From Alphaproteobacteria bacterium (GTDB lineage Bacteria > Pseudomonadota > Alphaproteobacteria > SHVV01): a stretch of 64,000 nucleotides of DNA. A program made the translations under genes and the position numbers. The notes under the pieces are model-generated. The model had not been told where the DNA came from and did no database searches. It saw only the letters and a list, made by a program, of their open reading frames with translations. Below are positions 1 through 64,000 of this stretch, one piece after another. Numbering within the stretch: the first letter of the stretch is position 1; each line of letters begins with the position of its first letter. The stretch lies in the NCBI GenBank assembly GCA_965261735.1, contig OZ253470.1, positions 3,136,001-3,200,000 on the forward strand, in the 5' to 3' direction.

Positions 1-428
1 GGCGGCCAGCCTGCTTCGACGACATATCTGACGATGTCGTTGGTGTTGGCGATGAGGTGGTCGCAGTGGCGATAGTATTTGAGCTTGTAGTAGCCGCCGA
101 GCCGGGCGACGTGAACGAACCGGTGCCGCATACGGCGCGCGCGCGGGCACAGGCGTGTCGCGCGGCTCATCCAGGTGAGCACGACGGCGGGGCCGAAGGC
201 TTCGATGGCGCGCCGGAAGGCGGGCCGGGAATGAACGTCGAGGCGTCCGCCGAACGGCAGCTCCTCCGTGGCAAGCCCACGCTGCGACAGCTGTGCGAGC
301 GCCGGCGAGCCGTATCGCAGCAACAGATACTGCTCGACGCCGGCGCGCGCCAAGGCCGGGCACAGCCTGGCAAAAAAGGCCTCGGCGCCGCCGAAGCGGG
401 CGCTCCCCATGGCCTGAATCACCCGCAC
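1..428 (-). CDS. glycosyltransferase family 4 (LpsD/LpsE-like), runs off window start
   Basis: Own translation from GTG 428: VRVIQAMGSARFGGAEAFF...VLTWMSRA...HVARLGGYYKLKYYRHCDHLIANT; not in the ORF track because no stop falls inside the window. Confidence 0.8.
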   Translation of the reverse strand, partial: MRVIQAMGSARFGGAEAFFARLCPALARAGVEQYLLLRYGSPALAQLSQRGLATEELPFGGRLDVHSRPAFRRAIEAFGPAVVLTWMSRATRLCPRARRMRHRFVHVARLGGYYKLKYYRHCDHLIANTNDIVRYVVEAGWP

Positions 429-461
429 GGCGGCCCCGCCAACCCAACGATGCCACGCGCG

Positions 462-1226
462 CTATTCATTCTCGAGCCGCGCCTTGAGGTGGGACAGTAG
501 CGGATAGAGCCCCGCGAACAGTGCGACCAGGATGCCGAGCGCGCCTTCGCGGTACCCCTTGCGCGCGACGTAGCACTTGTAGAAGCGGGTGAACAACCGC
601 CGCAGGTTGGCGCCCAGGCTTCCGATGTCGCCGGCCTCGCGGAGGTCTTGCGCGCGCGCGGTGGTGTAGCGGTCGAGCCTGTCGATCATGGCCGAGATGT
701 CGCGGTCGACATAATGCGCCATCGGCGCTCGCAAAACCCCGCGCGGCTGCGCCAGGTCGAGGCGGGGGTGGATACGCTGGCGCCCCCATCGCTTGGCGCC
801 GCGCGAGAACAGGCGCGGCGCCGCGGCCACGCCCCAGGACGCGCCCCAGCCGTGGCGGACGAGCCGATCGCCCACATAGTTGTCGAAGGGGACGAGAAAA
901 TAGCCGGCCTTCGCCGTCGCCGCGGTGTCGCGTATTTCCGCGGCCAGGGCTTCCGAGACCCGTTCGTCGGCGTCGACCTCGATGATCCAGTCGCCGGCGC
1001 AGGCATCGATGCCCGCGTTGCGGCGATCGCCCTCGATGGGCCAGGCGCCCTCGATGAGGCGTTCGGTGAATCGGCGCGCAACCGCGGCGGAGCCATCCTC
1101 GCAACGGTCGAGCACGACAACCAGCTCGTCGGCAAATCCGAGGCGCTCGAGGCACGCGGCCAGCTGCCGCTCTTCGTTATGAGCAACGACCAGCGCCGAT
1201 ATCCTGGGCCTCGTCGCCTCGCTCAA
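462..1226 (-). CDS. glycosyltransferase family 2 (LpsC/WaaE-like)
   Basis: ISALVVAHNEE, WIIEVDADE, KGYREG motifs; probable TTG start overlapping the upstream stop. Confidence 0.85.
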   Translation of the reverse strand: MSEATRPRISALVVAHNEERQLAACLERLGFADELVVVLDRCEDGSAAVARRFTERLIEGAWPIEGDRRNAGIDACAGDWIIEVDADERVSEALAAEIRDTAATAKAGYFLVPFDNYVGDRLVRHGWGASWGVAAAPRLFSRGAKRWGRQRIHPRLDLAQPRGVLRAPMAHYVDRDISAMIDRLDRYTTARAQDLREAGDIGSLGANLRRLFTRFYKCYVARKGYREGALGILVALFAGLYPLLSHLKARLENE

Positions 1227-2185
1227 GCGGCGTCCCCGCGCGCGCGGCGCCACAATGCGACCGCTGCGTCCTCCACGGCGTCGACGCCGAGCGAGCCCAT
1301 CAGCGTGTCTTGGCGCCGGTAGTCGTAGCCGGGCGCGCCCACGAGGGCCTCATAGGAGAGCGCCGTGCGCACGACCGCCGCGTATTCGCCGACCGGCGCG
1401 TAGTGGACCTCCCGGCTCGGCCCGAACAGCCCCAGCGTTGGCACGCCGCTTGCCGCCGCGAGGTGCATGAGGCCCGAATCATTGCCGATATAGAGTGAGG
1501 ATCGCTCGAGGCACGCGTACGCCGTCAACAGGTCGGTGGTGCCGACGAGGTCGATACGCCGCGGCTCGGGAATGCTGTCGATGACCGGGGCCGCGGCGCC
1601 GCGCTCACCCTCGGCGCCGAGCACCGCGACCGTCGCGCCGGCGAGGGCCGCGCCGGGCGCGGTAAGGCGGGCTATGAGTTCGGCGAAGCGGAGCGCCGGC
1701 CATTGCTTGGCACCCCAGTTGGCGGTCGGGCCCACGGCCAGCACCGGCCCGTCGCCGGGGATGAGCCGCGCCGCCGCCTGCCGGTGCGATGGCGCTAGCC
1801 AGATGCGTGGCGCCAGCGGTGTCTCCAGCCCGATCGTCGCCGCGAATTGCCGGGTGCGGTGTTCGAGGGCGTCGCTCGGGCGGGTGACGGAGCGGGTACG
1901 GGCGCGCACCAGCCAGGCGAGGGCCGACGCCCGAAGATCGACGACGATATCCCAGTGCGTGCCGACCGCTTGGCGCCACAGGTCGAGCCAATGCCCGGCC
2001 CAGCGCCGCTTGACGAGGACAATGCGCCGCGTGACGCCCGGTGTGGCCTCGAACAGCGGTGCCGCCGCCGGGCCGCAGGCGAGGGTGATGCGCGCGTCCG
2101 GATAGCGCTCGATGAGGTGGTTCAGCACCCCCGACGACAGCACGGCATCGCCGATGCGAGTCGAAGCAACGTACAGGATTCTCAC
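1223..2185 (-). CDS. glycosyltransferase family 9 (heptosyltransferase-like)
   Basis: RIGDAVLS, GNDSGLMHLAAASGVPTLGLFGPS motifs; GTG start at 2185 inferred. Confidence 0.88.
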   Translation of the reverse strand: MRILYVASTRIGDAVLSSGVLNHLIERYPDARITLACGPAAAPLFEATPGVTRRIVLVKRRWAGHWLDLWRQAVGTHWDIVVDLRASALAWLVRARTRSVTRPSDALEHRTRQFAATIGLETPLAPRIWLAPSHRQAAARLIPGDGPVLAVGPTANWGAKQWPALRFAELIARLTAPGAALAGATVAVLGAEGERGAAAPVIDSIPEPRRIDLVGTTDLLTAYACLERSSLYIGNDSGLMHLAAASGVPTLGLFGPSREVHYAPVGEYAAVVRTALSYEALVGAPGYDYRRQDTLMGSLGVDAVEDAAVALWRRARGDAA

Positions 2186-2196
2186 TTTCCGGCCCG

Positions 2197-2697
2197 TTAC
2201 AGACGCGCCAGCCAGGCTTCCACCCGCTCGCGGTTGATGCCGAAGTCGGCGCGGCCATAAAGCGCACGGCTGAAGACCGCGAGCGACGCACCATCCGCAT
2301 CGAGATCGTAGAACCGCACCGTGATGATGTCGGGAAACCGAAACACGGCAGAGCGCTGAACGTAGTCGTGCTGGCGCAGGGAATCGTCGCGCCCGAGTAC
2401 CACGACACGAGGCTCGAGCGCGATCATCGCCCGCCAGCGGGCTTCGAGGGCGGCCACCGGTTGCACAAACACCGGGCTCTCGGCGTGTGTCGCATCGGCG
2501 CATTGGTCCGGCGGGCATGCGAGATACTGGTTCGAGGCCTCCGAGAGCGCGATGTGATCGAAGTCCACCTTGTCGAGCGGGCCGATGCCGAAGATCCGAT
2601 CGCGAGGGTCGCCGTCGCATGCCGCCAGCAGGGCGGCGACGACGCCGATCACGAGAGACCGGCGGCAAGCGGTGATGGCACCACGGCACAGGCTCAT
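2197..2697 (-). CDS. DUF1499-like lipoprotein
   Basis: LLAAC lipobox; NQYLACP, FRFPDIITV, YGRADFGINRERV motifs. Confidence 0.75.
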   Translation of the reverse strand: MSLCRGAITACRRSLVIGVVAALLAACDGDPRDRIFGIGPLDKVDFDHIALSEASNQYLACPPDQCADATHAESPVFVQPVAALEARWRAMIALEPRVVVLGRDDSLRQHDYVQRSAVFRFPDIITVRFYDLDADGASLAVFSRALYGRADFGINRERVEAWLARL

Positions 2698-2816
2698 TTC
2701 CGGCCCTTATACGTCCGCCCCGAGTCCGTGCCAAGGGCCGTGCGCCACTTGCCAAAGAGGGGCGCTTCGCCTAAGTGATGAGCGATGACGCCCCTCACCT
2801 TCCCGTGCCAGGTGCC

Positions 2817-3728
2817 ATGACATCGAAAACCTCGATCGTGCTGGATGACCGCGCCCTTCTCGCGGTATCGGGGGAGGACGCGCGGCCCTTTCTCCAGGGC
2901 CTCATCTCCAACGACGTCAACAAGGTTGGGCCTGGGTGCGCGATCTACGCGAGCCTCCTCACCGCGCAGGGCAAGTTCCTGCACGACTTCTTCGTCACCG
3001 AGCTCGCGATGGACGGCGAGCGGGCGCTCGTGCTCGACTGCGAGGCCGGGCGTTGCGCTGATCTCGAACGTCGCCTCACCCTCTACAAGCTGCGCGCCAA
3101 GGTAACGCTCACGAACCTCACCGACGACTATGTGGCGGCGGCGCTGCTCGGCGAGGCCGTGCTTGCCGATCTCGGGCTCGCGGCTGAGGCCGGTGCCGCC
3201 TGCCTATGGGGCGGTGGCGTCGTCTACGTCGATCCGCGCCTCTCCGCCATGGGCGCGCGCGCCCTGTTGCCGCGGCGGGGCGCCGACGAAGCGCTCGCCG
3301 AGGCTGGCTTCGCGGCCGCGGACCGGGCCGACTACGACCGGCTCCGGCTCGCGCACGGCCTGCCCGACGGCAGCCGCGACATGGTGGTCGAGAAGTCGTT
3401 CCCGCTCGAGTGCGGCATCGAGGACCTCAACGGCATCGACTACGACAAGGGCTGCTACGTCGGCCAGGAACTGACCGCCCGCACCCACTACCGCGGCACC
3501 ATCCGCAAGCGGCTGATCCGTGTCGACATCGAGGGACCGGTGCCGGCGCCGGGCACGCCGATCATGCTCGGCGACAAGCAGGCCGGCGAGGTGCGGTCGG
3601 GTCGGGATGGTTCCGCCATAGCGCTGTTGCGGCTCGAACAGCTGGCGGCGGTGCAAGCAGGTGGCGGCCCCTTCACCGCGGGCGAGGCCCGCGTCACGCC
3701 CGTCAAGCCCGAATGGGCCCGCTTCTAG
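2817..3728 (+). CDS. ygfZ: folate-binding protein YgfZ
   Basis: FLQGLISND and KGCYVGQE signature. Confidence 0.92.
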   Translation: MTSKTSIVLDDRALLAVSGEDARPFLQGLISNDVNKVGPGCAIYASLLTAQGKFLHDFFVTELAMDGERALVLDCEAGRCADLERRLTLYKLRAKVTLTNLTDDYVAAALLGEAVLADLGLAAEAGAACLWGGGVVYVDPRLSAMGARALLPRRGADEALAEAGFAAADRADYDRLRLAHGLPDGSRDMVVEKSFPLECGIEDLNGIDYDKGCYVGQELTARTHYRGTIRKRLIRVDIEGPVPAPGTPIMLGDKQAGEVRSGRDGSAIALLRLEQLAAVQAGGGPFTAGEARVTPVKPEWARF

Positions 3729-3756
3729 ACGATCCGCCCTCGGACCGACCGGGGTG

Positions 3757-4329
3757 GTGACGCGGTGCCCATGGCCGAGCGAGGACCCGATGTACCTCGC
3801 CTACCACGACGAAGAGTGGGGCGTGCCCGAGCATGACGACCGTGCCCTGTTCGAGAAGCTCGTCCTCGACGGCTTCCAGGCCGGCCTGAGCTGGCTCATC
3901 ATCCTGCGCAAGCGCGAGAACTTCCAGCGCGCCTTCAGCGGCTTCGATCCCGTCAAGATCGCCCGCTATCGCCCCGCCAAGGTCGCCGCGCTGATGAACG
4001 ATGCCGGCATCGTGCGCAACCGGGCCAAGATCGAAGGCACCATCGCCAATGCCCGCGGGTTTCTCGCGATCCTCGAGGAGGGCCAGAGCTTCGACTCCTA
4101 CTTGTGGCAATTCACCGACGGTCGGACGATCAAGAACGCCCACCGCTCGCTCGACGATCTGCCCGCGCAATCGCCCGAGTCCAAGGCGATGAGCAAGGAC
4201 CTGCGGGCGCGCGGCTTCAAGTTCGTCGGCCCGACCATCTGCTACGCCTTCATGCAGGCGGTCGGCATGGCGAACGACCACCTGGTCGACTGCTTCCGCT
4301 ACCGGGAGGTGGCGCGGCGCCGACCATGA
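3757..4329 (+). CDS. tag: DNA-3-methyladenine glycosylase I
   Basis: YHDEEWGVP, FQAGLSW, GFKFVGPTICYAFMQAVG..NDHLVDC. Confidence 0.93.
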   Translation: MTRCPWPSEDPMYLAYHDEEWGVPEHDDRALFEKLVLDGFQAGLSWLIILRKRENFQRAFSGFDPVKIARYRPAKVAALMNDAGIVRNRAKIEGTIANARGFLAILEEGQSFDSYLWQFTDGRTIKNAHRSLDDLPAQSPESKAMSKDLRARGFKFVGPTICYAFMQAVGMANDHLVDCFRYREVARRRP

Positions 4330-4773
4330 TCCGCGACTGCACGTCGGCCGACTTCGCTGCCATCCACGCCGTTATCAACGAGGCCGCGGCCTCCTACCAG
4401 GGCGTTATCCCTGCCGACCGCTGGCACGAGCCCTACATGGCGGAGGACGAGCTGCGCGGGGAACTCGCGGCGGGCGTCGCCTTCCTGGGCTACGAGCGCG
4501 AAGGGGAGCTGGCCGGCGTGATGGGCATCCAGCCGTTCGCCGACGTTGTGCTGATCCGCCACGCCTACGTGCGCCCCACTAGCCAACGCCGCGGCATCGG
4601 CGGCCGCTTGCTGGCGGCCGCGCGTGACCGCGCCCGTGCGCCGGTGGCTCGTCGGCACGTGGGCAGCCGCGGTCGGGGCCGTCAGCTTCTATGAGAGGCA
4701 CGGGTTCCGCGTCGTCTGCGAAGCGGACAAGGCCGCGCTGCTGGATCGATATTTCCGGAGCTGGCTGGAGTAA
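4326..4773 (+). pseudogene. GNAT acetyltransferase, frameshifted near 4645 and 3'-truncated
   Basis: IRHAYVRPTSQRRGIG motif; continuation LVGTWAAA..FYERHGF lies in another frame; runs into a low-GC segment at ~4752. Confidence 0.75.
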
Positions 4774-5060
4774 GTGTGCTTGATGGACCAACGAAGATTT
4801 TTATAAGTATGAATCTTGCCGCCGCCTTGGCCACTATCTTTGCATTGTATCGCCGTGCCGCAAGTATGATGTTGCTCTTGTTTATGATGGTCTTTCTGCA
4901 GGATATACCGGATTATGCTTTAGCATTATCTCAGGGGAATACTTGTTCCCGTTTGTTCTATTCTTGATCTTCGTCATCTGGGTGCCATCTGCTTGGGGTG
5001 TTCTTGCCTACCGCGCAGTCGCCTGGCGACCGCGCCCGCCTCGCCGCCGTCCATCGACAT
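4752..5060 (+). pseudogene. fragment of a low-GC membrane protein gene
   Basis: Three hydrophobic segments joined across a frameshift at GGGG ~4934; AT-rich relative to neighbours; no clear start. Confidence 0.45.
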
Positions 5061-5168
5061 GATGACGCCAGCGAGATTTCCCATCTCCTCGGCTCGTGCC
5101 GCTGATTCCTCGCCGGTAGCCCGCAGCTCTAATGGGACGCACCCTAATCCGTCTTAGGGGGACACACC

Positions 5169-7859
<2,691 letters not shown>

Positions 7860-7870
7860 GGCGCTGGCGA

Positions 7871-9994
7871 CTACCCTTCGATCTGCGAAAAGTCGGCGAC
7901 CGTGTCGAACGGCTCGCGAATGTTCGACAAGAAACGCAGCCGCCTCTCCCTAAGTTTCCTATCCACATCGTTTACGGTGATTCGATCGAAGAACATATCG
8001 ACCGGCTGACGCAACGGCGCCAGTTCGGACATAGCGCCGGTGAAGTCTCCACTCTTCAGCGCTTGTTTACTTGCCGTCATCGAGGCCGTCAGACTGGAGT
8101 ACAGTGCCCTTTCCTCGGGCTGAGCGTACTCCATCCAGTCGGCCAATTCGTTGTTGGACAATCCCTTGTAAGAACGGCCGTCCTTCTTTTCCTCGATGCG
8201 GACGATATTGGCGGCGCGCTTGTAGGCTGTGAGCAGGTTGCCACCGTCATCGGTATCGAGGAATTCTTGCAACGCCTCGACCCGCGCCATGAGCCGCACC
8301 AGGTCGTCCTCGCCGGTGAGCGCAAAGACCGCCGCAATGAGATCGTGGCGCACGCCGCGCTCGCGCAGATGCACCTTGAGTCGGTCGGCGATGAATCCTA
8401 AAACATCGTCAGCCACCTGCTCCGTTTGATAGCGCAGCATCGCACCCTGCCCAGAGTATGCTTTCCAAGATCCCGCCAGTATCGTTCGCAGCGGAAGTCG
8501 AAGGTCGTTCTCCAAAATAATGCGAATCACGCCGAGCGCTGCGCGCCGTAGGGCGAAGGGATCCCTTGAGCCGGTCGGCTTTTCGCCTCGCCCGAAGAAT
8601 CCGGTTAGTGTGTCAAGTTTGTCTGCTAGTGCCACTGCGACGGATATCGACGCACTGGGGCATGTGTCGTTCGGGCCCAAGGGCGAATAATGATCCCTGA
8701 TGGCGTCGGCGACGTCCGCCGACTCACCGTCAGCGAGCGCATAATATCGCCCTGCAACGCCCTGTAGTTCGGGGAACTCTGCCACCATGGCTGTCGTAAG
8801 GTCAGCTTTAGCGAGTCGCGCCGCGGCGCGTACGTGACTCCGGTCCGTTTGAGGAACAAACGGAATCAAATCGAGGGCGAGTGACTCCATTCGGTCGGCT
8901 TTTTGATCGAGAGAGCCCAGACCGGCAAAAAAAACAATGCCCCAGAGCGCCGGTACTCGGCTCTCAAGCGTTGACTTGCGGTCCTGGTCCCAGAAGTACT
9001 TGGCGTCGGCGAGGCGGGCGCGTAAGACCCGCTCGTTGCCGGCGATGATGGCGGCGCCGCCGTCCTCGGCCTCGATGTTGGCGACGACGATGAAGCGGGG
9101 CGCGAGGTCGCCGGCGGCGTTGCGGAGCGAGAAGTACTTCTGGTGGGTGCGCATTGAGGCGCGCAGGGCCTCCGGTGGAAGCTCCAGGAACGCCTCGTCG
9201 AACCGCCCCATAAGCACCACCGGCCACTCGACGAGCCCCGCGTTCTCCGCGACCAGCGCTTCGTCCTCGACGAGGGTCAACCCCTCCCCCGCCGCCAGTT
9301 CGTTCGCGCTGTCGCGGATGATGCGCTTGCGCTCCTCCGCATCGAGGATGACGTACGCCCCGCGCAGTCCTTGTTCGTAGTCGGCGAAGTTTTTGACCTC
9401 GAATGCTTCGGGTGCGTGGAATCGATGTCCGCGTGTTTTCCCAGTGGCAACCAAACCTCTTCCTACAGGTTCATCATCTATCAGTTCGATGGAATACGGT
9501 ATCGACTTACCCCCAAAAACTGCCAGCAATGAATGAATGGGGCGGACCCACAGAAACCTATTCGCGCCCCAACGCATCGACTTGGGCCAATGCAACGACG
9601 AAATCGCCCACGCCACCGCCAGCCCGGCACCTATTTGGGTCGGCTGCCCTTCCTTTTCGACAACAGCAAACAACACCTTGCCCCTGTCGGTATCGCGCTC
9701 CTCGACGCGCTCATCCTGCGCTCGATCGAGCGAGTTCATGAAGCCGTCGATCGCTTTTTGCGGCGCATCGACTCGCGGCCCTTTTCGCTCCTTGTGGACC
9801 TTGGGCTGCTGTTCGGGCAGGCCGTCGACGACCAGTGCGAGGCGGCGCGGCGTCGCGAAGGCGCGCGCATTGTCAAAAGACAGGCCGGCCTCATCGAGCC
9901 CCTTGGTGACGAGGCGCTTGAGGTCGGCCGCCGCGCGCTCCTGCATGCCGGCCGGAATCTCCTCCGACAGAAGCTCTAGCAGCAGTTCGGCCAC
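7871..9994 (-). CDS. glyS: glycine--tRNA ligase beta subunit
   Basis: LLLELLSEEIPA, WPKSMRWG, GNERVLRARLADA, EFPELQG, PTGSRDPFALRRAA; downstream of glyQ. Confidence 0.96.
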   Translation of the reverse strand: MAELLLELLSEEIPAGMQERAAADLKRLVTKGLDEAGLSFDNARAFATPRRLALVVDGLPEQQPKVHKERKGPRVDAPQKAIDGFMNSLDRAQDERVEERDTDRGKVLFAVVEKEGQPTQIGAGLAVAWAISSLHWPKSMRWGANRFLWVRPIHSLLAVFGGKSIPYSIELIDDEPVGRGLVATGKTRGHRFHAPEAFEVKNFADYEQGLRGAYVILDAEERKRIIRDSANELAAGEGLTLVEDEALVAENAGLVEWPVVLMGRFDEAFLELPPEALRASMRTHQKYFSLRNAAGDLAPRFIVVANIEAEDGGAAIIAGNERVLRARLADAKYFWDQDRKSTLESRVPALWGIVFFAGLGSLDQKADRMESLALDLIPFVPQTDRSHVRAAARLAKADLTTAMVAEFPELQGVAGRYYALADGESADVADAIRDHYSPLGPNDTCPSASISVAVALADKLDTLTGFFGRGEKPTGSRDPFALRRAALGVIRIILENDLRLPLRTILAGSWKAYSGQGAMLRYQTEQVADDVLGFIADRLKVHLRERGVRHDLIAAVFALTGEDDLVRLMARVEALQEFLDTDDGGNLLTAYKRAANIVRIEEKKDGRSYKGLSNNELADWMEYAQPEERALYSSLTASMTASKQALKSGDFTGAMSELAPLRQPVDMFFDRITVNDVDRKLRERRLRFLSNIREPFDTVADFSQIEG

Positions 9995-10037
9995 GGCTCG
10001 GATTCCGCTCGCGAGGAAAGAAGATGCGGCTCGACGC

Positions 10038-10260
10038 GCCCTCGCCCTACCCCCTCCCACCAGGGGAGGGGGATGTACGGGGTGGGTGCCCGCGCCAAAC
10101 GACAGCCAAGAGTAGGCTGCGTCGACCAGAGGAAACCTACTCGCCCTCCCCCTACCCCCTCCCACGGGGGGAGGGGGGCTACGTCAGCTCGCGCCCCACG
10201 GTCCCGTCCCTCCTTGTGCGGGAGGGATAGGGAGGGGGGTTCGCTGCGGGAGGGGGAGCG
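10038..10260. repeat. composite C-rich/G-rich palindromic REP-like element between glyQ and glyS
   Basis: Three CCCTCC..GGAGGG hairpins; 27 bp ccctaccccctcccaccaggggagggg (10045-10071) identical to 57353-57379. Confidence 0.8.
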
Positions 10261-10307
10261 GGTGCCGGGCATGGTGCCGGCGTTTCGCCCCTCCTGCCGC
10301 TCGGGGG

Positions 10308-11204
10308 TCATGCGCCCGTTCCGGGCTTCGCCCCGCGGCTGGCCAGCCACGTCTCGCAGCAGCCCTTGGCGAGCGCGCGGATGCGGGCGATGTACTGGGC
10401 ACGCTCGGTGACGCTGATGCGCCCGCGGGCATCGAGGAGGTTGAACAGGTGGCTCGCCTTCAAGCACTGATCGTAGGCCGGCAGCGCGAGGTCCGCCCGG
10501 AGCAGCGCGCCGCATTCGTCTTCCGCATCGGCGAAGTGCCGCACCAGCCGGTCCGCGTCCGCATGCTCGAAGTTGAAGGCGGAGAACTCGCGCTCGGACT
10601 GGCGGTACACATCGCCGTAGGTCACGCCCTGGCCGTTCCAGTCGAGATCAAAGACGTTGTCGACCCCCTGGACGTACATCGCCAGGCGCTCGAGCCCGTA
10701 GGTGATCTCGCCCGAGACGATGTCGAGGTCGAGCCCGCCGACCTGCTGGAAATAGGTGAACTGGCTCACCTCCATGCCGTCGCACCACACCTCCCAGCCG
10801 AGCCCCCAGGCGCCCAGCGTGGGGCTCTCCCAGTCGTCCTCGACGAAGCGGATGTCGTGGACACGCGAATCGATACCGAGGTCGTCCAGGCTGTCGAGGT
10901 AGACCTGCTGGATATCCTCAGGTGAGGGCTTGAGGATGACCTGGAATTGGTAGAAGCGCTGCAGGCGGTTGGGGTTGTCGGCATAGCGGCCGTCGGTGGG
11001 GCGGCGCGAGGGCTGCACGTAGGCGGCACGCCAGTGCTCGGGCCCGAGCGCGCGCAGCGTCGTCGCCGGGTGGAAGGTGCCGGCGCCGACCTCGAGGTCA
11101 TAGGGCTGCAACAGTACGCACCCCTGCCCCGCCCAAAACGACTGCAGCTTGAGGATCAGCTCCTGGAACGAGGCGCCGGTGGGCGCGGCGCCAAGCTCGC
11201 TCAC
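10308..11204 (-). CDS. glyQ: glycine--tRNA ligase alpha subunit
   Basis: [57 protein letters not shown]. Confidence 0.98.
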
Positions 11205-11422
11205 GCCGAGTAGGGGCAGCCGTCGCGCTCACAAGCGGCGGCGGCCGGCGAGACGTAGGCGCTGCACACGGCGCAGCGCTCGAGGTCTTCCGTGACCGCG
11301 GTTGAGCTCCGGCGGAGCCCGCCGCGGGCGCCCGCGCCTGACGAAAGCGTGCGCGACACCAGGCGGTAGCCGTACAACACGGCGGCGATCACCAGTCCGG
11401 TAAAGATGATCTTCCAGATCAT
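11201..11422 (-). CDS. small membrane-anchored protein with CxxC..CxxxxC motif
   Basis: N-terminal TM helix, [21 protein letters not shown]; stop overlaps the glyQ start. Confidence 0.7.
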
Positions 11423-11563
11423 GGTCGAGGTTTAGAAGGAAGCTCGCAGGCGGTCAAGGAGCGCTCCGTCCTTTTTGGCGACATGGCCCTTATGCCGGGG
11501 CCGACGGCGGGTTCGGTCCCGCGGCCCGGCCGCGCGCGCTCCTAACCTGGCGGGCCGCCTTGC

Positions 11564-11589
11564 TCAGGCGAAGCGATAAACCAGCCTGA
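11564..11589 (-). pseudogene. last codons of DHFR/RibD-C family gene (RLVYRFA*)
   Basis: Joins in frame to ..FPCGVV at 12941 when the IS110 is removed. Confidence 0.75.
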
Positions 11590-11668
11590 TGGTATGGACG
11601 CCCCCTACGGCTTCACGATGAGCCATACTGGAGTGTGTTGAACAACCCAGACAGAGGGAGCGTCCACG

Positions 11669-12688
11669 ATGGATATTACGACAATTGGGTTTGATCTGGC
11701 AAAGACGGTGTTCCAGGTTCACGGTGCTGATGGTGAGGGACGACCGGTACTACGGCGGAAGCTGCGCCGCGGGAAGGTGCTGGCGTTCTTCGCCGGATTG
11801 CCATCCTGTCTTGTCGGTATGGAAGCCTGTGCCTCTGCGCACTATTGGGCTCGGGAACTGCAAGCACACGGGCACAAAGTTCAGCTGATTCCGCCTCAAT
11901 ACGTTCGTCCCTTCGTCAAAACGAATAAGAACGACGCAGCGGATGCGGAAGCGATCTGTGAGGCAGTGACGCGTCCGACGATGCGCTTTGCACCGGCGAA
12001 AAGCGCCGAGCAGCAGTCGGTTCTGATGCTGCACCGGGCCCGAGAGCTGTTGGTCCGTCAACGCACGATGGTGATCAATGCGCTTCGCGGCCACTGTGCG
12101 GAGTTCGGACTGATCGTCGCTCAGGGGGCGTCGAAGGTGGAGGAACTGGTTGCCATTATCGAAGATCCCGGCGATGTGCGACTGCCGCCTCTGGCACGCG
12201 AGGCGCTTGGCTCTCTGGTTGAGCAGCTCCGTTCTGCTCAGGCCCGGATCAAGCAGCTGGAAGTGACGCTTTTGGCATGGCACCGCTCCAACGAGGCGAG
12301 CCGCCGTCTTGCGACGATCCCCGGCGTCGGTGTCATCACCGCGACGGCGCTGGTCGCGACGATCGGCGATGGCGCACAGTTCCGCTCGGGCCGACAGCTT
12401 TCGGCCTGGCTCGGTCTCGTGCCCCGGCAGCACTCGAGTGGCGGCAAGGATAGACTGGGACGGATATCGAAGCGCGGGGATGGCTATATCAGGCGCTTGC
12501 TCGTGCATGGTGCGCGAACCGTGCTGCGCTGGCGCCGCGCCAAGCCGGGCACGGGGCCTGGCTGGACCGACCGGCTCCTGGCGCGGCGGCCGACAAACGT
12601 GGTGCTGGTCGCCATGGCCAATAAGGCAGCCCGTGTCGCCTGGGCACTGCTCAGGTACGAGCGTATCTACCGACCGACGCCGGCATAG
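11669..12688 (+). CDS. IS110/IS1111 DEDD recombinase (transposase)
   Basis: IGFDLAKTVFQVHG, GMEAC, KNDAADAEAI, TIPGVG, GLVPRQHSSGGK..ISKRGD. Confidence 0.96.
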   Translation: MDITTIGFDLAKTVFQVHGADGEGRPVLRRKLRRGKVLAFFAGLPSCLVGMEACASAHYWARELQAHGHKVQLIPPQYVRPFVKTNKNDAADAEAICEAVTRPTMRFAPAKSAEQQSVLMLHRARELLVRQRTMVINALRGHCAEFGLIVAQGASKVEELVAIIEDPGDVRLPPLAREALGSLVEQLRSAQARIKQLEVTLLAWHRSNEASRRLATIPGVGVITATALVATIGDGAQFRSGRQLSAWLGLVPRQHSSGGKDRLGRISKRGDGYIRRLLVHGARTVLRWRRAKPGTGPGWTDRLLARRPTNVVLVAMANKAARVAWALLRYERIYRPTPA

Positions 12689-12699
12689 CCAGCTGGCAA

Positions 12700-12890
12700 A
12701 CCGGGATCAAATTGCGAGGGTGACGACGATTTGATGGCGAAACAGGGTTCCACCCGAGATCGGCCAAACCCGAGGCATTGTCCGAGCATCAAGCTCGTTA
12801 GTCTGACTGGGCGTCGATCTTTCGGATTCCATCAGGGCCAGCGGTCAGCGTACCGCAGCGAAAAGGCCGGATACATGACTGCAAGCTCTA
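12700..12890 (+). ncRNA. putative bridge RNA / seekRNA
   Basis: 5' hairpin 12706-12735 followed by two guide-bearing loops matching the target site and the circle junction (see findings); transcript ends not determined. Confidence 0.75.
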
Positions 12891-12915
12891 CCGCCGATTC
12901 AAATCGGTTTTCCCC

Positions 12916-12943
12916 TTGCAACACCGGGGGCGTCCATACATGA
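12916..12943 (+). promoter_or_regulatory. IS1111 circle-junction promoter (TTGCAA-N17-CATGAT, completed on circularisation)
   Basis: TTGCAA at 12916-12921, 17 bp spacer; the last T of the -10 is supplied by the left end only after the ends join. Confidence 0.6.
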
Positions 12944-13220
12944 CAACGCCACAGGGAAACGACTGGGTTTCTTCCAAGCTCAGCCGCGCGTGGCGCGGGG
13001 ACCTCTCGAAAAGGGGCAGGCCGCTACCAATCAGCACGGGAATCACAAATAGCTCTATCCGATCGACGGCGTCATGGTCGAGGAATGCTCGGATTGTCTT
13101 CGCTCCACCAACGATCCAGACGTCTTCGCCGAGAGCTTTGAGTCGGCTCACCAGAGCCTGAATGCCGTCGTCCGATACTTCCGTATTCTCGGGAGGTGAC
13201 CCGATAGCTCGAGAAGAAAG
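12941..13220 (-). pseudogene. C-terminal part of DHFR/RibD-C family gene
   Basis: DVWIVGGAKTIRAFL..DRIELFVIPVLIGSGLPLF; bounded by IS1595 and IS110. Confidence 0.88.
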
Positions 13221-14325
13221 CTTGCCTATCCGGTTAACGCCCATGACCGCTACATGTAGGGTGCCGCCACTCTCCCGAGTAAAGCTCGGCATAGGTTGGA
13301 GCAGAGGTGTCGCCCGCGATGCCGAGCAATGAGCGGAAGGCGTTGAACGGGTAGAACCGCCTGTTGAAGCGGAAGGTGAACTCGTTGAGGTAGGCTTGTA
13401 GGTGCTGGTGGCTAACGCCGTGGTGGATACCGATCAGCCACGTCTTCAGGTTGGCGAAAACCAGATGGATGATCGGCAGGTATTGCTCGGCAACCTCTGG
13501 ATCACCACACTCGGCAACAGCGAAGTGCTCATAGCCGCGCTTACCGAGGCCAGCATAGCCGCTCCAATCGTCAGTAACGATCAGCGATCGCGGCGCGACG
13601 GTGCTCTCGACGAACCCACAGAGCGACTCGGCGCTACGGTCGAGCACGACGGCGAGCCGAACGCGTCCGGCATAGCGTCCGTCTTTCCGGTTGTCGAGCT
13701 TGGTGCCCGGCTTTCGATGACGCACCTCGATGGCACAGGAGACGGGAACCTTGTGGTGAACACCACGGCCTTCCCCACGCGTTCGCCCGCCAACCCAGGT
13801 TTCGTCCACCTCAACATGGTTCTTGGGCTGTCCACCGATCCTGTCTTGGTTGGGCCGCACCATGCCCGAGCGGAGCTTGTGGAGAATTTGAAAGGCCGTC
13901 TCGTAGCGCGAAAGACCAAGTTGCCGCTGAAACTGCACGGCGGACATGCCGGGCGTCTGACTGGCGACCAGATAAGCGGCCCAGAACCAGACGTTCAGCG
14001 GAGTGTGGCTACGCTCCATCACTGTTCCCACCGTCAGCCCGGTGTTCTGGCGGCACTTGCGGCAGCGCAGGACGCCAGGGCGGTTTTCAAAGTGGAACGG
14101 CTCTCCCGCCGTGCCGCAGTGCGGGCAGGCAAAGCCGTCTCCCCAGCGGGCTTTCTCCAGGTAGGCGGCGCAGGCCGCATCATCGGGGAAAAGTCGCTGG
14201 AACTCGGGTAGCGAATGCGGGAATGGGAGATCGGCGCGGTCGAGAACATCCATGGCGCGCTCCCCTATATCCGGGTTGCGCCCATTCTAGCCCTAGTGGG
14301 TGTGGGTGTAACCCGGATAGCCAAG
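13221..14325 (-). mobile_element. IS1595 family element, copy 1 (1105 bp)
   Basis: Terminal IRs cttgcctatccggtt (left end has two substitutions); flanks gaatgatc / ctttcttc in IS orientation. Confidence 0.95.
13234..14253 (-). CDS. IS1595 family transposase (probably ISSod11-like), intact
   Basis: Zn ribbon CPHC..CRKC, VEVDETWVGG, TDDWSGY, YLNEFTFRFNRR. Confidence 0.93.
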   Translation of the reverse strand: MDVLDRADLPFPHSLPEFQRLFPDDAACAAYLEKARWGDGFACPHCGTAGEPFHFENRPGVLRCRKCRQNTGLTVGTVMERSHTPLNVWFWAAYLVASQTPGMSAVQFQRQLGLSRYETAFQILHKLRSGMVRPNQDRIGGQPKNHVEVDETWVGGRTRGEGRGVHHKVPVSCAIEVRHRKPGTKLDNRKDGRYAGRVRLAVVLDRSAESLCGFVESTVAPRSLIVTDDWSGYAGLGKRGYEHFAVAECGDPEVAEQYLPIIHLVFANLKTWLIGIHHGVSHQHLQAYLNEFTFRFNRRFYPFNAFRSLLGIAGDTSAPTYAELYSGEWRHPTCSGHGR

Positions 14326-15175
14326 GATCATTCTGGTGCCGCTCGCCGGCGTCGGCGACGCCACCGCGCAGCTCGAGACGGCGCTCAGTGTCGGTCGCGC
14401 TCACGATGCTCATGTCGAAGGCTTTCACGTCAGCCTAGATCCGCGCGAGGGCGTGGCTTTCGTCGGCGAGGGCATGACGAGTGCGATGGTGGAAGACGTC
14501 ATGGCGGCGACCGAGGCCGAGACAAGATCGCGCCTCGAGCGCGCCCGCGCCGTCTTCGACGAGACCTATAAGCGCCTTGACGTGAAGATTTCCGAGTCGC
14601 CAACGCCGTCCTTCTCGGCGAGTTTCAGCACCGCGACCGGGCGCGAATACGACCTCGTGGCGCGGCGTGGGCGCTTAACCGACCTGGTCGTCGCCGGGCG
14701 GCCGGCGGGCGAGGAAGAGGCGGCGGCTCAGGCCGTCCTCGAGGTCGCCCTCATGGAGACCGCGCGCCCGCTCCTCATCGCGCCACCGACGGCGGCCAAA
14801 ACGTTCGGCCGTTCCGTGATCATCGCCTGGAACGGCAGCGTCGAGGCGATACGCGCCGTCAGCAGCGCGTTGCCGTACCTGACGCGGGCCGAGAGTGTGA
14901 TCATCCTGGTCATCGGCGAGGGCGATCGCCCGCCTGCACTACCCGACGACCTCAAGACCTATTTCGCTTGGCACGGCATCGCCGCGACGGGCAAGCAAGT
15001 GGCGGCGGAATCCGCCCCGGTCGGTGCGCGCCTGCTCGAGGAGGCCGACGCCGCTGGCGCCGATCTCCTCGTCATGGGCGGCTACACGCACAGCCGCCTG
15101 CGTCAGCTCATCTTCGGCGGCGTCACGAGCCACGTCCTGCACCACGCCGAACTCCCTGTGCTCATGGCCCACTAG
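14326..15175 (+). pseudogene. universal stress protein, separated from its start codon
   Basis: IAWNGSVEAIRAV, ADLLVMGGYTHSRLRQLIFGGVT; MAIKII start and RBS found at 30689-30725 on the minus strand. Confidence 0.88.
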
Positions 15176-15251
15176 GGGCCAGCTGAACCGTTGCCGGTGT
15201 CGCTCGTCGGGGAGCGCGCTAGCGGCCGGAGCCCGCTCGCCACCGCCGCCG

Positions 15252-16640
15252 CTACGCGGCCTCGCGCAGGCGGTTTTGTGCGACCCAGGCCTCGCCGGCG
15301 TCGAGGGCGCGACCGACGCGGTCGAACAGCTCGTCGATCTCGGCTTCCGTAATGATCAGGGGCGGGCAGAAGGCGATCGTATCCTGGAGCGCTCGGATGA
15401 TGAGGCCCTCGCCCTTGGCGTGCTCGGCGACGCGGCCACCCACCAGATGCGCGGGCTCGAAGGAGCGCTTGGTCGCCTTGTCGGCGACCAGCTCCAACGC
15501 GCCGATGAGGCCAACGCCGCGAGCTTCACCGACCAGCGGGTGGTCGGTGAGGGCGCGGAGCCGGCGCTGGAAATGGGGGGCGATGCGCTGGACGTGGCCG
15601 AGCACGTCGCGCTCCTCGTAGAGCTCGAGCGTGCGCAGCGCCACCGCGGCGGGTACCGGATGGCCGGAGTAGGTGAAGCCGTGGGCGAAGGTGCCGATCT
15701 TCCGGCTCTCAGCCACCATGGCCTCATAGATGGCCTCCGACAGGAGCACCGCCGAGATCGGTAAATAGGCCGACGACAACGCCTTGGCGACGGTAATGGC
15801 ATCGGGAGCGAGGCCGTACGCCTGGGCGCCCCACAGCGTGCCGATGCGGCCGAAGCCGGTGATGACCTCGTCGTCGAGCAACATCACGTCGTAGCGCTTG
15901 AGCACCGCTTGGACCTTGTCGAAATAAGTCGCCGGCGGGACGATGACGCCGCCGGCTCCCATCACCGGCTCGGCGATGAAGGCCGCAACCGTCTCCGGAT
16001 CCTCGTCGAGGATGAGCTGCTCTAGGCGGTCGGCGAGCCGCGTCGCAAATTCCTCCTCCGATTCGCCGGGCTCGGCGAAGCGGTAATGGTGCGGGCAGTC
16101 GGTATGCAGGATGTTCGCGATGGGGAGGTCGAAGTCGCGGTGGTTGGTGGCAATGCCGGTGAGGCTGGCGGCGGCGATGGTGACGCCGTGGTAGGCGCGG
16201 ATGCGCGAGATGATCTTTTTCTTCCGCGGCCGGCCGAGCGCGTTGTTCACGTACCAGACGATCTTGATCAGGCTGTCGTTGGCCTCGGAGCCGGAGTTGG
16301 CGAAGAACACCTTCGACATCGGTACCGGCGCGAGCGCGATCAGCTTTTCGGCAAGGTCGATCACCGGTAGCACCGACTTGTGAAAGAAGCCGTGGTACGA
16401 CGGCAGGGCGCGCATCTGGCGTACGGCGGCCTCGATGAGCTCGTCCTCGCCGAAGCCGAGCGAGGTGCACCACAGGCCTGACATGCCCTCGATATATTCC
16501 TTGCCATCGTCGTCGTAGACGTAAACGCCCTTGCCGGAGGTCACGATGTGGGGCTCGACCTCGGGGTGCAGCGCGAGGTTCGTGAAGGGATGGATGTTGT
16601 TCCGGATGTCGCGGCTCGCGGCCGAGTTCGGTTCTGTCAT
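15252..16640 (-). CDS. class III aminotransferase (omega-amino acid / putrescine:pyruvate type)
   Basis: SGLWC, NSGSEAND, FIAEPVMGAGG, DEVITGFGR, VAKALSS, HGFTYSGHP. Confidence 0.92.
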   Translation of the reverse strand: MTEPNSAASRDIRNNIHPFTNLALHPEVEPHIVTSGKGVYVYDDDGKEYIEGMSGLWCTSLGFGEDELIEAAVRQMRALPSYHGFFHKSVLPVIDLAEKLIALAPVPMSKVFFANSGSEANDSLIKIVWYVNNALGRPRKKKIISRIRAYHGVTIAAASLTGIATNHRDFDLPIANILHTDCPHHYRFAEPGESEEEFATRLADRLEQLILDEDPETVAAFIAEPVMGAGGVIVPPATYFDKVQAVLKRYDVMLLDDEVITGFGRIGTLWGAQAYGLAPDAITVAKALSSAYLPISAVLLSEAIYEAMVAESRKIGTFAHGFTYSGHPVPAAVALRTLELYEERDVLGHVQRIAPHFQRRLRALTDHPLVGEARGVGLIGALELVADKATKRSFEPAHLVGGRVAEHAKGEGLIIRALQDTIAFCPPLIITEAEIDELFDRVGRALDAGEAWVAQNRLREAA

Positions 16641-16846
16641 GGCCTCCGCCGCCGTGGGGTCATCCCGCCAACCCACTGACGCGGGCCGTGGGCACCGGTT
16701 TTGAGCGACGCCCCCCTAATGTGGTGACGCCCGCGCGCGGTTGCCAGCGCCGCCGCGCGACCGGGCCTCGCGCCCGCTTTGACCGCGCCCGAGGCCCGGT
16801 CGTAGACTTGCAGGCGGGATCATAGTCGAGCATCGGGAGTACGACC

Positions 16847-18481
16847 ATGCGTGGCCTCATCATGGACCGGCCGTTGCTGATTTCGGCGCTGCTCGAGTAC
16901 GCGGCCGACTATCACGGCGAGCGCGAGATCGTGTCGCGGACGGTGGAAGGGCCGATTCACCGTTACACCTACGCCGACGCCCATCGCCGCGCGCAGCAGC
17001 TCGCCCATGCCTTGGCCGGCCTCGGCGTCGCCCAAGGCGATCGCATCGCGACCTTCGCCTGGAACGGCTACCGCCACCTCGAGATCTACTATGCCGTCTC
17101 CGGCATGGGCGCCGTCTGTCACACCGTGAACCCGCGCCTGTTCCCCGACCAGCTCGTCTACATCGTCAATCACGCCGAGGACTCTTACGTCTTCCTCGAC
17201 CTCACCTTCGTGCCGCTCGTGGAGCAGTTGGCAGACAAGCTGGAATCGGTGAAGGGCTTCATCATCATGACCGACGAAGCCCATATGCCCGAGACCAAGC
17301 TCAAGGGCGCCCTGTGCTACGAGACCCTCATTACCGGCGAGCCCGAGACTTACGAGTGGCCCCTGCTCGACGAATGGACGGCGTCCTCGCTGTGCTACAC
17401 CTCGGGCACCACCGGCAACCCCAAGGGCGCCCTCTACTGTCATCGCTCGACCGTGCTCCACTCGTTCGCCTGCTGCACCACGGACGTGATGGGGCTCGCC
17501 AGTACCGAGGTCGTGCTTCCGGTGGTGCCCATGTTTCACGCCAACGCCTGGGGCATCGCCTATGCGGCGCCGATGTCGGGGGCCAAGCTCGTCTTCCCCG
17601 GCGCCGCGCTCGATGGCGCCAGCGTTCACGAGCTGCTCGAGCAGGAGGGCGTGACCATGACCGCGGGCGTACCCACCGTGTGGTTCATGCTGCTCGACTA
17701 CATGAAGAAGAACGACAAGCGGTTCTCGAGCCTCGAGCGCGTCATCTGCGGCGGCTCGGCGATGCCGCGCTCGATGATCGAGGCCTTCGAGAACGACTAT
17801 GGGGTGAGGGCGATCCACGCCTGGGGCATGACCGAGATGAGCCCGCTCGGTACGATCGGAGCGCTCAAGGCGGGCATGGACACGTGGCCCGAGGCGCAGC
17901 GCATCGACGTCCAGGTCAAACAGGGGCGCGCGCTCTACGGCGTCGAGATGAAGATCGTCGACGACGACGGCGCCGAGGTGGCGCGCGACGGGATCGCCTT
18001 CGGCCACCTCAAGGTGCGCGGGCCATGGATTTCATCCGGATACTTCAAGGGCGCGGGCGGCGACATCCTCGATGAGGGCGGCTGGTTCTCCACGGGCGAC
18101 GTGGCGACCCTCGATGCGGCCGGCTACATGCACATCACCGACCGCGAGAAGGACGTGATCAAGTCGGGCGGGGAATGGATTAGCTCGATCGCGCTCGAGA
18201 ACACGGCGGTCGCCCACACGGACGTCAAGGAGGCCTGCGTCATCGGTGTGGCGCACCGCAAATGGGGCGAGCGGCCGCTGCTGCTGATCGTGCCGGCGGA
18301 GGGCGCGAGCCCGACCAAGGAGAGCCTGCTCGGCTTCCTCGAGGGCAAGATCGCCAAGTGGTGGATGCCCGACGACGTCCTGCTCGTCGATGAGTTGCCG
18401 CACACGGCGACCGGCAAGCTCCTCAAGGCGCAACTGCGCGAGGAGTACGGCGACTACCTGCTCTCGCGCGAGGCCGGCTAG
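16847..18481 (+). CDS. fatty acyl-CoA ligase, DmdB/AlkK-like
   Basis: [49 protein letters not shown]. Confidence 0.9.
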
Positions 18482-19398
18482 CGCCGCTCCCCAGTCAGGC
18501 GATAGCGCGCGCCGACGGCGGGTTGCGCGTGGCAGGCCACGACACGTGACTCGATGAGGACGACCAAGTGGGCCAGCACCGAACGTTGGGCCGCCGCGTG
18601 CAGCGGCTTTGCGAGACCGACATACATGCGCTCGACCATCGCCGGGATGCGCTCGATCCCGGCCTCGAGGCAGGCGATGATCTGCATTTCACGTTCTTCA
18701 CGGTGGGCGAGGAAGGCGGCTACGTGCCGCGAGGGCTCGGTGATCGCTGGCCCGTGCGTCGGCCAATAGATGCGGTCTGAGCGGGCGAGGCAGCGGCGCA
18801 GGCTCTTCATGTAGGCGGCCATGTCGCCGTCAGGCGGCGCGATCACCGAGGTCGACCACCCCATGACGTGATCGCCGCTGAAGAGCGCGCCTTCCTCGGC
18901 CAGGGCGTAGCACAGGTGGTTGGATGTGTGGCCCGGCGTATGCACCGCTTCGAAGGTCCAGCCGGGCCCTTTGATGCGTGCCCCGTCAGCGAGCGCGACA
19001 TTGGGGACGAAGTCGCGGTCGGCCCCTTCCTCGACCTCGCCTCCCGCTCCCCGCCGCGCCCCACCGTGGGGGCCGAAGCCGTAGGTCGGTGCGCCGGTCG
19101 CACCGTGCAGCGCGGCGGCGGCCGGCGAGTGGTCGCGGTGGGTATGGGTGATCAGGAGGTGACTGATGGTCTCGCCGTGCAGCGCGGCGAGGATCGCCTC
19201 GACGTGCGCGGGCAGGGCGGGGCCCGGGTCGATCACGGCAACGGTGCCGTGCCCGATAATGTAGGTCCCGGTGCCGTAAAAGGTGAAGGGGCTCGGGTTG
19301 TGCGCGACGATGCGCCGGATCAGCGGTGAGACCTGCGCCGCGACGCCGTAATCGAAGGCCAGGTCCCTGACGAATGGAATGCTCGCCATCGCAGCCAC
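18478..19398 (-). CDS. MBL-fold metallo-hydrolase
   Basis: [28 protein letters not shown]. Confidence 0.9.
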
Positions 19399-19420
19399 TG
19401 ATGGCCCTGGGAGCTCGCGC

Positions 19421-19852
19421 CTACTGGATCCGGGTCCAGGTCTGGGTCTTGCAGAAGAACAGGACGCAGCCCTTCACTTTCAGGGTGCTCTCGTCCGCGA
19501 GGTTCATTTTCGATTTGTAGGTCTTGCCGTCCTCGGGATTGTAGATCTTACCGCCATCCCAGGCCTGCTCGCCTTTCGCCTTGAAGCCGTTGAGGAGCGG
19601 CAACCCGACGATGGGGCGGGCGCGCAGCGCCTCCTTCTCGTTCTCGACGTCGAGCTTGGCCGAACCGTCGGCGTTGGTCGGTTCCTTGAGCCATACGATC
19701 GTGCCACACAGTTGTTCTCCGCAGGAGACGATCTCGACGTGAGATTTTCCGTCCACGGTCAGCCATTTGCCGACCGCGTCGGACGCGGCGGCGGTGGTCG
19801 CGAAACACGCGAGAGCCGCGGCCGCGCACAGACCACACCATTTATCGAACAT
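19421..19852 (-). CDS. DUF2147 secreted protein
   Basis: Signal peptide; WDGGKIYNPEDGKTY, KVKGCVLFFCKTQTWTR. Confidence 0.88.
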   Translation of the reverse strand: MFDKWCGLCAAAALACFATTAAASDAVGKWLTVDGKSHVEIVSCGEQLCGTIVWLKEPTNADGSAKLDVENEKEALRARPIVGLPLLNGFKAKGEQAWDGGKIYNPEDGKTYKSKMNLADESTLKVKGCVLFFCKTQTWTRIQ

Positions 19853-20180
19853 GCTGGCCTCCAGAATTAGCGGCCACAGCTTGGCAGAATTGGAGGCCTC
19901 GCGAAAGTGAGACGGCGCGATGCTGGACACTAGCGAATCCGACGAGTCGCCGAGCGAACCCGCACGTAGCTCGTGACCGCGTAGGCCACGAGCACGGCGA
20001 GCGCGATTCTGCCGCGCCAGGCTGGGCCGAGGACCGGCGCCTTGGCGGCCGGTCGGGCCGCCGGCGCGCGGGCGCCCGGCCCCATGGTGACGAGGTTGCC
20101 CAATCCCCAGATCATGACCGAACGATAGCGAAGCGGCAGGTTGGCGGCAGTGACGGCGGTCACCGGCGAGGTCCGATGCG

Positions 20181-20236
20181 TTATACCGTGAGGCCCGCCT
20201 TACGCAGTCCCTCGACGTAGAGGTCGAGGCCCCTTG
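20181..20236 (-). pseudogene. 3' remnant resembling the C-terminus of TolB-like/adenylate cyclase TPR proteins
   Basis: Translates GLDLYVEGLRKAGLTV*; nothing upstream. Confidence 0.4.
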
Positions 20237-20276
20237 CCCCCGCTGTTCGGCATTGCCCCCGGCTGCGTTGCTCAGC

Positions 20277-21755
20277 TCATTGAAACTTATCGGCGTTGAC
20301 CAGGAAATGAACCCAGATGCTCGCGGCGTAGCCGAGCGCGATGGCCCAGCTCCATTTCAGGTGCGCGAAGAAGGTATAGGTTCCGCGCGCCTGGCCCATG
20401 ACGGCAACGCCCGCCGCCGACCCGATCGACAACATCGAGCCGCCGACGCCGGCGGTCAACGTCACCAGCAGCCACTGCCCATGGTCCATCTCGGGGAGCA
20501 CGGACAGTACCGCGAACATGATCGGGATGTTGTCGACGATGGCCGACAGCACGCCGACCAGGATATTGGCGATGGTCGGGCCAAGGTCGCCGTACATGAG
20601 CTGCGATCCGAGGGCAAGATAGCCGAGCGTGCCGAGTCCGCCCACGCACAGCACGATCCCATAAAAGAACATGAGCGTATCCCACTCGGCTCGCTCCAGG
20701 GACTTGAAGATATTGAAGGCCTTGTCCTCCGCCTTCGCCCTGGCGCTCGGCGCCGATTCCTCGATCTCCAGGCCGATTTCACCGAGGTCCTGATCCTCCG
20801 GCGGCGGGAACAGGATATCGCGGCGCTTGAGGCAGTAGCCGAAGAGTTTCAGGAACCCGAGCCCGGTCATCATGCCGAGGACGGGCGGCAGGTGCAGGAA
20901 GTTGTGCGCGGACACGGCCATCGCGATGGTAACGATGAAAAGCCCGACCACGACCCAGGCGCCATCGAGCAGCACCGCCTCCTCGGCGATCACGGCCGGC
21001 TTCTCCTTCGGCACCACGAATGCCATGATCACCGCGGGGACCAACCAGTTCACCACCGATGGCAGCAGCAGCGCGAAGAATTCGTGAAACGCGATAATCC
21101 CCTTCTGCCACACCATCAGCGTGGTGATGTCGCCGAACGGGCTGAAGGCGCCGCCCGCGTTGGCGGCGACGACGATGTTGATGCACGCGAGCACGACGAA
21201 GCGCTGGTTGGTGCCACCGATGGCCATGACCACCGTGGCCAGCAGGAGCGCGGTCGTAAGGTTGTCCGCCACGGGCGACATCACGAACGCCAGGCCGCCC
21301 GTGATCCAGAAGATGCCGCGGAAGGAGTACCCGCGCGATACCAGCCGCGCCCGCAGCACGTCGAACACGCCGCGTTCGTCCATGGTGTTGACGTAGGTCA
21401 TGGCGGCGAGCAGGAAGAGGAACAGCTCCGCGAACTCGAGCAGGTTGTGGCGGATGGCCTCCCCGGGGGTCGTGATGTCATCGTTCATCCCGTAGGCGAC
21501 GGCGACCAGGACCCAGATGATCCCCGCCGCGACCATGACGGGCTTGGATTTGCGCAGGTGCAGCGTCTCCTCGCCGATGACGAGCGCGTAGGCGATCACG
21601 AACACCGCCACCGCGATGAACCCCGCCCAATGTCCCGTGAGGTCGAGGAAGCCGCCGCCGGCCTCGGCTGCGACGGCCGGTAGCGGCAACAGCAGGATTA
21701 GTGCCGTGGCGAGAATGCGGCGTACGGCTATGGCCGCTCGTGTGTTCTCAGACAT
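20277..21755 (-). CDS. nhaD: Na+/H+ antiporter NhaD
   Basis: LHLRKSKP, ADNLTTAL, NAGGAFSPFGDITTLMVWQ, VDNIPIM, GGSMLSIGSAAGV. Confidence 0.93.
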   Translation of the reverse strand: MSENTRAAIAVRRILATALILLLPLPAVAAEAGGGFLDLTGHWAGFIAVAVFVIAYALVIGEETLHLRKSKPVMVAAGIIWVLVAVAYGMNDDITTPGEAIRHNLLEFAELFLFLLAAMTYVNTMDERGVFDVLRARLVSRGYSFRGIFWITGGLAFVMSPVADNLTTALLLATVVMAIGGTNQRFVVLACINIVVAANAGGAFSPFGDITTLMVWQKGIIAFHEFFALLLPSVVNWLVPAVIMAFVVPKEKPAVIAEEAVLLDGAWVVVGLFIVTIAMAVSAHNFLHLPPVLGMMTGLGFLKLFGYCLKRRDILFPPPEDQDLGEIGLEIEESAPSARAKAEDKAFNIFKSLERAEWDTLMFFYGIVLCVGGLGTLGYLALGSQLMYGDLGPTIANILVGVLSAIVDNIPIMFAVLSVLPEMDHGQWLLVTLTAGVGGSMLSIGSAAGVAVMGQARGTYTFFAHLKWSWAIALGYAASIWVHFLVNADKFQ

Positions 21756-21914
21756 CTTGACACCCCGTCAAGGAACGTGTGCTACGCGAGTCCTGCGCGC
21801 CCAGGGGGCCCCGCGATGCGGCGACCGCCTCGGCGGGCGAGACCGAGTATGGTTCGCACCATAAGCACAACATGAGGCGCAACCAATTGATTTTGCGTGA
21901 GTTAGGCTGACGAA

Positions 21915-23741
21915 ATGGGAGCGCGCGACGTTCGGGCGGGGGGCGGCCGACGCCGGACCAAGGCGCACGAACGCGCGGCCCGCCTCGTCAATCGCGGAGT
22001 CGAGGAAGCGGCGAAGCGGCAGTTCTCCTCGGCCTGCGCGCTATTTCGCGACGCTGTCGCGGCGGCGCCCGACTACGCGCTCGCCCACGACAACCTCGCC
22101 AAGGCCTATCTGGTGCTCGGCCAGGCCGATTCGGCGCTGCCCCACATGGCGGCGGCGCTCGCGCGAGATTCGGCCCTCGAAGACACCGCACACACCCTGG
22201 CCCGCCTGCTCGCCGCGCATCGGCTTGCCTATTCGCGCGACGCGGTGAAGGCGACGGCCGTTTGCCTCGATCTGCCGGATATCGAGCATCAGCGACTCGT
22301 GCCCGCCGCGACCGACCTCGTCAAGGAGAGCCCAGTGGTGGGGCGATGCCTCGCACACGCCCGCTCGCATGATTGGGATGCTGCCGCCGGGCGGTTCCTC
22401 GATGACGGCGCGCGTGTGGTCGGCGGCACGCTGCTCGCCCGCATCCTGAGTCAGTGCGTCCTCGAGGACGCCGAACTCGAACGTCTCCTGACGGCGGCCA
22501 GGCGGGCGATGATGATGGCGGCCCAGACGGCGCGCAAACCGCCGCCGCTGTGGTCGCGGCTCGCCGCGCTGCTCGCGACCCAGGGGTGGAACAACGAGTA
22601 TGCGTGGTACGTGGACGCCGACGAGACGTCGGTCCTCGATGAGATGGCGCGCCCGCTGGTGGAGGGACCCGATGCGGCGAAGCGTGATTGGAGTCTATTG
22701 CGCTGGGCGATGTACCGGCCGCTTGCTGCGTGGCCGGGGTGGGCGTCGGCGCGCCCGCGCCTCAGTGGCGCGCTCGCCGAGCTCGCCGTCGCGACGGTCG
22801 CCGAGCAGGAGGTCGAGGCCGAACTCGGCACCGGGATCGTGGCGCTCGGCGAGGTGCGCGATCCCGTGTCGCGGGCCGTCCGAGCGCAATATGAGGAGAA
22901 TCCCTATCCGCGTTGGCGCTCCCTGGAGGTCTATCCGCCGGGATCGCTGCTCGATCAGGTCCGGCGCTTCGACCGCGGCGACCGGGATCCGGCGCGCCTC
23001 GCCGGCGCGATCGACGTCCTGATCGCCGGCTGCGGGACCGGCCAGCACGCGCTCGCGTCGGCGCTGGGCTTCGGCCCCACGGCGCGCGTGCTGGCCACCG
23101 ACCTGAGCCGGGCCAGCCTCGCGCGGGCGGCGCGTGGCGCGCGCGACTACGGTGTCGACAACATCGAGCTTCGGCAGGCCGACATTCTAGAACACGCCCG
23201 CCTCGGGCGCCGCTTCGACGTCATCGAGTGCGTCGGCGTGCTCCACCATATGGCGGCACCCCTCGAGGGCTGGCGCGTGCTCGCCGGCTCCCTCAAGCTC
23301 GACGGCATGATGATGGTCGGGCTCTACAGCGAAGCGGCGCGCCGCGGCGTTGCGGCGCCGCGCCGGGCCATCGCCGCGCGCGGCCTCGTGGCGGACGCCG
23401 CGGGCATCCGGGCGCTGCGCCGCGAGATGCTGGAGGCGCCCCCGGGCGAGGCGGTGCGGGCGAGCCCCGACTTCTACGCCCTGAGCCCCTGTCGCGACCT
23501 CCTGCTCCACGCCAAGGAGCACCGCTTCACGATACCGGCCATCGCTACCGCGCTCGACGCGCTCGGCCTCGAATTCCGCGGCTTCGAGCTTGACGATGCG
23601 GGGACCGAGCCCGCGTACCGGCAGAGCTTTCCCGACGATCCGGACATGCGCGATCTCGCCAACTGGGCCGCCTTCGAGGACGACCACCCGTCCATCTTTC
23701 GCAACATGTATCAGTTCTGGTGCACGCCACGACGCCGCTGA
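21915..23741 (+). CDS. TPR + class I SAM-dependent methyltransferase
   Basis: N-terminal TPR; QYEENPYPRW, LIAGCGTG, IECVGVLHHM, MYQFWC. Confidence 0.85.
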   Translation: MGARDVRAGGGRRRTKAHERAARLVNRGVEEAAKRQFSSACALFRDAVAAAPDYALAHDNLAKAYLVLGQADSALPHMAAALARDSALEDTAHTLARLLAAHRLAYSRDAVKATAVCLDLPDIEHQRLVPAATDLVKESPVVGRCLAHARSHDWDAAAGRFLDDGARVVGGTLLARILSQCVLEDAELERLLTAARRAMMMAAQTARKPPPLWSRLAALLATQGWNNEYAWYVDADETSVLDEMARPLVEGPDAAKRDWSLLRWAMYRPLAAWPGWASARPRLSGALAELAVATVAEQEVEAELGTGIVALGEVRDPVSRAVRAQYEENPYPRWRSLEVYPPGSLLDQVRRFDRGDRDPARLAGAIDVLIAGCGTGQHALASALGFGPTARVLATDLSRASLARAARGARDYGVDNIELRQADILEHARLGRRFDVIECVGVLHHMAAPLEGWRVLAGSLKLDGMMMVGLYSEAARRGVAAPRRAIAARGLVADAAGIRALRREMLEAPPGEAVRASPDFYALSPCRDLLLHAKEHRFTIPAIATALDALGLEFRGFELDDAGTEPAYRQSFPDDPDMRDLANWAAFEDDHPSIFRNMYQFWCTPRRR

Positions 23742-23763
23742 ACACCCTTTTGGAGAAGGGCGG

Positions 23764-24546
23764 TCAGAGTGCGATCGTTAAGCCGCCGTCCACGGGGATC
23801 ACGTGGCCGTTGACGTAAGAGGAGGCGGTCGAGGCGAGGAATACGGCGACGCCGCCGAGCTCGTCGGGCTCGGCGAATCGGCGCAGCGGTATGCGCTCGG
23901 CCGCGCGCGCCCGGCGCTCGGCCTCCGCCTTTTCCGAGGCCGGGGTGGTGGTCGGGAAGGGCACCGATGTCGTGAAGTACCCGGGCGCGATGGCGTTGCA
24001 GTTGATGCCGTGGGGCCCGAACGCGACCGCGAGCGCCTTGGTCAGCCCGATCAACCCGGCCTTCGCCGAGACATAGTGCGCGAGCCCCGCCGCCCCGTGA
24101 ACGCCCGCCACCGAAGCCGTATTGACGATACGGCCGCTACCTTGCGCCATCATGGGTTTGGCCGCCTCGCGCGCGAGATGGAAAGGAGCGGTCAGGTCGA
24201 TGTCGATGACCTCGCGCCAGTTCTCGAGCTCGAGCTCGACGGTCGGCGCCATGTTGCCGATGCCGGCATTGTTGAACAGCGCATCGAGCCGCCCGTGCTC
24301 GCGCACGATCGAGGAAATGGCGGCGGCGCGTGCGTCGGCGTCGCCGACGTCGAAGGGCAAACCGGTAACCTGAAGCCCGACGCGCTTCATCGCGGCAACC
24401 TCGTCCGCCAGCACCTCCGCGTCGATATCGTTGAGGATGATGTGGGCACCGGCGCGCCCGAGCGCGTACGCCATCGGCCGACCGAGCCCGCGCGCGGCAC
24501 CGGTGACAAGGGCGACCCGGCCCTCAAGTGAAAACAGCTTGTTCAT
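23764..24546 (-). CDS. SDR oxidoreductase (gluconate 5-dehydrogenase-like)
   Basis: VTGAARGLG, NNAG, YVSAK, NAIAPG, VDGG. Confidence 0.9.
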   Translation of the reverse strand: MNKLFSLEGRVALVTGAARGLGRPMAYALGRAGAHIILNDIDAEVLADEVAAMKRVGLQVTGLPFDVGDADARAAAISSIVREHGRLDALFNNAGIGNMAPTVELELENWREVIDIDLTAPFHLAREAAKPMMAQGSGRIVNTASVAGVHGAAGLAHYVSAKAGLIGLTKALAVAFGPHGINCNAIAPGYFTTSVPFPTTTPASEKAEAERRARAAERIPLRRFAEPDELGGVAVFLASTASSYVNGHVIPVDGGLTIAL

Positions 24547-24740
24547 TCATGAACCAGGACGACAGTCCGGGTAACAGGCTAGATTCCGCACAACCATCTC
24601 GCCAACGAACCGATAGCCTTTGGCACTGAAGTGGCCAATGAACCCTAACGGATATAGGGCCGCTGGGTCAGGGAGCTGTTCCAGGGCCTCGAAAACGGGG
24701 ACGACTTGAATGTCGAGTTCTCGAACCAACCTTGCCCGGA
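24547..24740 (-). pseudogene. low-GC 3' gene fragment (SGNH-hydrolase-like C-terminus)
   Basis: DPAALYPLGFIGHFSAKGYRFVGE; no start; lies just 3' of tRNA-Pro. Confidence 0.4.
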
Positions 24741-24810
24741 TAGGCAAGGATATATCTAGGCCATTCCCGACTAACACATTGAAATATCGCACATAAATAC
24801 ACCGTGGAAG

Positions 24811-24887
24811 TGGTCGGAGTGAGTGGATTCGAACCACCGGCCCCTGCCTCCCGAAGACAGTGCTCTACCAGGCTGAGCTACACTCCG
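24811..24887 (-). tRNA. tRNA-Pro (anticodon CGG)
   Basis: cggagtgtagctcagcctggtagagcactgtcttCGGgaggcaggggccggtggttcgaatccactcactccgacca; 77 nt cloverleaf with CCA. Confidence 0.97.
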
Positions 24888-24949
24888 ACCGGCGCCGAGG
24901 GCGCCGTTATAGCGCCATCAACGGCACGGCGACAAGGTGGTCGCCCCGT

Positions 24950-25969
24950 TCAATGCGCGCGCTCGACGCAAAAGTCGACGACGCCATCGAGCGCCTGCCG
25001 TTCCTCGCTGTCGGGGAAGATGGCGAGGGCATCGCGGGCCATCGAGCTGTAGTGGCGGGCGCGCTCGACGGTATCGCGCAGCGAGCCGTGCTTTTCGAGT
25101 AGCGCAACGGCGGTCGCGAAATCACTCGGCTCGCGCTCGCCCCGTTCCAGAGTGCGGCGCCAGAACACACGCTCCTCCTCGATGCCGCGGCGAAAGGCGA
25201 GGATCACGGGCAGCGTGATCTTACCCTCGCGAAAGTCGTCGCCGACGGCCTTGCCGAGGGTGGCTTGCCGGGCCGAGTAGTCAAGCGCATCGTCAACCAG
25301 CTGATAGGCGATGCCGAGGTTCTTGCCATAGAGTTCGAGCGCCTCCTCTTGGAGGCGTGGCCGCTCGCCGAGAACGGCGCCGATGCGGCAGGCGGCCGCG
25401 AATAGGGCGGCCGTCTTCGCGGCGATGACCTCGAGGTAGGCGTCCTCGCTGGTCGTCGTGTCCTGGGCGGTCGCGAGCTGCAACACCTCGCCCTCGGCGA
25501 TGACCGACGCGGCGTGGCTGAGAATGGCGAGGACCCGCAGCGAGCCGTCCTCGACCATGAGCTGGAACGAACGGCTGAACAGGAAATCACCGACGAGCAC
25601 GCTGGGCTGATTGCCCCACAGCGCGTTGGCCGTGGCATTGCCGCGCCGCAGGTCGCTGTCGTCGACCACGTCGTCGTGGAGGAGCGTCGCCGTGTGAATG
25701 AACTCGACGCACGCCGCCAGGCTGACGTGGCGCCGACCGCCGTAGCCGCACAGTCGTGCCGCCGCGAGCGTCAACATCGGCCGCAACCGCTTGCCGCCGG
25801 CGGCGATGATGTGGCCGGCGACCTCCCGAATGAGCTCGACCCGGCTCTGCATGCGCTCGAGGATGGTGTTGTTGACTTGTGTGAGATCAGCCCCGACCAG
25901 GCGCTGCAGGGGCAGCAGTGAGGTGGTCGTCGGTGGGCGCTCGCCCTCCACAGGTATAACGCTGGCCAA
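24950..25969 (-). CDS. ispB: long-chain polyprenyl diphosphate synthase
   Basis: GGKRLRP, HTATLLHDDVVD, VGDFLFSRSFQ, QLVDDALD, GDDFREGK. Confidence 0.92.
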   Translation of the reverse strand: MASVIPVEGERPPTTTSLLPLQRLVGADLTQVNNTILERMQSRVELIREVAGHIIAAGGKRLRPMLTLAAARLCGYGGRRHVSLAACVEFIHTATLLHDDVVDDSDLRRGNATANALWGNQPSVLVGDFLFSRSFQLMVEDGSLRVLAILSHAASVIAEGEVLQLATAQDTTTSEDAYLEVIAAKTAALFAAACRIGAVLGERPRLQEEALELYGKNLGIAYQLVDDALDYSARQATLGKAVGDDFREGKITLPVILAFRRGIEEERVFWRRTLERGEREPSDFATAVALLEKHGSLRDTVERARHYSSMARDALAIFPDSEERQALDGVVDFCVERAH

Positions 25970-26080
25970 GTGCCGTCCCTTCTTGACGTCGGTCGAACCG
26001 CGCGCGAGCATAGAAGTCACTTCATCGGCTGGTCAAGCTTGCGGCGGGACCCGGCTGTACCACGGTGGGCCGTCACGGCC

Positions 26081-26293
26081 ATGGTAGAACTGCTGAGAAC
26101 CAACGATCCGGTACTGCTCTCGTGGCTCGTCGCGCTGCTCGCCGATTCGCGGATTGAGGCCGTGGTTTTCGACAGCCATACCAGCGTCGTCGAAGGCAGC
26201 ATCTCGGCCATACCGCGCCGCCTTATGGTCATCAACGAGGACGAGGCGCGAGCGCGCCGCCTATTGGTGGATGCCGAGGTCCTACAGGCGTGA
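26081..26293 (+). CDS. DUF2007 protein
   Basis: MVELLRTNDPV..SVVEGSISAIPRRLMV. Confidence 0.85.
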   Translation: MVELLRTNDPVLLSWLVALLADSRIEAVVFDSHTSVVEGSISAIPRRLMVINEDEARARRLLVDAEVLQA

Positions 26294-27042
26294 GCGCGGG
26301 CGCGGGCGTGGCCCCGATGACCGAAGACCATTTGCTCGGAGGCCGCGTTGCGCTGCACCAACCGGCGGTCGGGGAGCGCGTCGCCATCGACCCGGTGTTG
26401 CTCGCGGCGGCGGTGCCCGCGCGCGCCGGCGACACGGCGCTCGATGCCGGTTGCGGCTCGGGCGCGGCCGCGTTGTGTCTCGCCCACCGTGTGGCGGGTG
26501 TCCGCGTGGTCGGCCTCGATCAGGCGCGCGAGGCGATCGCGCTCGCCACCGCCAACGCAGCACGCAACGGCCTCGGCGAGAGCGTGACGTTAACGGCCGG
26601 CGACATCCTAGCGCCGCCCCGCGATCTCGCCGCCTCCTTCGACCACGTCATGGCCAATCCGCCGCACCTCGAGGCCGAGCGCGCCGCTCCCTCGCCGGAG
26701 GCCCGCAGGCGCGCCGCGCGCATCGAAGGACCTGCCCGACTCCGCCATTGGATCGAATTCTGCGTGGCACGGGTGCGCCGCGGCGGCACCCTCACGCTCA
26801 TCCATCGCGCCGACCGGCTAGCCGATCTCCTGGGGTGCCTCGGCGGCGTCGCCGGCGGCATCGTCGTGTATCCGCTGTGGCCGGGCGGCGCCAAGCCGGC
26901 CAAGCGCGTCATCGTTCGTGCCGAGGCGGGTAGCGCCCGGCCGCTGCGACTGACGCCAGGCATGGTGCTTCATACCGCCGATGGCGCCTATACGCGCGCA
27001 GCCGAGGCGGTGCTGCGCCACGGCGCCGGGCTCGAGCTGTAG
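26290..27042 (+). CDS. tRNA1(Val) m6A37 methyltransferase-like (YfiC/TrmN6)
   Basis: IDPVLLAA, LDAGCGSGAA, HVMANPP, AKRVIV. Confidence 0.85.
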   Translation: MSAGAGVAPMTEDHLLGGRVALHQPAVGERVAIDPVLLAAAVPARAGDTALDAGCGSGAAALCLAHRVAGVRVVGLDQAREAIALATANAARNGLGESVTLTAGDILAPPRDLAASFDHVMANPPHLEAERAAPSPEARRRAARIEGPARLRHWIEFCVARVRRGGTLTLIHRADRLADLLGCLGGVAGGIVVYPLWPGGAKPAKRVIVRAEAGSARPLRLTPGMVLHTADGAYTRAAEAVLRHGAGLEL

Positions 27043-27093
27043 CCGGCACGCCGGCGATTGCACGACCGGGGTCGCAACCCTATGTTTAGCTCC

Positions 27094-27966
27094 ATGGCAA
27101 ACTCATCCTGGGCCGAGCGCGCTCCGATGACCTGGTTCCGCGGCCGCCGGCACCCTCCGACGGTTGCGGTGCTGCGTCTGAGCGGCGTGATTGGCGCGCC
27201 GGTGCGCTTTCGCGGCGGCCTCAGCCTACAGAGCCTGGCGTCCCGCATCGAGCGTGCCTTCCGCATGCGCGGCCTCGAGGCGGTGGCGCTCGCGATCAAC
27301 TCTCCCGGAGGCTCGCCGGTTCAATCCGCACTGATCCATCAGCGCATCCGCGCGCTCGCCGAGGAGAACAGCCGGCCGGTCTTCGCCTTTGCCGAGGACG
27401 TCGCGGCGTCTGGGGGCTATTGGCTTGCCTGCGCAGGCGATGAGATCTACGCCAACGAGAACTCGCTGGTGGGCAGCATCGGCGTCATCTCCTCGGGTTT
27501 CGGCTTCGTCGATCTGTTGAACAAGCTGGGCGTCGATCGGCGGCTCCATACCGAGGGCGACAAGAAGGCGCTGCTCGATCCGTTCGCGCCGGAGAAACCG
27601 GCCGACGTGAAGCGCCTCAAGGCGATCCAGAAGGACGTGCACGAAAGCTTCAAGGCGCTCGTGCGAAACCGCCGCGAGGGCCGCCTCAAGGGCACGGAGC
27701 GGGCGCTCTTCTCGGGCGAGTTCTGGACCGGCGCGCGGGCGCTCGAACTCGGCCTCATCGACGGCATCGGGGACATGCGCTCGGTCATGCGCGAGCGTTT
27801 CGGCGAGCGTGTCCGGCTGCGCCTGATAGGCGGTCGGCGGTCGCTATTGGGCCGCATCCGCTTCACGCCCTCGACGAGCGATGCGCCTCTGATCGCGGGT
27901 CCCTGGGTGCACGACCTCGTCGGCGCCTTGGAGGAACGCATGCTGTGGTCGCGCTACGGCTTGTGA
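27094..27966 (+). CDS. S49 family peptidase
   Basis: INSPGGSPVQS, EDVAASGGYWLAC, VGSIGV, LFSGEFWTG. Confidence 0.92.
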   Translation: MANSSWAERAPMTWFRGRRHPPTVAVLRLSGVIGAPVRFRGGLSLQSLASRIERAFRMRGLEAVALAINSPGGSPVQSALIHQRIRALAEENSRPVFAFAEDVAASGGYWLACAGDEIYANENSLVGSIGVISSGFGFVDLLNKLGVDRRLHTEGDKKALLDPFAPEKPADVKRLKAIQKDVHESFKALVRNRREGRLKGTERALFSGEFWTGARALELGLIDGIGDMRSVMRERFGERVRLRLIGGRRSLLGRIRFTPSTSDAPLIAGPWVHDLVGALEERMLWSRYGL

Positions 27967-28011
27967 GGCGCCCGCAGTTCGGACCCCGAGCGGGCCGCGC
28001 GGACGCGGCTG

Positions 28012-28238
28012 ATGGCTTCGCCGCAAATTCAGATATACATCGCCACAAGCCTCGATAGCTTTATTGCGACCGCTGACGGCGGTGTGGATTGGCTCGAGCC
28101 TTTTCAGGCAGAGGACCTCGGTTACTCGGCTTTTGTCGCGACGATTGGCACGATCGTTATGGGCCGGACAACCTACGAACAGATCCGCGGCTTTGGGTCC
28201 TGGCCCTACGCCGGAAAGCGCACCGTCATTCTTTCTTC
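28012..28238 (+). pseudogene. N-terminal part of DHFR/RibD-C family gene
   Basis: YIATSLDSFIA..GGVDWL..VMGRTTYEQ..WPY..TVILSS, cut by IS1595. Confidence 0.9.
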
Positions 28239-28859
28239 CTTGCCTATCCGGTTTACACCCACACCCACTAGGGCTAGAATGGGCGCAACCCGGATATAGG
28301 GGAGCGCGCCATGGATGTTCTCGACCGCGCCGATCTCCCATTCCCGCATTCGCTACCCGAGTTCCAGCGACTTTTCCCCGATGATGCGGCCTGCGCCGCC
28401 TACCTGGAGAAAGCCCGCTGGGGAGACGGCTTTGCCTGCCCGCACTGCGGCACGGCGGGAGAGCCGTTCCACTTTGAAAACCGCCCTGGCGTCCTGCGCT
28501 GCCGCAAGTGCCGCCAGAACACCGGGCTGACGGTGGGAACAGTGATGGAGCGTAGCCACACTCCGCTGAACGTCTGGTTCTGGGCCGCTTATCTGGTCGC
28601 CAGTCAGACGCCCGGCATGTCCGCCGTGCAGTTTCAGCGGCAACTTGGTCTTTCGCGCTACGAGACGGCCTTTCAAATTCTCCACAAGCTCCGCTCGGGC
28701 ATGGTGTGGCCCAACCAAGACAGGATCGGTGGACAGCCCAAGAACCATGTTGAGGTGGACGAAACCTGGGTTGGCGGGCGAACGCGTGGGGAAGGCCTGA
28801 GGTGGCCTCGGTTTGTCGGACAGCTTGGCGGCTTGATTAAGGTGTATTCCAGTTGTCGT

Positions 28860-29795
28860 TCATGCCGCCAGAATCCCTTTGCATCGATCTCCTTGCCGTT
28901 GTTGTTGCGCCTGTGGGGATGTGGGCAAGGCGCGTAGCGGCTTGTCCATCATATCCACAGGCGGGGCGCCGCGGTAGGCCTCGGCCGGCGTTTCCCCCCC
29001 GAGCGCCGAGTGCGGCCTCTCGGTGTTGTAGAAGTCGATCCACTCGCCGATGACGCGCCGGGCCTCGAAGCCGTCGGCGAGCTCGCGCAGATAGACGGCC
29101 TCGTATTTGAGCGAGCGCCACAGCCGCTCAATGAAGATGTTGTCCAGGCACCGGCCCCTGCCGTCCATCGAGATCCGGATGCCGGTCTCCCGCAAGCGCC
29201 CGGTGAAGGCGAAGCCGGTGAACTGGCTGCCCTGGTCGGTATTGAAGATCTCCGGCGTGCCATGGCGGGCCAGCGCCTCGTCGAGCGCGTCTGTGCAGAA
29301 GCCCGCATCCAGGGTGTTCGACAGACGCCAAGCCAGCACATGCCGGTTGGCCCAGTCCATGATCGCCACCAGGTAAAGAAAGCCGCGCCGCACCGGGATG
29401 TAGGTGATGTCGGCGCACCAGACATGGTTCGCCCGCTCGATCGTCAAGCCTCTGAGCAGATAGGGGTAGACCCGGTGCTCGGGATGCGGATCGCTGGTGC
29501 GCGGCGCCCGATAGATCGCCTGAAGCCCCATCAGGCGCATCAGACGACCGGCCCGGCGACGACCGACGCGCACGCCCTCGCGGCGTAGATGACGGACCAT
29601 CTGACGGGCGCCGTAGAACGGATACTTCAGGAACAACTCATCAATGCGCCGCATCAGCGCCAGGGTCTCCGGGCTCTCGCCCTTGGGCGTGTAATAGAGC
29701 GAGGAGCGTCCGATCGACAGCAAACGGCATTGACGGCTCAAGCTCAGCGCCGGGTGAGCGCGTATCACCATCGTTCGCCTCTCGGCCCGGCTCAT
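28860..29795 (-). CDS. IS3 OrfB (DDE integrase core)
   Basis: WCADITY, FNTDQGSQF, DNIFIERLWRSLKYE, YNTERPHSAL. Confidence 0.93.
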   Translation of the reverse strand: MSRAERRTMVIRAHPALSLSRQCRLLSIGRSSLYYTPKGESPETLALMRRIDELFLKYPFYGARQMVRHLRREGVRVGRRRAGRLMRLMGLQAIYRAPRTSDPHPEHRVYPYLLRGLTIERANHVWCADITYIPVRRGFLYLVAIMDWANRHVLAWRLSNTLDAGFCTDALDEALARHGTPEIFNTDQGSQFTGFAFTGRLRETGIRISMDGRGRCLDNIFIERLWRSLKYEAVYLRELADGFEARRVIGEWIDFYNTERPHSALGGETPAEAYRGAPPVDMMDKPLRALPTSPQAQQQRQGDRCKGILAA

Positions 29796-30073
29796 CGACC
29801 GGACCCTCGAGACAAAAAATCCCGCTCCACCGTCAACTCGCCGATCTTCGCGTGAAGATCACGGATCTCGCTCTCATGGTCCCGACGGCGGCGCTCGCCC
29901 CCGTTCGAAAACACTTCGCCAAGACCATCGATCGCCTGCCGCTTCCATGTGCTCACTTGGTTCGGATGAACCTGGTGCTGCGAGGCGATCTCCTGAAGCG
30001 TCCGGTCGCCACGAAGCGCCTCAAGCGCGATCTTCGCCTTCAGCTCCCCGGAAAACCTGCGTCTCTTACTCAT
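29792..30073 (-). CDS. IS3 OrfA (HTH)
   Basis: RRRFSGELKAKIALEA..VHPNQVSTWK; ATGA overlap with orfB and a T6 run just upstream of it. Confidence 0.92.
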   Translation of the reverse strand: MSKRRRFSGELKAKIALEALRGDRTLQEIASQHQVHPNQVSTWKRQAIDGLGEVFSNGGERRRRDHESEIRDLHAKIGELTVERDFLSRGSGR

Positions 30074-30688
30074 CGCGTATCCCTCCTCAGTCGGCGGAAT
30101 ACACCTTAAAAACCTGTCCGATTTTCCGGGGCCACCTCAGCCGTGGTGTTCACCACAAGGTTCCCGTCTCCTGTGCCATCGAGGTGCGTCATCGAAAGCC
30201 GGGCACCAAGCTCGACAACCGGAAAGACGGACGCTATGCCGGACGCGTTCGGCTCGCCGTCGTGCTCGACCGTAGCGCCGAGTCGCTCTGTGGGTTCGTC
30301 GAGAGCACCGTCGCGCCGCGATCGCTGATCGTTACTGACGATTGGAGCGGCTATGCTGGCCTCGGGAAGCGCGGCTATGAGCACTTCGCTGTTGCCGAGT
30401 GTGGTGATCCAGAGGTTGCCGAGCAATACCTGCCGATCATCCATCTGGTTTTCGCCAACCTGAAGACGTGGCTGATCGGTATCCACCACGGCGTTAGCCA
30501 CCAGCACCTACAAGCCTACCTCAACGAGTTCACCTTCCGCTTCAACAGGCGGTTCTACCCGTTCAACGCCTTCCGCTCATTGCTCGGCATCGCGGGCGAC
30601 ACCTCTGCTCCAACCTATGCCGAGCTTTACTCGGGAGAGTGGCGGCACCCTACATGTAGCGGTCATGGGTGTTAACCGGATAGGCAAG

Positions 30689-30707
30689 GAATGATCTTAA
30701 TAGCCAT
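30689..30707 (-). pseudogene. displaced 5' end (MAIKII) of the USP gene
   Basis: Minus strand gaggaggagtgggctgc ATG GCT ATT AAG ATC ATT C; joins in frame to TG GTG CCG CTC at 14334. Confidence 0.85.
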
Positions 30708-30812
30708 GCAGCCCACTCCTCCTCGTGACCAGCCGCGGAGATGCGAATTGGAGATCAGACTATTCGATCCTTTTTCGGAACGCCATGACGCCCGAGGCGC
30801 CTCCTCAATGCC

Positions 30813-31286
30813 CTACCGGGGCGCGGCGAGGGCCGCCCGCGCGGCTCGAACCACCTCGCCGGGCGTTGCCGCCGCGTCCACGCGGGACCAAGCGATCGTG
30901 CCGAGTTGATAGCCGAGCTGCGCGCGCAACACCGCGGCGGAGGCGTCCGAAGCGTCGCCCCGGCGGCCGACGATGCGGCCGGTGAGGACCGCCGCCGGCG
31001 CTTCGAGCCATAGCCCGGTGAACGCACATCCCGCTTCGGCCGCGATTCGCTCCAGTGCGCGCCGCTCCGACTCGCGTGCGTGAACCGCGTCAACGACAAC
31101 GCTGTGCCCGGCGGCGAGCAGTACGGCCGCACGCTCGCGCACGGCCTCGTAAACTCTGTTGTCGACGTCGGACACGTACGCGTCCGGCCCGAGCTGCACC
31201 TCGGGCGCCACGTTCATCAGCTCCTTGCGCACCAGGTCGCTGCGCAGGACGATGGCCCCGGGCGCGGGACCAAACCCTGCCGCGAG
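30813..31286 (-). pseudogene. C-terminal AAA/kinase part of bifunctional phosphotransferase-ATP-binding protein
   Basis: GPAPGAIVLRSDLVRK, GHSVVVDA, RRGDASDA; Walker A missing. Confidence 0.8.
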
Positions 31287-31319
31287 GGGGAGACGGCGCG
31301 CGCGAGGCTCGGCCCACAT

Positions 31320-31530
31320 CTCTAAAGGGTGCCAATCTTCGCGCCGCCGGTATCGCCGGCGCAGATTTCCAGGGCGCCGACCTGAGCGGTGCGACGCTCG
31401 CCTCGGCCGACGTGGGCTCCGCCGAGTTCCTTGCCCCCAGTGGCCAGGGAACGGGCCAGTAGCGGGCCACGAGTTTCGCCGGCGCCAATCTGCGCGGCGC
31501 CGACCTCTCCGACGTCGATCTTGATCTTGC
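31320..31530 (+). pseudogene. pentapeptide-repeat protein fragment with in-frame stop
   Basis: LKGANLRAAGIAGADFQGADLSGATLASAD..*RATSFAGANLRGADLSDVDL. Confidence 0.7.
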
Positions 31531-31646
31531 GACGACAACCGGCGCCGACACTACCGGCGCCGTCATGCCAAAGGTGGAGTCCAAGGCCTCCGAACCGAAA
31601 CCGTCCGCCGAGCCCCGGCGGGGCGGTCGCCGCCCGGGGGGGCCGC

Positions 31647-32474
31647 CTATCGGGTGAGGAAGTCGATCACCGTCTTGTTGAACTTCTCCGGATGCTCCGT
31701 GTTCGGCATGTGGCCGCATTTGTCGAAGATAACGAGCTCGCCGTTCTGCAGGCGCTTGACCCCGGCATGGAAGTCCTCGATCGGCGAGCGGGCGTCGTTG
31801 GCCCCGGCGATTATGAGCGTCGGCACTGTGATCTGCTCGATCCGGTCGCTGCAGCGGTAGGGGAGCGTGAGCTCGGCATCCATGTTCGCCTTGGCGATCT
31901 CCTCGTAAGCCGGAAGGATGTAGGGCTGGGCGTAGCTGGTGAGCTGAGCCAGCATCATCTCCTCGGGCACGCCGCTGGCGTCGTAGCAGACGTTGGCGAG
32001 GCGGTTGCGGCACGTCTCCAGAGTCGGGTCGCGTAGCGCCGAGGTCGCGTTCTTGTACGAATTGCCAAAGCCCTCGGTGGAACGCTCGGGCGGTAGGAAC
32101 ATGCGGCGCGCGGCGTTGATGACCATCTTGTCGACCTTGTCGGGACGGTCGAAGTAAACGAGCGCGGCGATGGTGCCGCCGTGCGAGTGGCCGCACACGT
32201 GGAAGCGGTCGACACCGAGCTGGTCGATGAGCTTGACGATGTGCTCGGTCATCTTGGGATGAGGCGCGCCGCCGTCGAGGCCGGCAAAGCCGGTGAAGCC
32301 GTGGCCGATCATGTCGGGCGCGTAGACCGTGAAGTGCTCGGCCAACGCGTCGATGTTGCGGGTCCAGCTGTCGGCCGAGATGCCCAGCCCATGGATGAGA
32401 ACGAGCGTCGGCCCCGAGCCTTCGTAGAAGTAGCGGGTGCGGATGCCGTCGACGTCGGTAAAGGCCACGCGCAT
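31647..32474 (-). CDS. alpha/beta hydrolase (meta-cleavage product hydrolase-like)
   Basis: LIHGLG, PDMIGHG, GHSHGG, GAND, CGHMPNTEHPEKFN. Confidence 0.88.
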   Translation of the reverse strand: MRVAFTDVDGIRTRYFYEGSGPTLVLIHGLGISADSWTRNIDALAEHFTVYAPDMIGHGFTGFAGLDGGAPHPKMTEHIVKLIDQLGVDRFHVCGHSHGGTIAALVYFDRPDKVDKMVINAARRMFLPPERSTEGFGNSYKNATSALRDPTLETCRNRLANVCYDASGVPEEMMLAQLTSYAQPYILPAYEEIAKANMDAELTLPYRCSDRIEQITVPTLIIAGANDARSPIEDFHAGVKRLQNGELVIFDKCGHMPNTEHPEKFNKTVIDFLTR

Positions 32475-32500
32475 GGCGGGTCCCCTTGTTGAGGAGTTGG

Positions 32501-33592
32501 CTAGAGGCTGTAGAGTTCGGCCGCGTTGGTGGCGACAATGCGGGCCTGGTCGGCCTCCGGCATGCCCTCGAAGATTTGCGCCACCGCGCTATGCGCATTG
32601 AGGCCGATGGAGCGTACGTGGGGGTAGTCCGAACCCCAGAGGATCCGGCTCACGCCGACGTGCGGAATGGTCTCGCGCGCGAGTGGATCGTCAATAATTC
32701 CCTGCCAGATGCGGGTGCGCAGGTAGTCGCTGGCCTTGAGGTCGAGCTGCGGCAGCGGCATGCGCTCGGCGAAAGCCGTCTGCATCTGGTCGAGGCGCCA
32801 CATGAAGTGCGGAATCCATGACAGCTCGAACTCGCTGCACACGATCTTGAGGCGCGGGAACCGGTCGAGGATCTTGCCGAAGATGAACTCGTTGGCGAGC
32901 ACGTCGGCGATCTCGAAGAACGCGAACAGCATGGTGCGAGGTGATTCCTCGTGCTCCTCGGCGGTGTGGAAGCCGAAGGGCGAGGGCGTGCGGCCGGCCA
33001 GCGAGTGCAGCGTAAGCGGGATATCAAGCTCCTCGGCGCGCGCCCAGAACGGGTCGTAGACCGAGTCGCGGTAAGGCGGGCAGCCCTCGGGTGCAAGGGT
33101 GTTGATGATGGCCCCGCGGAACCCCATCTTGCTGATCCGCTCGAGCTCGCCTATCGCCCAGTCGACGTCATCCATCGGTACCATGCCGATACCGACGAGC
33201 CGCTTCGGATCGTAGGACGCGAACTCGCCGAGCCAATCGTTGAAGACTCCGGCGGCCGCGCGCAACACCTCACCGGGGTGGGAGCGGAACAGGATCAGGC
33301 CCAGCGTGGGGTAGAGGAGCTCCGACTCGACATCGGCCTCCTCCTGGAAGCGCACGCGGCGATCGGGCATGAAGCCCGCTTCGCGCGATCCCGGGCCGGC
33401 CTCGGCTTCGGGGTCGCCAAGCCGTAAGACCTCGCGACCGGAAAAGAAGAAATGGCCGTCCCGGCCGCGGTAAGAATCGAGGCCGCGGGGCGTTTGATCG
33501 CCGAATCTGTCGCCCAACGCCCGAGCCCAGAGGTCTAACGGTTCGTTGACGTGCGAATCGGCTGAGATCACCCTGTCAAACGCACTGGTCAT
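32501..33592 (-). CDS. amidohydrolase 2 family protein
   Basis: ISADSHVNEP, YDPFWA, LWGSDYPH, NAAELY. Confidence 0.88.
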   Translation of the reverse strand: MTSAFDRVISADSHVNEPLDLWARALGDRFGDQTPRGLDSYRGRDGHFFFSGREVLRLGDPEAEAGPGSREAGFMPDRRVRFQEEADVESELLYPTLGLILFRSHPGEVLRAAAGVFNDWLGEFASYDPKRLVGIGMVPMDDVDWAIGELERISKMGFRGAIINTLAPEGCPPYRDSVYDPFWARAEELDIPLTLHSLAGRTPSPFGFHTAEEHEESPRTMLFAFFEIADVLANEFIFGKILDRFPRLKIVCSEFELSWIPHFMWRLDQMQTAFAERMPLPQLDLKASDYLRTRIWQGIIDDPLARETIPHVGVSRILWGSDYPHVRSIGLNAHSAVAQIFEGMPEADQARIVATNAAELYSL

Positions 33593-33722
33593 GGCCCCTC
33601 ATTGCGTGGTGCGCGGATGCGCGGGTCAATGGATAGGCGGATCGCGCGCTTCGCGACGCGCGCGCCGGAGTGAACTAGCCACCCCGGCGCGCGCTTCGCG
33701 AAGGCACGTTTCGGACCGCCGG

Positions 33723-34880
33723 TTAACTGCCCGTTCGGGGCCAGTTGTGCGTGACACCGCCCTCGCCGATCTGAATCAGAACGGCACTGGGCCGGTCGAC
33801 ATCACCGACCGCGCTCCACGTGACCGTGCCGCTGATGGCCTCGTAGTCCTTGACCCGTAAGAAGGCGTCGCGGATCGACTTGCGGCTCAGGTCGGTCGCC
33901 GTGTTGAGGACGTGCGCGACGATGTGCGTCGCGTCGTAATAGGCGGTGACGATGTTGTCGGGCGCCGCATCCATCTTGCCCGACATTTCGCGCCACAGCT
34001 TGACCCAGTTCTGGACTATCGGTCGCGGGTCGTCGGCGGCATAGAGCGCGTAGCCGATGGCCCCCTTGGCGTGGCCCTTGGACAGCTTCCAGAAGTCGAC
34101 GTTGCTGGTGACCGTGTCCGAGACCGCCTGGGCATCGACGCCGCGATCGCGGAGCTGCAACAGGAACGTCCCGGCGTCGCCGGCCTGATGGGTGAGCACG
34201 ACGGCTTCAGGCTTGGCCGCCCGGATTGCCGCCACCTGCGAGGCGAAGTTGGTTTCCTTGCCCCTGAACGAGGTCTCGGAGACGATCTCGAGCCCCTGTT
34301 CGGCGAGTACCTTTCTCAAGACGAGGTTGTTGTTGACGGCGTACTCGTCGTCCTGGGTGTGCGAGATGGCGAACCGGCTAATGCCGAGCACCTTGTGCAC
34401 CTTGGCGATCATCGAGGGGTAGACCTTGCTCGCGATCGGTTGGTAGCGAAAGGTCCACTCGCCGAAGTCCTTGTGCGGCCAGTTTCCGGCGGAACTCGGG
34501 TTGAACACCGTAATACCGCACTTGTTGGTGTCCTCGTAAATGGCGAGCGTGCTCTTGGTGGCGCCGATGCCGTAAATCAACGGCACGTTGGGGTCGTTGC
34601 ACAGGCGGCGGAACTCGCTGATCCACTGGGCGGTATCCGGAAACCGCGTGTCGATCTTGTAGAACTCCAGCGGGCGGCCCTTGACGCCACCGGCCTTGTT
34701 GATCTCCTCGACCGCCGGCACGAGCCCGAGGTTCCACGCGCGCTCGCCGTACTCGATGTACGGGCCGCTGAAGGTATAGGCGAACGGCAGCCTGAGCGGC
34801 TCCTTCGACTGCGCCGACGCGGTCCCCGTCGCTACGACGGCCAGCGCTACCGCGGCCGCAACTGTTGATAACACCCTCAT
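33723..34880 (-). CDS. ABC transporter substrate-binding protein (LivJ-like)
   Basis: Signal peptide; EINKAGGVKGRPLE, ETNFASQVAAIRAAKPE. Confidence 0.88.
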   Translation of the reverse strand: MRVLSTVAAAVALAVVATGTASAQSKEPLRLPFAYTFSGPYIEYGERAWNLGLVPAVEEINKAGGVKGRPLEFYKIDTRFPDTAQWISEFRRLCNDPNVPLIYGIGATKSTLAIYEDTNKCGITVFNPSSAGNWPHKDFGEWTFRYQPIASKVYPSMIAKVHKVLGISRFAISHTQDDEYAVNNNLVLRKVLAEQGLEIVSETSFRGKETNFASQVAAIRAAKPEAVVLTHQAGDAGTFLLQLRDRGVDAQAVSDTVTSNVDFWKLSKGHAKGAIGYALYAADDPRPIVQNWVKLWREMSGKMDAAPDNIVTAYYDATHIVAHVLNTATDLSRKSIRDAFLRVKDYEAISGTVTWSAVGDVDRPSAVLIQIGEGGVTHNWPRTGS

Positions 34881-35058
34881 TGGGTTCCTCCCTGGTTCAT
34901 TCGATTGTTGGCGTCCCGCAACATAGCATGGCGCCGGCGCGTCGCCAACCATCGCTGGTGCTTGCACGGCTTTGGACCAAGGCCTCTGGACCACCGTATT
35001 GTCGGACCCCTGAAGTGGGGAGGCTCCGCGTACGTGCCGGGCTCGCCGCGGCAGCAAT

Positions 35059-35217
35059 TTGTTCACAGCATCCCGGCAGTGAGTATTAACGAAGTAGCTA
35101 GTTAACGAATCTCACAAAATGTTGATCGATTTTCTGTGGATAACTCCGTGGATTACTCTGTGGATAAAATTGTAGACCCTTGACCGATATAAAACCGTCC
35201 GTTAAGGACACGTTAAC
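35059..35217. promoter_or_regulatory. cluster of DnaA boxes plus a CtrA box and a GANTC site
   Basis: TGTGGATAA at 35135 and 35159, 2-mismatch copy at 35147; TTAA-N7-TTAAC at 35202-35217; GAATC at 35107. Confidence 0.6.
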
Positions 35218-35242
35218 GCGACGTTTACCGAACCCCGCTACT

Positions 35243-35962
35243 AGGGTCCGGACTCACTACAGCCACCAGATGACGGCGGCGGCAAGGGCGATTGCGGCGA
35301 TGAAGTTTTTGATGTTGCGGTCGAAGCGAGTGGCTATACGGCGCCAGTCCTTGAGGCGGCAAAACATGCGCTCGATGATGTTGCGCTGCCTGTAGACGGT
35401 CTTGTCATAATGGTATTGGACCTTGCGGTTCTTGCGCGGTGGGATGACGGCCGTGGTTCCGCGTTCTGCCAGCCAGTCGCGCAGGGCTTTGCTGTCATAG
35501 CCCTTTGTCGGCGACGAGTTCGGCGGCGGGCGGCATGGCTTCGATACAGCGCTGGGCGACCTTGCAATCATGGACGTTTCCTGGCGTCAGGAGCAGGACG
35601 AGGGGCCTGCCTTTCGCATCGCAGACAGCGTGGAGCTTGGTGTTGCGGCCCCCCTTGGTGCGGCCGATGCCATGGGCCAAGGCCCCCCTTTTCCGCCGCC
35701 GGCGCAGCGATGAACCTTGATGCAGGTTGAATCGATGAACAGCCGGTCGGGGACGTCTTCGCCGCCCGCCCGCGCGCTGAATATCCGTTCCCAGATGCCG
35801 CGCTCCGCCCAGCGTACAAAGCGGTTGTAGAGCGTCTTCTTCGGTCCGTAGACCTCACGCGGACAGTCGGCCCAGCGCCCGCCATTCCTCAGGGCATGGA
35901 CGATCCCGCTCAGCACCCGGCGATCGTCAACGCGCGCCATGCCGCGCGTATCCGTCGGCGCC
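35243..35962 (-). mobile_element. IS5 family (IS427-like) remnant: 5'-truncated, frameshifted transposase
   Basis: RVDDRRVLSGI, KTLYNRFVRW, IDSTCIKVHRCAGGGKGG, GRTKGGRNTKLH, IERMFCRLKDWRRIATRFD; extra G near 35500. Confidence 0.85.
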
Positions 35963-36014
35963 GCGGACCGGATCCCGATCATTGTGCGGTATCGGCGGCG
36001 ATCCGGGTCGGAGA

Positions 36015-36944
36015 TTAACCCGGCGCCGGAGTGCGGGCATGGAGGCCGGCGGCTCGAACGGCGGCGCGGCACGCGAGAAACAGAGGCATCAACGCTAGGC
36101 CGGAAAGGTCGGCTTGGCCCTCGAGATAAGCATTGAGCACGATATTGGCGTGGCCTTCGAGCTGACGATGCCACAGGTCCATGAGCAGGAACGCGAGGTC
36201 GTAGAGCACGTCGATACAAGCGATACGCTCGTTGAACTCGATGGCATCGAACAGGGTCGGCCGCCCCTCCCACAGGAAGATGTTGCGCAGGTGGAGGTCG
36301 CCGTGGCACAGGCGCACGAAGCCAGCTCGACGCCGCGACTCCAAGAGCGCGGCGTTAGCGGCCACGGCGGCGCGTGATGCCCCGGTGAGCCGGTCGACGC
36401 GATCGCGCGAGAAGACGCGCCCGGCAAAAGCCTCGAGCTGGCGGGCATCGCCGTCCACGACCTCCCTCATCGCGTCGGCGCCGCCGCAGTCGTGGCGGCG
36501 CTCTGCGGTGGCGTGGAAAGCCACGATGACGCGGGCGAGTTCGTGCGTCAGGGGTCCGCGGAGCGCGCCACGGAGGGCGAGGCGGTCGAGCAGGGTCTCC
36601 TCGTCGAACCGGTTCATTTCAACGATCCAGTCGACCGGCTCGCCCTCGCCGCCGAGCACCAGCCCATCGCCGGCCGCGCGCGCTATCGGCATTGCGCGGC
36701 GGTAGATGCCCGGCGCGGTCTCGCTGTTACGCACGATTTCGGCGGCGCAGGCGGTACGCCTCTTGTCGAGCGTCGAGAAGTCCATGTAGTCGAAGAGCAC
36801 AGCGCGCTTGAGCTTGTAGGCGCGATCGCCGACGAGAAACACGACGGCGCCGTGGGTATCGATCCGCTTTACGGGCCCGACGCTGCCATGTGTGGCCGGG
36901 TCCGACAGGAACGCGATGACCGCGCTCTGATCCTCTGTGATCAT
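36015..36944 (-). pseudogene. N-terminal phosphotransferase part of bifunctional phosphotransferase-ATP-binding protein
   Basis: IDTHGAVVFL, AYKLKRAV, CHGDLHLRNI, FDAIEFN, FLACRAAVRA then abrupt end. Confidence 0.85.
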
Positions 36945-37010
36945 CGCCGTCTCCCGACTGGGCGACCGCCCGAGTGGGCGCGCGGGCGCGCGGACCGGTG
37001 GCGTCAGCGA

Positions 37011-37955
37011 TTACGAGAACTCGGCCCGTTCCTCGTCCACGCCCTCTGGGTCCTGATGGATAATGACGTCGGTGTTGGGAAACGCCTCGCGGATCTCTAC
37101 CTCCACCTCGTCGGAGATCTCATGCGCCCGCTTCAGCGAGATGCTGCCGTCGAGCTCGAGGTGAAGCTGGATGAAGGAGTGAATGCCGGCCGAGCGGGTG
37201 CGCATGTCGTGGACGTCTCGGACGTGGGGGTGGCGGAGCGCCAAGTCGCGGATCCGCGCCCGCCTCTCCAGCGGAAACTCGCGGTCGAGCAAGATGTCGA
37301 AGGAGCCGCCAACGATCCGCCAGGCGCTGTACAGAATGTAAAAGGCGACGCCGATCGCGAACAGCGGGTCGAAATAGTGGAGGTCGAACACGGTGGCCAA
37401 CACCAGAGCGGCAATCACGCTGAGATTCATCAGCAGATCGGAGGTGTAGTGGAGCGAATCGGCCGAAATTGCGACCGAGCCGGTACGCCGCACGACAAAC
37501 CTCTGTAACTGGACGAGGGCGAAGGTCAGGGCAATCGAGAACACCATGACGGCGATACCGGCGGGCCCGTTCTCTACCGGCGCAGGCGCGAGCAAACGCC
37601 CTACGGCGTTGATCAGCAGGAAGACGACCGAGCCCGCGATCAGCAGGGCCTGGCCCAGGCCGGCCAAGGGCTCCGCCTTACCGTGGCCGAAGCGATGCTC
37701 GCGGTCGGCCGGCACGAGCGCATGACGGATGGCGAAGAGCGTCACCACGGAGGCCACCAGATCGAGCAGCGAATCGATCGTTGAACTCAGCATCGCTACG
37801 GAGTCGGTGTGTAGCCATGCAACGATCTTGACCGCGGCGAGCACCGCGGCAACGCTGACCGAGGCATACGTGGCGAGCCGTAGGAGGCGACCCGTCGCCG
37901 GGTCGTGGCCGCTTTGCTGCCGCACCGTCATGTTATCGGACTCGCGGACCGGCAT
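37011..37955 (-). CDS. fieF: cation diffusion facilitator (FieF-like)
   Basis: HRFGHGKAE, ADSLHY, HDMRTR, AHEISD, IIHQDP. Confidence 0.88.
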   Translation of the reverse strand: MPVRESDNMTVRQQSGHDPATGRLLRLATYASVSVAAVLAAVKIVAWLHTDSVAMLSSTIDSLLDLVASVVTLFAIRHALVPADREHRFGHGKAEPLAGLGQALLIAGSVVFLLINAVGRLLAPAPVENGPAGIAVMVFSIALTFALVQLQRFVVRRTGSVAISADSLHYTSDLLMNLSVIAALVLATVFDLHYFDPLFAIGVAFYILYSAWRIVGGSFDILLDREFPLERRARIRDLALRHPHVRDVHDMRTRSAGIHSFIQLHLELDGSISLKRAHEISDEVEVEIREAFPNTDVIIHQDPEGVDEERAEFS

Positions 37956-37970
37956 CGCGGCGCCTCCGGT

Positions 37971-38603
37971 TCACGGCGAAAGGAGTACCGATGACCAGCC
38001 TGAGTCGGCGCGCGTGTAGAGCAGACGGTCGTGGAGCCGAGACGGGCGCTCCTGCCAAAACTCGATGTGCTCCGGAACCAGCCGGTAACCGGACCAGAAC
38101 GGCGGCCTCGGAAGCTCTGTCGCCGCGAACTTCTCCGCGTAGCCGTCGAACGCGCGCTCGAGCTCGGCGCGCTCCGATAGCGGCTCCGACTGCTTCGAGG
38201 CCCACGCACCGATGCGGGCATCCAGCGGCCGGGTCGCGAAGTAGGCGTCGGCTTCCGCCTCGCTCACGAGGCTCACCACGCCCTCGATGCGAACCTGCCT
38301 GTTGAGGCTCTTCCAGTGCAGGCACAGGGCCGCTCGAGGATCGCCCTGCAGCTCACGGCCCTTGCGGCTTTCGAGATTGGTGTAGAAGACGAAACCGCCG
38401 CCATCCACCGCCTTGAGCAGAACCATCCTGACCGAAGGCGCGCCGTCGGGCGCCGCCGTTGCCAGCGCCATTGCGTGGGGCAGGCCAGGTTCCGCGGCGC
38501 ACGCCTCGTCGAACCACCTGGCGAAGGTCGTGAGCGGGTCGGCGTCCCCGGCGATGGCCGGGCCGCTCCACCCTCGCGGCGTATCGGACCCCACGTCATT
38601 CAC
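37971..38603 (-). CDS. pdxH: pyridoxamine 5'-phosphate oxidase
   Basis: [37 protein letters not shown]. Confidence 0.96.
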
Positions 38604-38791
38604 CCTCGTCGCCTCCGCTCAAGGTACAGTCTCGATAAGCCGTACGTGAGAGGCCCGACGCGAAAATGCCGCGGCCGCATTGCCCGGGCGGGTCTGGTGA
38701 GCCCCACCATCCGTTACTATATAAATGACTTTTGATAGTCGCGCCAAAGTGTCAAAATAAGCAAAACTGGGCTTTCGAAGAGGTGAGTAGG

Positions 38792-39268
38792 ATGAACGGT
38801 ATCAAGTTTGCCGGCCTCGGGGCGATTTTCTTGCTCTTGGCTGCGTGCACCACGGATGCGGGGCCCAAACAGCAGTTGGGCACCATCCTTGGCGGAGTGG
38901 GTGGCGCGGTTGCCGGTGCCCAGTTAGGCTCCGGCAAGGGTCGCCTTGCCGCGACCGCCGTGGGCGCGGTTCTCGGGGCGTTCTTGGGCAACGAGGTCGG
39001 GAAGTCGCTTGATCGCGCCGACCGCATCGCCATGGGGCAGACCATGCAGTCGAGCCTCGAAACGGCGCCCTCGGGGACCACCAGCCGGTGGCACAACCCG
39101 GACACAGGGAATTCGGGGACATTCACGCCGCGGCCGAGCCGCACGACCAGCAGCGGTCAGTATTGCCGCGAGTTTCAGCAGACGGTGACGGTCGGCGGCA
39201 ACAGCGAAGAGGCCTACGGCACGGCCTGTCGCCAAGCGGATGGCAGCTGGCAGATCGTTAGCGGCTAG
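38792..39268 (+). CDS. 17 kDa surface antigen-like lipoprotein (glycine zipper)
   Basis: LLAAC lipobox, glycine zipper, WHNPDTG, YCREFQQ, AYGTACRQADGSW. Confidence 0.9.
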   Translation: MNGIKFAGLGAIFLLLAACTTDAGPKQQLGTILGGVGGAVAGAQLGSGKGRLAATAVGAVLGAFLGNEVGKSLDRADRIAMGQTMQSSLETAPSGTTSRWHNPDTGNSGTFTPRPSRTTSSGQYCREFQQTVTVGGNSEEAYGTACRQADGSWQIVSG

Positions 39269-39323
39269 GCCTCCGGGCGCACGGGTCGGCACCGAATAGG
39301 AAGGCAATGCGGGGGTAGAGGCG

Positions 39324-40791
39324 ATGACATGGGGGCGGTCCGCCGAGCGGGCGGCACGCGGGGTGCGTGCCGCGGGCGCTCTGTTGTGCGTGTTGGCGCT
39401 GCTGCACGGCAGCACCGTCGCAGCCGAAATCGATGGCCCATTCAAGTCCGGCATAGACGCGTACCAGAGCGGCGACTATGTGGCGGCGTTCAAGGCCTGG
39501 CTGCCACTGGCGCACAGCGGCGACCCCGCCGCTCAACGCAATCTCGGCCACCTCTACCGCATGGGCCTAGGGGCCGGGCAGGACTTCAGCAAGGCCGTGG
39601 AGTGGTACCGGCGTGCCGCCGAATCAGGCTTGGCGCGCGCCCAGGCCAATCTGGGAAACGCCTACCTGCGGGGTCAGGGGGTGGCGCGGAACTATAGGAA
39701 GGCAAAGACTTGGTTCGAGCGTGCCGCCGCCCAGGGCCACACGATCTCCCAGTACAACTTGGCCCTCATGTACGAGAGCGGCCTCGGGATGGTCGCCGAC
39801 GACGCCGAAGCGCTGAAATGGTTCTACCTTGCATCGAAGGGTGGCCACGGCAAGGCTCTGAGAAAGCTGGCTCAACTGATATCGCAGAATGCGCCCGCGG
39901 AGCTCGCGAGCCTGATCGTTGGCGATGCGCGTACGACCGAGGTCGCCGCGGCCAGCGCCGCAGTGCCGGGCGCCGCCTCGGCAGCCGCCCGCACCGCATC
40001 GGCGACACCAGGCGATCACGCGGCGCTGGCCGAGACCGCCCCGAACAACCGCGGCTAAGCCGGCAGCCGGCGAGTCGGCGGTCCCAGCCGCGGCGACGGT
40101 GGCTGTCCTCGCGGCGCCACCAAAGACTCTGGGGCCCGGTGGCCGAGCCGATCGAGCACCCCGCGTTGGAGCCCGCGTGCAGGCATCCCCCTTCTTCGGC
40201 GCCGCCGAATATAGCGACGCGGACGAGCGAGGCCGGCAGTTCCATGCGACCTACGTTCTGGCATCGGCGGCAGCGGGCGCGCCGGCCGATGGTGGCAGCA
40301 ACACCGGCACGAGCACCGAATCGAGGAGTTGGTGGGCAAAGCTCTTCTTTCCCGACGGCGGCGGCAGCGCGGCAACAGCCGCGGCCCGTGATGGCGCGAC
40401 GGCGTCATCAGGCGCGCAGGAGCGGAAACAGGACGTGCACCCGCAGGTGGCGCAAGGACCGAGCGTTGCCGTACCCGTGGTACCGGAGTCGGCCATTCTC
40501 GATGCCGGCCTCATGGCCTATCGCGCACGCGACTACCGCACGGCGATGGCCAACTGGCTCAACCTCGCCGAGTCGGGCAACCACTACGCCCAGTTCTTTA
40601 TCGGCGGCCTCTACGCCGATGGTGCCGGGGTGCCGCGGGACATCGTGCGCGCTGCCGTATGGTGGACCCTGGCCGGCAATCAGGGCCACGACAAGGCGTT
40701 GGAGTTCCTCGCCACGCTCAAGCCGGAACTCACGGCGGAAGAAACGGTCGCCACCAACCTGTTGGTCAGGTCCTGGACCATCGCTGAATAG
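39324..40791 (+). pseudogene. SEL1-like repeat protein, frameshifted in its Ala-rich linker (~40040)
   Basis: SEL1 repeats in ORF 39324-40058 and again at the end of ORF 39919-40791. Confidence 0.72.
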
Positions 40792-40912
40792 GCGCGGCGT
40801 CCGAGCACGGCGGCGGCGCGTCAACGCCGCGTTAACCATTTGCGTTTATAGGTTAGGTCGCGAGGCAGACGCCCGCCCGCCACGCCCCGCGCCCAACCCG
40901 CCCGAGGTGACG

Positions 40913-41818
40913 ATGAAAGACCTCTACGAAGTCCTCGGTGTTACAAGGAGCGCCAGCCAGGCGGAGATCAAGCACGCCTATCGCAAGCTCGCGAAGGAGC
41001 TTCATCCCGACCTCAACCCCGGCCAAACCACTGTCGCCGACCTCTTCAAGGAGGTCGCGGCCGCGTACACGATGCTTAACGACGCCGAGCGCCGGGCACA
41101 GTACGATCGCGGCCGGATACGTGGTACCGGTACGCGGCGCCGCCCCGGCGCCGAGCCCGCGACGGCGGGCCGCAGGTTCGGTTTCGAGCCCTTCGCGTTT
41201 GGCGCCGCCGCGGCCGAGGACCTATTCAGCGGCCTCTTCTCCGGCCTGGGGCCGACGAGGAAGGCCAGTTTCAAAGCCCAGGGCGCCGACCACAGCTATA
41301 AGCTGCGCGTGAGCTTCATCGATGCGGCGCTTGGCGCCAAGCGCCGGCTCGTGCTGCGTAACGGCCGCGCGGTCGAGGTCGCCATCCCCGCCGGAATCCG
41401 GGATGGCCAGTCGATCCGCCTCAAGGACCGGGGTGATCCGGGATTTGGCGGCGCGGCACCGGGTGATGCGCTGGTTCGCGTGAGCACCGAGCCCCATCCT
41501 TACTTCGGTCGTGAGGGCAACGACATACGGCTCGAAGTACCGGTGACTCTCAGGGAGGCAGTACTGAGAGCGCGAATTCGCGTGCCCACCGTCGCCGGGC
41601 CAGTGTCCATGCGGGTCCCGAAGGGCTCGAACACGGCCCGTGTGCTCCGTCTCCAGGGTAAAGGCATCAAGGATGCGGCGACGGGTGCCCTCGGCGACCA
41701 ATACGTGATGCTCAAGGTCGTCCTCCCCGACAAGACGGACACCGAGCTGGCGCGCCTGATGGCGCAATGGACGCCCCAGGACCCGCGCGGCGTGCGCCGC
41801 GGGCTCTGGCCCCTCTAG
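40913..41818 (+). CDS. DnaJ-class chaperone (CbpA-like)
   Basis: MKDLYEVLGV, HPD motif, C-terminal DnaJ domain, no Zn finger. Confidence 0.92.
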   Translation: MKDLYEVLGVTRSASQAEIKHAYRKLAKELHPDLNPGQTTVADLFKEVAAAYTMLNDAERRAQYDRGRIRGTGTRRRPGAEPATAGRRFGFEPFAFGAAAAEDLFSGLFSGLGPTRKASFKAQGADHSYKLRVSFIDAALGAKRRLVLRNGRAVEVAIPAGIRDGQSIRLKDRGDPGFGGAAPGDALVRVSTEPHPYFGREGNDIRLEVPVTLREAVLRARIRVPTVAGPVSMRVPKGSNTARVLRLQGKGIKDAATGALGDQYVMLKVVLPDKTDTELARLMAQWTPQDPRGVRRGLWPL

Positions 41819-41866
41819 GCACCAACACCTCCAAGCCCACAACGGCCCGTGCGGCGCGGTAGTGGG

Positions 41867-42754
41867 TCAGTTTGAATTTATTTTCTGGTAGGGACCGCGA
41901 GGGCCGAGATTCGGGGCCGCTTCGTCGACCAACCGCACGATGTCCTCGATATCCCAGAGCCGATCCGTAACGCCAGCGGCCATCGCCGGGCTGATCTTGT
42001 TCAGGCTCTTATGCTGGCGGCAAAAGTTGTAGTACATGAAGTGCAGCGCCACGCTGTGCGCGTGGTTCGCGATCTTCTTGCTGAATGCATTGGTCGACCG
42101 AGTGAAACGGCGGATCGACATCCGCATGGTCAGGTTGTTGCGCTCGACGTAGCTCGTAGAGACATGGGCGGGGTCCGGCTTGCCCTCGACGCTGCGCTTC
42201 CGCGCCCCGATGCAGGTCGGCGGGCTGTAGCGTTTCTCGCCGTCCTTCGCTTTGCCGTAGATTTTGACGAGCTGGGCATAGTCGACATCGCCGCCGAAAG
42301 CGCCCTCTACGGCTTCCAGATAAGGCTTGTGGCCATCGCTGGTCAGTTGGACCCGATTCTCCAGCCGAGACCGCAGATCGTCCATGAAGTCGATGGCGGT
42401 TTCACCCGAACGATCACCGATCCTCCACGACGGAACTAGCTTGGTGTCGGCGCAGATCGCGGTCCATGTCCAGACATCGCCAGCTTCCACCGGGGCGGAC
42501 TTGGCGCGGGCGACGTTCTTTTCCTTCGCGTAGATGAAGGACCAGATTTCGTCGACTTGTATACGTTCGCACGGCAGATCGCGCAGCGCCTTGTCCTGAT
42601 GGTCGGCGCACGCCTGGCCGGCATCAATCAGGAGCTTGGTGACCGTGTTCTTCGAAACGTCCGCAGTGCGTGCAGTCGCCCGGATGCTTTGGCCTTCGAC
42701 GAGGCACCGGACGATCAGCTTGCGGGTCTTGGGGTCTAGCCTGTTCATGACCAT
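41867..42754 (-). CDS. IS1-family DDE transposase (single ORF)
   Basis: HTH SIRATAR, IQVDEIWSF, LTSDG, STSYVERNNLTMR, RRFTRSTNAFSKK. Confidence 0.9.
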   Translation of the reverse strand: MVMNRLDPKTRKLIVRCLVEGQSIRATARTADVSKNTVTKLLIDAGQACADHQDKALRDLPCERIQVDEIWSFIYAKEKNVARAKSAPVEAGDVWTWTAICADTKLVPSWRIGDRSGETAIDFMDDLRSRLENRVQLTSDGHKPYLEAVEGAFGGDVDYAQLVKIYGKAKDGEKRYSPPTCIGARKRSVEGKPDPAHVSTSYVERNNLTMRMSIRRFTRSTNAFSKKIANHAHSVALHFMYYNFCRQHKSLNKISPAMAAGVTDRLWDIEDIVRLVDEAAPNLGPRGPYQKINSN

Positions 42755-42783
42755 AATATACGTGCGCTAACGGTCAGTTTCAA
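42755..42783 (-). promoter_or_regulatory. sigma70-type promoter of the IS1 transposase (probably leaderless)
   Basis: TTGAAA-N17-TATATT ending 7 nt before ATG 42748. Confidence 0.6.
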
Positions 42784-42869
42784 GACATTTCAACCAGTGT
42801 GTGTGAAACACATACATGGGAAAGGGCGGTCGGATCGGGGTTGCTCGAATTCCCGAACATCTGTATATG

Positions 42870-43045
42870 ATGAACCCGCGACGCTGAAGACGTCGCGGGT
42901 TCTAACCAATCCCGATGCAGGGGCAAGATAGAGCGGGGTTTAAAAAGATGGGTCCGACATTTTAGAACCCGCCCGAAGCCGGTCTCAACCGGCTTCGGGC
43001 ACCCCGCCTGCGGAGGTGGCATGACGTGCCACCTCCGCAGGCCTC
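42870..43045. ncRNA. putative structured non-coding RNA / multi-hairpin element inside the IS1 element
   Basis: Perfect stems of 12, 13 and 16 bp plus an imperfect stem. Confidence 0.5.
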
Positions 43046-43073
43046 CTTCTACCAGAAGCAGGGGGCGGCGACA

Positions 43074-43628
43074 ATGGTCGACAAATCAAACGCGTACGAT
43101 CTTGTGATTGCTGACCTGAAGCGTCAGCGCTCAGAGATAGACGCCATGATTGCCAAATTGGAGGCCATGGCTGGCGAACAGGTAATTCCACCTACTGATG
43201 CGCCTGATGCTCCGCCGAGCGAAGGCGATCCGGGTGGTCGGTCAGATCCCGAGAACAATCCGTATTTGGGTATGCGTGTAGCGGACGCTACGGTCTTGTT
43301 GTTGAAGAAGACGCGGAGGGCGATGGGTCCTTCGGAGATCGTGCAACATCTTGAGGCCGGCGGCCTTTTACTGAGCGGCAGCAACAGGCCGGGTACGATC
43401 ACGACGATCCTCAGTCGCCGTCAGGGGAAAAATGGCGATCTGGTGCGGCCGAGACGCGGCCAGTGGGGCCTGAAAGAATGGTACCCTGGACGGAACTTCG
43501 GAAAGACCGACGGAGCCGACAAGAACAACTCCAACGACGAGGACGCCACCTCGAAGGCTAGCGTGACCACCGAGCCCGAACAGCCTTCCGAGCCGCGTCA
43601 GAGCGCTCCGCCGCCGTCAGACGACTAG
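43074..43628 (+). CDS. coiled-coil + winged-helix (HARE-HTH-like) passenger protein
   Basis: IADLKRQRSEIDAMIAKLE; GMRVADATVLLL..EIVQHL..GQWGLKEWYP; acidic tail. Confidence 0.7.
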   Translation: MVDKSNAYDLVIADLKRQRSEIDAMIAKLEAMAGEQVIPPTDAPDAPPSEGDPGGRSDPENNPYLGMRVADATVLLLKKTRRAMGPSEIVQHLEAGGLLLSGSNRPGTITTILSRRQGKNGDLVRPRRGQWGLKEWYPGRNFGKTDGADKNNSNDEDATSKASVTTEPEQPSEPRQSAPPPSDD

Positions 43629-43797
43629 CCCTCGCGCGGCCACCGACTTGGCCACCCTTGCGGCCCCTCTCGACTGCGGAGGGGTCTTTCTCTTGGGGGC
43701 CTGTGCCTGTGTCTGTCTCTTCGACCTCGCCCGTCGCCAAGTCCACGATGTGCTTGGCGAGCTGGTTGGTGTCGCGGGGCCTCTTGCGCTTCGACAT
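43558..43797 (-). CDS. small basic KGG-motif passenger protein
   Basis: MSKRKRPRDTNQLAKHIVDLATGE..GRKGGQVGGRARA..ERSDAARKAVRARW. Confidence 0.75.
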   Translation of the reverse strand: MSKRKRPRDTNQLAKHIVDLATGEVEETDTGTGPQEKDPSAVERGRKGGQVGGRARASRLTAAERSDAARKAVRARWSR

Positions 43798-43961
43798 CCC
43801 ATGAATATGGCACGCCTCGGCCCGAACGGCTAGGGTTCGGCCAACGGTCCGACATTTCACACTGACCCACTACCTGCGGCGCGGGCGCCGTTTGACGCCT
43901 GTCCGGGTTGGTGTACGATGCCGACGCGCCGAGGCGCCGTCATTCACCGTTGAGGCTACCC

Positions 43962-44774
43962 ATGGCCGCTTCCGCCCCCCTGATGGCCGGCAAGAAGGGG
44001 CTGATCATGGGCATCGCCAATGACCGCTCGCTCGCCTGGGGTATCGCCCGCACGGTTGCCGCGCACGGCGCCGAACTCGCGCTCACCTACCAGGGCGAGG
44101 CCCTCGGTCGCCGCGTCCTGCCGCTCGCGGAAGAGGTCGGCGCCCGCCCTGTGATTCCGTGCGACGTCGCTGACGAGGCGAGCCTCGATGCGGTCTTCAG
44201 CAGCCTCTCGGAGGCGTGGGGGTCGCTCGATTTCGTGGTCCACGCCATCGCCTACTCGGACAAGGAGCAGCTCAAGTCGCGCTATTGCGACACCACGGCC
44301 GATAATTTCGCCACGACCCTGGAGATCTCCTGCTACTCGTTTACCGCCGTGTGCCAGAGGGCGGCACCACTGATGCAGGACGGTGGCAGCCTGCTGACGC
44401 TGACCTATTTCGGCGCCGAGAAGGTGGTTCCGCACTACAACGTCATGGGTGTCGCCAAGGCCGCGCTCGAAGCCAGCGTCCGCTATCTCGCCGTCGATCT
44501 CGGCGAGCGGGGCATTCGGGTCAACGCGATCTCCGCCGGGCCGATCAAGACTCTCGCTGCTTCCGGCATCGGCGATTTCCGCTACATCCTCAAGTGGAAC
44601 GAGTACAACGCACCGCTCAAGCGCAACGTCACCATCGACGAGGTCGGCGGCGCCGCGCTCTATCTCATGAGCGATCTTGGGCGCGGCGTGACCGGCGAGA
44701 TCCATCACGTCGATTCGGGCTACCACATCGTCGGTATGAAGGCGGTCGACGCCCCCGACATCGCCACCGTTTAG
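43962..44774 (+). CDS. fabI: enoyl-ACP reductase FabI
   Basis: GIANDRSLAWGIA, YNVMGVAKAALE, ISAGPIKTLAASGI. Confidence 0.96.
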   Translation: MAASAPLMAGKKGLIMGIANDRSLAWGIARTVAAHGAELALTYQGEALGRRVLPLAEEVGARPVIPCDVADEASLDAVFSSLSEAWGSLDFVVHAIAYSDKEQLKSRYCDTTADNFATTLEISCYSFTAVCQRAAPLMQDGGSLLTLTYFGAEKVVPHYNVMGVAKAALEASVRYLAVDLGERGIRVNAISAGPIKTLAASGIGDFRYILKWNEYNAPLKRNVTIDEVGGAALYLMSDLGRGVTGEIHHVDSGYHIVGMKAVDAPDIATV

Positions 44775-44801
44775 GCGAGACGCCGGCAGGCCTCAGCCAC
44801 G

Positions 44802-45872
44802 ATGTCGGACAACAGCTTCGGCACCCTGTTCCGCGTCACCACCTGGGGCGAAAGCCACGGGCCGGCGATCGGCTGCGTCGTCGACGGCACGCCGCCCGGC
44901 ATCGCGCTCGCCGAACCCGACATCCAGAAGTGGCTCGACCGCCGCCGCCCCGGCGCTTCGCGCTTCACCAGCCAGCGCCGCGAGCCCGACACCGTGCGCA
45001 TCGAGGCCGGCGTCTTCGAGGGCCACACCACCGGCATGCCGATCAGCCTCCTGATCGACAACGTCGATTCGCGCACCGGAGACTATACCGACATCAAGGA
45101 CAGCTACCGGCCCGGCCATGCCGACTACACCTACCAGGTTAAATACGGTATCCGCGACTACCGCGGCTCGGGCCGCGCCTCGGCGCGCGAGACGGCGATG
45201 CGCGTCGCCGCCGGCGCCGTCGCGCGCAAGGTTCTCGGCGAGGGGGTCACGATCCGGGGCGCCCTCGTCCAGATCGGGACCCAAAGCATCGAGCGTGCGC
45301 GCTGGGACTGGGACGCGGTCGAGCAAAACCCCTTCTGGTGCCCCGACGCCGAGACCGCCGCCGCCTGGGAGGGTTACCTCGACGGGATTCGCAAAGAGGG
45401 ATCGTCGGTGGGCGCGGTCATCGAGGTAGTGGCGAGCGGCGTACCCGCGGGCCTCGGCGCGCCCGTCTACGGCAAGCTCGATGCCGACCTCGCCGCCGCG
45501 CTGATGAGCATCAACGCGGTCAAGGGCGTGGAGATCGGCGAGGGGTTCGGCGCCGCAGCGCTGACCGGCGCCGCCAACGCCGATGAAATGCGCATGGCGG
45601 ACGGCCAGGTCACCTTCCTCGCCAATCATGCCGGCGGCGTCCTCGGCGGTATCTCGACCGGCCAGGACGTCGTCTGCCGTTTCGCCGTCAAGCCGACCTC
45701 GTCGATCCCGACGCCGCTCAGGACCGTCGATGTCCACGGCAACGAGATCGAGATCAAGACCACCGGCCGCCACGACCCCTGCGTCGGCATTCGCGCGGTG
45801 CCGGTGGGCGAGGCCATGCTCGCTTGCGTCCTCGCCGACCACACCTTGCGCCAGCGCGCGCTCGGGGTGTGA
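44802..45872 (+). CDS. aroC: chorismate synthase
   Basis: [32 protein letters not shown]. Confidence 0.98.
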
Positions 45873-45907
45873 GCGCCTTCAGCGCGGCCGCGCCTCTCCA
45901 ACCGGCC

Positions 45908-47281
45908 CTACGCCCCGCGTGCCCTGTCGTTTGCCGCCCGTGCGCCATCCGCATCGCCGAGCGCCTCGCACGCCTGCGCCGTGCGCCGCCAGCTGCGCGG
46001 CGCCTGGGGCTTGAGCGCCGTGCGCTCGGCGAGCAGTGCACGGGCGAGCGTAGGGCGGCCGGCCCGGAGCGCAGCCTCGATCAGCATTTCGGCGAAGACG
46101 TCGCGCTGGGCGTGACTGCCGCCTACTCGCACGATCTCGTAGCGAATCGATAGTAAGCTATCGATGCACGCATCAAAAGCTCCGCGCCCGTACGCGAGAA
46201 CCGCCCCGCACAGGGGTAGCGCGACCTCGGACCACAGCTCGGCATCGGCGCGCGGCCCGCCCGCGACGGCGCGCATGGAGTCCAGCATCTCGGCGCACGC
46301 CGCTTCGCGCCCCTCTGCCGCCAACGCCATGATGAAATGGGCGTCGGCGAAGGCGAGAACGTGATCGTGGCCGCGGGCTTCCGCCGTGTCCGCGAGCTCA
46401 GCCCAGCGCTCGCCCACGTCGATCCCGTCGTGCTCGAGCCGCCACAGCATCGAGACCGCATTGCTGACGTCGAGATAATCGTCCGAGGGCTCGGTCCGCA
46501 CGCGGGAATCGTACAGCAACAGTACCTCGTCGACCTCGCCGAGCTCGAGGTGGAACAGGGAGCGGTGCCACCACAGATGGTAGGCGAAGCTGTTGCAGCC
46601 CGACCAGCTCCCCTCCAGCCCGGCAATCCAGTCGACCCCCTCGCGCGCGCGTCCGTGCATCTCCATGACGTGCGCTACCGCATGGACGGCCCAGGGATCG
46701 GCCGCATTGAGCGCCACGGCGCGCCGCCCGACCTCCTCCGCGGCGGCGTAGTCGCCTGCCTCCTCGAGCCCGAACGCATAGGCGCCGAGCACGAAGCCGT
46801 AGCCCGGCACATCCTCGTCCCAGGCCGGGAGGACGCGGGCGATCGAATCGCGCATGTTGCGGGCATCGCCGCGGTAGAAATGGGCGAATCCAGCGAGCCT
46901 GAGCGCGAGCATGTCGCGCGGGTGATCTAGCAGGATGGCCTCCCAGGCCTCGCCCGCGGCGGCGAGGCCGCGCTCGCACCACGCTGCGAGGGCGGTGACG
47001 TGCTGGCGCTCGCGCTCGGTCGCCCCGTGGGCCGCCGCGGACTGGGCGGCGGCCAAGCTCTGCGCCGCGCGCGAATCGAGCGCCGGATTGCAGAAGAGCT
47101 GGAAGAAGTAGCCCTTGAGGCAATGGCCGAGAACGAGCTCGGGATCGGCCGCCAGCGTCTCCTTCAGGCGCGCGCCGGTATCGCGCGCGAAGCCAAGATA
47201 GGCGGTGATCGTCTCGTCGTAGTGGCGCACGGCCGCCTCGCTGGCGGCAGTGGTCTCCAGGCCGCGCTGATCACTGTGCAT
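45908..47281 (-). CDS. tetratricopeptide repeat protein (TTC38-like)
   Basis: AFGLEEAG, WAVHAVAHV, HLWWH, GGSHAQRDVF. Confidence 0.85.
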   Translation of the reverse strand: MHSDQRGLETTAASEAAVRHYDETITAYLGFARDTGARLKETLAADPELVLGHCLKGYFFQLFCNPALDSRAAQSLAAAQSAAAHGATERERQHVTALAAWCERGLAAAGEAWEAILLDHPRDMLALRLAGFAHFYRGDARNMRDSIARVLPAWDEDVPGYGFVLGAYAFGLEEAGDYAAAEEVGRRAVALNAADPWAVHAVAHVMEMHGRAREGVDWIAGLEGSWSGCNSFAYHLWWHRSLFHLELGEVDEVLLLYDSRVRTEPSDDYLDVSNAVSMLWRLEHDGIDVGERWAELADTAEARGHDHVLAFADAHFIMALAAEGREAACAEMLDSMRAVAGGPRADAELWSEVALPLCGAVLAYGRGAFDACIDSLLSIRYEIVRVGGSHAQRDVFAEMLIEAALRAGRPTLARALLAERTALKPQAPRSWRRTAQACEALGDADGARAANDRARGA

Positions 47282-47399
47282 TGCCTGCCCTCCTCCACCC
47301 CAACCTAGTCCTCCCGGTATTGCATCGGCAACGGCCGTACGCTTGTCTCGACACGGCCCAGACCCTACTGTCGGGCGGTCGGCGGCTCGGACAATCCCA

Positions 47400-48596
47400 A
47401 TGGACCATCGCCTCAGCAATGCGCAAGAGGACCTGAAGGCGCGGGCGCGGGCGCTCGCCGAGGGTGATATCGCGGCGCGCGCGGCCGAGGTCGACCGCAG
47501 CGAGGCATACCCCTGGGGCAACGTCGCGGCGCTCGGCGGTGCCGGCTTTCTCGGCATGACCATCCCCGAGGACTACGGCGGGCAGGGCCTCTCCTACCTC
47601 GACGCCGTCCTCGTCATCGAGGAGATGGCCAAGGCCTGCGGCGTCACCGCGCGCATCGTCGTGGAGGCCAACATGGGCGCGATCGGCGCCATCATGGCTT
47701 ACGGCAGCGAGGAGCAGAAGCGGCTCGCCGCGGACCTCGTGCTCGGCGGCGACAAGCCGGCGATCTGCATCACTGAACCCGACGCCGGCAGTGCCGCCAC
47801 CGACATGACGACGCGCGCCGACCGACGCGGCGACCGCTACATGCTCAACGGCCGCAAGCACTGGATCACCGGCGGCGGCGTCTCACGGCTCCACCTCGTG
47901 TTCGCACGCGTCTACGACGAGGCCGGCGCCGAGCTCGGCATCGGCGGCTTCATCGCCCTGCGCGACGAAGACACCGGCCTCGTAATCGGCCACCGCGAGC
48001 CGGCGATGGGATTGCGCGGCCTGCCGGAGACCGAAATCCTGTTCCAGGACATGGAGCTTCCGGCGGCGCGGCTTGTCGTGCCGCCGCGCGGACTCGCCCG
48101 GGGCTTCGCCGACCTGATGCGGGCCTATAACGGCCAGCGGGTGGGCGCGGCCACGGTGGCGCTCGGCATCGCCGAGGGTGCGTTCCGGCTCGCGCTCGCC
48201 TACGCCCAGCAGCGCGAGCAGTTCGGCCGCCCGATCGCCGAGTTCCAGGGTCTGCAATGGATGCTGGCAGACATGTCGACAAAGTTGGCGGCCGCGCGCG
48301 CGCTCATCCACAAGGCGGCCACCGGCGGGGATGCGGGCTTTCCGGACGTGCTCGAGGCGGCACAGGCCAAGATCTTCGCCTCCGAACGCGCGATCGAGGT
48401 GACCAACGACGCGCTCCAGATCTTCGGCGCCGCCGGCTATTCGCGGGCGCGCCCGCTCGAGCGCATGGTGCGCGATGCGCGCATGTTCACCATCGGCGGC
48501 GGCACGGCGCAGGTCCTGCGTAACCTCGTCGCCTCGCGCCTGTTAGGCCGCAGCCTGCCGCAGACGCGCGAGGGTTATGTGGGGGCGCAGCCATGA
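47400..48596 (+). CDS. acyl-CoA dehydrogenase family, likely 3-sulfinopropanoyl-CoA desulfinase
   Basis: ARIVVEANMG, GDKPAICITEPDAGS, SRLHLVFARV, RMFTIGGGT. Confidence 0.75.
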   Translation: MDHRLSNAQEDLKARARALAEGDIAARAAEVDRSEAYPWGNVAALGGAGFLGMTIPEDYGGQGLSYLDAVLVIEEMAKACGVTARIVVEANMGAIGAIMAYGSEEQKRLAADLVLGGDKPAICITEPDAGSAATDMTTRADRRGDRYMLNGRKHWITGGGVSRLHLVFARVYDEAGAELGIGGFIALRDEDTGLVIGHREPAMGLRGLPETEILFQDMELPAARLVVPPRGLARGFADLMRAYNGQRVGAATVALGIAEGAFRLALAYAQQREQFGRPIAEFQGLQWMLADMSTKLAAARALIHKAATGGDAGFPDVLEAAQAKIFASERAIEVTNDALQIFGAAGYSRARPLERMVRDARMFTIGGGTAQVLRNLVASRLLGRSLPQTREGYVGAQP

Positions 48597-48916
48597 AGCC
48601 TGGATCCGATGCGGACGGCGGGGCGCGGACGGTGCATTGGCTCGACCACGTCCGCGCCTATCACGTCCTGCTCGTCTGCCTCGCCCTGGGGCTCGCGGTC
48701 AACCTACTTCGCTACGGCGCCGCCTTCATCGACTTCGTGCTCGGCGCGGCCGGTATCGGCGCCGGCGTTTTTGCCATTTCGGGGGCTGTCGCGGGAGCCC
48801 TCTACTATTTCCGCCGCGAGCCGCCCGTGCGCCGCCGCACCATCATGTTTCTATGGCTCGCCGCCACCGCCGTGCTCGCGTTCGCGAGCCTTTACGCCCT
48901 GCCCCCGGTCGGCTAA
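48593..48916 (+). CDS. small membrane protein
   Basis: Three hydrophobic helices; ATGA overlap with the upstream gene. Confidence 0.65.
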   Translation: MKPGSDADGGARTVHWLDHVRAYHVLLVCLALGLAVNLLRYGAAFIDFVLGAAGIGAGVFAISGAVAGALYYFRREPPVRRRTIMFLWLAATAVLAFASLYALPPVG

Positions 48917-48945
48917 GGACGCCAGCGCGACAGCGCCGTGGAAGC

Positions 48946-51084
48946 TCAGGGTCGGATTTCGATCTCGCGGCTTACGCGGGCCACCGTCTTGGCGCCGCCG
49001 GCCACGGTGCGCTCGATCCAGTACTCCGCGCGGTAGGTGCCGATAGGCCAGGCGCCGCCCTTTCGCCTCTTGCCGGAATAGGACATCCACTGGGCCTTGT
49101 GGCGGTCCACCTTGCTCAGCCGCGACTCGAGAACGACCCGCCCCGCGGGACCCACGATCCTGAACACCTCGACGTCACCGGCATGGATGCCATAGACCAG
49201 CGCCCACAGAATCAGGGCCGGAGCGTCCGCGGCCAGGGCCGCCGTGCGGTAGCGGCCGGCCAAGACCCCTTTCAACTTCGGCGCCGTATCGGTGAGGCCC
49301 GCGGCGAGGACTCCGGTTTCGACATAGGCCAAACCCTCCGCCGCCGCCTCACTCCACATCGGCGCCGCAGTCGAGCCACAAGCGGTCGCGGCCAGCGCGC
49401 CCGCGAAGGGGTCGATCACGGCCTTGTCGCGGCGTACCTCGAAATGCACGTGGGGGAAGGTCGCCTGGCCCGACTGGCCAATCAGCCCGAGCCGCTGGCC
49501 CTTGTCGACGCGCTGCCCGCGCCGGACCGCGACGCTGTCGCGACGGAGATGACAGTACTGGCTCACCCAGCCACCGCCGTGGTCGATCAGGACCCCATTG
49601 CCACATTCGCGTCCCTCGACCGCCGGGTCGCCGCGGCCCGATACGCCGTCGTCCGACATACCATCACGCACGCCGCGAACGGCCCCCGGCGCGGCGGCGG
49701 CGACGGCGATGCCCTTGCGCATGGTGAGGAGATCGGGAACCCGGATGTCGGTTCCCTTGTGGCCGTCGTAGGTCAGGAGCCCACAGGCGTGATCGCGCGC
49801 AACCGGCCCGGGCTCCCGGTCGACGTAGTTCTGGACGAAGCACACGCGCTCCATCTCGCAATCGACAGGTAGATCGATCCTTGCCTATCCGGTTTACACC
49901 CACACCCACTAGGGCTAGAATGGGCGCAACCCGGATATAGGGGAGCGCGCCATGGATGTTCTCGACCGCGCCGATCTCCCATTCCCGCATTCGCTACCCG
50001 AGTTCCAGCGACTTTTCCCCGATGATGCGGCCTGCGCCGCCTACCTGGAGAAAGCCCACTGGGGAGACGGCTTTGCCTGCCCGCACTGCGGCACGGCGGG
50101 AGAGCCGTTCCACTTTGAAAACCGCCCTGGCGTCCTGCGCTGCCGCAAGTGCCGCCAGAACACCGGGCTGACGGTGGGAACAGTGATGGAGCGTAGCCAC
50201 ACTCCGCTGAACGTCTGGTTCTGGGCCGCTTATCTGGTCGCCAGTCAGACGCCCGGCATGTCCGCCGTGCAGTTTCAGCGGTAACTTGGTCTTTCGCGCT
50301 ACGAGACGGCCTTTCAAATTCTCCACAAGCTCCGCTCGGGCATGGTGCGGCCCAACCAAGACAGGATCGGTGGACAGCCCAAGAACCATGTTGAGGTGGA
50401 CGAAACCTGGGTTGGCGGGCGAACGCGTGGGGAAGGCCGTGGTGTTCACCACAAGGTTCCCGTCTCCTGTGCCATCGAGGTGCGTCATCGAAAGCCGGGC
50501 ACCAAGCTCGACAACCGGAAAGACGGACGCTATGCCGGACGCGTTCGGCTCGCCGTCGTGCTCGACCGTAGCGCCGAGTCGCTCTGTGGGTTCGTCGAGA
50601 GCACCGTCGCGCCGCGATCGCTGATCGTTACTGACGATTGGAGCGGCTATGCTGGCCTCGGTAAGCGCGGCTATGAGCACTTCGCTGTTGCCGAGTGTGG
50701 TGATCCAGAGGTTGCCGAGCAATACCTGCCGATCATCCATCTGGTTTTCGCCAACTTGAAGACGTGGCTGATCGGTATCCACCACGGCGTTAGCCACCAG
50801 CACCTACAAGCCTACCTCAACGAGTTCACCTTCCGCTTCAACAGGCGGTTCTACCCGTTCAACGCCTTCCGCTCATTGCTCGGCATCGCGGGCGACACCT
50901 CTGCTCCAACCTATGCCGAGCTTTACTCGGGAGAGTGGCGGCACCCTACATGTAGCGGTCATGGGCGTTAACCGGATAGGCAAGCTTCGAAGCGCGGGCC
51001 CGGCTCGGCCGCGACGGCCGAGCCGAAGAGGAGGGCAGCGAGCGAACCCGCGAGGAGGGGCGCCCGGATGGCCATGGGTGTCAT
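48946..51084 (-). pseudogene. M23 family peptidase interrupted by IS1595 copy 3
   Basis: LPVDCEMERVCFVQNYVD, HKGTD, YCHLR, FPHVH; signal-peptide-like LLAGSLAALLFGSAVAAEPGPRF lies across the IS at ~50985-51065. Confidence 0.82.
49880..50984 (+). mobile_element. IS1595 copy 3, transposase with nonsense mutation
   Basis: Full IRs; CAA>TAA at 50282-50284; flanks gatcgatc / cttcgaag. Confidence 0.95.
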
Positions 51085-51095
51085 TCCTCGCCCGC

Positions 51096-51851
51096 TCACC
51101 GGGCTCTTTGTTTGAACTCAGCCGCGATCAGGAACTCCCGGTTGCCGTCCGCGCCGGTGATCGGGCTTTCGGTAAGTCCAAGGACGCGCCAGCCCGGCTG
51201 CGCCGCGAGCCAGGCCTCGATGCGCCGGCAGACCTCCGTTTGCAGCGCCTCTTCACGCACGACGCCGCCCCGGCCTACACGCCCCCGCCCGACCTCGAAC
51301 TGCGGCTTGATGAGGGCCACGAGCCGGGCCCCCGGCGCCGCCAATCCCAGCGCCGCCGGCAGTGCGAGCTCGAGGCCGATGAAGCTCACGTCGCACACGA
51401 TCAGGCCGACGGGCTCGGGCACTTGGCGCAGCGTCAGGTGCCGGGCGTTGGTCCGCTCCAGCAGGACGACGCGGCCATCTTGGCGCAGCTTCCACGCGAG
51501 CTGGCCGCGGCCGACGTCGACCGCGTAGACGCGGGCCGCGCCACGGTCGAGGAGTACATCGGTGAAACCGCCCGTCGAGGCGCCGATATCGAGCGCGATG
51601 AGCCCGGCCGCATCGATAGCGAAGTGATCGAGCGCATGGGCGAGCTTGACGCCGCCGCGGCTGACCCACGGGTGGTCGAGCGATTTCACCTCGAGCGGCG
51701 CGTCGGCCGCGAGCGGCAAGCCAGCCTTGTCGAGCCGGCGCGTGCCGCTGTAGACCTTGCCAGCCATGACGAGCGCGCAGGCGCGGGCGCGGCTTGGCGC
51801 CATACCGCGCTCGACCAGAATCACATCGAGGCGCTGCTTGGCGATCGACAT
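51096..51851 (-). CDS. tlyA: TlyA family rRNA 2'-O-methyltransferase
   Basis: KQRLD, VSRGGVKL, DIGASTGGFTD, DVSFI, LIKPQFE, GADGNREF. Confidence 0.95.
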   Translation of the reverse strand: MSIAKQRLDVILVERGMAPSRARACALVMAGKVYSGTRRLDKAGLPLAADAPLEVKSLDHPWVSRGGVKLAHALDHFAIDAAGLIALDIGASTGGFTDVLLDRGAARVYAVDVGRGQLAWKLRQDGRVVLLERTNARHLTLRQVPEPVGLIVCDVSFIGLELALPAALGLAAPGARLVALIKPQFEVGRGRVGRGGVVREEALQTEVCRRIEAWLAAQPGWRVLGLTESPITGADGNREFLIAAEFKQRAR

Positions 51852-51971
51852 GTCGGCGTCCCTTGCCCTCGACGCGCGCCCTACCGCGCCACAGGGGCGG
51901 CGGCATCGCGAGTCCATACACCGTCGTCGGAGGGTATCTGGTCGCGCGCGGGCCCGCCCGGCGCCATCGCT

Positions 51972-53894
51972 TCAGGCCCTGGCGGGCTCCTGTGCCGCGC
52001 CCTGGCCGAGCGCCTCGAGCGCCACACGAACGATATGCGCTGCGTTGAGACCGGCGACGTCATACATCTTCGCCGGCGAGTCATGATCAATGAAGAAGTC
52101 GGGCAGCGTCATCGGGCGGATCTTGAGGCCGGCATCGAGCAACCCCGCGCTCGCGAGATAATGCAGCACGTGGGCGGCAAAGCCCCCGATCGCCGCCTCC
52201 TCTACCGTGATCAACGTCTCGTGCTCGACGGCAAGCCGGCGGATCAGGGCCTCGTCGAGCGGCTTGGCGAAACGGGCGTCGGCGACCGTGATGGAAAAGC
52301 CGCGCCCGGCAAGCTCATCCGCCGCCTTCAGGCATTCGCCGAGCCTCGCGCCGAACGATAGCAGCGCTATCGTCGTGCCCTCGCGAAGGATGCGGCCGCG
52401 GCCGATCTCGAGCGGCGTGCCGCGCACCGGGCGCGCGACGCCGGTGCCCTCCCCGCGCGGGTAACGGACCGCCGAGGGGCGGTCATCGATCGCCGCTTGC
52501 GTCGCCACCATGTGCATGAGCTCCGCCTCGTCGGCGGCGGCCATCACCACGAAGCCTGGCAGCGTGGCGAGATAGGTCACGTCGTAGGAGCCCGCGTGGG
52601 TTGGCCCGTCGGCGCCGACCAGGCCCGCGCGGTCGATAGCAAAGCGCACGGGCAGGCGCTGGATCGCGACGTCATGCACGATCTGGTCATAGGCGCGCTG
52701 CAGGAAGGTCGAATAAATGGCGGCGAACGGCTTGTAGCCCTGGGTTGCGAGGCCGGCCGCGAACGTGACGCCATGCTGCTCCGCAATGCCGACGTCGAAG
52801 CAGCGCGTCGGAAAGCGTTCCTCGAAGAGATTGAGCCCCGTGCCCGAGGGCATGGCCGCGGTCAACGCAACGATCTTGTCGTCGGCCTCGGCCTCGGCGA
52901 TCAGGGCCTCGGCGAACACCGTCGTGTAGCCCGGTGCCGCCGCCTTTGACTTGGCCTGCGTGCCGGTGACCACGTCGAACTTGCTGACACCGTGATACTT
53001 GTCGGCCGAGGCCTCGGCCGGTGCGTAGCCATGGCCCTTCTCGGTCACCACGTGAACGAGGATGGCGCCCGACCCCTTCGCGTCGCGCACGTTCTTAAGC
53101 ACGGGGAGCAGGTGCTGGAAGTTGTGCCCGTCGATGGGACCCACGTAGTAGAAGCCGAGCTCCTCGAACAGCGTGCCGCCGGTGGCGAGGCCGCGCGCGT
53201 ACTCCTCGGCGCGGCGCGCCGTGCGCTCGATGCGGCTCGGCATCTTTTTGGCCAGCTGCTTGGCGATCTGGCGCAATCCACGATAGCTGCGCGAGGAAAT
53301 GAGCCGCGATAGATAGGCGCTCATGGCCCCCACCGGACGCGCGATCGACATGTCGTTGTCGTTCAGAATGACGATCAGGCGACTCGCCATCGATCCGGCG
53401 TTGTTCATCGCCTCGTAGGCCATGCCGGCGGTCATCGCACCGTCGCCGATGACGCACACGACATTGTGGTCCTCGCCCGCGAGGTCGCGCGCCACCGCCA
53501 TGCCGAGCCCGGCGGAGATCGAAGTCGAGCTATGGGCGGCGCCGAAGGCATCGTAGACACTCTCGGCCCGCTTGGTGAACCCGGAGAGGCCGCCGCCCTG
53601 GCGCAGCGTACGAATGCGGTCGCGCCGGCCGGTCAGGATCTTGTGCGGGTAGGTCTGGTGGCCGACGTCCCAGACGAGCTTGTCGCGCGGGGTATCGAAG
53701 ATGTAGTGCAACGCCACCGTGAGCTCGACGACACCGAGGCCGGCGCCGAGATGGCCGCCGGTGATCGAGACCGCATCGACGGTCTCCTGGCGCAGCTCGT
53801 CGGCCAATATTTGAAGCTGATCGGGCGCGAGCGCTCTCAGGTCGGCAGGGGCGCTCACGGTATCGAGCAACGGTGTTTTACTAGCAACGGCCAC
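51972..53894 (-). CDS. dxs: 1-deoxy-D-xylulose-5-phosphate synthase
   Basis: [44 protein letters not shown]. Confidence 0.98.
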
Positions 53895-53928
53895 GAGGGG
53901 ACTCCCTTTTTCGCTCAACCGGCGCCGC

Positions 53929-54816
53929 TCAACGCCGACGCTTAATAACAAATGTCGCTACGGCCCGCAAATTGTCGGCCTTGTCGGCGAACGGTTCGAG
54001 ATGCTCCGCTGCCTGGCCAGCCAGAAGTCGCGCCTGCTGGCGCGCCCGGTCCGCACCCAGGAGCGACACGAAGGTCGCCTTCCCGCGGGCCGCGTCCTTG
54101 CGCACTTCCTTGCCCGTCGCGCCCGCGCTGCCCTCGGCATCGAGCAGATCGTCGATGATCTGAAAGGCGAGCCCGAGGTCGTGGGCGTAGGCGTGCAGCG
54201 CGTGGCGCAGCTGCGCTGCCGCGTGCCCGAGGATCGCGCCCGATTCGCACGAAAAGGCGATCAGCTCGCCGGTCTTGAGCCGCTGCAGGCGGGTCACCGT
54301 GCCGATATCGAGCCCCGCGTTCTCGGCGACGAGGTCCATCATCTGGCCGCCGACCATGCCGTGATACCCGGCCGCCGCGGCTAGCGCGCGAACGAGCTCG
54401 CAGCGAACCTCGGGGTCTCCCGCGGTGTCGGGCGAGGTCAACACCTCGAACGCGAGCGTCAGCAGCGCATCGCCGGCAAGGATGGCCGTCGCCTCGTCGA
54501 AGCGGACATGGGTTGCGGGCTGGCCGCGTCGGAGGTCGTCGTCATCCATGCACGGCAGGTCGTCGTGGACGAGCGAATAAGTGTGCACGAGCTCGACGGC
54601 GGCGGCGACGCGAAGGGCCGACTCAACCGAGACCTCGAACAGCCGCGCGCTTTCCATGACCAGAAAGGGCCGTAGCCGCTTGGCCGGCGCCAGCGCCGCA
54701 TAACGCATCGCCTCGGCGACGCGGGCCTCGGGCCCCTCGGGCACCGCAAGAAGCCCGTCGAGCGTGCGCTCGACATCCTCCGCGCCGCCGCGCATGGCCG
54801 CATCGAACGGGCTCAC
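53929..54816 (-). CDS. ispA: farnesyl diphosphate synthase
   Basis: [36 protein letters not shown]; in xseB-ispA-dxs context. Confidence 0.94.
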
Positions 54817-54826
54817 ACCGCGCCCG

Positions 54827-55096
54827 TCAGCCGAGGTCGGCGGGTTTGCTCGACACCGCGCCCTCCGCACCGAGAATGATCTGATCCACCCTCTCCTTGG
54901 CGGCGCGGAGCTTGGCCTCGCAATGCTGTTTCAACTGGGTGCCGCGCGTGTACATGTCGATCGAATTCTCGAGGTCGACCTGCCCGGCCTCGAGCCGGCG
55001 CACGATCTCCTCGAGCTCGCTCAGGGCGGCTTCGAAGCTCAGCTCCTGAATGTCATCGGGGATTATCGGTGTCTCGGGGGGTGCGGCGTCGGTCAT
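54827..55096 (-). CDS. xseB: exodeoxyribonuclease VII small subunit
   Basis: LSFEAALSELEEIVRRLEAG..YTRG..CEAKL. Confidence 0.95.
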   Translation of the reverse strand: MTDAAPPETPIIPDDIQELSFEAALSELEEIVRRLEAGQVDLENSIDMYTRGTQLKQHCEAKLRAAKERVDQIILGAEGAVSSKPADLG

Positions 55097-55168
55097 TGGG
55101 GCTCCTCGGCGCTCCTTGAGTCTAAGCGGAGCGAGCCCGTCGCGGCAAGCGAGCGCCGGGCGCGCCAC

Positions 55169-56095
55169 CTAGGCCGCCATCAGCGCGGCCACATGGGCGG
55201 CGGCGCACCGCCCGAGCGCGGCCATGTCGTAGCCGCCCTCGAGCGTCGCGACCACGCGCCCCCGACCATGACGCTGGGCAACGCCGCATAGTTCTTCGGT
55301 CACCCAGGCGTAGTCGGCGTCAGCCAGCCGGAGCCCGCCGAGGGGATCGTCGGCGTGGGCGTCGAAGCCCGCCGATATGAGCAGGAAGTCGGGTGCGAAG
55401 CGGTCGAGCGCCGGCAGGATGCGCTCGCGCATCGCGCCGCGAAACTCGGCCGAGCCGGCGCCCGCCGCCAGCGGGACGTTGACGAGGTTGCCGAGGCCGA
55501 TTTCGTCGGCGCCACCGGTGCCGGGGTAGAACGGCCACTGATGGGTCGAGGCAAAGAACAGCTCGGGATCGGCGGCGAACGTCGCCTGTGTGCCATTGCC
55601 GTGATGAACATCGAAATCGACCACAGCAACCCTGCGGCACCCGCCTCGCTCGCGCGCAAAGAGCGCGCCGATGGCGACGTTGTTGAACAGGCAGAAGCCC
55701 ATGGCGCGGCCTTGCTCGGCGTGGTGCCCGGGCGGGCGTACCGCGCAGAACGCGTTCGCCGCCTCGCCAGCGATCACCGCCTCGACGGCCGCAATAAGGG
55801 CGCCGGCCGCCCTAAGCGCCGCCTCGCCCGAGCCCGGGGAGAGCGCCGTGTCGGGGTCGAGGAAGGCGCGCCCGTTGTTGGGGACCGCCGCGAGGACCGC
55901 ATCGACATAGTCGCGATCGTGAACGCGCGCGATGTCCTCGAGCGCGGCCAGAGGAGCTTCGCGCCGCGCCAGATCCGCGAACCCGGGCCCCGATAGCGCA
56001 TCGAGCACCGCGCTCACGCGGGCCGGAGTCTCCGGATGATTCGAGCCCGGCCGATGGTCGAGACAAGCCGGGTGCGTGTAGAGCAGCGTCGCCAC
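55169..56095 (-). CDS. histone deacetylase family protein
   Basis: RPPGHHA, GFCLFNN, DFDVHHGNGTQ, SAGFDAH, LEGGY. Confidence 0.94.
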   Translation of the reverse strand: MATLLYTHPACLDHRPGSNHPETPARVSAVLDALSGPGFADLARREAPLAALEDIARVHDRDYVDAVLAAVPNNGRAFLDPDTALSPGSGEAALRAAGALIAAVEAVIAGEAANAFCAVRPPGHHAEQGRAMGFCLFNNVAIGALFARERGGCRRVAVVDFDVHHGNGTQATFAADPELFFASTHQWPFYPGTGGADEIGLGNLVNVPLAAGAGSAEFRGAMRERILPALDRFAPDFLLISAGFDAHADDPLGGLRLADADYAWVTEELCGVAQRHGRGRVVATLEGGYDMAALGRCAAAHVAALMAA

Positions 56096-56217
56096 GATTG
56101 CCCCGCGGGTGACGGCAAAGTGATGGCGTACTCTCCCGTGGCCATTAGGAAAATGCTAGCCTTTGTTGTCCGACGATGGGTTTGAGAGGCCGACGTGTTG
56201 CGAGGTTTGCGGCGACG

Positions 56218-57306
56218 ATGAGGGTCTGGTCGCAGTTTGCCGTGGTCGCCGTGCTAGCGCTCGCGGGTGGGACCGCGTGGTACTACGCGGGCCCGGGAGC
56301 GGATGACAGTCAGGCAACGCGAGGGCCCGGCGCGGGGCGCGGACGCGCGGTTACCGTCGAGGTCGTCCCGGCGCGGCGCGGCACCGTCACACTCTCCGTC
56401 GAGGCGGTGGGCACCGCACGTGCCAACGAGGCGGTAACGATTACGCCCAAAATGGCCGCGATCGTCGAACGTATCGGCTTTACCGAGGGACAGTGGGTGG
56501 TTGCGGGCGACGTGCTCGTTGAGCTCGACGCCAACGAGCTCAAAGCCAACCTCGAGGAGAAGCGCGCGGTCCGCGACGAGGCCCGCAAGCTCTACGACCG
56601 CGCACGCTCCCTGCTCAAGAACCGCAATGTCTCGCAGTCGCGGGTGGACACGCTCTTCGCCGCACTCCAGGCGACCGAGGCGCGTGTCCGCGCCGACGAG
56701 GCGCGGCTCGGCGAATACGTCATTCGCGCGCCTTTCGCCGGTCGCCTCGGGCTGCGGCGCGTGAGCGTCGGCGCGCTCGTCACCCCGGGCACCATGATCA
56801 CCACGCTCGATGATACCTCGCGCATCAAGGTCGACTTCCGCGTCCCCGCGACCGCGCTCGCTCACGTGCGACCCGGCCTCGCCATCGAGGCGCGGAGCGC
56901 CTCGTATCCCGACCGCGCCTTCGCCGGCGAGGTCGTCACCATCGATTCGCGCATCGACCCGGTGACACGGGCGATCGAGCTCAGGGCGCACTTTGCCAAC
57001 GCCGACGGCCGGCTCAAGCCGGGCATGTTCCTGATCGCGGCTCTGTCCTTGGCGACGCGCGACGACGCGGTGCTGATCCCCGAGGAGGGCGTGGTCGCGA
57101 GCGGCAACGATCATTTCGTGTTCACGGTCGTCGACGGAAAGGCTGTGAAGAAGAGCGTCACGCTCGGCCAACGCCTCGAGGGCGAGGTCGAAGTGCTGGC
57201 CGGCCTCATTGCCGGCGATACGGTCGTTCGCGGCGGCATCCAGAAGGTGCGGGACGGCGTCGCGGTCAACCCCGCCGGGGGCAACCAGGCGGCCGGCGCC
57301 GGCTAG
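56218..57306 (+). CDS. RND efflux periplasmic adaptor subunit
   Basis: IRAPFAG, IDSRIDPVTR, LKPGMF. Confidence 0.92.
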   Translation: MRVWSQFAVVAVLALAGGTAWYYAGPGADDSQATRGPGAGRGRAVTVEVVPARRGTVTLSVEAVGTARANEAVTITPKMAAIVERIGFTEGQWVVAGDVLVELDANELKANLEEKRAVRDEARKLYDRARSLLKNRNVSQSRVDTLFAALQATEARVRADEARLGEYVIRAPFAGRLGLRRVSVGALVTPGTMITTLDDTSRIKVDFRVPATALAHVRPGLAIEARSASYPDRAFAGEVVTIDSRIDPVTRAIELRAHFANADGRLKPGMFLIAALSLATRDDAVLIPEEGVVASGNDHFVFTVVDGKAVKKSVTLGQRLEGEVEVLAGLIAGDTVVRGGIQKVRDGVAVNPAGGNQAAGAG

Positions 57307-57344
57307 TTCCTGGTTGCAAGGGAAGAAAGTGACTCATTATTGGT

Positions 57345-57440
57345 CCCCCTCCCCCTACCCCCTCCCACCAGGGGAGGGGAATGGTGCGATGTCCCAGTTC
57401 TTGGCCCTCCCCCTTGATGGGGGAGGGTCGGGTGGGGGTG
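57345..57440. repeat. REP-like composite palindrome, same family as 10038-10260
   Basis: Two opposed CCCTCC..GGAGGG hairpins; 27 bp identity with 10045-10071. Confidence 0.8.
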
Positions 57441-57477
57441 ACGCGCGGACTTACGCAAGCAAGTACTAGCGCGGCCC

Positions 57478-60343
57478 ATGGTCCTCTCCGACGTCTCGAT
57501 CAAGCGTCCCGTCCTGGCGACGGTGATGAGCGCCGTGCTCGTGATTTTCGGCGCCTTCGCTTACGACAAGCTGCCGGTGCGCGAATACCCCGATATCGAC
57601 GCCCCCATCGTATCCGTCAGCACCGCCTATCGCGGTGCCTCGGCGCAGATCATCGAGACCCAAGTCACGCAGATTATCGAGGAGGCGGTCGCCGGCATCG
57701 AGGGCATCAGGCGCATCCGTTCGACCAGCCGCGAGGAATCCTCGAGCATCAGCATCGAATTTCGGCTCTCGCGCAACATCGAGAGCGCGTCCAACGACGT
57801 TCGCGATCGTGTCGCGCGATCGGTGCGACGGCTACCGAGCGCGGCCGATGCGCCGCGCATCGCCAAGGTCGAAGCCGATGCACGTCCCGTCATCTGGCTG
57901 ACCCTGTCGAGCGATCGGGTGAGCCCGTTGGAACTCAGCGACTACGCCAACCGGTTCCTTGTCGACTCGTTCTCGACCGCGCCCGGCGTCGCCTCGGTGC
58001 GCCTCTACGGCGAGCGCCGCTACGCGATGCGCGTGTGGCTCACCAAGGCGGCCTTGGCCGCCCGCGGCCTCACGGTTCAGGACGTCGAGGCCGCCATCCG
58101 CCGGCAAAACGTGGAGTTGCCCTCGGGCCGTATCGAATCGCGCGAGCGCGAGTTCGCGGTGCGTACCGCTTCGGCCCTCGAGACGCCCGAGGAGTTCGCC
58201 GCCATCGTCGTCAAGCGCGAGGGCGACTACCTGGTCCGCCTCGGCGAGGTCGCCCGCATCGAGCTTGCGGCCGCCGACGAGCGCAGCGAGTTTCGCACCA
58301 ACGGCCAGGGCACGGTCGGCATCGGCGTCATCAAGCAATCCAAGTCCAACACCCTCGAGGTCGCCAACGGACCCTGCTGGCGCTGGTTCTCGTCATCGGC
58401 CTCGTCGTCGACGACGCTATCGTGGTCGTCGAGAACGTCCACCGCCACATCGAGCAAGGACTACCGCCGCTGCTCGCGAGCCTGCGCGGCGCCCGCCAGA
58501 TCGGCTTTGCGGTCATCGCCACCACGCTCACGCTCGTCGCTGTGTTCGTGCCCATCTCATTCATGGAGGGCAACGCCGGCCGGCTGTTCCGCGAGTTCGG
58601 GGTATCGGTCGCCGTGGCGGTCTTGTTCTCGGCCTTCGTCGCGTTGTCGCTGACGCCGATGATGTGCTCGAAGCTGCTGCGCGAGGCCAGTGGCGAGGGG
58701 GCGCTGCATCGCTTCACCGAGCCCGCCTTTGAGGGCCTGCATCGGCTCTACCGGTTTCTCCTCGTGCGCGCCCTCGGTGCACCGATCGTCATCGTGGCAG
58801 CGACGCTGGCGATATCGGGCACCGCCTACGTGCTGTTCGCGGCGCTACCCCAGGAGCTCGCGCCGACCGAGGATCGCGGCGTCATCTTCATCCCTGTGTC
58901 GGCCCCGGAGGGCTCGAGCCTCGCCTATACGCGCCGCCAGGTCGCGCGCATCGAGGCCGAACTCCAGCCGCTGCTCGACGAGGGCGTGGCGCGCAGCGTC
59001 CTTAGCATTGTCGCGCCCGGTTTCGGCCGGCCCGGCAACGTGGGTTTCGCGTTCATGATCGTGCGCCTCAAGGATTGGAAGGAGCGCGAGATCGCCCAGC
59101 AGGAGAGGAGGTCACCCGGCGCATCTTCCCCAAGCTGCTGGCGGTGCCCGGCGTCCGCGCCTTCGCGGTCAATCCGGCGAGCCTCGGGCAGCGTGGCTCT
59201 TCCTCGCCGGTGCAGCTCATTCTTGGCGGTCCGAGCTACCCGATCCTGAACTCCTGGGCCGAGCGCCTGACCGCGCGCGGGCGCGAGACCCCCCGTCTCC
59301 TTAACGTCAACGCGAGCTACGACGAGACCCGGCCCGAGCTCCGGGTCACAATCGACCGCAATCGCGCGGCCGACCTCGGGGTTTCGATCGAGGGCCTGGG
59401 ACAGACACTAGAGACGATGTTGGGCTCGCGCCGCGTCACCACCTTCGAGCGCGACGGTGAGCAATATGACGTGATCCTGCGTGCGCGGCCCGAGGACCGG
59501 GCAACCCCGGACGACATCTCCAACATCTATGTGCGCTCGACCACCAGCGGCCGGCTCATCCCGCTCGCCAACCTGGTCTCGTTTCGCGAGGCGGCCAGTG
59601 CGCGCGAACTCACCCGCGTCGACCGGCTGCGCGCGGTCACGGTCTCGGCCTCGCTCGGACCCGGCGCCACGCTCGCGGAGGCGCTCGCCGATATCGAGCG
59701 CATCGCGGCCGACGAGCTGCCGCCCGAGGCGCGCCTCTCCTACGGTGGCCAGTCGCGCGAGTTCCGGGAGTCGAGCTCGCTGCTCTACTTCACCTTCGGC
59801 CTCGCGCTGGTGATCGTGTTTCTCGTCCTCGCCGCCCAGTTCGAGAGCTTCATCCATCCACTCGTCATCATGCTGTCGGTGCCGCTGGCGCTGACCGGCG
59901 CGCTCGGTGCCATGCGCCTTACGGGCCTTAGCATCAACGTGTACACCCAGATCGGCATGATCATGCTGATCGGGTTGGTCGCCAAGAACGGCATCCTCAT
60001 CGTCGAGTTCGCGAACCAGCTGCGCGACGCGGGCCAGGACATCCGCTCCGCTGTCGAGGATGCGGCAGTCACGCGCCTGAGGCCGATTCTCATGACCACC
60101 ATCGCGACCGCGCTCGGCGCGCTGCCGCTGGCGCTGTCGTCGGGCGCCGGCGCCGAGTCGCGCCAAGCCCTCGGCATCGTCATCATCGGCGGCGTGAGCT
60201 TCGCGACGATCCTGTCTCTGTTCGTGGTGCCGGTGCTCTACTTCCTGCTCGCCCGCTTCACCCGGCCCACCGGCTATATCGCGCGCAGCCTCTCGGCGCT
60301 CGAGAGTACCCACCGCCAACCCGCCGCCCATCCGGCGGAGTGA
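57478..60343 (+). pseudogene. RND efflux permease (AcrB family) with internal deletion and frameshift
   Basis: SIKRPV..NTLEVAN jumps at ~58370 to TLLALVLVIGLVVDDAIVV in another frame; aggag duplicated at 59101-59110; AKNGILIVEFA, RLRPILMT. Confidence 0.88.
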
Positions 60344-60362
60344 GCAGGGTCGTCCATTCCGC

Positions 60363-60920
60363 TTAGGGGGTTCCGCGAATAAGCGCGTTCGACGGCACGC
60401 TGTTGTCGATCGCTTTGCGGGCGCTCTCGACGCCGGCGACCGGCAGGCCGTCGGGATCGAGCAAGCCGAGCTGGACGAGGACGGAAGCCTGGTCCCAGTA
60501 GATGTGCTCGTGCGCGAGCTTGCCGTCACGAAAGCGCACGACCACCACCACCGCGACCTCGACCCGCTTTCCGGTCGGCGCGACGCCGGGGAGCATCCAA
60601 TCCAGCTCGGTGTCGTGCGTGAATTTGAACAGCATCTCATCGACCAATTGATTGTCACCGACGGTGCGCGAGATTTGGATCGACTCCCGGTCGGTCGGCA
60701 TCTTCGGTATGAAATGCTCGGAATAGAATTCGCGGAGCTGCTGGTGGCCGACGCCCCCAGTTAAGACGGGAATGTGGTTGACGTACGCATCCGCGACCAT
60801 CGTCCGAAGGGTATCCTCGGTATCACGAGTCTCGAACTCATACTTGATGTGCTCGTCCCAGAGTTCGACCAGGGCCTGCTGCGCGGGCGTGAGATTCTCG
60901 TCTCCCGTGGTATAGGTCAC
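60363..60920 (-). CDS. SnoaL-like / ester cyclase family protein
   Basis: WDEHIKYEF, YVNHIPVLTGGVG, HEHIYWDQASVLVQ. Confidence 0.88.
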   Translation of the reverse strand: MTYTTGDENLTPAQQALVELWDEHIKYEFETRDTEDTLRTMVADAYVNHIPVLTGGVGHQQLREFYSEHFIPKMPTDRESIQISRTVGDNQLVDEMLFKFTHDTELDWMLPGVAPTGKRVEVAVVVVVRFRDGKLAHEHIYWDQASVLVQLGLLDPDGLPVAGVESARKAIDNSVPSNALIRGTP

Positions 60921-60940
60921 GTGGTTTCTCCCCTGGGCGG

Positions 60941-62632
60941 CTAGCCTCCCGCGCTCTCGCGCTTGGCTCGCTCCTCGGCCTTGAGCTCCTTCTTCGAGAG
61001 CTTGCCGACCATGGTCTTGGGGAGCGTATCGCGGAACTCGATGTAGCGTGGCAGCTCGTGGCGCCCGAGCTTGTCGCCCAAGAATTCGCTGAGCTCCTCG
61101 GCCGTCAGCGTGTGCTCGGCCTTGAGCTTGACGAAGGCTTTGACGCTCTCGCCCTGATAGTCGTCGGCAACGCCGATGACGGTCACCTCCTCGACCGCCG
61201 GGTGGCGGTAGATCGCCTCCTCGACGTTGCGCGGATAGACGTTGAAGCCACCGACCAGAATCAGGTCCTTCATGCGGTCGATGATGAAAGTGTAGCCGTC
61301 CTCGTCGGTGTAGCCGACGTCGCCGGTGCGCAGCCGACCCTCGACCATGGTCTCGGCGGTCGCATCCGGGCGCCCCCAATAGCCGGCCATGACCTGCGGA
61401 CCCGAGATGCAGATCTCACCCGTCTCGCCCTGCGCCAGCACGTTGAGCGGGTCCTCCTTGTCCGTAACAGTGATGGTAGTGCCGGGAACCGGGAGCCCAA
61501 TCGAACCTTCCTTGTTGAGGCCGAACATGGGATTGCAGCAGGCCACCGGCGCGCTTTCGGTGAGCCCGTAACCTTCGAACAGCTGGCACCCCGACAGGTT
61601 TTCGAAGCGCTGCTTGATCTCGAGCGGCAGCGGCGCACCGCCCGATATACACGCCTTGATCGAGGTCAGGTCGTACTTGGCGAGATCGGGGTGGTTGAGG
61701 ATAGCGGCGAACATGGTTGGTACGCCCGGCATCAGGGTCGGCTTCTTGCGCGAGATGTCCTTCATCACCGGCTCGAGCTCGAAGCGCGGATGCATGATGA
61801 TCTCGGCGCCGATGGAGATCGACAGGTTCATGACCGAGGTCATGGCAAAGACGTGGAAGAACGGCAGCACACCCATCATGCGCTCGCGGCCGGGCTCGAC
61901 GGTGGTGAACCACAGCTTGGCCTGTATGGCGTTGGCGTAAAGGTTGGCGTGGCTGAGCATGGCGCCCTTGGCGACGCCGGTCGTGCCTCCGGTGTATTGC
62001 AGCACCGCGACGTCCTTGTTCGGATCTATTTCGACCGGCCGGAAGGCGCCCTCGTTGGCGAGCAGCTCGCGGAACGAGACGTGCTCGCGGTCGTTGGGCA
62101 CGGTCGCGATGTCGCCGCGCTTGACCAGCGGGAAGAGCCAGTTCTTGGGGAACGGGAGCGCCTCCTGCAGGGTACCGACCACGAGCTTGTCGACGCGGCT
62201 CTTCTTCAGCATCGAGGCCATCTTGGGGTAGAGCGCCTGCAGGCTCAGCGTGACCATGATGTCGGTCTGCGAGTCCTCGATCTGGTGGAGGAGTTCCTCC
62301 TCGTCGTAGAGCGGGCTGTAGTTCACCACCGTACCGCCGGCCTTGAGGATGCCGTAATAGGCGACGATGTATTGCGGGCAGTTGGGCAGAAACAGCCCGA
62401 CCTTGATCCCCTTGTCGACGCCGAGTCCCTGAAAGCCCGCCGCGGCACGGCCGACCTGCCCCGCGATCTCGGTATAGGTGTACTTGCAGCCCAGGAAGTC
62501 GACGAATGCGTTGTTGGGAAACTGGGCGACCGTATCGTCGAGCAGCGCATCGAGCCTCTTGGTCGGGATCTCCTGATCCCAACGCACCTCGTTGGGGTAA
62601 CTCTTGAGCCACGGGTGATCTGTCACGGCCAT
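60941..62632 (-). CDS. long-chain fatty acid--CoA ligase (FadD-like)
   Basis: QYTGGTTGVAKG, EGYGLTE, TGDVG, DRMKD, LPKTMVGK. Confidence 0.93.
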   Translation of the reverse strand: MAVTDHPWLKSYPNEVRWDQEIPTKRLDALLDDTVAQFPNNAFVDFLGCKYTYTEIAGQVGRAAAGFQGLGVDKGIKVGLFLPNCPQYIVAYYGILKAGGTVVNYSPLYDEEELLHQIEDSQTDIMVTLSLQALYPKMASMLKKSRVDKLVVGTLQEALPFPKNWLFPLVKRGDIATVPNDREHVSFRELLANEGAFRPVEIDPNKDVAVLQYTGGTTGVAKGAMLSHANLYANAIQAKLWFTTVEPGRERMMGVLPFFHVFAMTSVMNLSISIGAEIIMHPRFELEPVMKDISRKKPTLMPGVPTMFAAILNHPDLAKYDLTSIKACISGGAPLPLEIKQRFENLSGCQLFEGYGLTESAPVACCNPMFGLNKEGSIGLPVPGTTITVTDKEDPLNVLAQGETGEICISGPQVMAGYWGRPDATAETMVEGRLRTGDVGYTDEDGYTFIIDRMKDLILVGGFNVYPRNVEEAIYRHPAVEEVTVIGVADDYQGESVKAFVKLKAEHTLTAEELSEFLGDKLGRHELPRYIEFRDTLPKTMVGKLSKKELKAEERAKRESAGG

Positions 62633-62765
62633 ACCCCCTCACCTCACCGGGTGCCGCATCGGCGCGGCACCGCTCGCGGGCAAATGCTACCCCCAATCGG
62701 GCGTGGGCGCCACGGCACCGCGGCGTGCGAGGGTCGGGGCGCGTCGCCGGCGTGGCGCCGCGCCC

Positions 62766-64000
<1,235 letters not shown>

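What the first reader, a model, noticed from the sequence alone, without database searches (positions are those of the whole stretch)
12689..12943. IS1111 non-coding end encodes a bispecific guide RNA matching both its circle junction and its real target
Seen: removing the IS rebuilds the target ccagccTGAcaacgcc, and joining the IS ends gives the donor catacaTGAtggta. The 3' non-coding region carries all four matches in two loops. Target loop: ggcattgtcc (12774-12783; 8/10 to the reverse complement of the right target, ggcgttgtca), a gagc/gctc hairpin, then agtctgac (12800-12807; 7/8 to agcctgac), enclosed by a stem at ~12754-12765 / 12810-12825. Donor loop: ttccatca (12827-12834; 7/8 to taccatca), a ggcc..ggcc hairpin, then atacatga (12871-12878; 8/8). 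A 5' hairpin lies at 12706-12735. Established: IS110/IS1111 DEDD recombinases use bridge/seek RNAs. Inference: this is a complete, apparently intact RNA-guided recombinase whose preferred target is about AGTCTGACAATGCC, with this site tolerated through mismatches or a G-U wobble.
Basis: partly seen in the sequence, partly recalled or inferred. Interest (0 to 1): 0.88.

Follow-up and report, generated by a model that had tools for sequence, protein, structure and literature searches.

The report
IS1111-type insertion sequence with bridge RNA
This is an intact mobile element of a known RNA-guided kind, and its non-coding tail carries short guide segments that match the sites where its many copies have inserted, so it is a well-supported but ordinary new member.

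Summary
All four short matches sit at the stated coordinates. Each loose match alone is common by chance, but all four in order appeared in 0 of 5000 random sequences.

The element spans about 11589-12940 between two TG copies. It has an intact 339-aa DEDD/serine recombinase gene, 14-bp subterminal inverted repeats and a 255-nt 3' non-coding end.

Among 9 genuine right junctions in the same genome, 5 read CAATGCC exactly and 4 differ by one base. Three of 12 left junctions read TAGTC-TGA exactly. In 16 close relatives from other genomes, 14 match the first guide 9/9.

Across 43 diverged relatives, both target guides and the 3' donor guide change together with their DNA partners (0 of 5000 permutations).

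Two details need correction. The 5' hairpin is not conserved; long-range closing stems are. The 5' donor segment can alternatively pair inside the RNA.

No direct evidence of the RNA exists: contigs from RNA libraries merely cover the region.

Verdict: a new member of the known bridge/seek-RNA IS1111 kind.

The parts
11587..12942 (+). Insertion sequence: body 11589-12940, with a TG copy on each side (11587-11588 and 12941-12942).
   Evidence: copies elsewhere in the genome share exactly this span. The TG core is inferred from relatives whose right triplet is TGG or TGC while the left is TGA.
11592..11605 (+). Left subterminal inverted repeat, GTATGGACGCCCCC.
   Evidence: a 14/14 inverted repeat with 12926-12939 in near-identical copies. 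Read.
11669..12688 (+). Recombinase gene, 339 aa, intact.
   Evidence: PF01548 plus PF02371. NF033542 'IS110 family RNA-guided transposase' scores 351 bits against a cut-off of 140. The C-terminal part aligns to the IS621 and ISCro4 chains at E about 4e-11. D9, E52, D89 and D92 are invariant in 56 of 56 distinct homologues, and S257 is S or T in 55 of 56.
12712..12921 (+). Proposed span of the bridge/seek RNA, from the outermost conserved stem P0 5' strand to the P0 3' strand. The true ends are unknown.
   Evidence: G.U pairs in the conserved stems are valid only on the + strand.
12712..12720 (+). P0 5' strand (TTGCGAGGG), which pairs with 12913-12921.
   Evidence: MFE fold. Cognate duplex energy is -11.3 against -8.8 kcal/mol non-cognate, with 0 of 2000 permutations as low.
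12727..12739 (+). P1 5' strand, which pairs with 12892-12906. It contains TGATGG (12732-12737), identical to core plus left IS end.
   Evidence: Cognate energy is -13.2 against -8.8 kcal/mol non-cognate, with 0 of 2000 permutations as low. Alternative pairing of 12732-12737 with 12829-12834 appears.
12755..12824 (+). Target-binding domain: outer stem 12755-12764 and 12769-12771 paired with 12809-12811 and 12813-12824, an internal loop, and a distal hairpin.
   Evidence: RNAalifold: compensatory changes in the outer-stem pairs, for example column pair 119/178 with GC 14, CG 12 and UA 2. One search gives the cognate-versus-non-cognate energies.
12774..12782 (+). Target guide 1 (GGCATTGTC). It is complementary to the top strand of core-G plus the right flank (G-ACAATGCC).
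   Evidence: Cognate match is 7.77/9 against a permuted mean of 5.57, with 0 of 5000 permutations as high.
12783..12797 (+). Distal hairpin of the target loop (CGAGC / GCTCG).
   Evidence: pairs 140/155 (AU 14, CG 12, GC 4), 141/154 and 142/153 show compensatory changes.
12798..12807 (+). Target guide 2 (TTAGTCTGAC). It is identical to the top strand of left flank plus core, so it pairs with the bottom strand.
   Evidence: Cognate match is 7.60/9 against 5.57, with 0 of 5000 permutations as high.
12827..12834 (+). Donor guide 1 candidate (TTCCATCA). It is complementary to core plus left IS end (TGATGG). It can also pair with 12732-12737 inside the RNA.
   Evidence: Cognate match is 7.19/9 against 6.60 permuted, with 0 of 5000 as high. 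The rival RNA-RNA helix shows compensatory changes (pairs 85/200 and 89/196).
12836..12868 (+). Distal hairpin of the donor loop (GGCC/GGCC, with an inner GCGGT/ACCGC stem).
   Evidence: pairs 210/226 (GC 27, AU 5) and 212/224 (CG 20, UA 10) are compensatory.
12871..12879 (+). Donor guide 2 (ATACATGAC). It is identical to right IS end plus core plus one base.
   Evidence: At least 7/8 in every listed element while the right end varies over 8 types: ATACA, ATAGA, AGATA, ACATA, ACACA and ATGGA with TGA, TGG or TGC. Cognate match is 7.91/9 against 6.55, with 0 of 5000 as high.
12892..12906 (+). P1 3' strand.
12913..12921 (+). P0 3' strand. 12916-12921 (TTGCAA) is also a -35-like hexamer of a promoter completed only in the circle junction.
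   Evidence: In one search, 36 of 45 distinct relatives have a 4/6 -10-like hexamer 17 nt downstream only when the ends are joined.
12926..12939 (+). Right subterminal inverted repeat, GGGGGCGTCCATAC.
11580..11588 (+). Left half of this copy's target (ACCAGCC-TG).
   Evidence: It matches guide 2 in 3/5 of the last five flank bases. All three differences over ten bases are wobble-compatible.
12941..12950 (+). Right half of this copy's target (TG-ACAACGCC).
   Evidence: 6/7 to CAATGCC, with one A.C mismatch.

Best explanation
Window 11587-12942 is an intact IS1111-group member of the IS110 family.

**How it most likely works**
- Its DEDD/serine recombinase is guided by a structured RNA of roughly 210 nt, encoded on the + strand of the 3' non-coding end (about 12712-12921).
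- Two long-range stems close the RNA: 12712-12720 with 12913-12921, and 12727-12739 with 12892-12906.
- The RNA carries a target-binding stem-loop (12755-12824). Its internal loop holds guide 1 (12774-12782), which pairs with the top strand of core-G plus the right flank. It also holds guide 2 (12798-12807), which pairs with the bottom strand of the left flank plus the core.
- Next comes a donor loop with 12827-12834 and 12871-12879 either side of a GGCC hairpin. These match the two sides of the joined IS ends.
- The exchange core is most likely TG.
- The preferred site is (T)TAGTC-TG-ACAATGCC. This copy sits at an off-consensus site in the last codons of a RibD_C-family gene.

**Shown**
- The sequence features and intact catalytic motifs.
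- Site-specific insertion of the sister copies.
- Covariation of guides with flanks and with ends.
- Covariation in the stems.

**Inferred**
- That the RNA is made, probably from a promoter formed at the circle junction and through the recombinase gene.
- That it binds the recombinase.
- That the donor segments act as guides.
For: **Protein**
- PF01548 plus PF02371.
- NF033542 at 351 bits.
- The IS621 and ISCro4 chains are the only PDB matches.
- D9, E52, D89 and D92 are invariant in 56 of 56 homologues, and the GL-P----SG motif is kept.

**Element**
- 14-bp subterminal repeats.
- A 255-nt right non-coding end against about 80 nt on the left.
- 17 BLAST pieces above 85% identity in the same genome. 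Five span the whole element or nearly so at 99.6% identity or more, this one included.

**Target**
- Own genome: 9 genuine right junctions, 5 at 7/7 and 4 at 6/7 to CAATGCC.
- Own genome: 12 left junctions, with last-5 matches of 5/5 in 3, 4/5 in 5, 3/5 in 1, 2/5 in 2 and 1/5 in 1.
- 16 relatives of 94% identity or more in other genomes: guide 1 matches 9/9 in 14, and guide 2 matches at least 7/8 in all 16.
- Elements whose guide 2 reads TAATC lie at TAATC in 5 of 9 copies. That flank is absent from all 12 left junctions in this genome.

**Covariation over 43 distinct relatives**
- All four guide/partner sets exceed every one of 5000 permutations.
- Six wrong pairings give no signal.
- Examples: L049 AGAC-TGA-CAGCACC, L068 GG-TGA-CAGTTTA, L084 GCTAA-TGA-CCCAA and L079 GCTTT-TG-GCACAA each match their own guides.

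**Other families in the same genome**
- A family with 51% protein identity uses a CG core. Its guides read GTAAC-CG-AT and CG-TTCGGATGC.
- Its 13 left flanks end in [AG][AG]C before the core (AAC in 10, GTAAC in 5).
- 7 of its 17 right flanks start TTCG.

**Structure**
- 35 consensus pairs, 15 with compensatory changes.
- Cognate helices are more stable than non-cognate ones in 0 of 2000 permutations for all six helices tested.

**Order of guides**
- The top-strand match lies 5' of the bottom-strand match. Siddiquee et al. report this order for IS1111 seekRNAs (PMC11187229, Results read).
Against: - No direct evidence for the RNA. Rfam has no match at E up to 1.
- Contigs from RNA libraries of two studies cover 12718-12946, but DNA carry-over cannot be excluded. 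No circle junction was seen.
- No + strand promoter-like site lies inside the integrated element.
- Related elements share ancestry, so the permutation counts overstate independence.
- Donor guides and IS ends are inherited in cis, which weakens that test.
- The 5' donor segment is complementary to only 6-9 bases of the left end. It can instead pair with 12732-12737. In 10 relatives a G-to-A and C-to-U double change keeps that RNA-RNA pair while the DNA stays G.
- For ISEc11 the short 82-nt seekRNA, without the longer form, sufficed for movement (PMC11187229, Results part 3). A donor loop may therefore not be needed in IS1111 elements.
- Mismatch types favour the assigned strand for guide 2 (48 wobble-compatible against 22 A.C-type) but not for guide 1 (15 against 20).
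- This copy's own site matches poorly: 3/5 and 6/7.
Confidence: 0.85

Rival explanations
1. The RNA is a target-only seekRNA. Only the 12755-12824 domain guides DNA recognition. The IS ends are recognised by the protein through the subterminal repeats, or through target-derived flanks. On this reading, 12827-12834 and 12871-12879 are scaffold that merely resembles the ends.
For: For ISEc11 the 82-nt short seekRNA alone supported movement of a mini-IS, and even better than the long form (PMC11187229, Results part 3 read). Donor segments and ends are linked in cis, so shared ancestry inflates the test. The 12827-12834 segment has an RNA partner.
Against: The 3' donor segment follows the right end base for base through 8 different end types, at 7/8 or better in every listed element. 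It sits in the mirror position of target guide 2. In the CG-core family both the target and the donor 3' segments carry CG. Durrant et al. report donor complementarity in IS1111 members they inspected (PMC11208160, passages read).
Confidence: 0.12
2. 12827-12834 (CCATCA) is mainly one strand of an internal RNA helix with 12732-12737 (TGATGG). It is either not a donor guide, or it is a guide masked by a donor-like decoy strand until the RNA refolds.
For: RNAalifold chooses this helix. Pair 85/200 is GC in 23 and AU in 10 sequences, and pair 89/196 is GC 17, CG 10 and AU 2. Cognate energy is -7.3 against -5.3 kcal/mol non-cognate, with 0 of 2000 permutations as low. In the AU group the DNA left end keeps G, so the double change serves the RNA pair.
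Against: The same 5' strand forms a far more stable helix with 12892-12906 (mean -13.2 against -7.3 kcal/mol). That would leave 12827-12834 free. In this element and in L097 the segment matches the left end further (8/9) than it matches the 5' strand.
Confidence: 0.3
3. The matches are chance, and the non-coding end has some other role such as mRNA stability or a protein-binding site.
For: Each loose match to this copy's own site is common in random sequence: 289 to 609 of 5000. The fold z-scores are modest, at -2.37 and -1.16.
Against: All four matches in order occurred in 0 of 5000 random sequences. The predicted site was found at sister copies. Covariation holds across 43 relatives.
Confidence: 0.02

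Closest known systems
seekRNAs of the IS1111-family elements ISEc11, ISPa11, ISKpn4 and ISPst6 (Siddiquee et al. 2024, PMC11187229)
   Same: A 339-aa-class DEDD transposase with a GL-P----S/T-G motif. Subterminal inverted repeats. A long non-coding region downstream of the gene. Two short segments matching the top and then the bottom strand of the target, either side of a hairpin and overlapping at the insertion point. No added duplication. A promoter formed at the circle junction.
   Different: Different target and sequence; the closest plasmid-borne relatives are only 65-68% identical in DNA. Here a second loop matching the joined ends covaries with the right end. That paper does not describe this in the sections I read. 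Nothing here is experimental.
IS621 bridge RNA (IS110 group; Durrant et al. 2024, PMC11208160; Hiraizumi et al. 2024, PMC11208158)
   Same: A bispecific RNA with a target loop and a donor loop. Each is an internal loop with two guides that read opposite strands and share a short core. The recombinase has a RuvC-like DEDD domain and a catalytic serine. The C-terminal domain aligns to the IS621 chain.
   Different: The RNA lies 3' of the gene rather than 5'. The guide order is reversed. The repeats are long (14 bp against 2-3 bp). The core is TG rather than CT. The donor strands appear to lie in a junction closed by long-range stems rather than in a simple second stem-loop. Bases that match the non-cognate DNA lie next to the left-half guides here, not the right-half guides (inference).
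IS1111-family elements that target ends of other mobile elements or repeats (IS4321/IS5075, ISPa11). These are known to me only from titles in the reference lists and from the text of PMC11187229.
   Same: Several insertion sites here share a longer repeated motif to the left of the guide-matched bases, (..TCCGACCCAGTT-AGTC-TGA). So the natural target looks like a repeated element.
   Different: The repeat was not identified, and its contexts differ.

Membership tests
IS110 family, IS1111 group | DEDD (RuvC-like) N-terminal domain plus a C-terminal Tnp domain with a conserved S/T-G | tested here: met
   PF01548 and PF02371. NF033542 at 351 bits against a cut-off of 140. D9, E52, D89 and D92 in 56 of 56 homologues. 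S257 is S or T in 55 of 56, and G258 is kept in 55 of 56. S257 aligns with the SG of ISCro4. Which residues are catalytic is taken from PMC11208158 (IS621 D11, E60, D102, D105, S241) and from motif position. It was not taken from a residue-by-residue alignment of the N-terminal domain.
IS110 family, IS1111 group | Subterminal inverted repeats of 7-17 bp (PMC11208160) | tested here: met
   14/14 repeat, 11592-11605 with 12926-12939.
IS110 family, IS1111 group | The longer non-coding region lies downstream of the recombinase gene | tested here: met
   About 80 nt on the left (11589-11668) against 252 nt on the right (12689-12940).
IS110 family, IS1111 group | Site-specific insertion in one orientation without an added duplication | tested here: met
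   Junction tallies and relatives. Only the shared TG(A) stands at both junctions.
Bridge/seek RNA | Two segments in one internal loop that match opposite strands of the target and overlap at the core, covarying with the target | tested here: met
   (0 of 5000 permutations), with wrong-partner controls null. A second family in the same genome behaves the same way.
Bridge/seek RNA | IS1111 order: the top-strand match lies 5' of the bottom-strand match (PMC11187229) | tested here: met
   12774-12782 is complementary to the top strand, and 12798-12807 is identical to it.
Bridge RNA (bispecific) | A second loop whose two segments match the joined IS ends and covary with them | tested here: inconclusive
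   The 3' segment is met. The 5' segment is short and has a rival RNA partner. Cis linkage weakens the test.
Bridge/seek RNA | The RNA is made and co-purifies with the recombinase, and is needed for movement | not testable with these tools
   Only contigs of RNA libraries cover the region. They show neither transcription, nor ends, nor strand.
Any Rfam family | Match to a curated covariance model | tested here: not met
   0 matches at E up to 1 in 11400-13100 against 4227 families. So no curated model in that library recognises it.

The most novel reading that the evidence does not exclude
In this IS1111 clade the guide RNA may be more than a mirror image of the IS621 bridge RNA. Three features suggest this.
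- It looks like a junction RNA closed by two long-range stems.
- Its left-half guides carry 'handshake-like' bases that match the recombination products rather than the substrates. In 13 relatives where the first base right of the core differs between target and donor, the donor 3' guide follows the target in 12 and the donor in 0. The target 3' guide follows the donor in 11 and the target in 0. Counter-examples are L109 and a family in this genome.
- One closing strand carries a copy of the donor sequence TGATGG that can mask the 5' donor guide. That would amount to an RNA switch gating donor capture.
Probability: 0.2. Interest if true: 0.6.

Novelty: new member of a known kind. Interest (0 to 1): 0.4.

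Why it matters
It adds no new principle. RNA-guided IS110/IS1111 recombinases were described in 2024, and bridge RNAs were predicted for 93% of catalogued IS1111 elements (PMC11208160). Its value is as a clean natural data set.
- One genome holds 12 left and 10 right junctions of a recently active element, next to two further IS1111-type families with other cores.
- There is also a graded series of relatives whose guides, ends and targets change together.
- This gives a natural map of which mismatches and wobbles are tolerated.
- It supports a donor-matching segment in an IS1111-type RNA, where experiments so far centred on the target part.
- It points to possible mirrored handshake bases that could be tested when such systems are engineered.

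Tried and rejected
- **Rfam search** of 11400-13100 found nothing.
It is present in one single-sequence fold. It is not conserved in the alignment, so I rejected it as part of the common structure.
- **Unoccupied preferred sites in the genome.** There were 0 exact sites, 1 with one mismatch and 21 with up to two mismatches. Two of the 21 are the guide region of variant copies itself.
- **The repeated motif left of several insertion sites.**
  - The 400-nt flank occurs three times.
  - Neighbouring ORFs are a Mutator-type transposase and a serine recombinase in one place, and unrelated genes elsewhere.
  - A 12-mer search with two mismatches gave 217 mostly unrelated hits.
  - I did not identify the repeat.
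- **RNA evidence.**
  - 20 runs were listed. I laid four RNA-library runs from two studies.
  - All are contigs. They cover the element, including 12718-12946, and show no joint between the right and left ends.
  - Contig depth cannot rank parts of a gene, and DNA may be present. This is therefore neither support for nor evidence against transcription or circles.
- **Promoter scan.** No + strand promoter-like or terminator-like site lies in 11500-13000.
- **Mismatch-type test.** It supported the assigned strand for guide 2 (48 against 22) but not for guide 1 (15 against 20).
- **Plasmid collection.** Only distant relatives turned up, best 65-68% identity, annotated as IS110 family transposase or not at all.
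- **Covariance model.** I built none, so the long-range stems rest on duplex energies and not on a structure-aware alignment.
- **Supplementary files of papers were closed.** Durrant et al.'s Supplementary Table 5 and Extended Data Fig. 10c (IS1111 binding patterns), and Siddiquee et al.'s supplementary folds of long seekRNAs, may already show donor loops or closing stems like these.
- **Literature check on handshake bases.** That they are not described for IS1111 rests on one search. It found 4 papers holding both terms. In two of them IS1111 stood only in the reference lists as far as I saw. The preprint and PMC11208158's IS1111 mentions were not opened.

**Rows dropped**
- Of 80 loci plus the window, 12 lacked one of my end anchors: L034, L048, L050, L052, L053, L064, L065, L066, L077, L081, L082 and L098.
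- 3 had a poor repeat: L047, L086 and L096.
- That left 66 elements and 45 distinct non-coding ends.
- 2 of the 45 lacked a full flank, leaving 43.
- Alignment A1 used 33 of the 45. I left out the near-duplicates L073, L041, L042, L044, L046, L074, L106, L087, L088, L099 and L102, and the outlier L085.
Full report
**What is there**

The window holds a 339-codon open frame at 11669-12688 on the + strand.
- It carries the two Pfam domains of IS110-family transposases, PF01548 and PF02371.
- It scores 351 bits against NCBIfam NF033542, 'IS110 family RNA-guided transposase', whose cut-off is 140.
- Its only relatives among solved structures are the ISCro4 and IS621 recombinases, at E about 4e-11 over residues 210-329.
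- In an alignment of 56 distinct homologues, D9, E52, D89 and D92 are invariant. The GL-P----SG stretch is kept: S257 is S or T in 55 of 56, and G258 is kept in 55 of 56.
- S257 aligns with the SG of ISCro4.
- The assignment of these residues as the catalytic set follows the IS621 residues named in PMC11208158 (passages read) and the motif described in PMC11187229 (Results read).

The gene is flanked by a 14-bp inverted repeat, 11592-11605 and 12926-12939. About 80 nt of non-coding DNA lies on the left and 252 nt on the right. These are the features that both 2024 papers give for the IS1111 group.

**The observation**

Taken singly, the matches to this copy's own flanks are weak. In 5000 random sequences of the same first-order make-up, the 8/10 match arose in 609, the two 7/8 matches in 289 and 439, and the 8/8 match in 9. 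All four in order arose in none.

The single-sequence folds reproduce the enclosing stem and both hairpins. Their z-scores are modest, at -2.37 and -1.16.

**Test 1: sister copies**

The genome that holds the window has 17 BLAST pieces above 85% identity to the element. Five span the whole element or nearly so at 99.6% or more, this one included. So the element has been active recently.

A pattern search for its ends found 12 left and 10 right junctions.
- One right junction is a fusion to an internal site of a second copy.
- Of the other nine, five read CAATGCC after TGA. Four differ at one base: CAATGTC, CAGTGCC and CAACGCC twice, one of them this copy.
- Of the 12 left junctions, the last five bases match TAGTC 5/5 in three, 4/5 in five, 3/5 in one (this copy), 2/5 in two and 1/5 in one.

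In 16 relatives of 94% protein identity or more from other genomes, the first guide matches its flank 9/9 in 14. The exceptions are L045 at 7/9 and L041 at 4/9. The second guide matches at least 7/8 in all 16.

A single-base variant gives a fine-scale check. Elements whose second guide reads TAATC lie at TAATC in 5 of 9 copies. That flank is absent from all 12 left junctions in this genome.

No unoccupied exact site is left in this genome.

**Test 2: covariation**

A scan of one genome per species confirmed 427 relatives and returned the best 80, at 56-99% protein identity.

Anchoring on the conserved end motifs gave 66 elements with both ends, comprising 45 distinct non-coding ends. The dropped rows are listed under Tried and rejected.

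The alignment shows conserved stems with variable loop segments. The variable segments follow the flanks.
- L049 lies at AGAC-TGA-CAGCACC, and its loop reads AAGTGCTGTC ... TTAGACTGAC.
- L068-type elements lie at GG-TGA-CAGTTTA, and their loop reads GTTAAACTGTC.
- L084 lies at GCTAA-TGA-CCCAA, with TTTGGGTCAG ... GCGCTAATGA.
- L079-type elements lie at GCTTT-TG-GCACAA, with ACTTGTGCCAA ... GCTTTTGA.

Scoring used the best 9-base window in 43 elements with full flanks. Cognate means were:

| Guide and partner | Cognate mean | Permuted mean |
|---|---|---|
| Guide 1 against the right flank | 7.77/9 | 5.57 |
| Guide 2 against the left flank | 7.60/9 | 5.57 |
| 5' donor segment against the left end | 7.19/9 | 6.60 |
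| 3' donor segment against the right end | 7.91/9 | 6.55 |

No permutation out of 5000 reached the observed value in any of the four. Six deliberately wrong pairings gave no excess.

Relatedness inflates such tests. Against that, the number of distinct target types is large.

For the 3' donor segment, the right end takes eight forms. The segment matches at least 7/8 in every listed element.

Two further IS1111-type families in the same genome, about 51% identical in protein, show the same layout.
- One uses a CG core. Its loop segments read GTAAC-CG-AT and the complement of CG-TTCGGATGC.
- All 13 of its left junctions end in [AG][AG]C before the core: AAC in 10 (GTAAC in 5, GCAAC in 3) and GAGC in 3. 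Seven of its 17 right junctions begin TTCG.

**Structure**

RNAalifold on 33 of the 45 sequences gave 35 pairs, 15 of them with compensatory changes. It supports the outer stem of the target domain, its distal hairpin and the GGCC/GCGGT hairpin. G.U pairs in these stems fit the + strand only.

Instead, two long-range helices close the RNA:
- 12727-12739 pairs with 12892-12906.
- 12712-12720 pairs with 12913-12921.

Both are in the fold of the whole end. Across relatives their sequences differ while pairing is kept. Cognate duplexes average -13.2 and -11.3 kcal/mol, against -8.8 and -8.8 for non-cognate pairs. None of 2000 permutations was as low.

One ambiguity remains. The 5' closing strand contains TGATGG, the same letters as core plus left end.
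- RNAalifold pairs this strand with the 5' donor segment CCATCA.
- That helix has compensatory changes of its own.
- The long-range helix is much the more stable, which would leave CCATCA free for DNA.
- Sequence alone cannot settle whether CCATCA is a guide, a helix strand or both.

**Core and junction details (inference)**

In the L079-type relatives, L078, L076, L085 and L109, the triplet at the right junction is TGG or TGC while the left junction has TGA. So the shared exchange core is most simply TG. In this element both neighbours happen to be A.

In the 13 distinct elements where the base right of the core differs between target and donor:
- The 3' donor segment carries the target's base in 12 and the donor's in 0.
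- The 3' target segment carries the donor's base in 11 and the target's in 0.

These 13 represent only about five lineages. L109 and one family in this genome do not follow the rule.

The pattern recalls the handshake guides of IS621, which pair with the non-cognate DNA after strand exchange (PMC11208158, passages read). Here, though, they sit on the other pair of guides.

One search found no paper that treats this for IS1111.

**Expression (inference)**

The integrated element has no + strand promoter-like site.

Joining the ends places TTGCAA (12916-12921) 17 nt from CATGAT. This arrangement, with a 4/6 second hexamer, is present in 36 of 45 relatives and is weaker in the integrated state.

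Junction promoters are reported for ISEc11 (PMC11187229). The guide RNA would then be the tail of the recombinase transcript.

Contigs of four RNA-library runs from two studies cover the element and its tail. They cannot show transcription, and no circle joint was seen.

Their loose ends show flanks ending ...CAGTTAGT before CTGA. The contigs run on to 12950 before diverging, so relatives in those samples sit at the same kind of site.

**This copy**

Removing it restores an open frame on the minus strand that ends ...FPCGVVRLVYRFA. The interrupted ORF (12888-13292, minus strand) has a RibD_C domain. So the insertion replaced the last seven codons of a gene.

The left half-site differs from the guide only by three C-for-T changes. 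These give rU.dG wobbles with the bottom strand. The right half-site has one A.C mismatch.

**Comparison and verdict**

In kind, this is what Siddiquee et al. called a seekRNA and Durrant et al. a bridge RNA of an IS1111-group element.
- The membership features that sequence can test are met.
- RNA production and binding could not be tested.
- Rfam has no model that recognises it.
- The closest plasmid-borne relatives are only 65-68% identical. So it is a new member, not a known named element as far as these collections show.
- ISfinder could not be consulted.

The finding is correct and well read by the first stage, but it is not surprising to a specialist. The modestly new points are leads rather than results: a covarying donor segment in an IS1111-type RNA, the closing stems, the possible masking strand and the mirrored handshake-like bases.

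Noticed in passing
window 12888-13292 (-) and 11564-11589 (-): The insertion cut off the last seven codons of a gene with a RibD C-terminal domain (Pfam PF01872, E 6e-12). Without the element, the frame ends ...GVVRLVYRFA.
   Followed up: partly
window 13234-14253 (-): An IS1595-family transposase gene (PF12762 plus PF12760) lies directly beside the interrupted gene and overlaps its start. This is a second mobile element next to the first.
   Followed up: partly
window 7871-11204 (-): The two long ORFs upstream (764 aa and 298 aa) look by eye like the beta and alpha subunits of glycyl-tRNA synthetase. They were not tested with any tool.
   Followed up: no
G000:C1:2942628-2944366 (locus L003/L012): The right end of one copy is joined (..CATACA-TGG-ACCGACC..) to an internal site of a second copy, equivalent to window 12568. 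The flank of this locus recurs at 3095509, where the copy is broken and continues 2 kb further on. These are rearranged or nested copies.
   Followed up: partly
G000:C1:3098728-3098957 (locus L014): A fragment of the non-coding end stops inside the 3' donor segment (after GGCCGGATAC) and runs into unrelated sequence. It may be a break at a site that mimics the right end.
   Followed up: no
G000:C1, e.g. 418186-418215, 1989214-1989244, 4339574-4339604, 4454877-4454907; unoccupied relative at 434708-434755: Six insertion sites share about 30 bases to the left of the guide-matched part, (GGTTCT..AG.TCCGACCCAGTT.GTC-TGA). Only one similar site is unoccupied. The preferred target seems to be a repeated element that I could not identify.
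   Followed up: partly
G000:C1, 13 left and 17 right junctions, e.g. 1544427-1545801: A second IS1111-type family (about 51% protein identity, at least 13 copies) uses a CG core. Its own loop segments match (G)TAAC-CG and CG-TTCGGATGC. A third family (5 copies, e.g. 4348622) sits at CAAAAA-TG-TACCACG.
   Followed up: partly
loci L068-L071 and L093 (a Hoeflea-labelled genome): Five independent insertions of one element carry GGA at the right junction, while their 3' donor segment reads TGA. This is a tolerated mismatch at the first core base, or a change fixed after the last guide change.
   Followed up: no
G000:C1:1987704-1989660 (loci L009, L013): A 92%-identical variant copy and a partial copy lie head to head about 170 bases apart. 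The variant's right flank reads CAATGCC followed at once by TGACAACGCC, a second target-like right half.
   Followed up: no

Follow-up and report, generated by a model that had tools for sequence, protein, structure and literature searches.

A 2-kb IS1-family element with a HARE-HTH cargo gene as a probable member of a widespread clade of transporter insertion sequences

Boundaries of the element

Positions 41858 to 43874 of the window (the whole stretch of 64,000 nucleotides that was analysed) hold a transposase gene, a structured non-coding stretch, a winged-helix gene and a gene for a small basic protein. Do these components form one mobile element, and what is the role of those that are not the transposase gene? 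The region is bounded by 19-nucleotide inverted repeats with 18 of 19 positions complementary (95%). IRR, at the transposase end, occupies positions 41858-41876 (GGTAGTGGGTCAGTTTGAA) and IRL, at the small-protein end, positions 43856-43874. A perfect 8-bp target site duplication (TSD), TGCGGCGC, was read from the sequence at 41850-41857 and, identically, at 43875-43882, so that it flanks the full 2,017-bp unit. The original prediction had described clean repeats and an 8-bp duplication around an IS1-family element far larger than classical IS1 and moving as one unit with its cargo. Repeats and duplication bear this out, and every feature that had been listed was found in its place.

The element is intact. 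Its GC content is 0.57-0.62, as compared to 0.65-0.70 in the flanks, and its neighbours are a DnaJ-like gene on one side and fabI on the other. A second element of the same IS1 clade lies elsewhere in the genome. Being single-copy, the element itself gives no sign of recent activity here. Seen within this genome only, an intact mobile element of this kind is nothing unusual.

A single-ORF transposase of the IS1 family

The transposase is encoded on the minus strand by an ORF of 295 amino acids (41867-42754). The transposases of relatives start at ATGAAC and, as judged from the sequence, the second ATG of the ORF, at 42748 (MNRLD...), is the likely true start. The predicted assignment to the IS1 family was upheld by Pfam DDE_Tnp_IS1, which matched with 28.9 bits (cut-off 24.1) over residues 199-236 only. 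The best NCBIfam model was transpos_IS1, with 65.6 bits, under its cut-off of 100. Plasmid homologues are named 'IS1 family transposase' by PGAP, and 49 relatives aligned end to end with a mean column identity of 66%.

Duplications of 8-9 bp and GGT-type ends are typical of IS1. The element resembles classical IS1 (Escherichia coli IS1A) in its DDE transposase matching the IS1 profile, in its short terminal repeats beginning GGT..TG, in its 8-bp duplication and in its gene order, a small-protein gene lying ahead of a transposase gene of the same orientation just as insA lies ahead of insB. In contrast to classical IS1, its transposase is one uninterrupted ORF with its own N-terminal HTH rather than an overlapping insA/insB' pair joined by a programmed -1 frameshift, and the two genes are parted by 0.6-3 kb of variable genes. 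Classical IS1 measures about 0.8 kb and carries transposition genes only, whereas members of the clade described below measure 2.0-5.0 kb.

Survey of related elements

In genome contigs, 268 transposase relatives were confirmed. The best 80 of these, three plasmid loci and the window made up a set of 84 loci (denoted by L numbers). Both inverted repeats were present in 69 loci, giving complete elements of 2004-4969 bp that share a near-invariant 18-nt repeat core. When flanks were available, the TSD was perfect in 61 of 66 elements, the remaining 5 being without a perfect one. Judging by these footprints, the full unit moves by transposition and leaves duplications of 8 bp. The elements occur under many phylum labels; most loci come from metagenome-assembled genomes, and these labels may err for mobile DNA. 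One relative, L040, shows the same 2-kb organisation with 76% identity in another genome and at another insertion site. On a transposase tree obtained by a quick, unfinished search with SH-aLRT support only, the window element is nearest to L024 (90% amino acid identity) and L040 to L033; on this quick tree the HARE-bearing elements do not form a clade.

These data bear on the possibility that the region is an accident, namely an ordinary IS1-type element of about 0.9 kb lying by chromosomal genes that have nothing to do with it, or the decayed remains of a composite whose inverted repeat arose by chance. One relative (G002, L004) does match the transposase part only (element nt 1-903) before running into unrelated DNA, and solo inverted repeats with kgg remnants are present in the window's genome. 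However, the 8-bp duplication flanks the 2,017-bp unit and not a 0.9-kb one, no complete element under 2,004 bp occurs among the 69, perfect TSDs enclose full units in the proportion given above, and L040 repeats the layout elsewhere. The position of the TSD, the element lengths, the L040 layout and the TSD count refute the accidental reading, which we regard as extremely improbable.

Across the clade the backbone is fixed and consists of IRL, the first ~26 codons of the small-protein gene (kgg), the single-ORF DDE transposase and IRR. Taken as a whole, the evidence is best explained if 41858-43874 belongs, as an intact element present in one copy, to a widespread clade of IS1-family transporter ISs, and we consider this probable.

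The small basic protein is a backbone component

The small protein, which we call KGG, has 79 amino acids and is encoded on the minus strand (43558-43797). As had been predicted, its gene is convergent with the winged-helix gene and overlaps the 3' end of the latter, by 71 bp. KGG has a conserved N-terminal motif, KRPRDxNQLAKxIVDxATGE, and a C-terminal helical hairpin ending in ...ARW. With the 79-aa and 100-aa forms, Pfam (E <= 1) returned no family, including the Pfam KGG family, so that 'KGG' is merely a nickname. This also sets the protein apart from InsA of IS1, since neither a zinc finger nor HTH_Tnp_IS1 was matched. No precomputed Pfam domain was recorded among the 120 listed homologues of 265 found, a KGG profile matched no solved structure at E <= 10, and Foldseek returned nothing meaningful for the KGG model. 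In the ESM Atlas, KGG fell into 'hypothetical' or 'Histone H1 family' clusters only.

KGG had been taken for a passenger. This view does not hold: the protein is present, beside one inverted repeat, in 67 of the 69 complete elements (drawn from the window, three plasmid loci and the best 80 of 268 relatives). Within the 44 listed elements, kgg begins 48-123 nt away from the end of IRL and shares the orientation of the transposase gene. A search with KGG only gave the same picture. An IR-like 18-mer (at most 4 mismatches) was found upstream in 29 of 30 loci fetched, for an estimated chance expectation of ~0.025 per locus, and a transposase lay within the 1.5-kb flank in 14 of the 30, co-oriented with kgg in 13 of these 14. 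KGG is the signature backbone gene of the clade, not cargo. We give even chances to the proposal that KGG binds DNA as an accessory or regulatory factor supplied by the element itself, with a role in transposition or at the two backbone promoters. A complex prediction for transposase plus KGG scored 0.00 in a run where controls were absent, and it counts neither for nor against an interaction.

An exchangeable cassette with varied cargo

Between the backbone parts lies an exchangeable cassette (42761-43717) comprising the C-terminal two thirds of KGG, the winged-helix (HARE) gene with its leader, the hairpins and the transposase promoter. Its junctions fall at about KGG codon 26 and at the transposase start. 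Between the window element and L024, homology is confined to element nt 1-157 and 1115-2017; between L040 and L033, it is confined to 1-152 and 1098-2004. The junctions are sharp in both of these independent pairs, the only two mapped, which agrees with the modularity originally proposed. The interior thus differs between otherwise near-identical elements, and with a TSD around the full unit this places the element among transporter ISs. A 12-nt repeat, GGTCCGACATTT (42951 and 43846), was considered as a cassette-insertion footprint and rejected: it is not kept in L040, and the estimated chance of such a repeat in 2 kb is about one in eight.

In sibling elements the same slot carries RosmerTA, BstA, SoFic, PD-Lambda-2-like genes, restriction-modification and HigB/PIN/Gp49 modules, in line with the earlier idea of addiction or defence cargo. 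A Pfam census of 272 non-transposase ORFs of at least 60 aa returned HTH_3+Peptidase_M78, HigB, Fic, PIN, Gp49 and SocA_Panacea, as well as SNase, MTase-HNH, BglII+MT-A70, P63C, SDH protease and others. PADLOC matched 19 of 95 cargo proteins, in 17 of 52 elements, including RmrT+RmrA, BstA (2.8e-118), SoFic, PD-Lambda-2_B, HEC-04 and PDC-S13. Since several of these matches are to generic HTH or methylase models, 'defence cargo' fits part of the clade and not all of it; many cargo ORFs are unannotated. With PADLOC-DB 2.0 at E <= 1e-5, no defence family was assigned to the HARE protein, KGG or the transposase of the window.

How could cassettes be exchanged? We rather favour homologous recombination between co-resident elements, in which IRL with the 5' end of kgg on one side and the transposase gene on the other would serve as arms.

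The fact that the C-terminal two thirds of KGG move with the cassette also lends itself to another interpretation, in which KGG and the cassette gene would form a toxin-antitoxin or abortive-infection pair, KGG being a cassette-matched antidote or regulator rather than a transposition factor. Indeed, KGG of the window is more like that of its same-cargo partner L040 (73% identity) than that of its transposase relative L024 (51%). L040, L106 and L107 also preserve the convergent overlap of kgg and the HARE gene (71-86 bp), which would permit antisense coupling, and in L067 and L094 the C-terminal motif of KGG forms an N-terminal fusion with P63C cargo proteins. However, KGG accompanies every cargo type, including complete two-gene systems for which a third partner would be superfluous (RmrT/RmrA, BglII plus methylase), a co-inherited 3' part of kgg is expected from simple linkage, and the N-terminal motif and the promoter are backbone features. 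We therefore consider a KGG-cassette pair quite unlikely and keep to KGG as a backbone factor.

Promoter-like sites and candidate leaderless starts

A promoter-like site for the transposase gene, TTGAAA-17-TATATT, was recognised by consensus on the minus strand at 42755-42783; its -10 box ends 6 nt before the ATG at 42748. An IR-like motif, GGTCAGTTTCAAG, at 42772-42784 overlaps this site. Similarly, a -10-like CATATT ends 6 nt before the KGG ATG, although the window's own kgg promoter fails a strict -35/-10 test. Promoters, leaderless starts and terminators are throughout consensus matches only. In the survey, the leaderless layout was found at 42 of 69 transposase starts and 29 of 63 kgg starts, as compared to 117 of 7057 among ATG triplets overall and 3 of 155 at cargo ORF starts.

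On the basis of these matches, it is fairly likely that transcription of both backbone genes is driven by consensus promoters with the -10 box 4-9 nt ahead of the ATG, which would yield leaderless mRNAs. Because such mRNAs need no host-specific ribosome-binding site, this would fit the occurrence of the elements under many phylum labels.

The non-coding stretch

The original prediction of about 320 bp of structured non-coding DNA proved accurate: positions 42755-43073 (319 bp) contain only two ORFs, of 80 and 44 aa, neither of which is kept in the closest relative L040, and the stretch is strongly structured. The plus-strand fold of 42865-43076 reaches -120.2 kcal/mol, as compared to -75.1 for shuffled sequences (z = -10.4). 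Three perfect hairpins are present, at 42872-42902, 42971-43000 and 43006-43042.

Hairpin 1 (42872-42902) has a 12-bp perfect stem and, on the transposase strand, resembles a terminator. L040 has the identical hairpin, whereas L106 and L107 preserve the stem with another sequence; in L106 the stem is followed by a T-run on the minus strand. This hairpin probably insulates the transposase gene from read-through. It lies in the most conserved non-coding block (42868-42972), which is ~94% identical to L040 as compared to 76% for the whole element and retains 74% identity over 91 nt in L104/L106. The block is missing from elements with other cargo. A second promoter-like site matching the consensus, TTGAGA-18-TAAAAT, lies on the minus strand at 42988-42959.

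The remainder, 42971-43073, precedes the HARE gene on the plus strand as a structured leader with hairpin 2 (42971-43000), hairpin 3 (43006-43042) and a stem that pairs with the ribosome-binding G-run. All four elements of the alignment, which comprises these four sequences only, preserve hairpin 3, and several of its pairs have changed on both sides. Such a strongly structured leader could occlude the ribosome-binding site of the HARE gene.

The stretch had been suspected to be the RNA part of an RNA-protein unit. It is better read as three parts: the promoter of the transposase gene, a hairpin that resembles a terminator and would act as an insulator, and the structured 5' leader in front of the HARE gene. 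An Rfam scan of 41500-44200 (E <= 1) gave no family above its gathering score; the sub-threshold matches, sX12 (21.6 bits versus 106) and ROSE_3 (20.8 versus 43), have E values of 0.3-0.8 and are at chance level. We also considered, and set aside, a minus-strand small RNA that would begin at the promoter-like site (42988-42959) and extend to hairpin 1. Its fold is only moderately unusual (z = -4.3), and while it fits the conservation, nothing sets it apart from a shared regulatory region.

The HARE-HTH cargo protein

The cargo gene of the window lies on the plus strand (43074-43628), divergent from the transposase gene, and encodes 184 amino acids. The protein matches Pfam HARE-HTH (PF05066) with 28.0 bits (cut-off 25.9). 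It comprises a long N-terminal helix (residues 5-34), a disordered linker, a winged helix (66-137) and a disordered, mildly acidic tail. In the AF2 model pLDDT exceeds 89 over residues 61-140, and Foldseek grouped the domain with Rok and the N-domain of RNA polymerase delta, though the winged-helix and delta matches are weak (E 6e-3 to 0.1, none <= 0.001). In the ESM Atlas the protein fell into HARE-HTH clusters. Pfam, AF2 and Foldseek together show that the coiled-coil/winged-helix gene had been correctly assigned; its WGLKEWYP motif is also real and nearly invariant across the family. The protein is probably dimeric via its coiled coil. A terminator-like hairpin with a T-run follows the gene on the plus strand (43662-43686), inside the opposite-strand small-protein gene.

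The likeness to RNA polymerase delta (RpoE) of Firmicutes comprises the PF05066 match, the alignment of the WGLxxWYP motif (E 0.04), the superposition of the model on 8x6g_E, 7f75_L and 2krc (target TM 0.55-0.64, rmsd ~3 A) and a disordered tail after the domain. In contrast to delta, whose HARE domain is N-terminal, a helix of 30 residues precedes the domain, and the last 46 residues, with 10 acidic and 5 basic ones, make up a short and only mildly acidic tail where delta has a long polyanionic one. Moreover, delta is a housekeeping gene of Firmicutes, whereas the HARE gene sits inside an IS in an alphaproteobacterium. The protein is therefore a PF05066 member and not an RpoE.

We found 118 homologues of 116-220 aa, most of them with PF05066. 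Among 9 metagenome loci obtained by a search with the HARE protein only, 7 have an IS1 transposase gene upstream on the opposite strand and 5 a small-protein gene downstream, also on the opposite strand; L129 and L144 are further HARE-bearing loci of these elements. The cassette thus recurs with the same layout in distant elements. Among 401 alphaproteobacterial genomes, HARE is present in 6 as compared to 47 matched by the KGG profile, and tblastn against 72,556 plasmids gave no match. A jackhmmer search of all ORFs of the 69 elements recovered only the window and L040. Therefore, the weaker HARE-HTH proteins of L066 and L073 and the wHTH protein of L056 were not merged into the family. It had been argued that non-conserved passengers would speak against a cargo unit. 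On this point the result is divided: owing to the variability of the slot, most homologous elements lack the HARE gene, while a scattered subset conserves it.

What does the protein do? By analogy with the toxin-antitoxin, restriction and anti-phage cargo of sibling elements, it might be a nucleic-acid-binding effector or regulator that pays for retention of the element through defence, exclusion or silencing, a tentative proposal that we rate slightly short of an even chance. Alternatively, it could be a transposition regulator of a sub-lineage, acting as a repressor of the backbone promoters or as a target-choice factor in place of other controls. Such a role would suit a DNA-binding fold with a dimerising helix, encoded back to back with the transposase promoter and beside the IR-like motif; the gene is also the sole slot gene in the window, L040, L106 and L107, and the relatives recovered with the HARE protein only are nearly all found in these elements with one layout. 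However, transposases 88-90% identical work with quite different cassettes without HARE (L024, L033), HARE is much rarer than KGG in the genomes counted above, and the slot is elsewhere filled by toxin-antitoxin, restriction-modification and defence genes. We consider the regulator role unlikely, and retain the effector proposal.

Relation to known carriers of cargo genes

Integron cassettes, the cargo regions of Tn7-like transposons and P2/P4 prophage hotspots are cargo-swapping carriers of defence genes. The clade resembles them in that conserved flanks frame a variable slot where unrelated defence or addiction modules interchange. In contrast to these carriers, it has neither an integrase nor an attC-type site, its slot holds one to four genes only, and its flanks are the transposase gene and the 5' end of the small-protein gene, with an exchange mechanism that is inferred. 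In ISfinder, transporter ISs appear in the IS1595 family and in a subgroup of IS1 that reaches lengths of ~4.6 kb, so that its curators may already be aware of such elements.

Two reports present transporter ISs as IS derivatives with passenger genes (PMC3129680, PMC9330008). Like them, the element holds its passenger genes within the inverted repeats, and the whole unit is bounded by the target duplication. Unlike them, the clade has a second backbone gene that is conserved, 18-nt ends that hardly vary although they occur under many phylum labels, cassettes with sharp junctions and a cargo rich in toxin-antitoxin, restriction-modification and anti-phage genes. In our search of published papers, the transporter IS concept was found but no description of this clade, and the second backbone gene, near-invariant ends, junctions and defence-rich cargo were not described for any IS1 clade. 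The same search found no literature on ISMhu11.

In a bolder reading, which we put forward as possible though rather doubtful, the clade would be an undescribed cassette-swapping vehicle with a host-independent, leaderless two-gene backbone, made of the transposase and a new class of small basic accessory protein. Its slot would be a mini defence or addiction island shuffling between elements. The unannotated occupants, including the HARE protein with its leader, would then be candidate new single- or two-gene anti-phage or addiction systems, and the target of HARE might be RNA polymerase or else DNA that is modified or foreign. If this were true, the slot would offer a 'guilt by embedding' handle on new defence and addiction genes of uncultured bacteria, easily searchable via the flanking 18-nt repeat and the 26-codon motif; about a third of tested elements already hold named systems (RosmerTA, BstA, SoFic, restriction-modification). 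Very small transposons, beside islands, phages and Tn7-like elements, would also move such genes between distant lineages, and leaderless expression might be one way to a broad host range. Finally, two uncharacterised families, the small basic protein annotated as 'histone H1' and the coiled-coil HARE-HTH protein, would gain a well-defined genetic context.

In cultured material, members of the clade are rare. The plasmid collection yielded 5 transposase records at E <= 1e-40, and the phage collection one weak transposase relative, with 35% identity, in a Brevundimonas jumbo phage.

Organization of the element

The element occupies positions 41858-43874 of the window. It is a 2,017-bp unit bounded by 19-nt inverted repeats (GGTAGTGGGTCAGT[T/G]TGAA, 18/19 complementary). 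A perfect 8-bp direct repeat, TGCGGCGC, adjoins both ends (41850-41857 and 43875-43882). To the left, a DnaJ-type gene ends at 41818; to the right, a fabI-like gene begins near 43960. The G+C content is 0.57-0.62 inside as compared to 0.65-0.70 in the flanks. The transposase gene (295 aa, 42754-41867, minus strand) is followed by a 319-bp non-coding stretch (42755-43073), by a HARE-HTH gene of 184 aa (43074-43628, plus strand) and by the gene of a 79-aa small basic protein, nicknamed KGG (43797-43558, minus strand), which the 3′ end of the HARE-HTH gene overlaps by 71 bp. The transposase matches Pfam DDE_Tnp_IS1 above the cut-off. Its best NCBIfam model is IS1, yet the match falls below that model's cut-off. 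The 184-aa protein matches HARE-HTH above the cut-off; no match to the small protein was found in Pfam, NCBIfam or PADLOC. The original prediction had listed the repeats, the 8-bp duplication, the transposase, the non-coding stretch, the HARE-HTH gene and the small protein, all of which are confirmed.

By its transposase, its ends and its duplication, the element is a member of the IS1 family. Unlike classical IS1, it is not small and has no insA/insB′ frameshift. By the definition of the ISfinder curators it counts as a transporter IS, a concept treated in passages of PMC3129680, PMC9330008 and PMC7986276. A full-text search of papers, with ISfinder and TnPedia outside its scope, found none on the clade, the small protein, cassette exchange or defence cargo. 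ISfinder lists IS1-family members of up to about 4.6 kb, so its curators may know such elements.

A clade of large IS1-family elements

The species-representative genome collection contains 268 confirmed relatives of the transposase. The best 80 of these were fetched and, with three annotated plasmid copies (Mesorhizobium loti, Hoeflea and Acidiphilium) and the window element, gave 84 loci. Both ends were located in 69 of the 84 using an 18-nt core with at most 4 mismatches, most having 0-2. The 69 complete elements measure 2,004-4,969 bp and none is as small as classical IS1. A perfect 8-bp duplication surrounds 61 of the 66 elements with enough flanking DNA (one mismatch in two, no duplication in three). 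The transposing unit is the whole element, cargo included. Mean column identity is 66% across 49 aligned transposases. The titles of the records assign the relatives to Alphaproteobacteria, Gammaproteobacteria, Chloroflexota, Nitrospirota, Acidobacteriota, Spirochaetota, Ignavibacteriota, Thermodesulfobacteriota, Patescibacteria, Verrucomicrobiota, Bacillota and others; these phylum labels need care because most relatives are metagenome bins. ORFs in the relatives are longest-ORF calls made with a greedy overlap rule.

Among phage records, a single one has a relative of the transposase (ON529850.1, 174788-175669, Brevundimonas phage vB_BpoS-Gurke). It lies in an unannotated stretch of the 321-kb phage genome, with 35% identity over 94% of the length. 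L040, which of the HARE-type relatives is the closest, has a 5-nt gap in its transposase at element nt ~1245. The two resulting ORFs encode an HTH part of 87 aa and a catalytic part of 229 aa; the copy is either dead or arranged in the manner of insA/insB.

The small basic protein belongs to the backbone

The small protein had been taken as a passenger, which the distribution of its gene does not bear out. Using tblastn, KGG was found in 67/69 complete elements. In the 44 elements listed, kgg shares the strand of the transposase, and its ATG lies 48-123 nt inside the repeat at the opposite end of the element. A profile built from 62 KGG homologues, ignoring the transposase, matched in 47 of 401 sampled alphaproteobacterial genomes (including one unpublished genome, G245). 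Upstream of kgg, a repeat-like 18-mer in the right orientation was present at 29 of the 30 loci returned by this search; 14 of the 30 have an IS1 transposase within the 1.5-kb flank, co-oriented with kgg in 13 cases.

The family is defined by a near-invariant N-terminal motif, KRPRDxNQLAKxIVDxATGE, and by a C-terminal stretch, GGxKGGxARAxxLxxxxRxxIAxKAAxARW. Of 265 database homologues, the 120 listed carry no precomputed Pfam domain. The homologues are named 'hypothetical' or 'histone H1', as PGAP also does on the M. loti plasmid; we think that the histone label is wrong. The AlphaFold model has three helices with a confident C-terminal helical hairpin (mean pLDDT 82), and neither the sequence profile nor Foldseek found a solved structure like it. 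The C-terminal motif (...GGKARAExLxxxxRxxIAxxAxxARW) also starts P63C-domain cargo proteins (L067 4876-5883 and L094 1337-2560, both minus strand), indicating that the hairpin of about 30 residues is a separate module that is also fused to other proteins.

An exchangeable interior

In a transposase tree obtained by a quick search with SH-aLRT support only, the nearest neighbour of the window element is L024 (90% identical) and that of L040 is L033. The window element and L040 have the HARE-HTH interior in common and align end to end at 77% in pairwise BLAST, whereas L024 and L033 hold a quite different two-gene interior. Homology between the window element and L024 is restricted to element positions 1-157 and 1115-2017, and that between L040 and L033 to 1-152 and 1098-2004. 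These two pairs, on which the junctions rest, place the cassette at window positions 42761-43717, with the last two thirds of kgg, the HARE gene, all hairpins and the transposase promoter. Since homology stops at the cassette edges, the left arm consists of a repeat and the first ~26 kgg codons, and the right arm of the transposase gene and the other repeat. Judging by these alignments, the interior of the clade elements is an exchangeable cassette. In the simplest mechanism, cassettes would be swapped by homologous recombination between co-resident elements across both conserved arms. Exchange partners exist, as the window's genome contains a second complete clade element and at least two remnants.

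The second element (G000:C1:896468-899695; L150 969-4196) lies outside the window, measures 3,228 bp and has perfect 18-nt ends, GGTAGTGCATCATTTTGA. Its transposase has 292 aa (60% identical), and its KGG protein is of the MPKGPQGQKRP... subtype. The cassette encodes an HTH/ImmA-type protein of 388 aa that has an HExxH motif, together with a 152-aa partner; an IS1595-type transposase gene adjoins the element. Solo terminal repeats, also outside the window, occur at G000:C1:2589465-2590242 (L020, L151) and G000:C1:3095454-3095472 (L019) and look like decayed or truncated elements. At the former locus two repeats of different subtypes, 350 bp apart, face away from each other, with a frameshifted kgg remnant at one and an intact KGG-like ORF at the other. 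A genome that belongs to the same family, G002, has a transposase arm with 78% identity (G002:C3:1047697-1048608, L004). It stops right at the transposase start, so the cassette and kgg arm were lost or never present in that copy. This arm runs into a 60-nt palindrome and then an apparent other transposase gene. The same genome also has separate arms made of the kgg-end repeat and kgg, followed by other genes and broken up by other IS (L008, L011).

Predicted expression of the backbone genes

Many elements carry a near-consensus promoter right before both backbone genes, the -10 hexamer ending 4-9 nt from the ATG. A strict promoter test was passed by 42/69 transposase starts and 29/63 kgg starts, as compared to 117 of 7,057 ATG triplets and 3 of 155 cargo ORF starts in the same DNA. 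In the window element the transposase promoter passes this test; the kgg promoter has only a -10, CATATT, 6 nt before the ATG. The predicted layout is that of leaderless mRNAs. Leaderless translation needs no Shine-Dalgarno match. We infer that such expression would suit an element with near-identical ends and 56-90% identical transposases under many phylum labels. Some elements have one palindromic spacer motif (ATGCTTGAGCGGTCAAG-like) in both promoters, which suggests one repressor for both. The functions proposed here for all parts of the element are read from sequence.

Cargo of the sibling elements

Pfam was run on 272 ORFs of 60 aa or longer, transposases excepted, in 68 elements; these are longest-ORF calls, some of them spurious. 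Recurrent cargo comprises a ~380-aa HTH_3 + Peptidase_M78 (ImmA/IrrE-type) protein with a ~160-aa partner; HigB-like, Fic, PIN and Gp49 plus HTH_3 pairs; SocA/Panacea pairs; a staphylococcal-nuclease protein; N6_N4 methylase-HNH fusions; BglII with an MT-A70 methylase; and P63C, ClpP-like SDH proteases, NYN, DUF3800, DUF4325 and DUF5343. With PADLOC, run on 95 proteins of 52 elements chosen among the longer ORFs, 19 proteins from 17 elements matched at E ≤1e-5. The matches include both RosmerTA genes (Hoeflea plasmid), BstA (2.8e-118), SoFic, PD-Lambda-2_B, HEC-04, HEC-09, PDC-S13 and PDC-M24B, as well as generic methylase and HTH models. Many cassettes are without any annotation. It is a fair statement that a substantial part of the clade has addiction, restriction or anti-phage modules in the slot.

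The HARE-HTH cassette

There are 118 homologues of the HARE protein, 116-220 aa in length, and PF05066 is present in most of them. Positions that are invariant or almost so lie in an N-terminal Y..VIADL..R motif, in the winged helix and in GxWGLKEWYPGR. An AlphaFold model from a 70-sequence alignment (mean pLDDT 73.9) shows a long helix (5-34), a disordered linker (37-57), a confident winged helix (~66-137) and a disordered tail. Among PDB structures, Foldseek ranks highest the DNA-binding domain of Rok and several N-domains of the RNA polymerase delta subunit, with weak E-values (6e-3 to 0.1) and good superpositions. The sequence profile matches delta weakly, via the WGLxxWYP motif. Neither the architecture nor the setting of the protein is that of a delta subunit. 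No PADLOC match was found.

A HARE-only metagenome search returned nine loci with 29-42% identity. An IS1 transposase lies upstream on the opposite strand in 7/9 and a small protein downstream on the opposite strand in 5/9; the layout recurs in one more genome copy, L129/L144. The cassette is therefore an old one, specific to these elements. It is rare, being found in 6/401 genomes as compared to 47/401 for KGG. We infer that the HARE protein would be a DNA- or RNA-polymerase-binding effector kept for its benefit to the element or the host; the main rival reading is that it regulates the element itself.

The non-coding stretch

The stretch 42755-43073 contains three perfect hairpins, and the plus-strand fold of 42865-43076 is far better than that of shuffled sequence (z = -10.4). 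No Rfam family scored above threshold. The stretch is common only to HARE-type cassettes (81% over 320 nt in L040, 74% over 91 nt in L104/L106); nothing alike was found in other cargo types. Positions 42868-42972 are ~94% identical to L040, above the coding parts. We read the stretch as four putative pieces: the transposase promoter, hairpin 1, a conserved block, and hairpins 2 and 3 with a final stem.

The putative transposase promoter, TTGAAA-17-TATATT (42783-42755, minus strand), ends 6 nt before the ATG at 42748 and overlaps a motif (42772-42784) similar to the inner portion of a terminal repeat. Such a motif occurs at most 110 nt upstream of the transposase in 18/69 elements. Hairpin 1 (42872-42902) is identical in L040, and its stem is made of other bases in L106 and L107; in L106 a T-run follows the stem on the minus strand. 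A terminator halting read-through from kgg or from outside before the transposase would fit. The conserved block, with a promoter-like TTGAGA-18-TAAAAT (42988-42959, minus strand) and a TTTAAA/TATAAA box on the plus strand, may hold back-to-back promoters. The final stem, after hairpins 2 and 3, is predicted to base-pair with the G-rich ribosome-binding site upstream of the HARE coding sequence. Hairpin 3 persists in 4/4 aligned elements, with several double changes; from four sequences, covariation cannot be claimed firmly.

A 12-nt sequence, GGTCCGACATTT, is repeated exactly and in the same orientation in the conserved block (42951-42962) and just inside the terminal repeat (43846-43857). 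It is not kept in L040 and could be a product of chance (about 1 in 8 by our own estimate). At four metagenome loci (L108, L110, L111 and L112), about 200 nt ahead of the HARE genes, the leader is a different and longer one (~470 nt). Some 150 nt of it form a highly conserved block with a stem whose sides change together between loci (CTGGT/ACCAG versus TCGG/CCGA), and TAGTAGTTAGGAACGGAGG follows; read by eye only, this is possibly another structured RNA.
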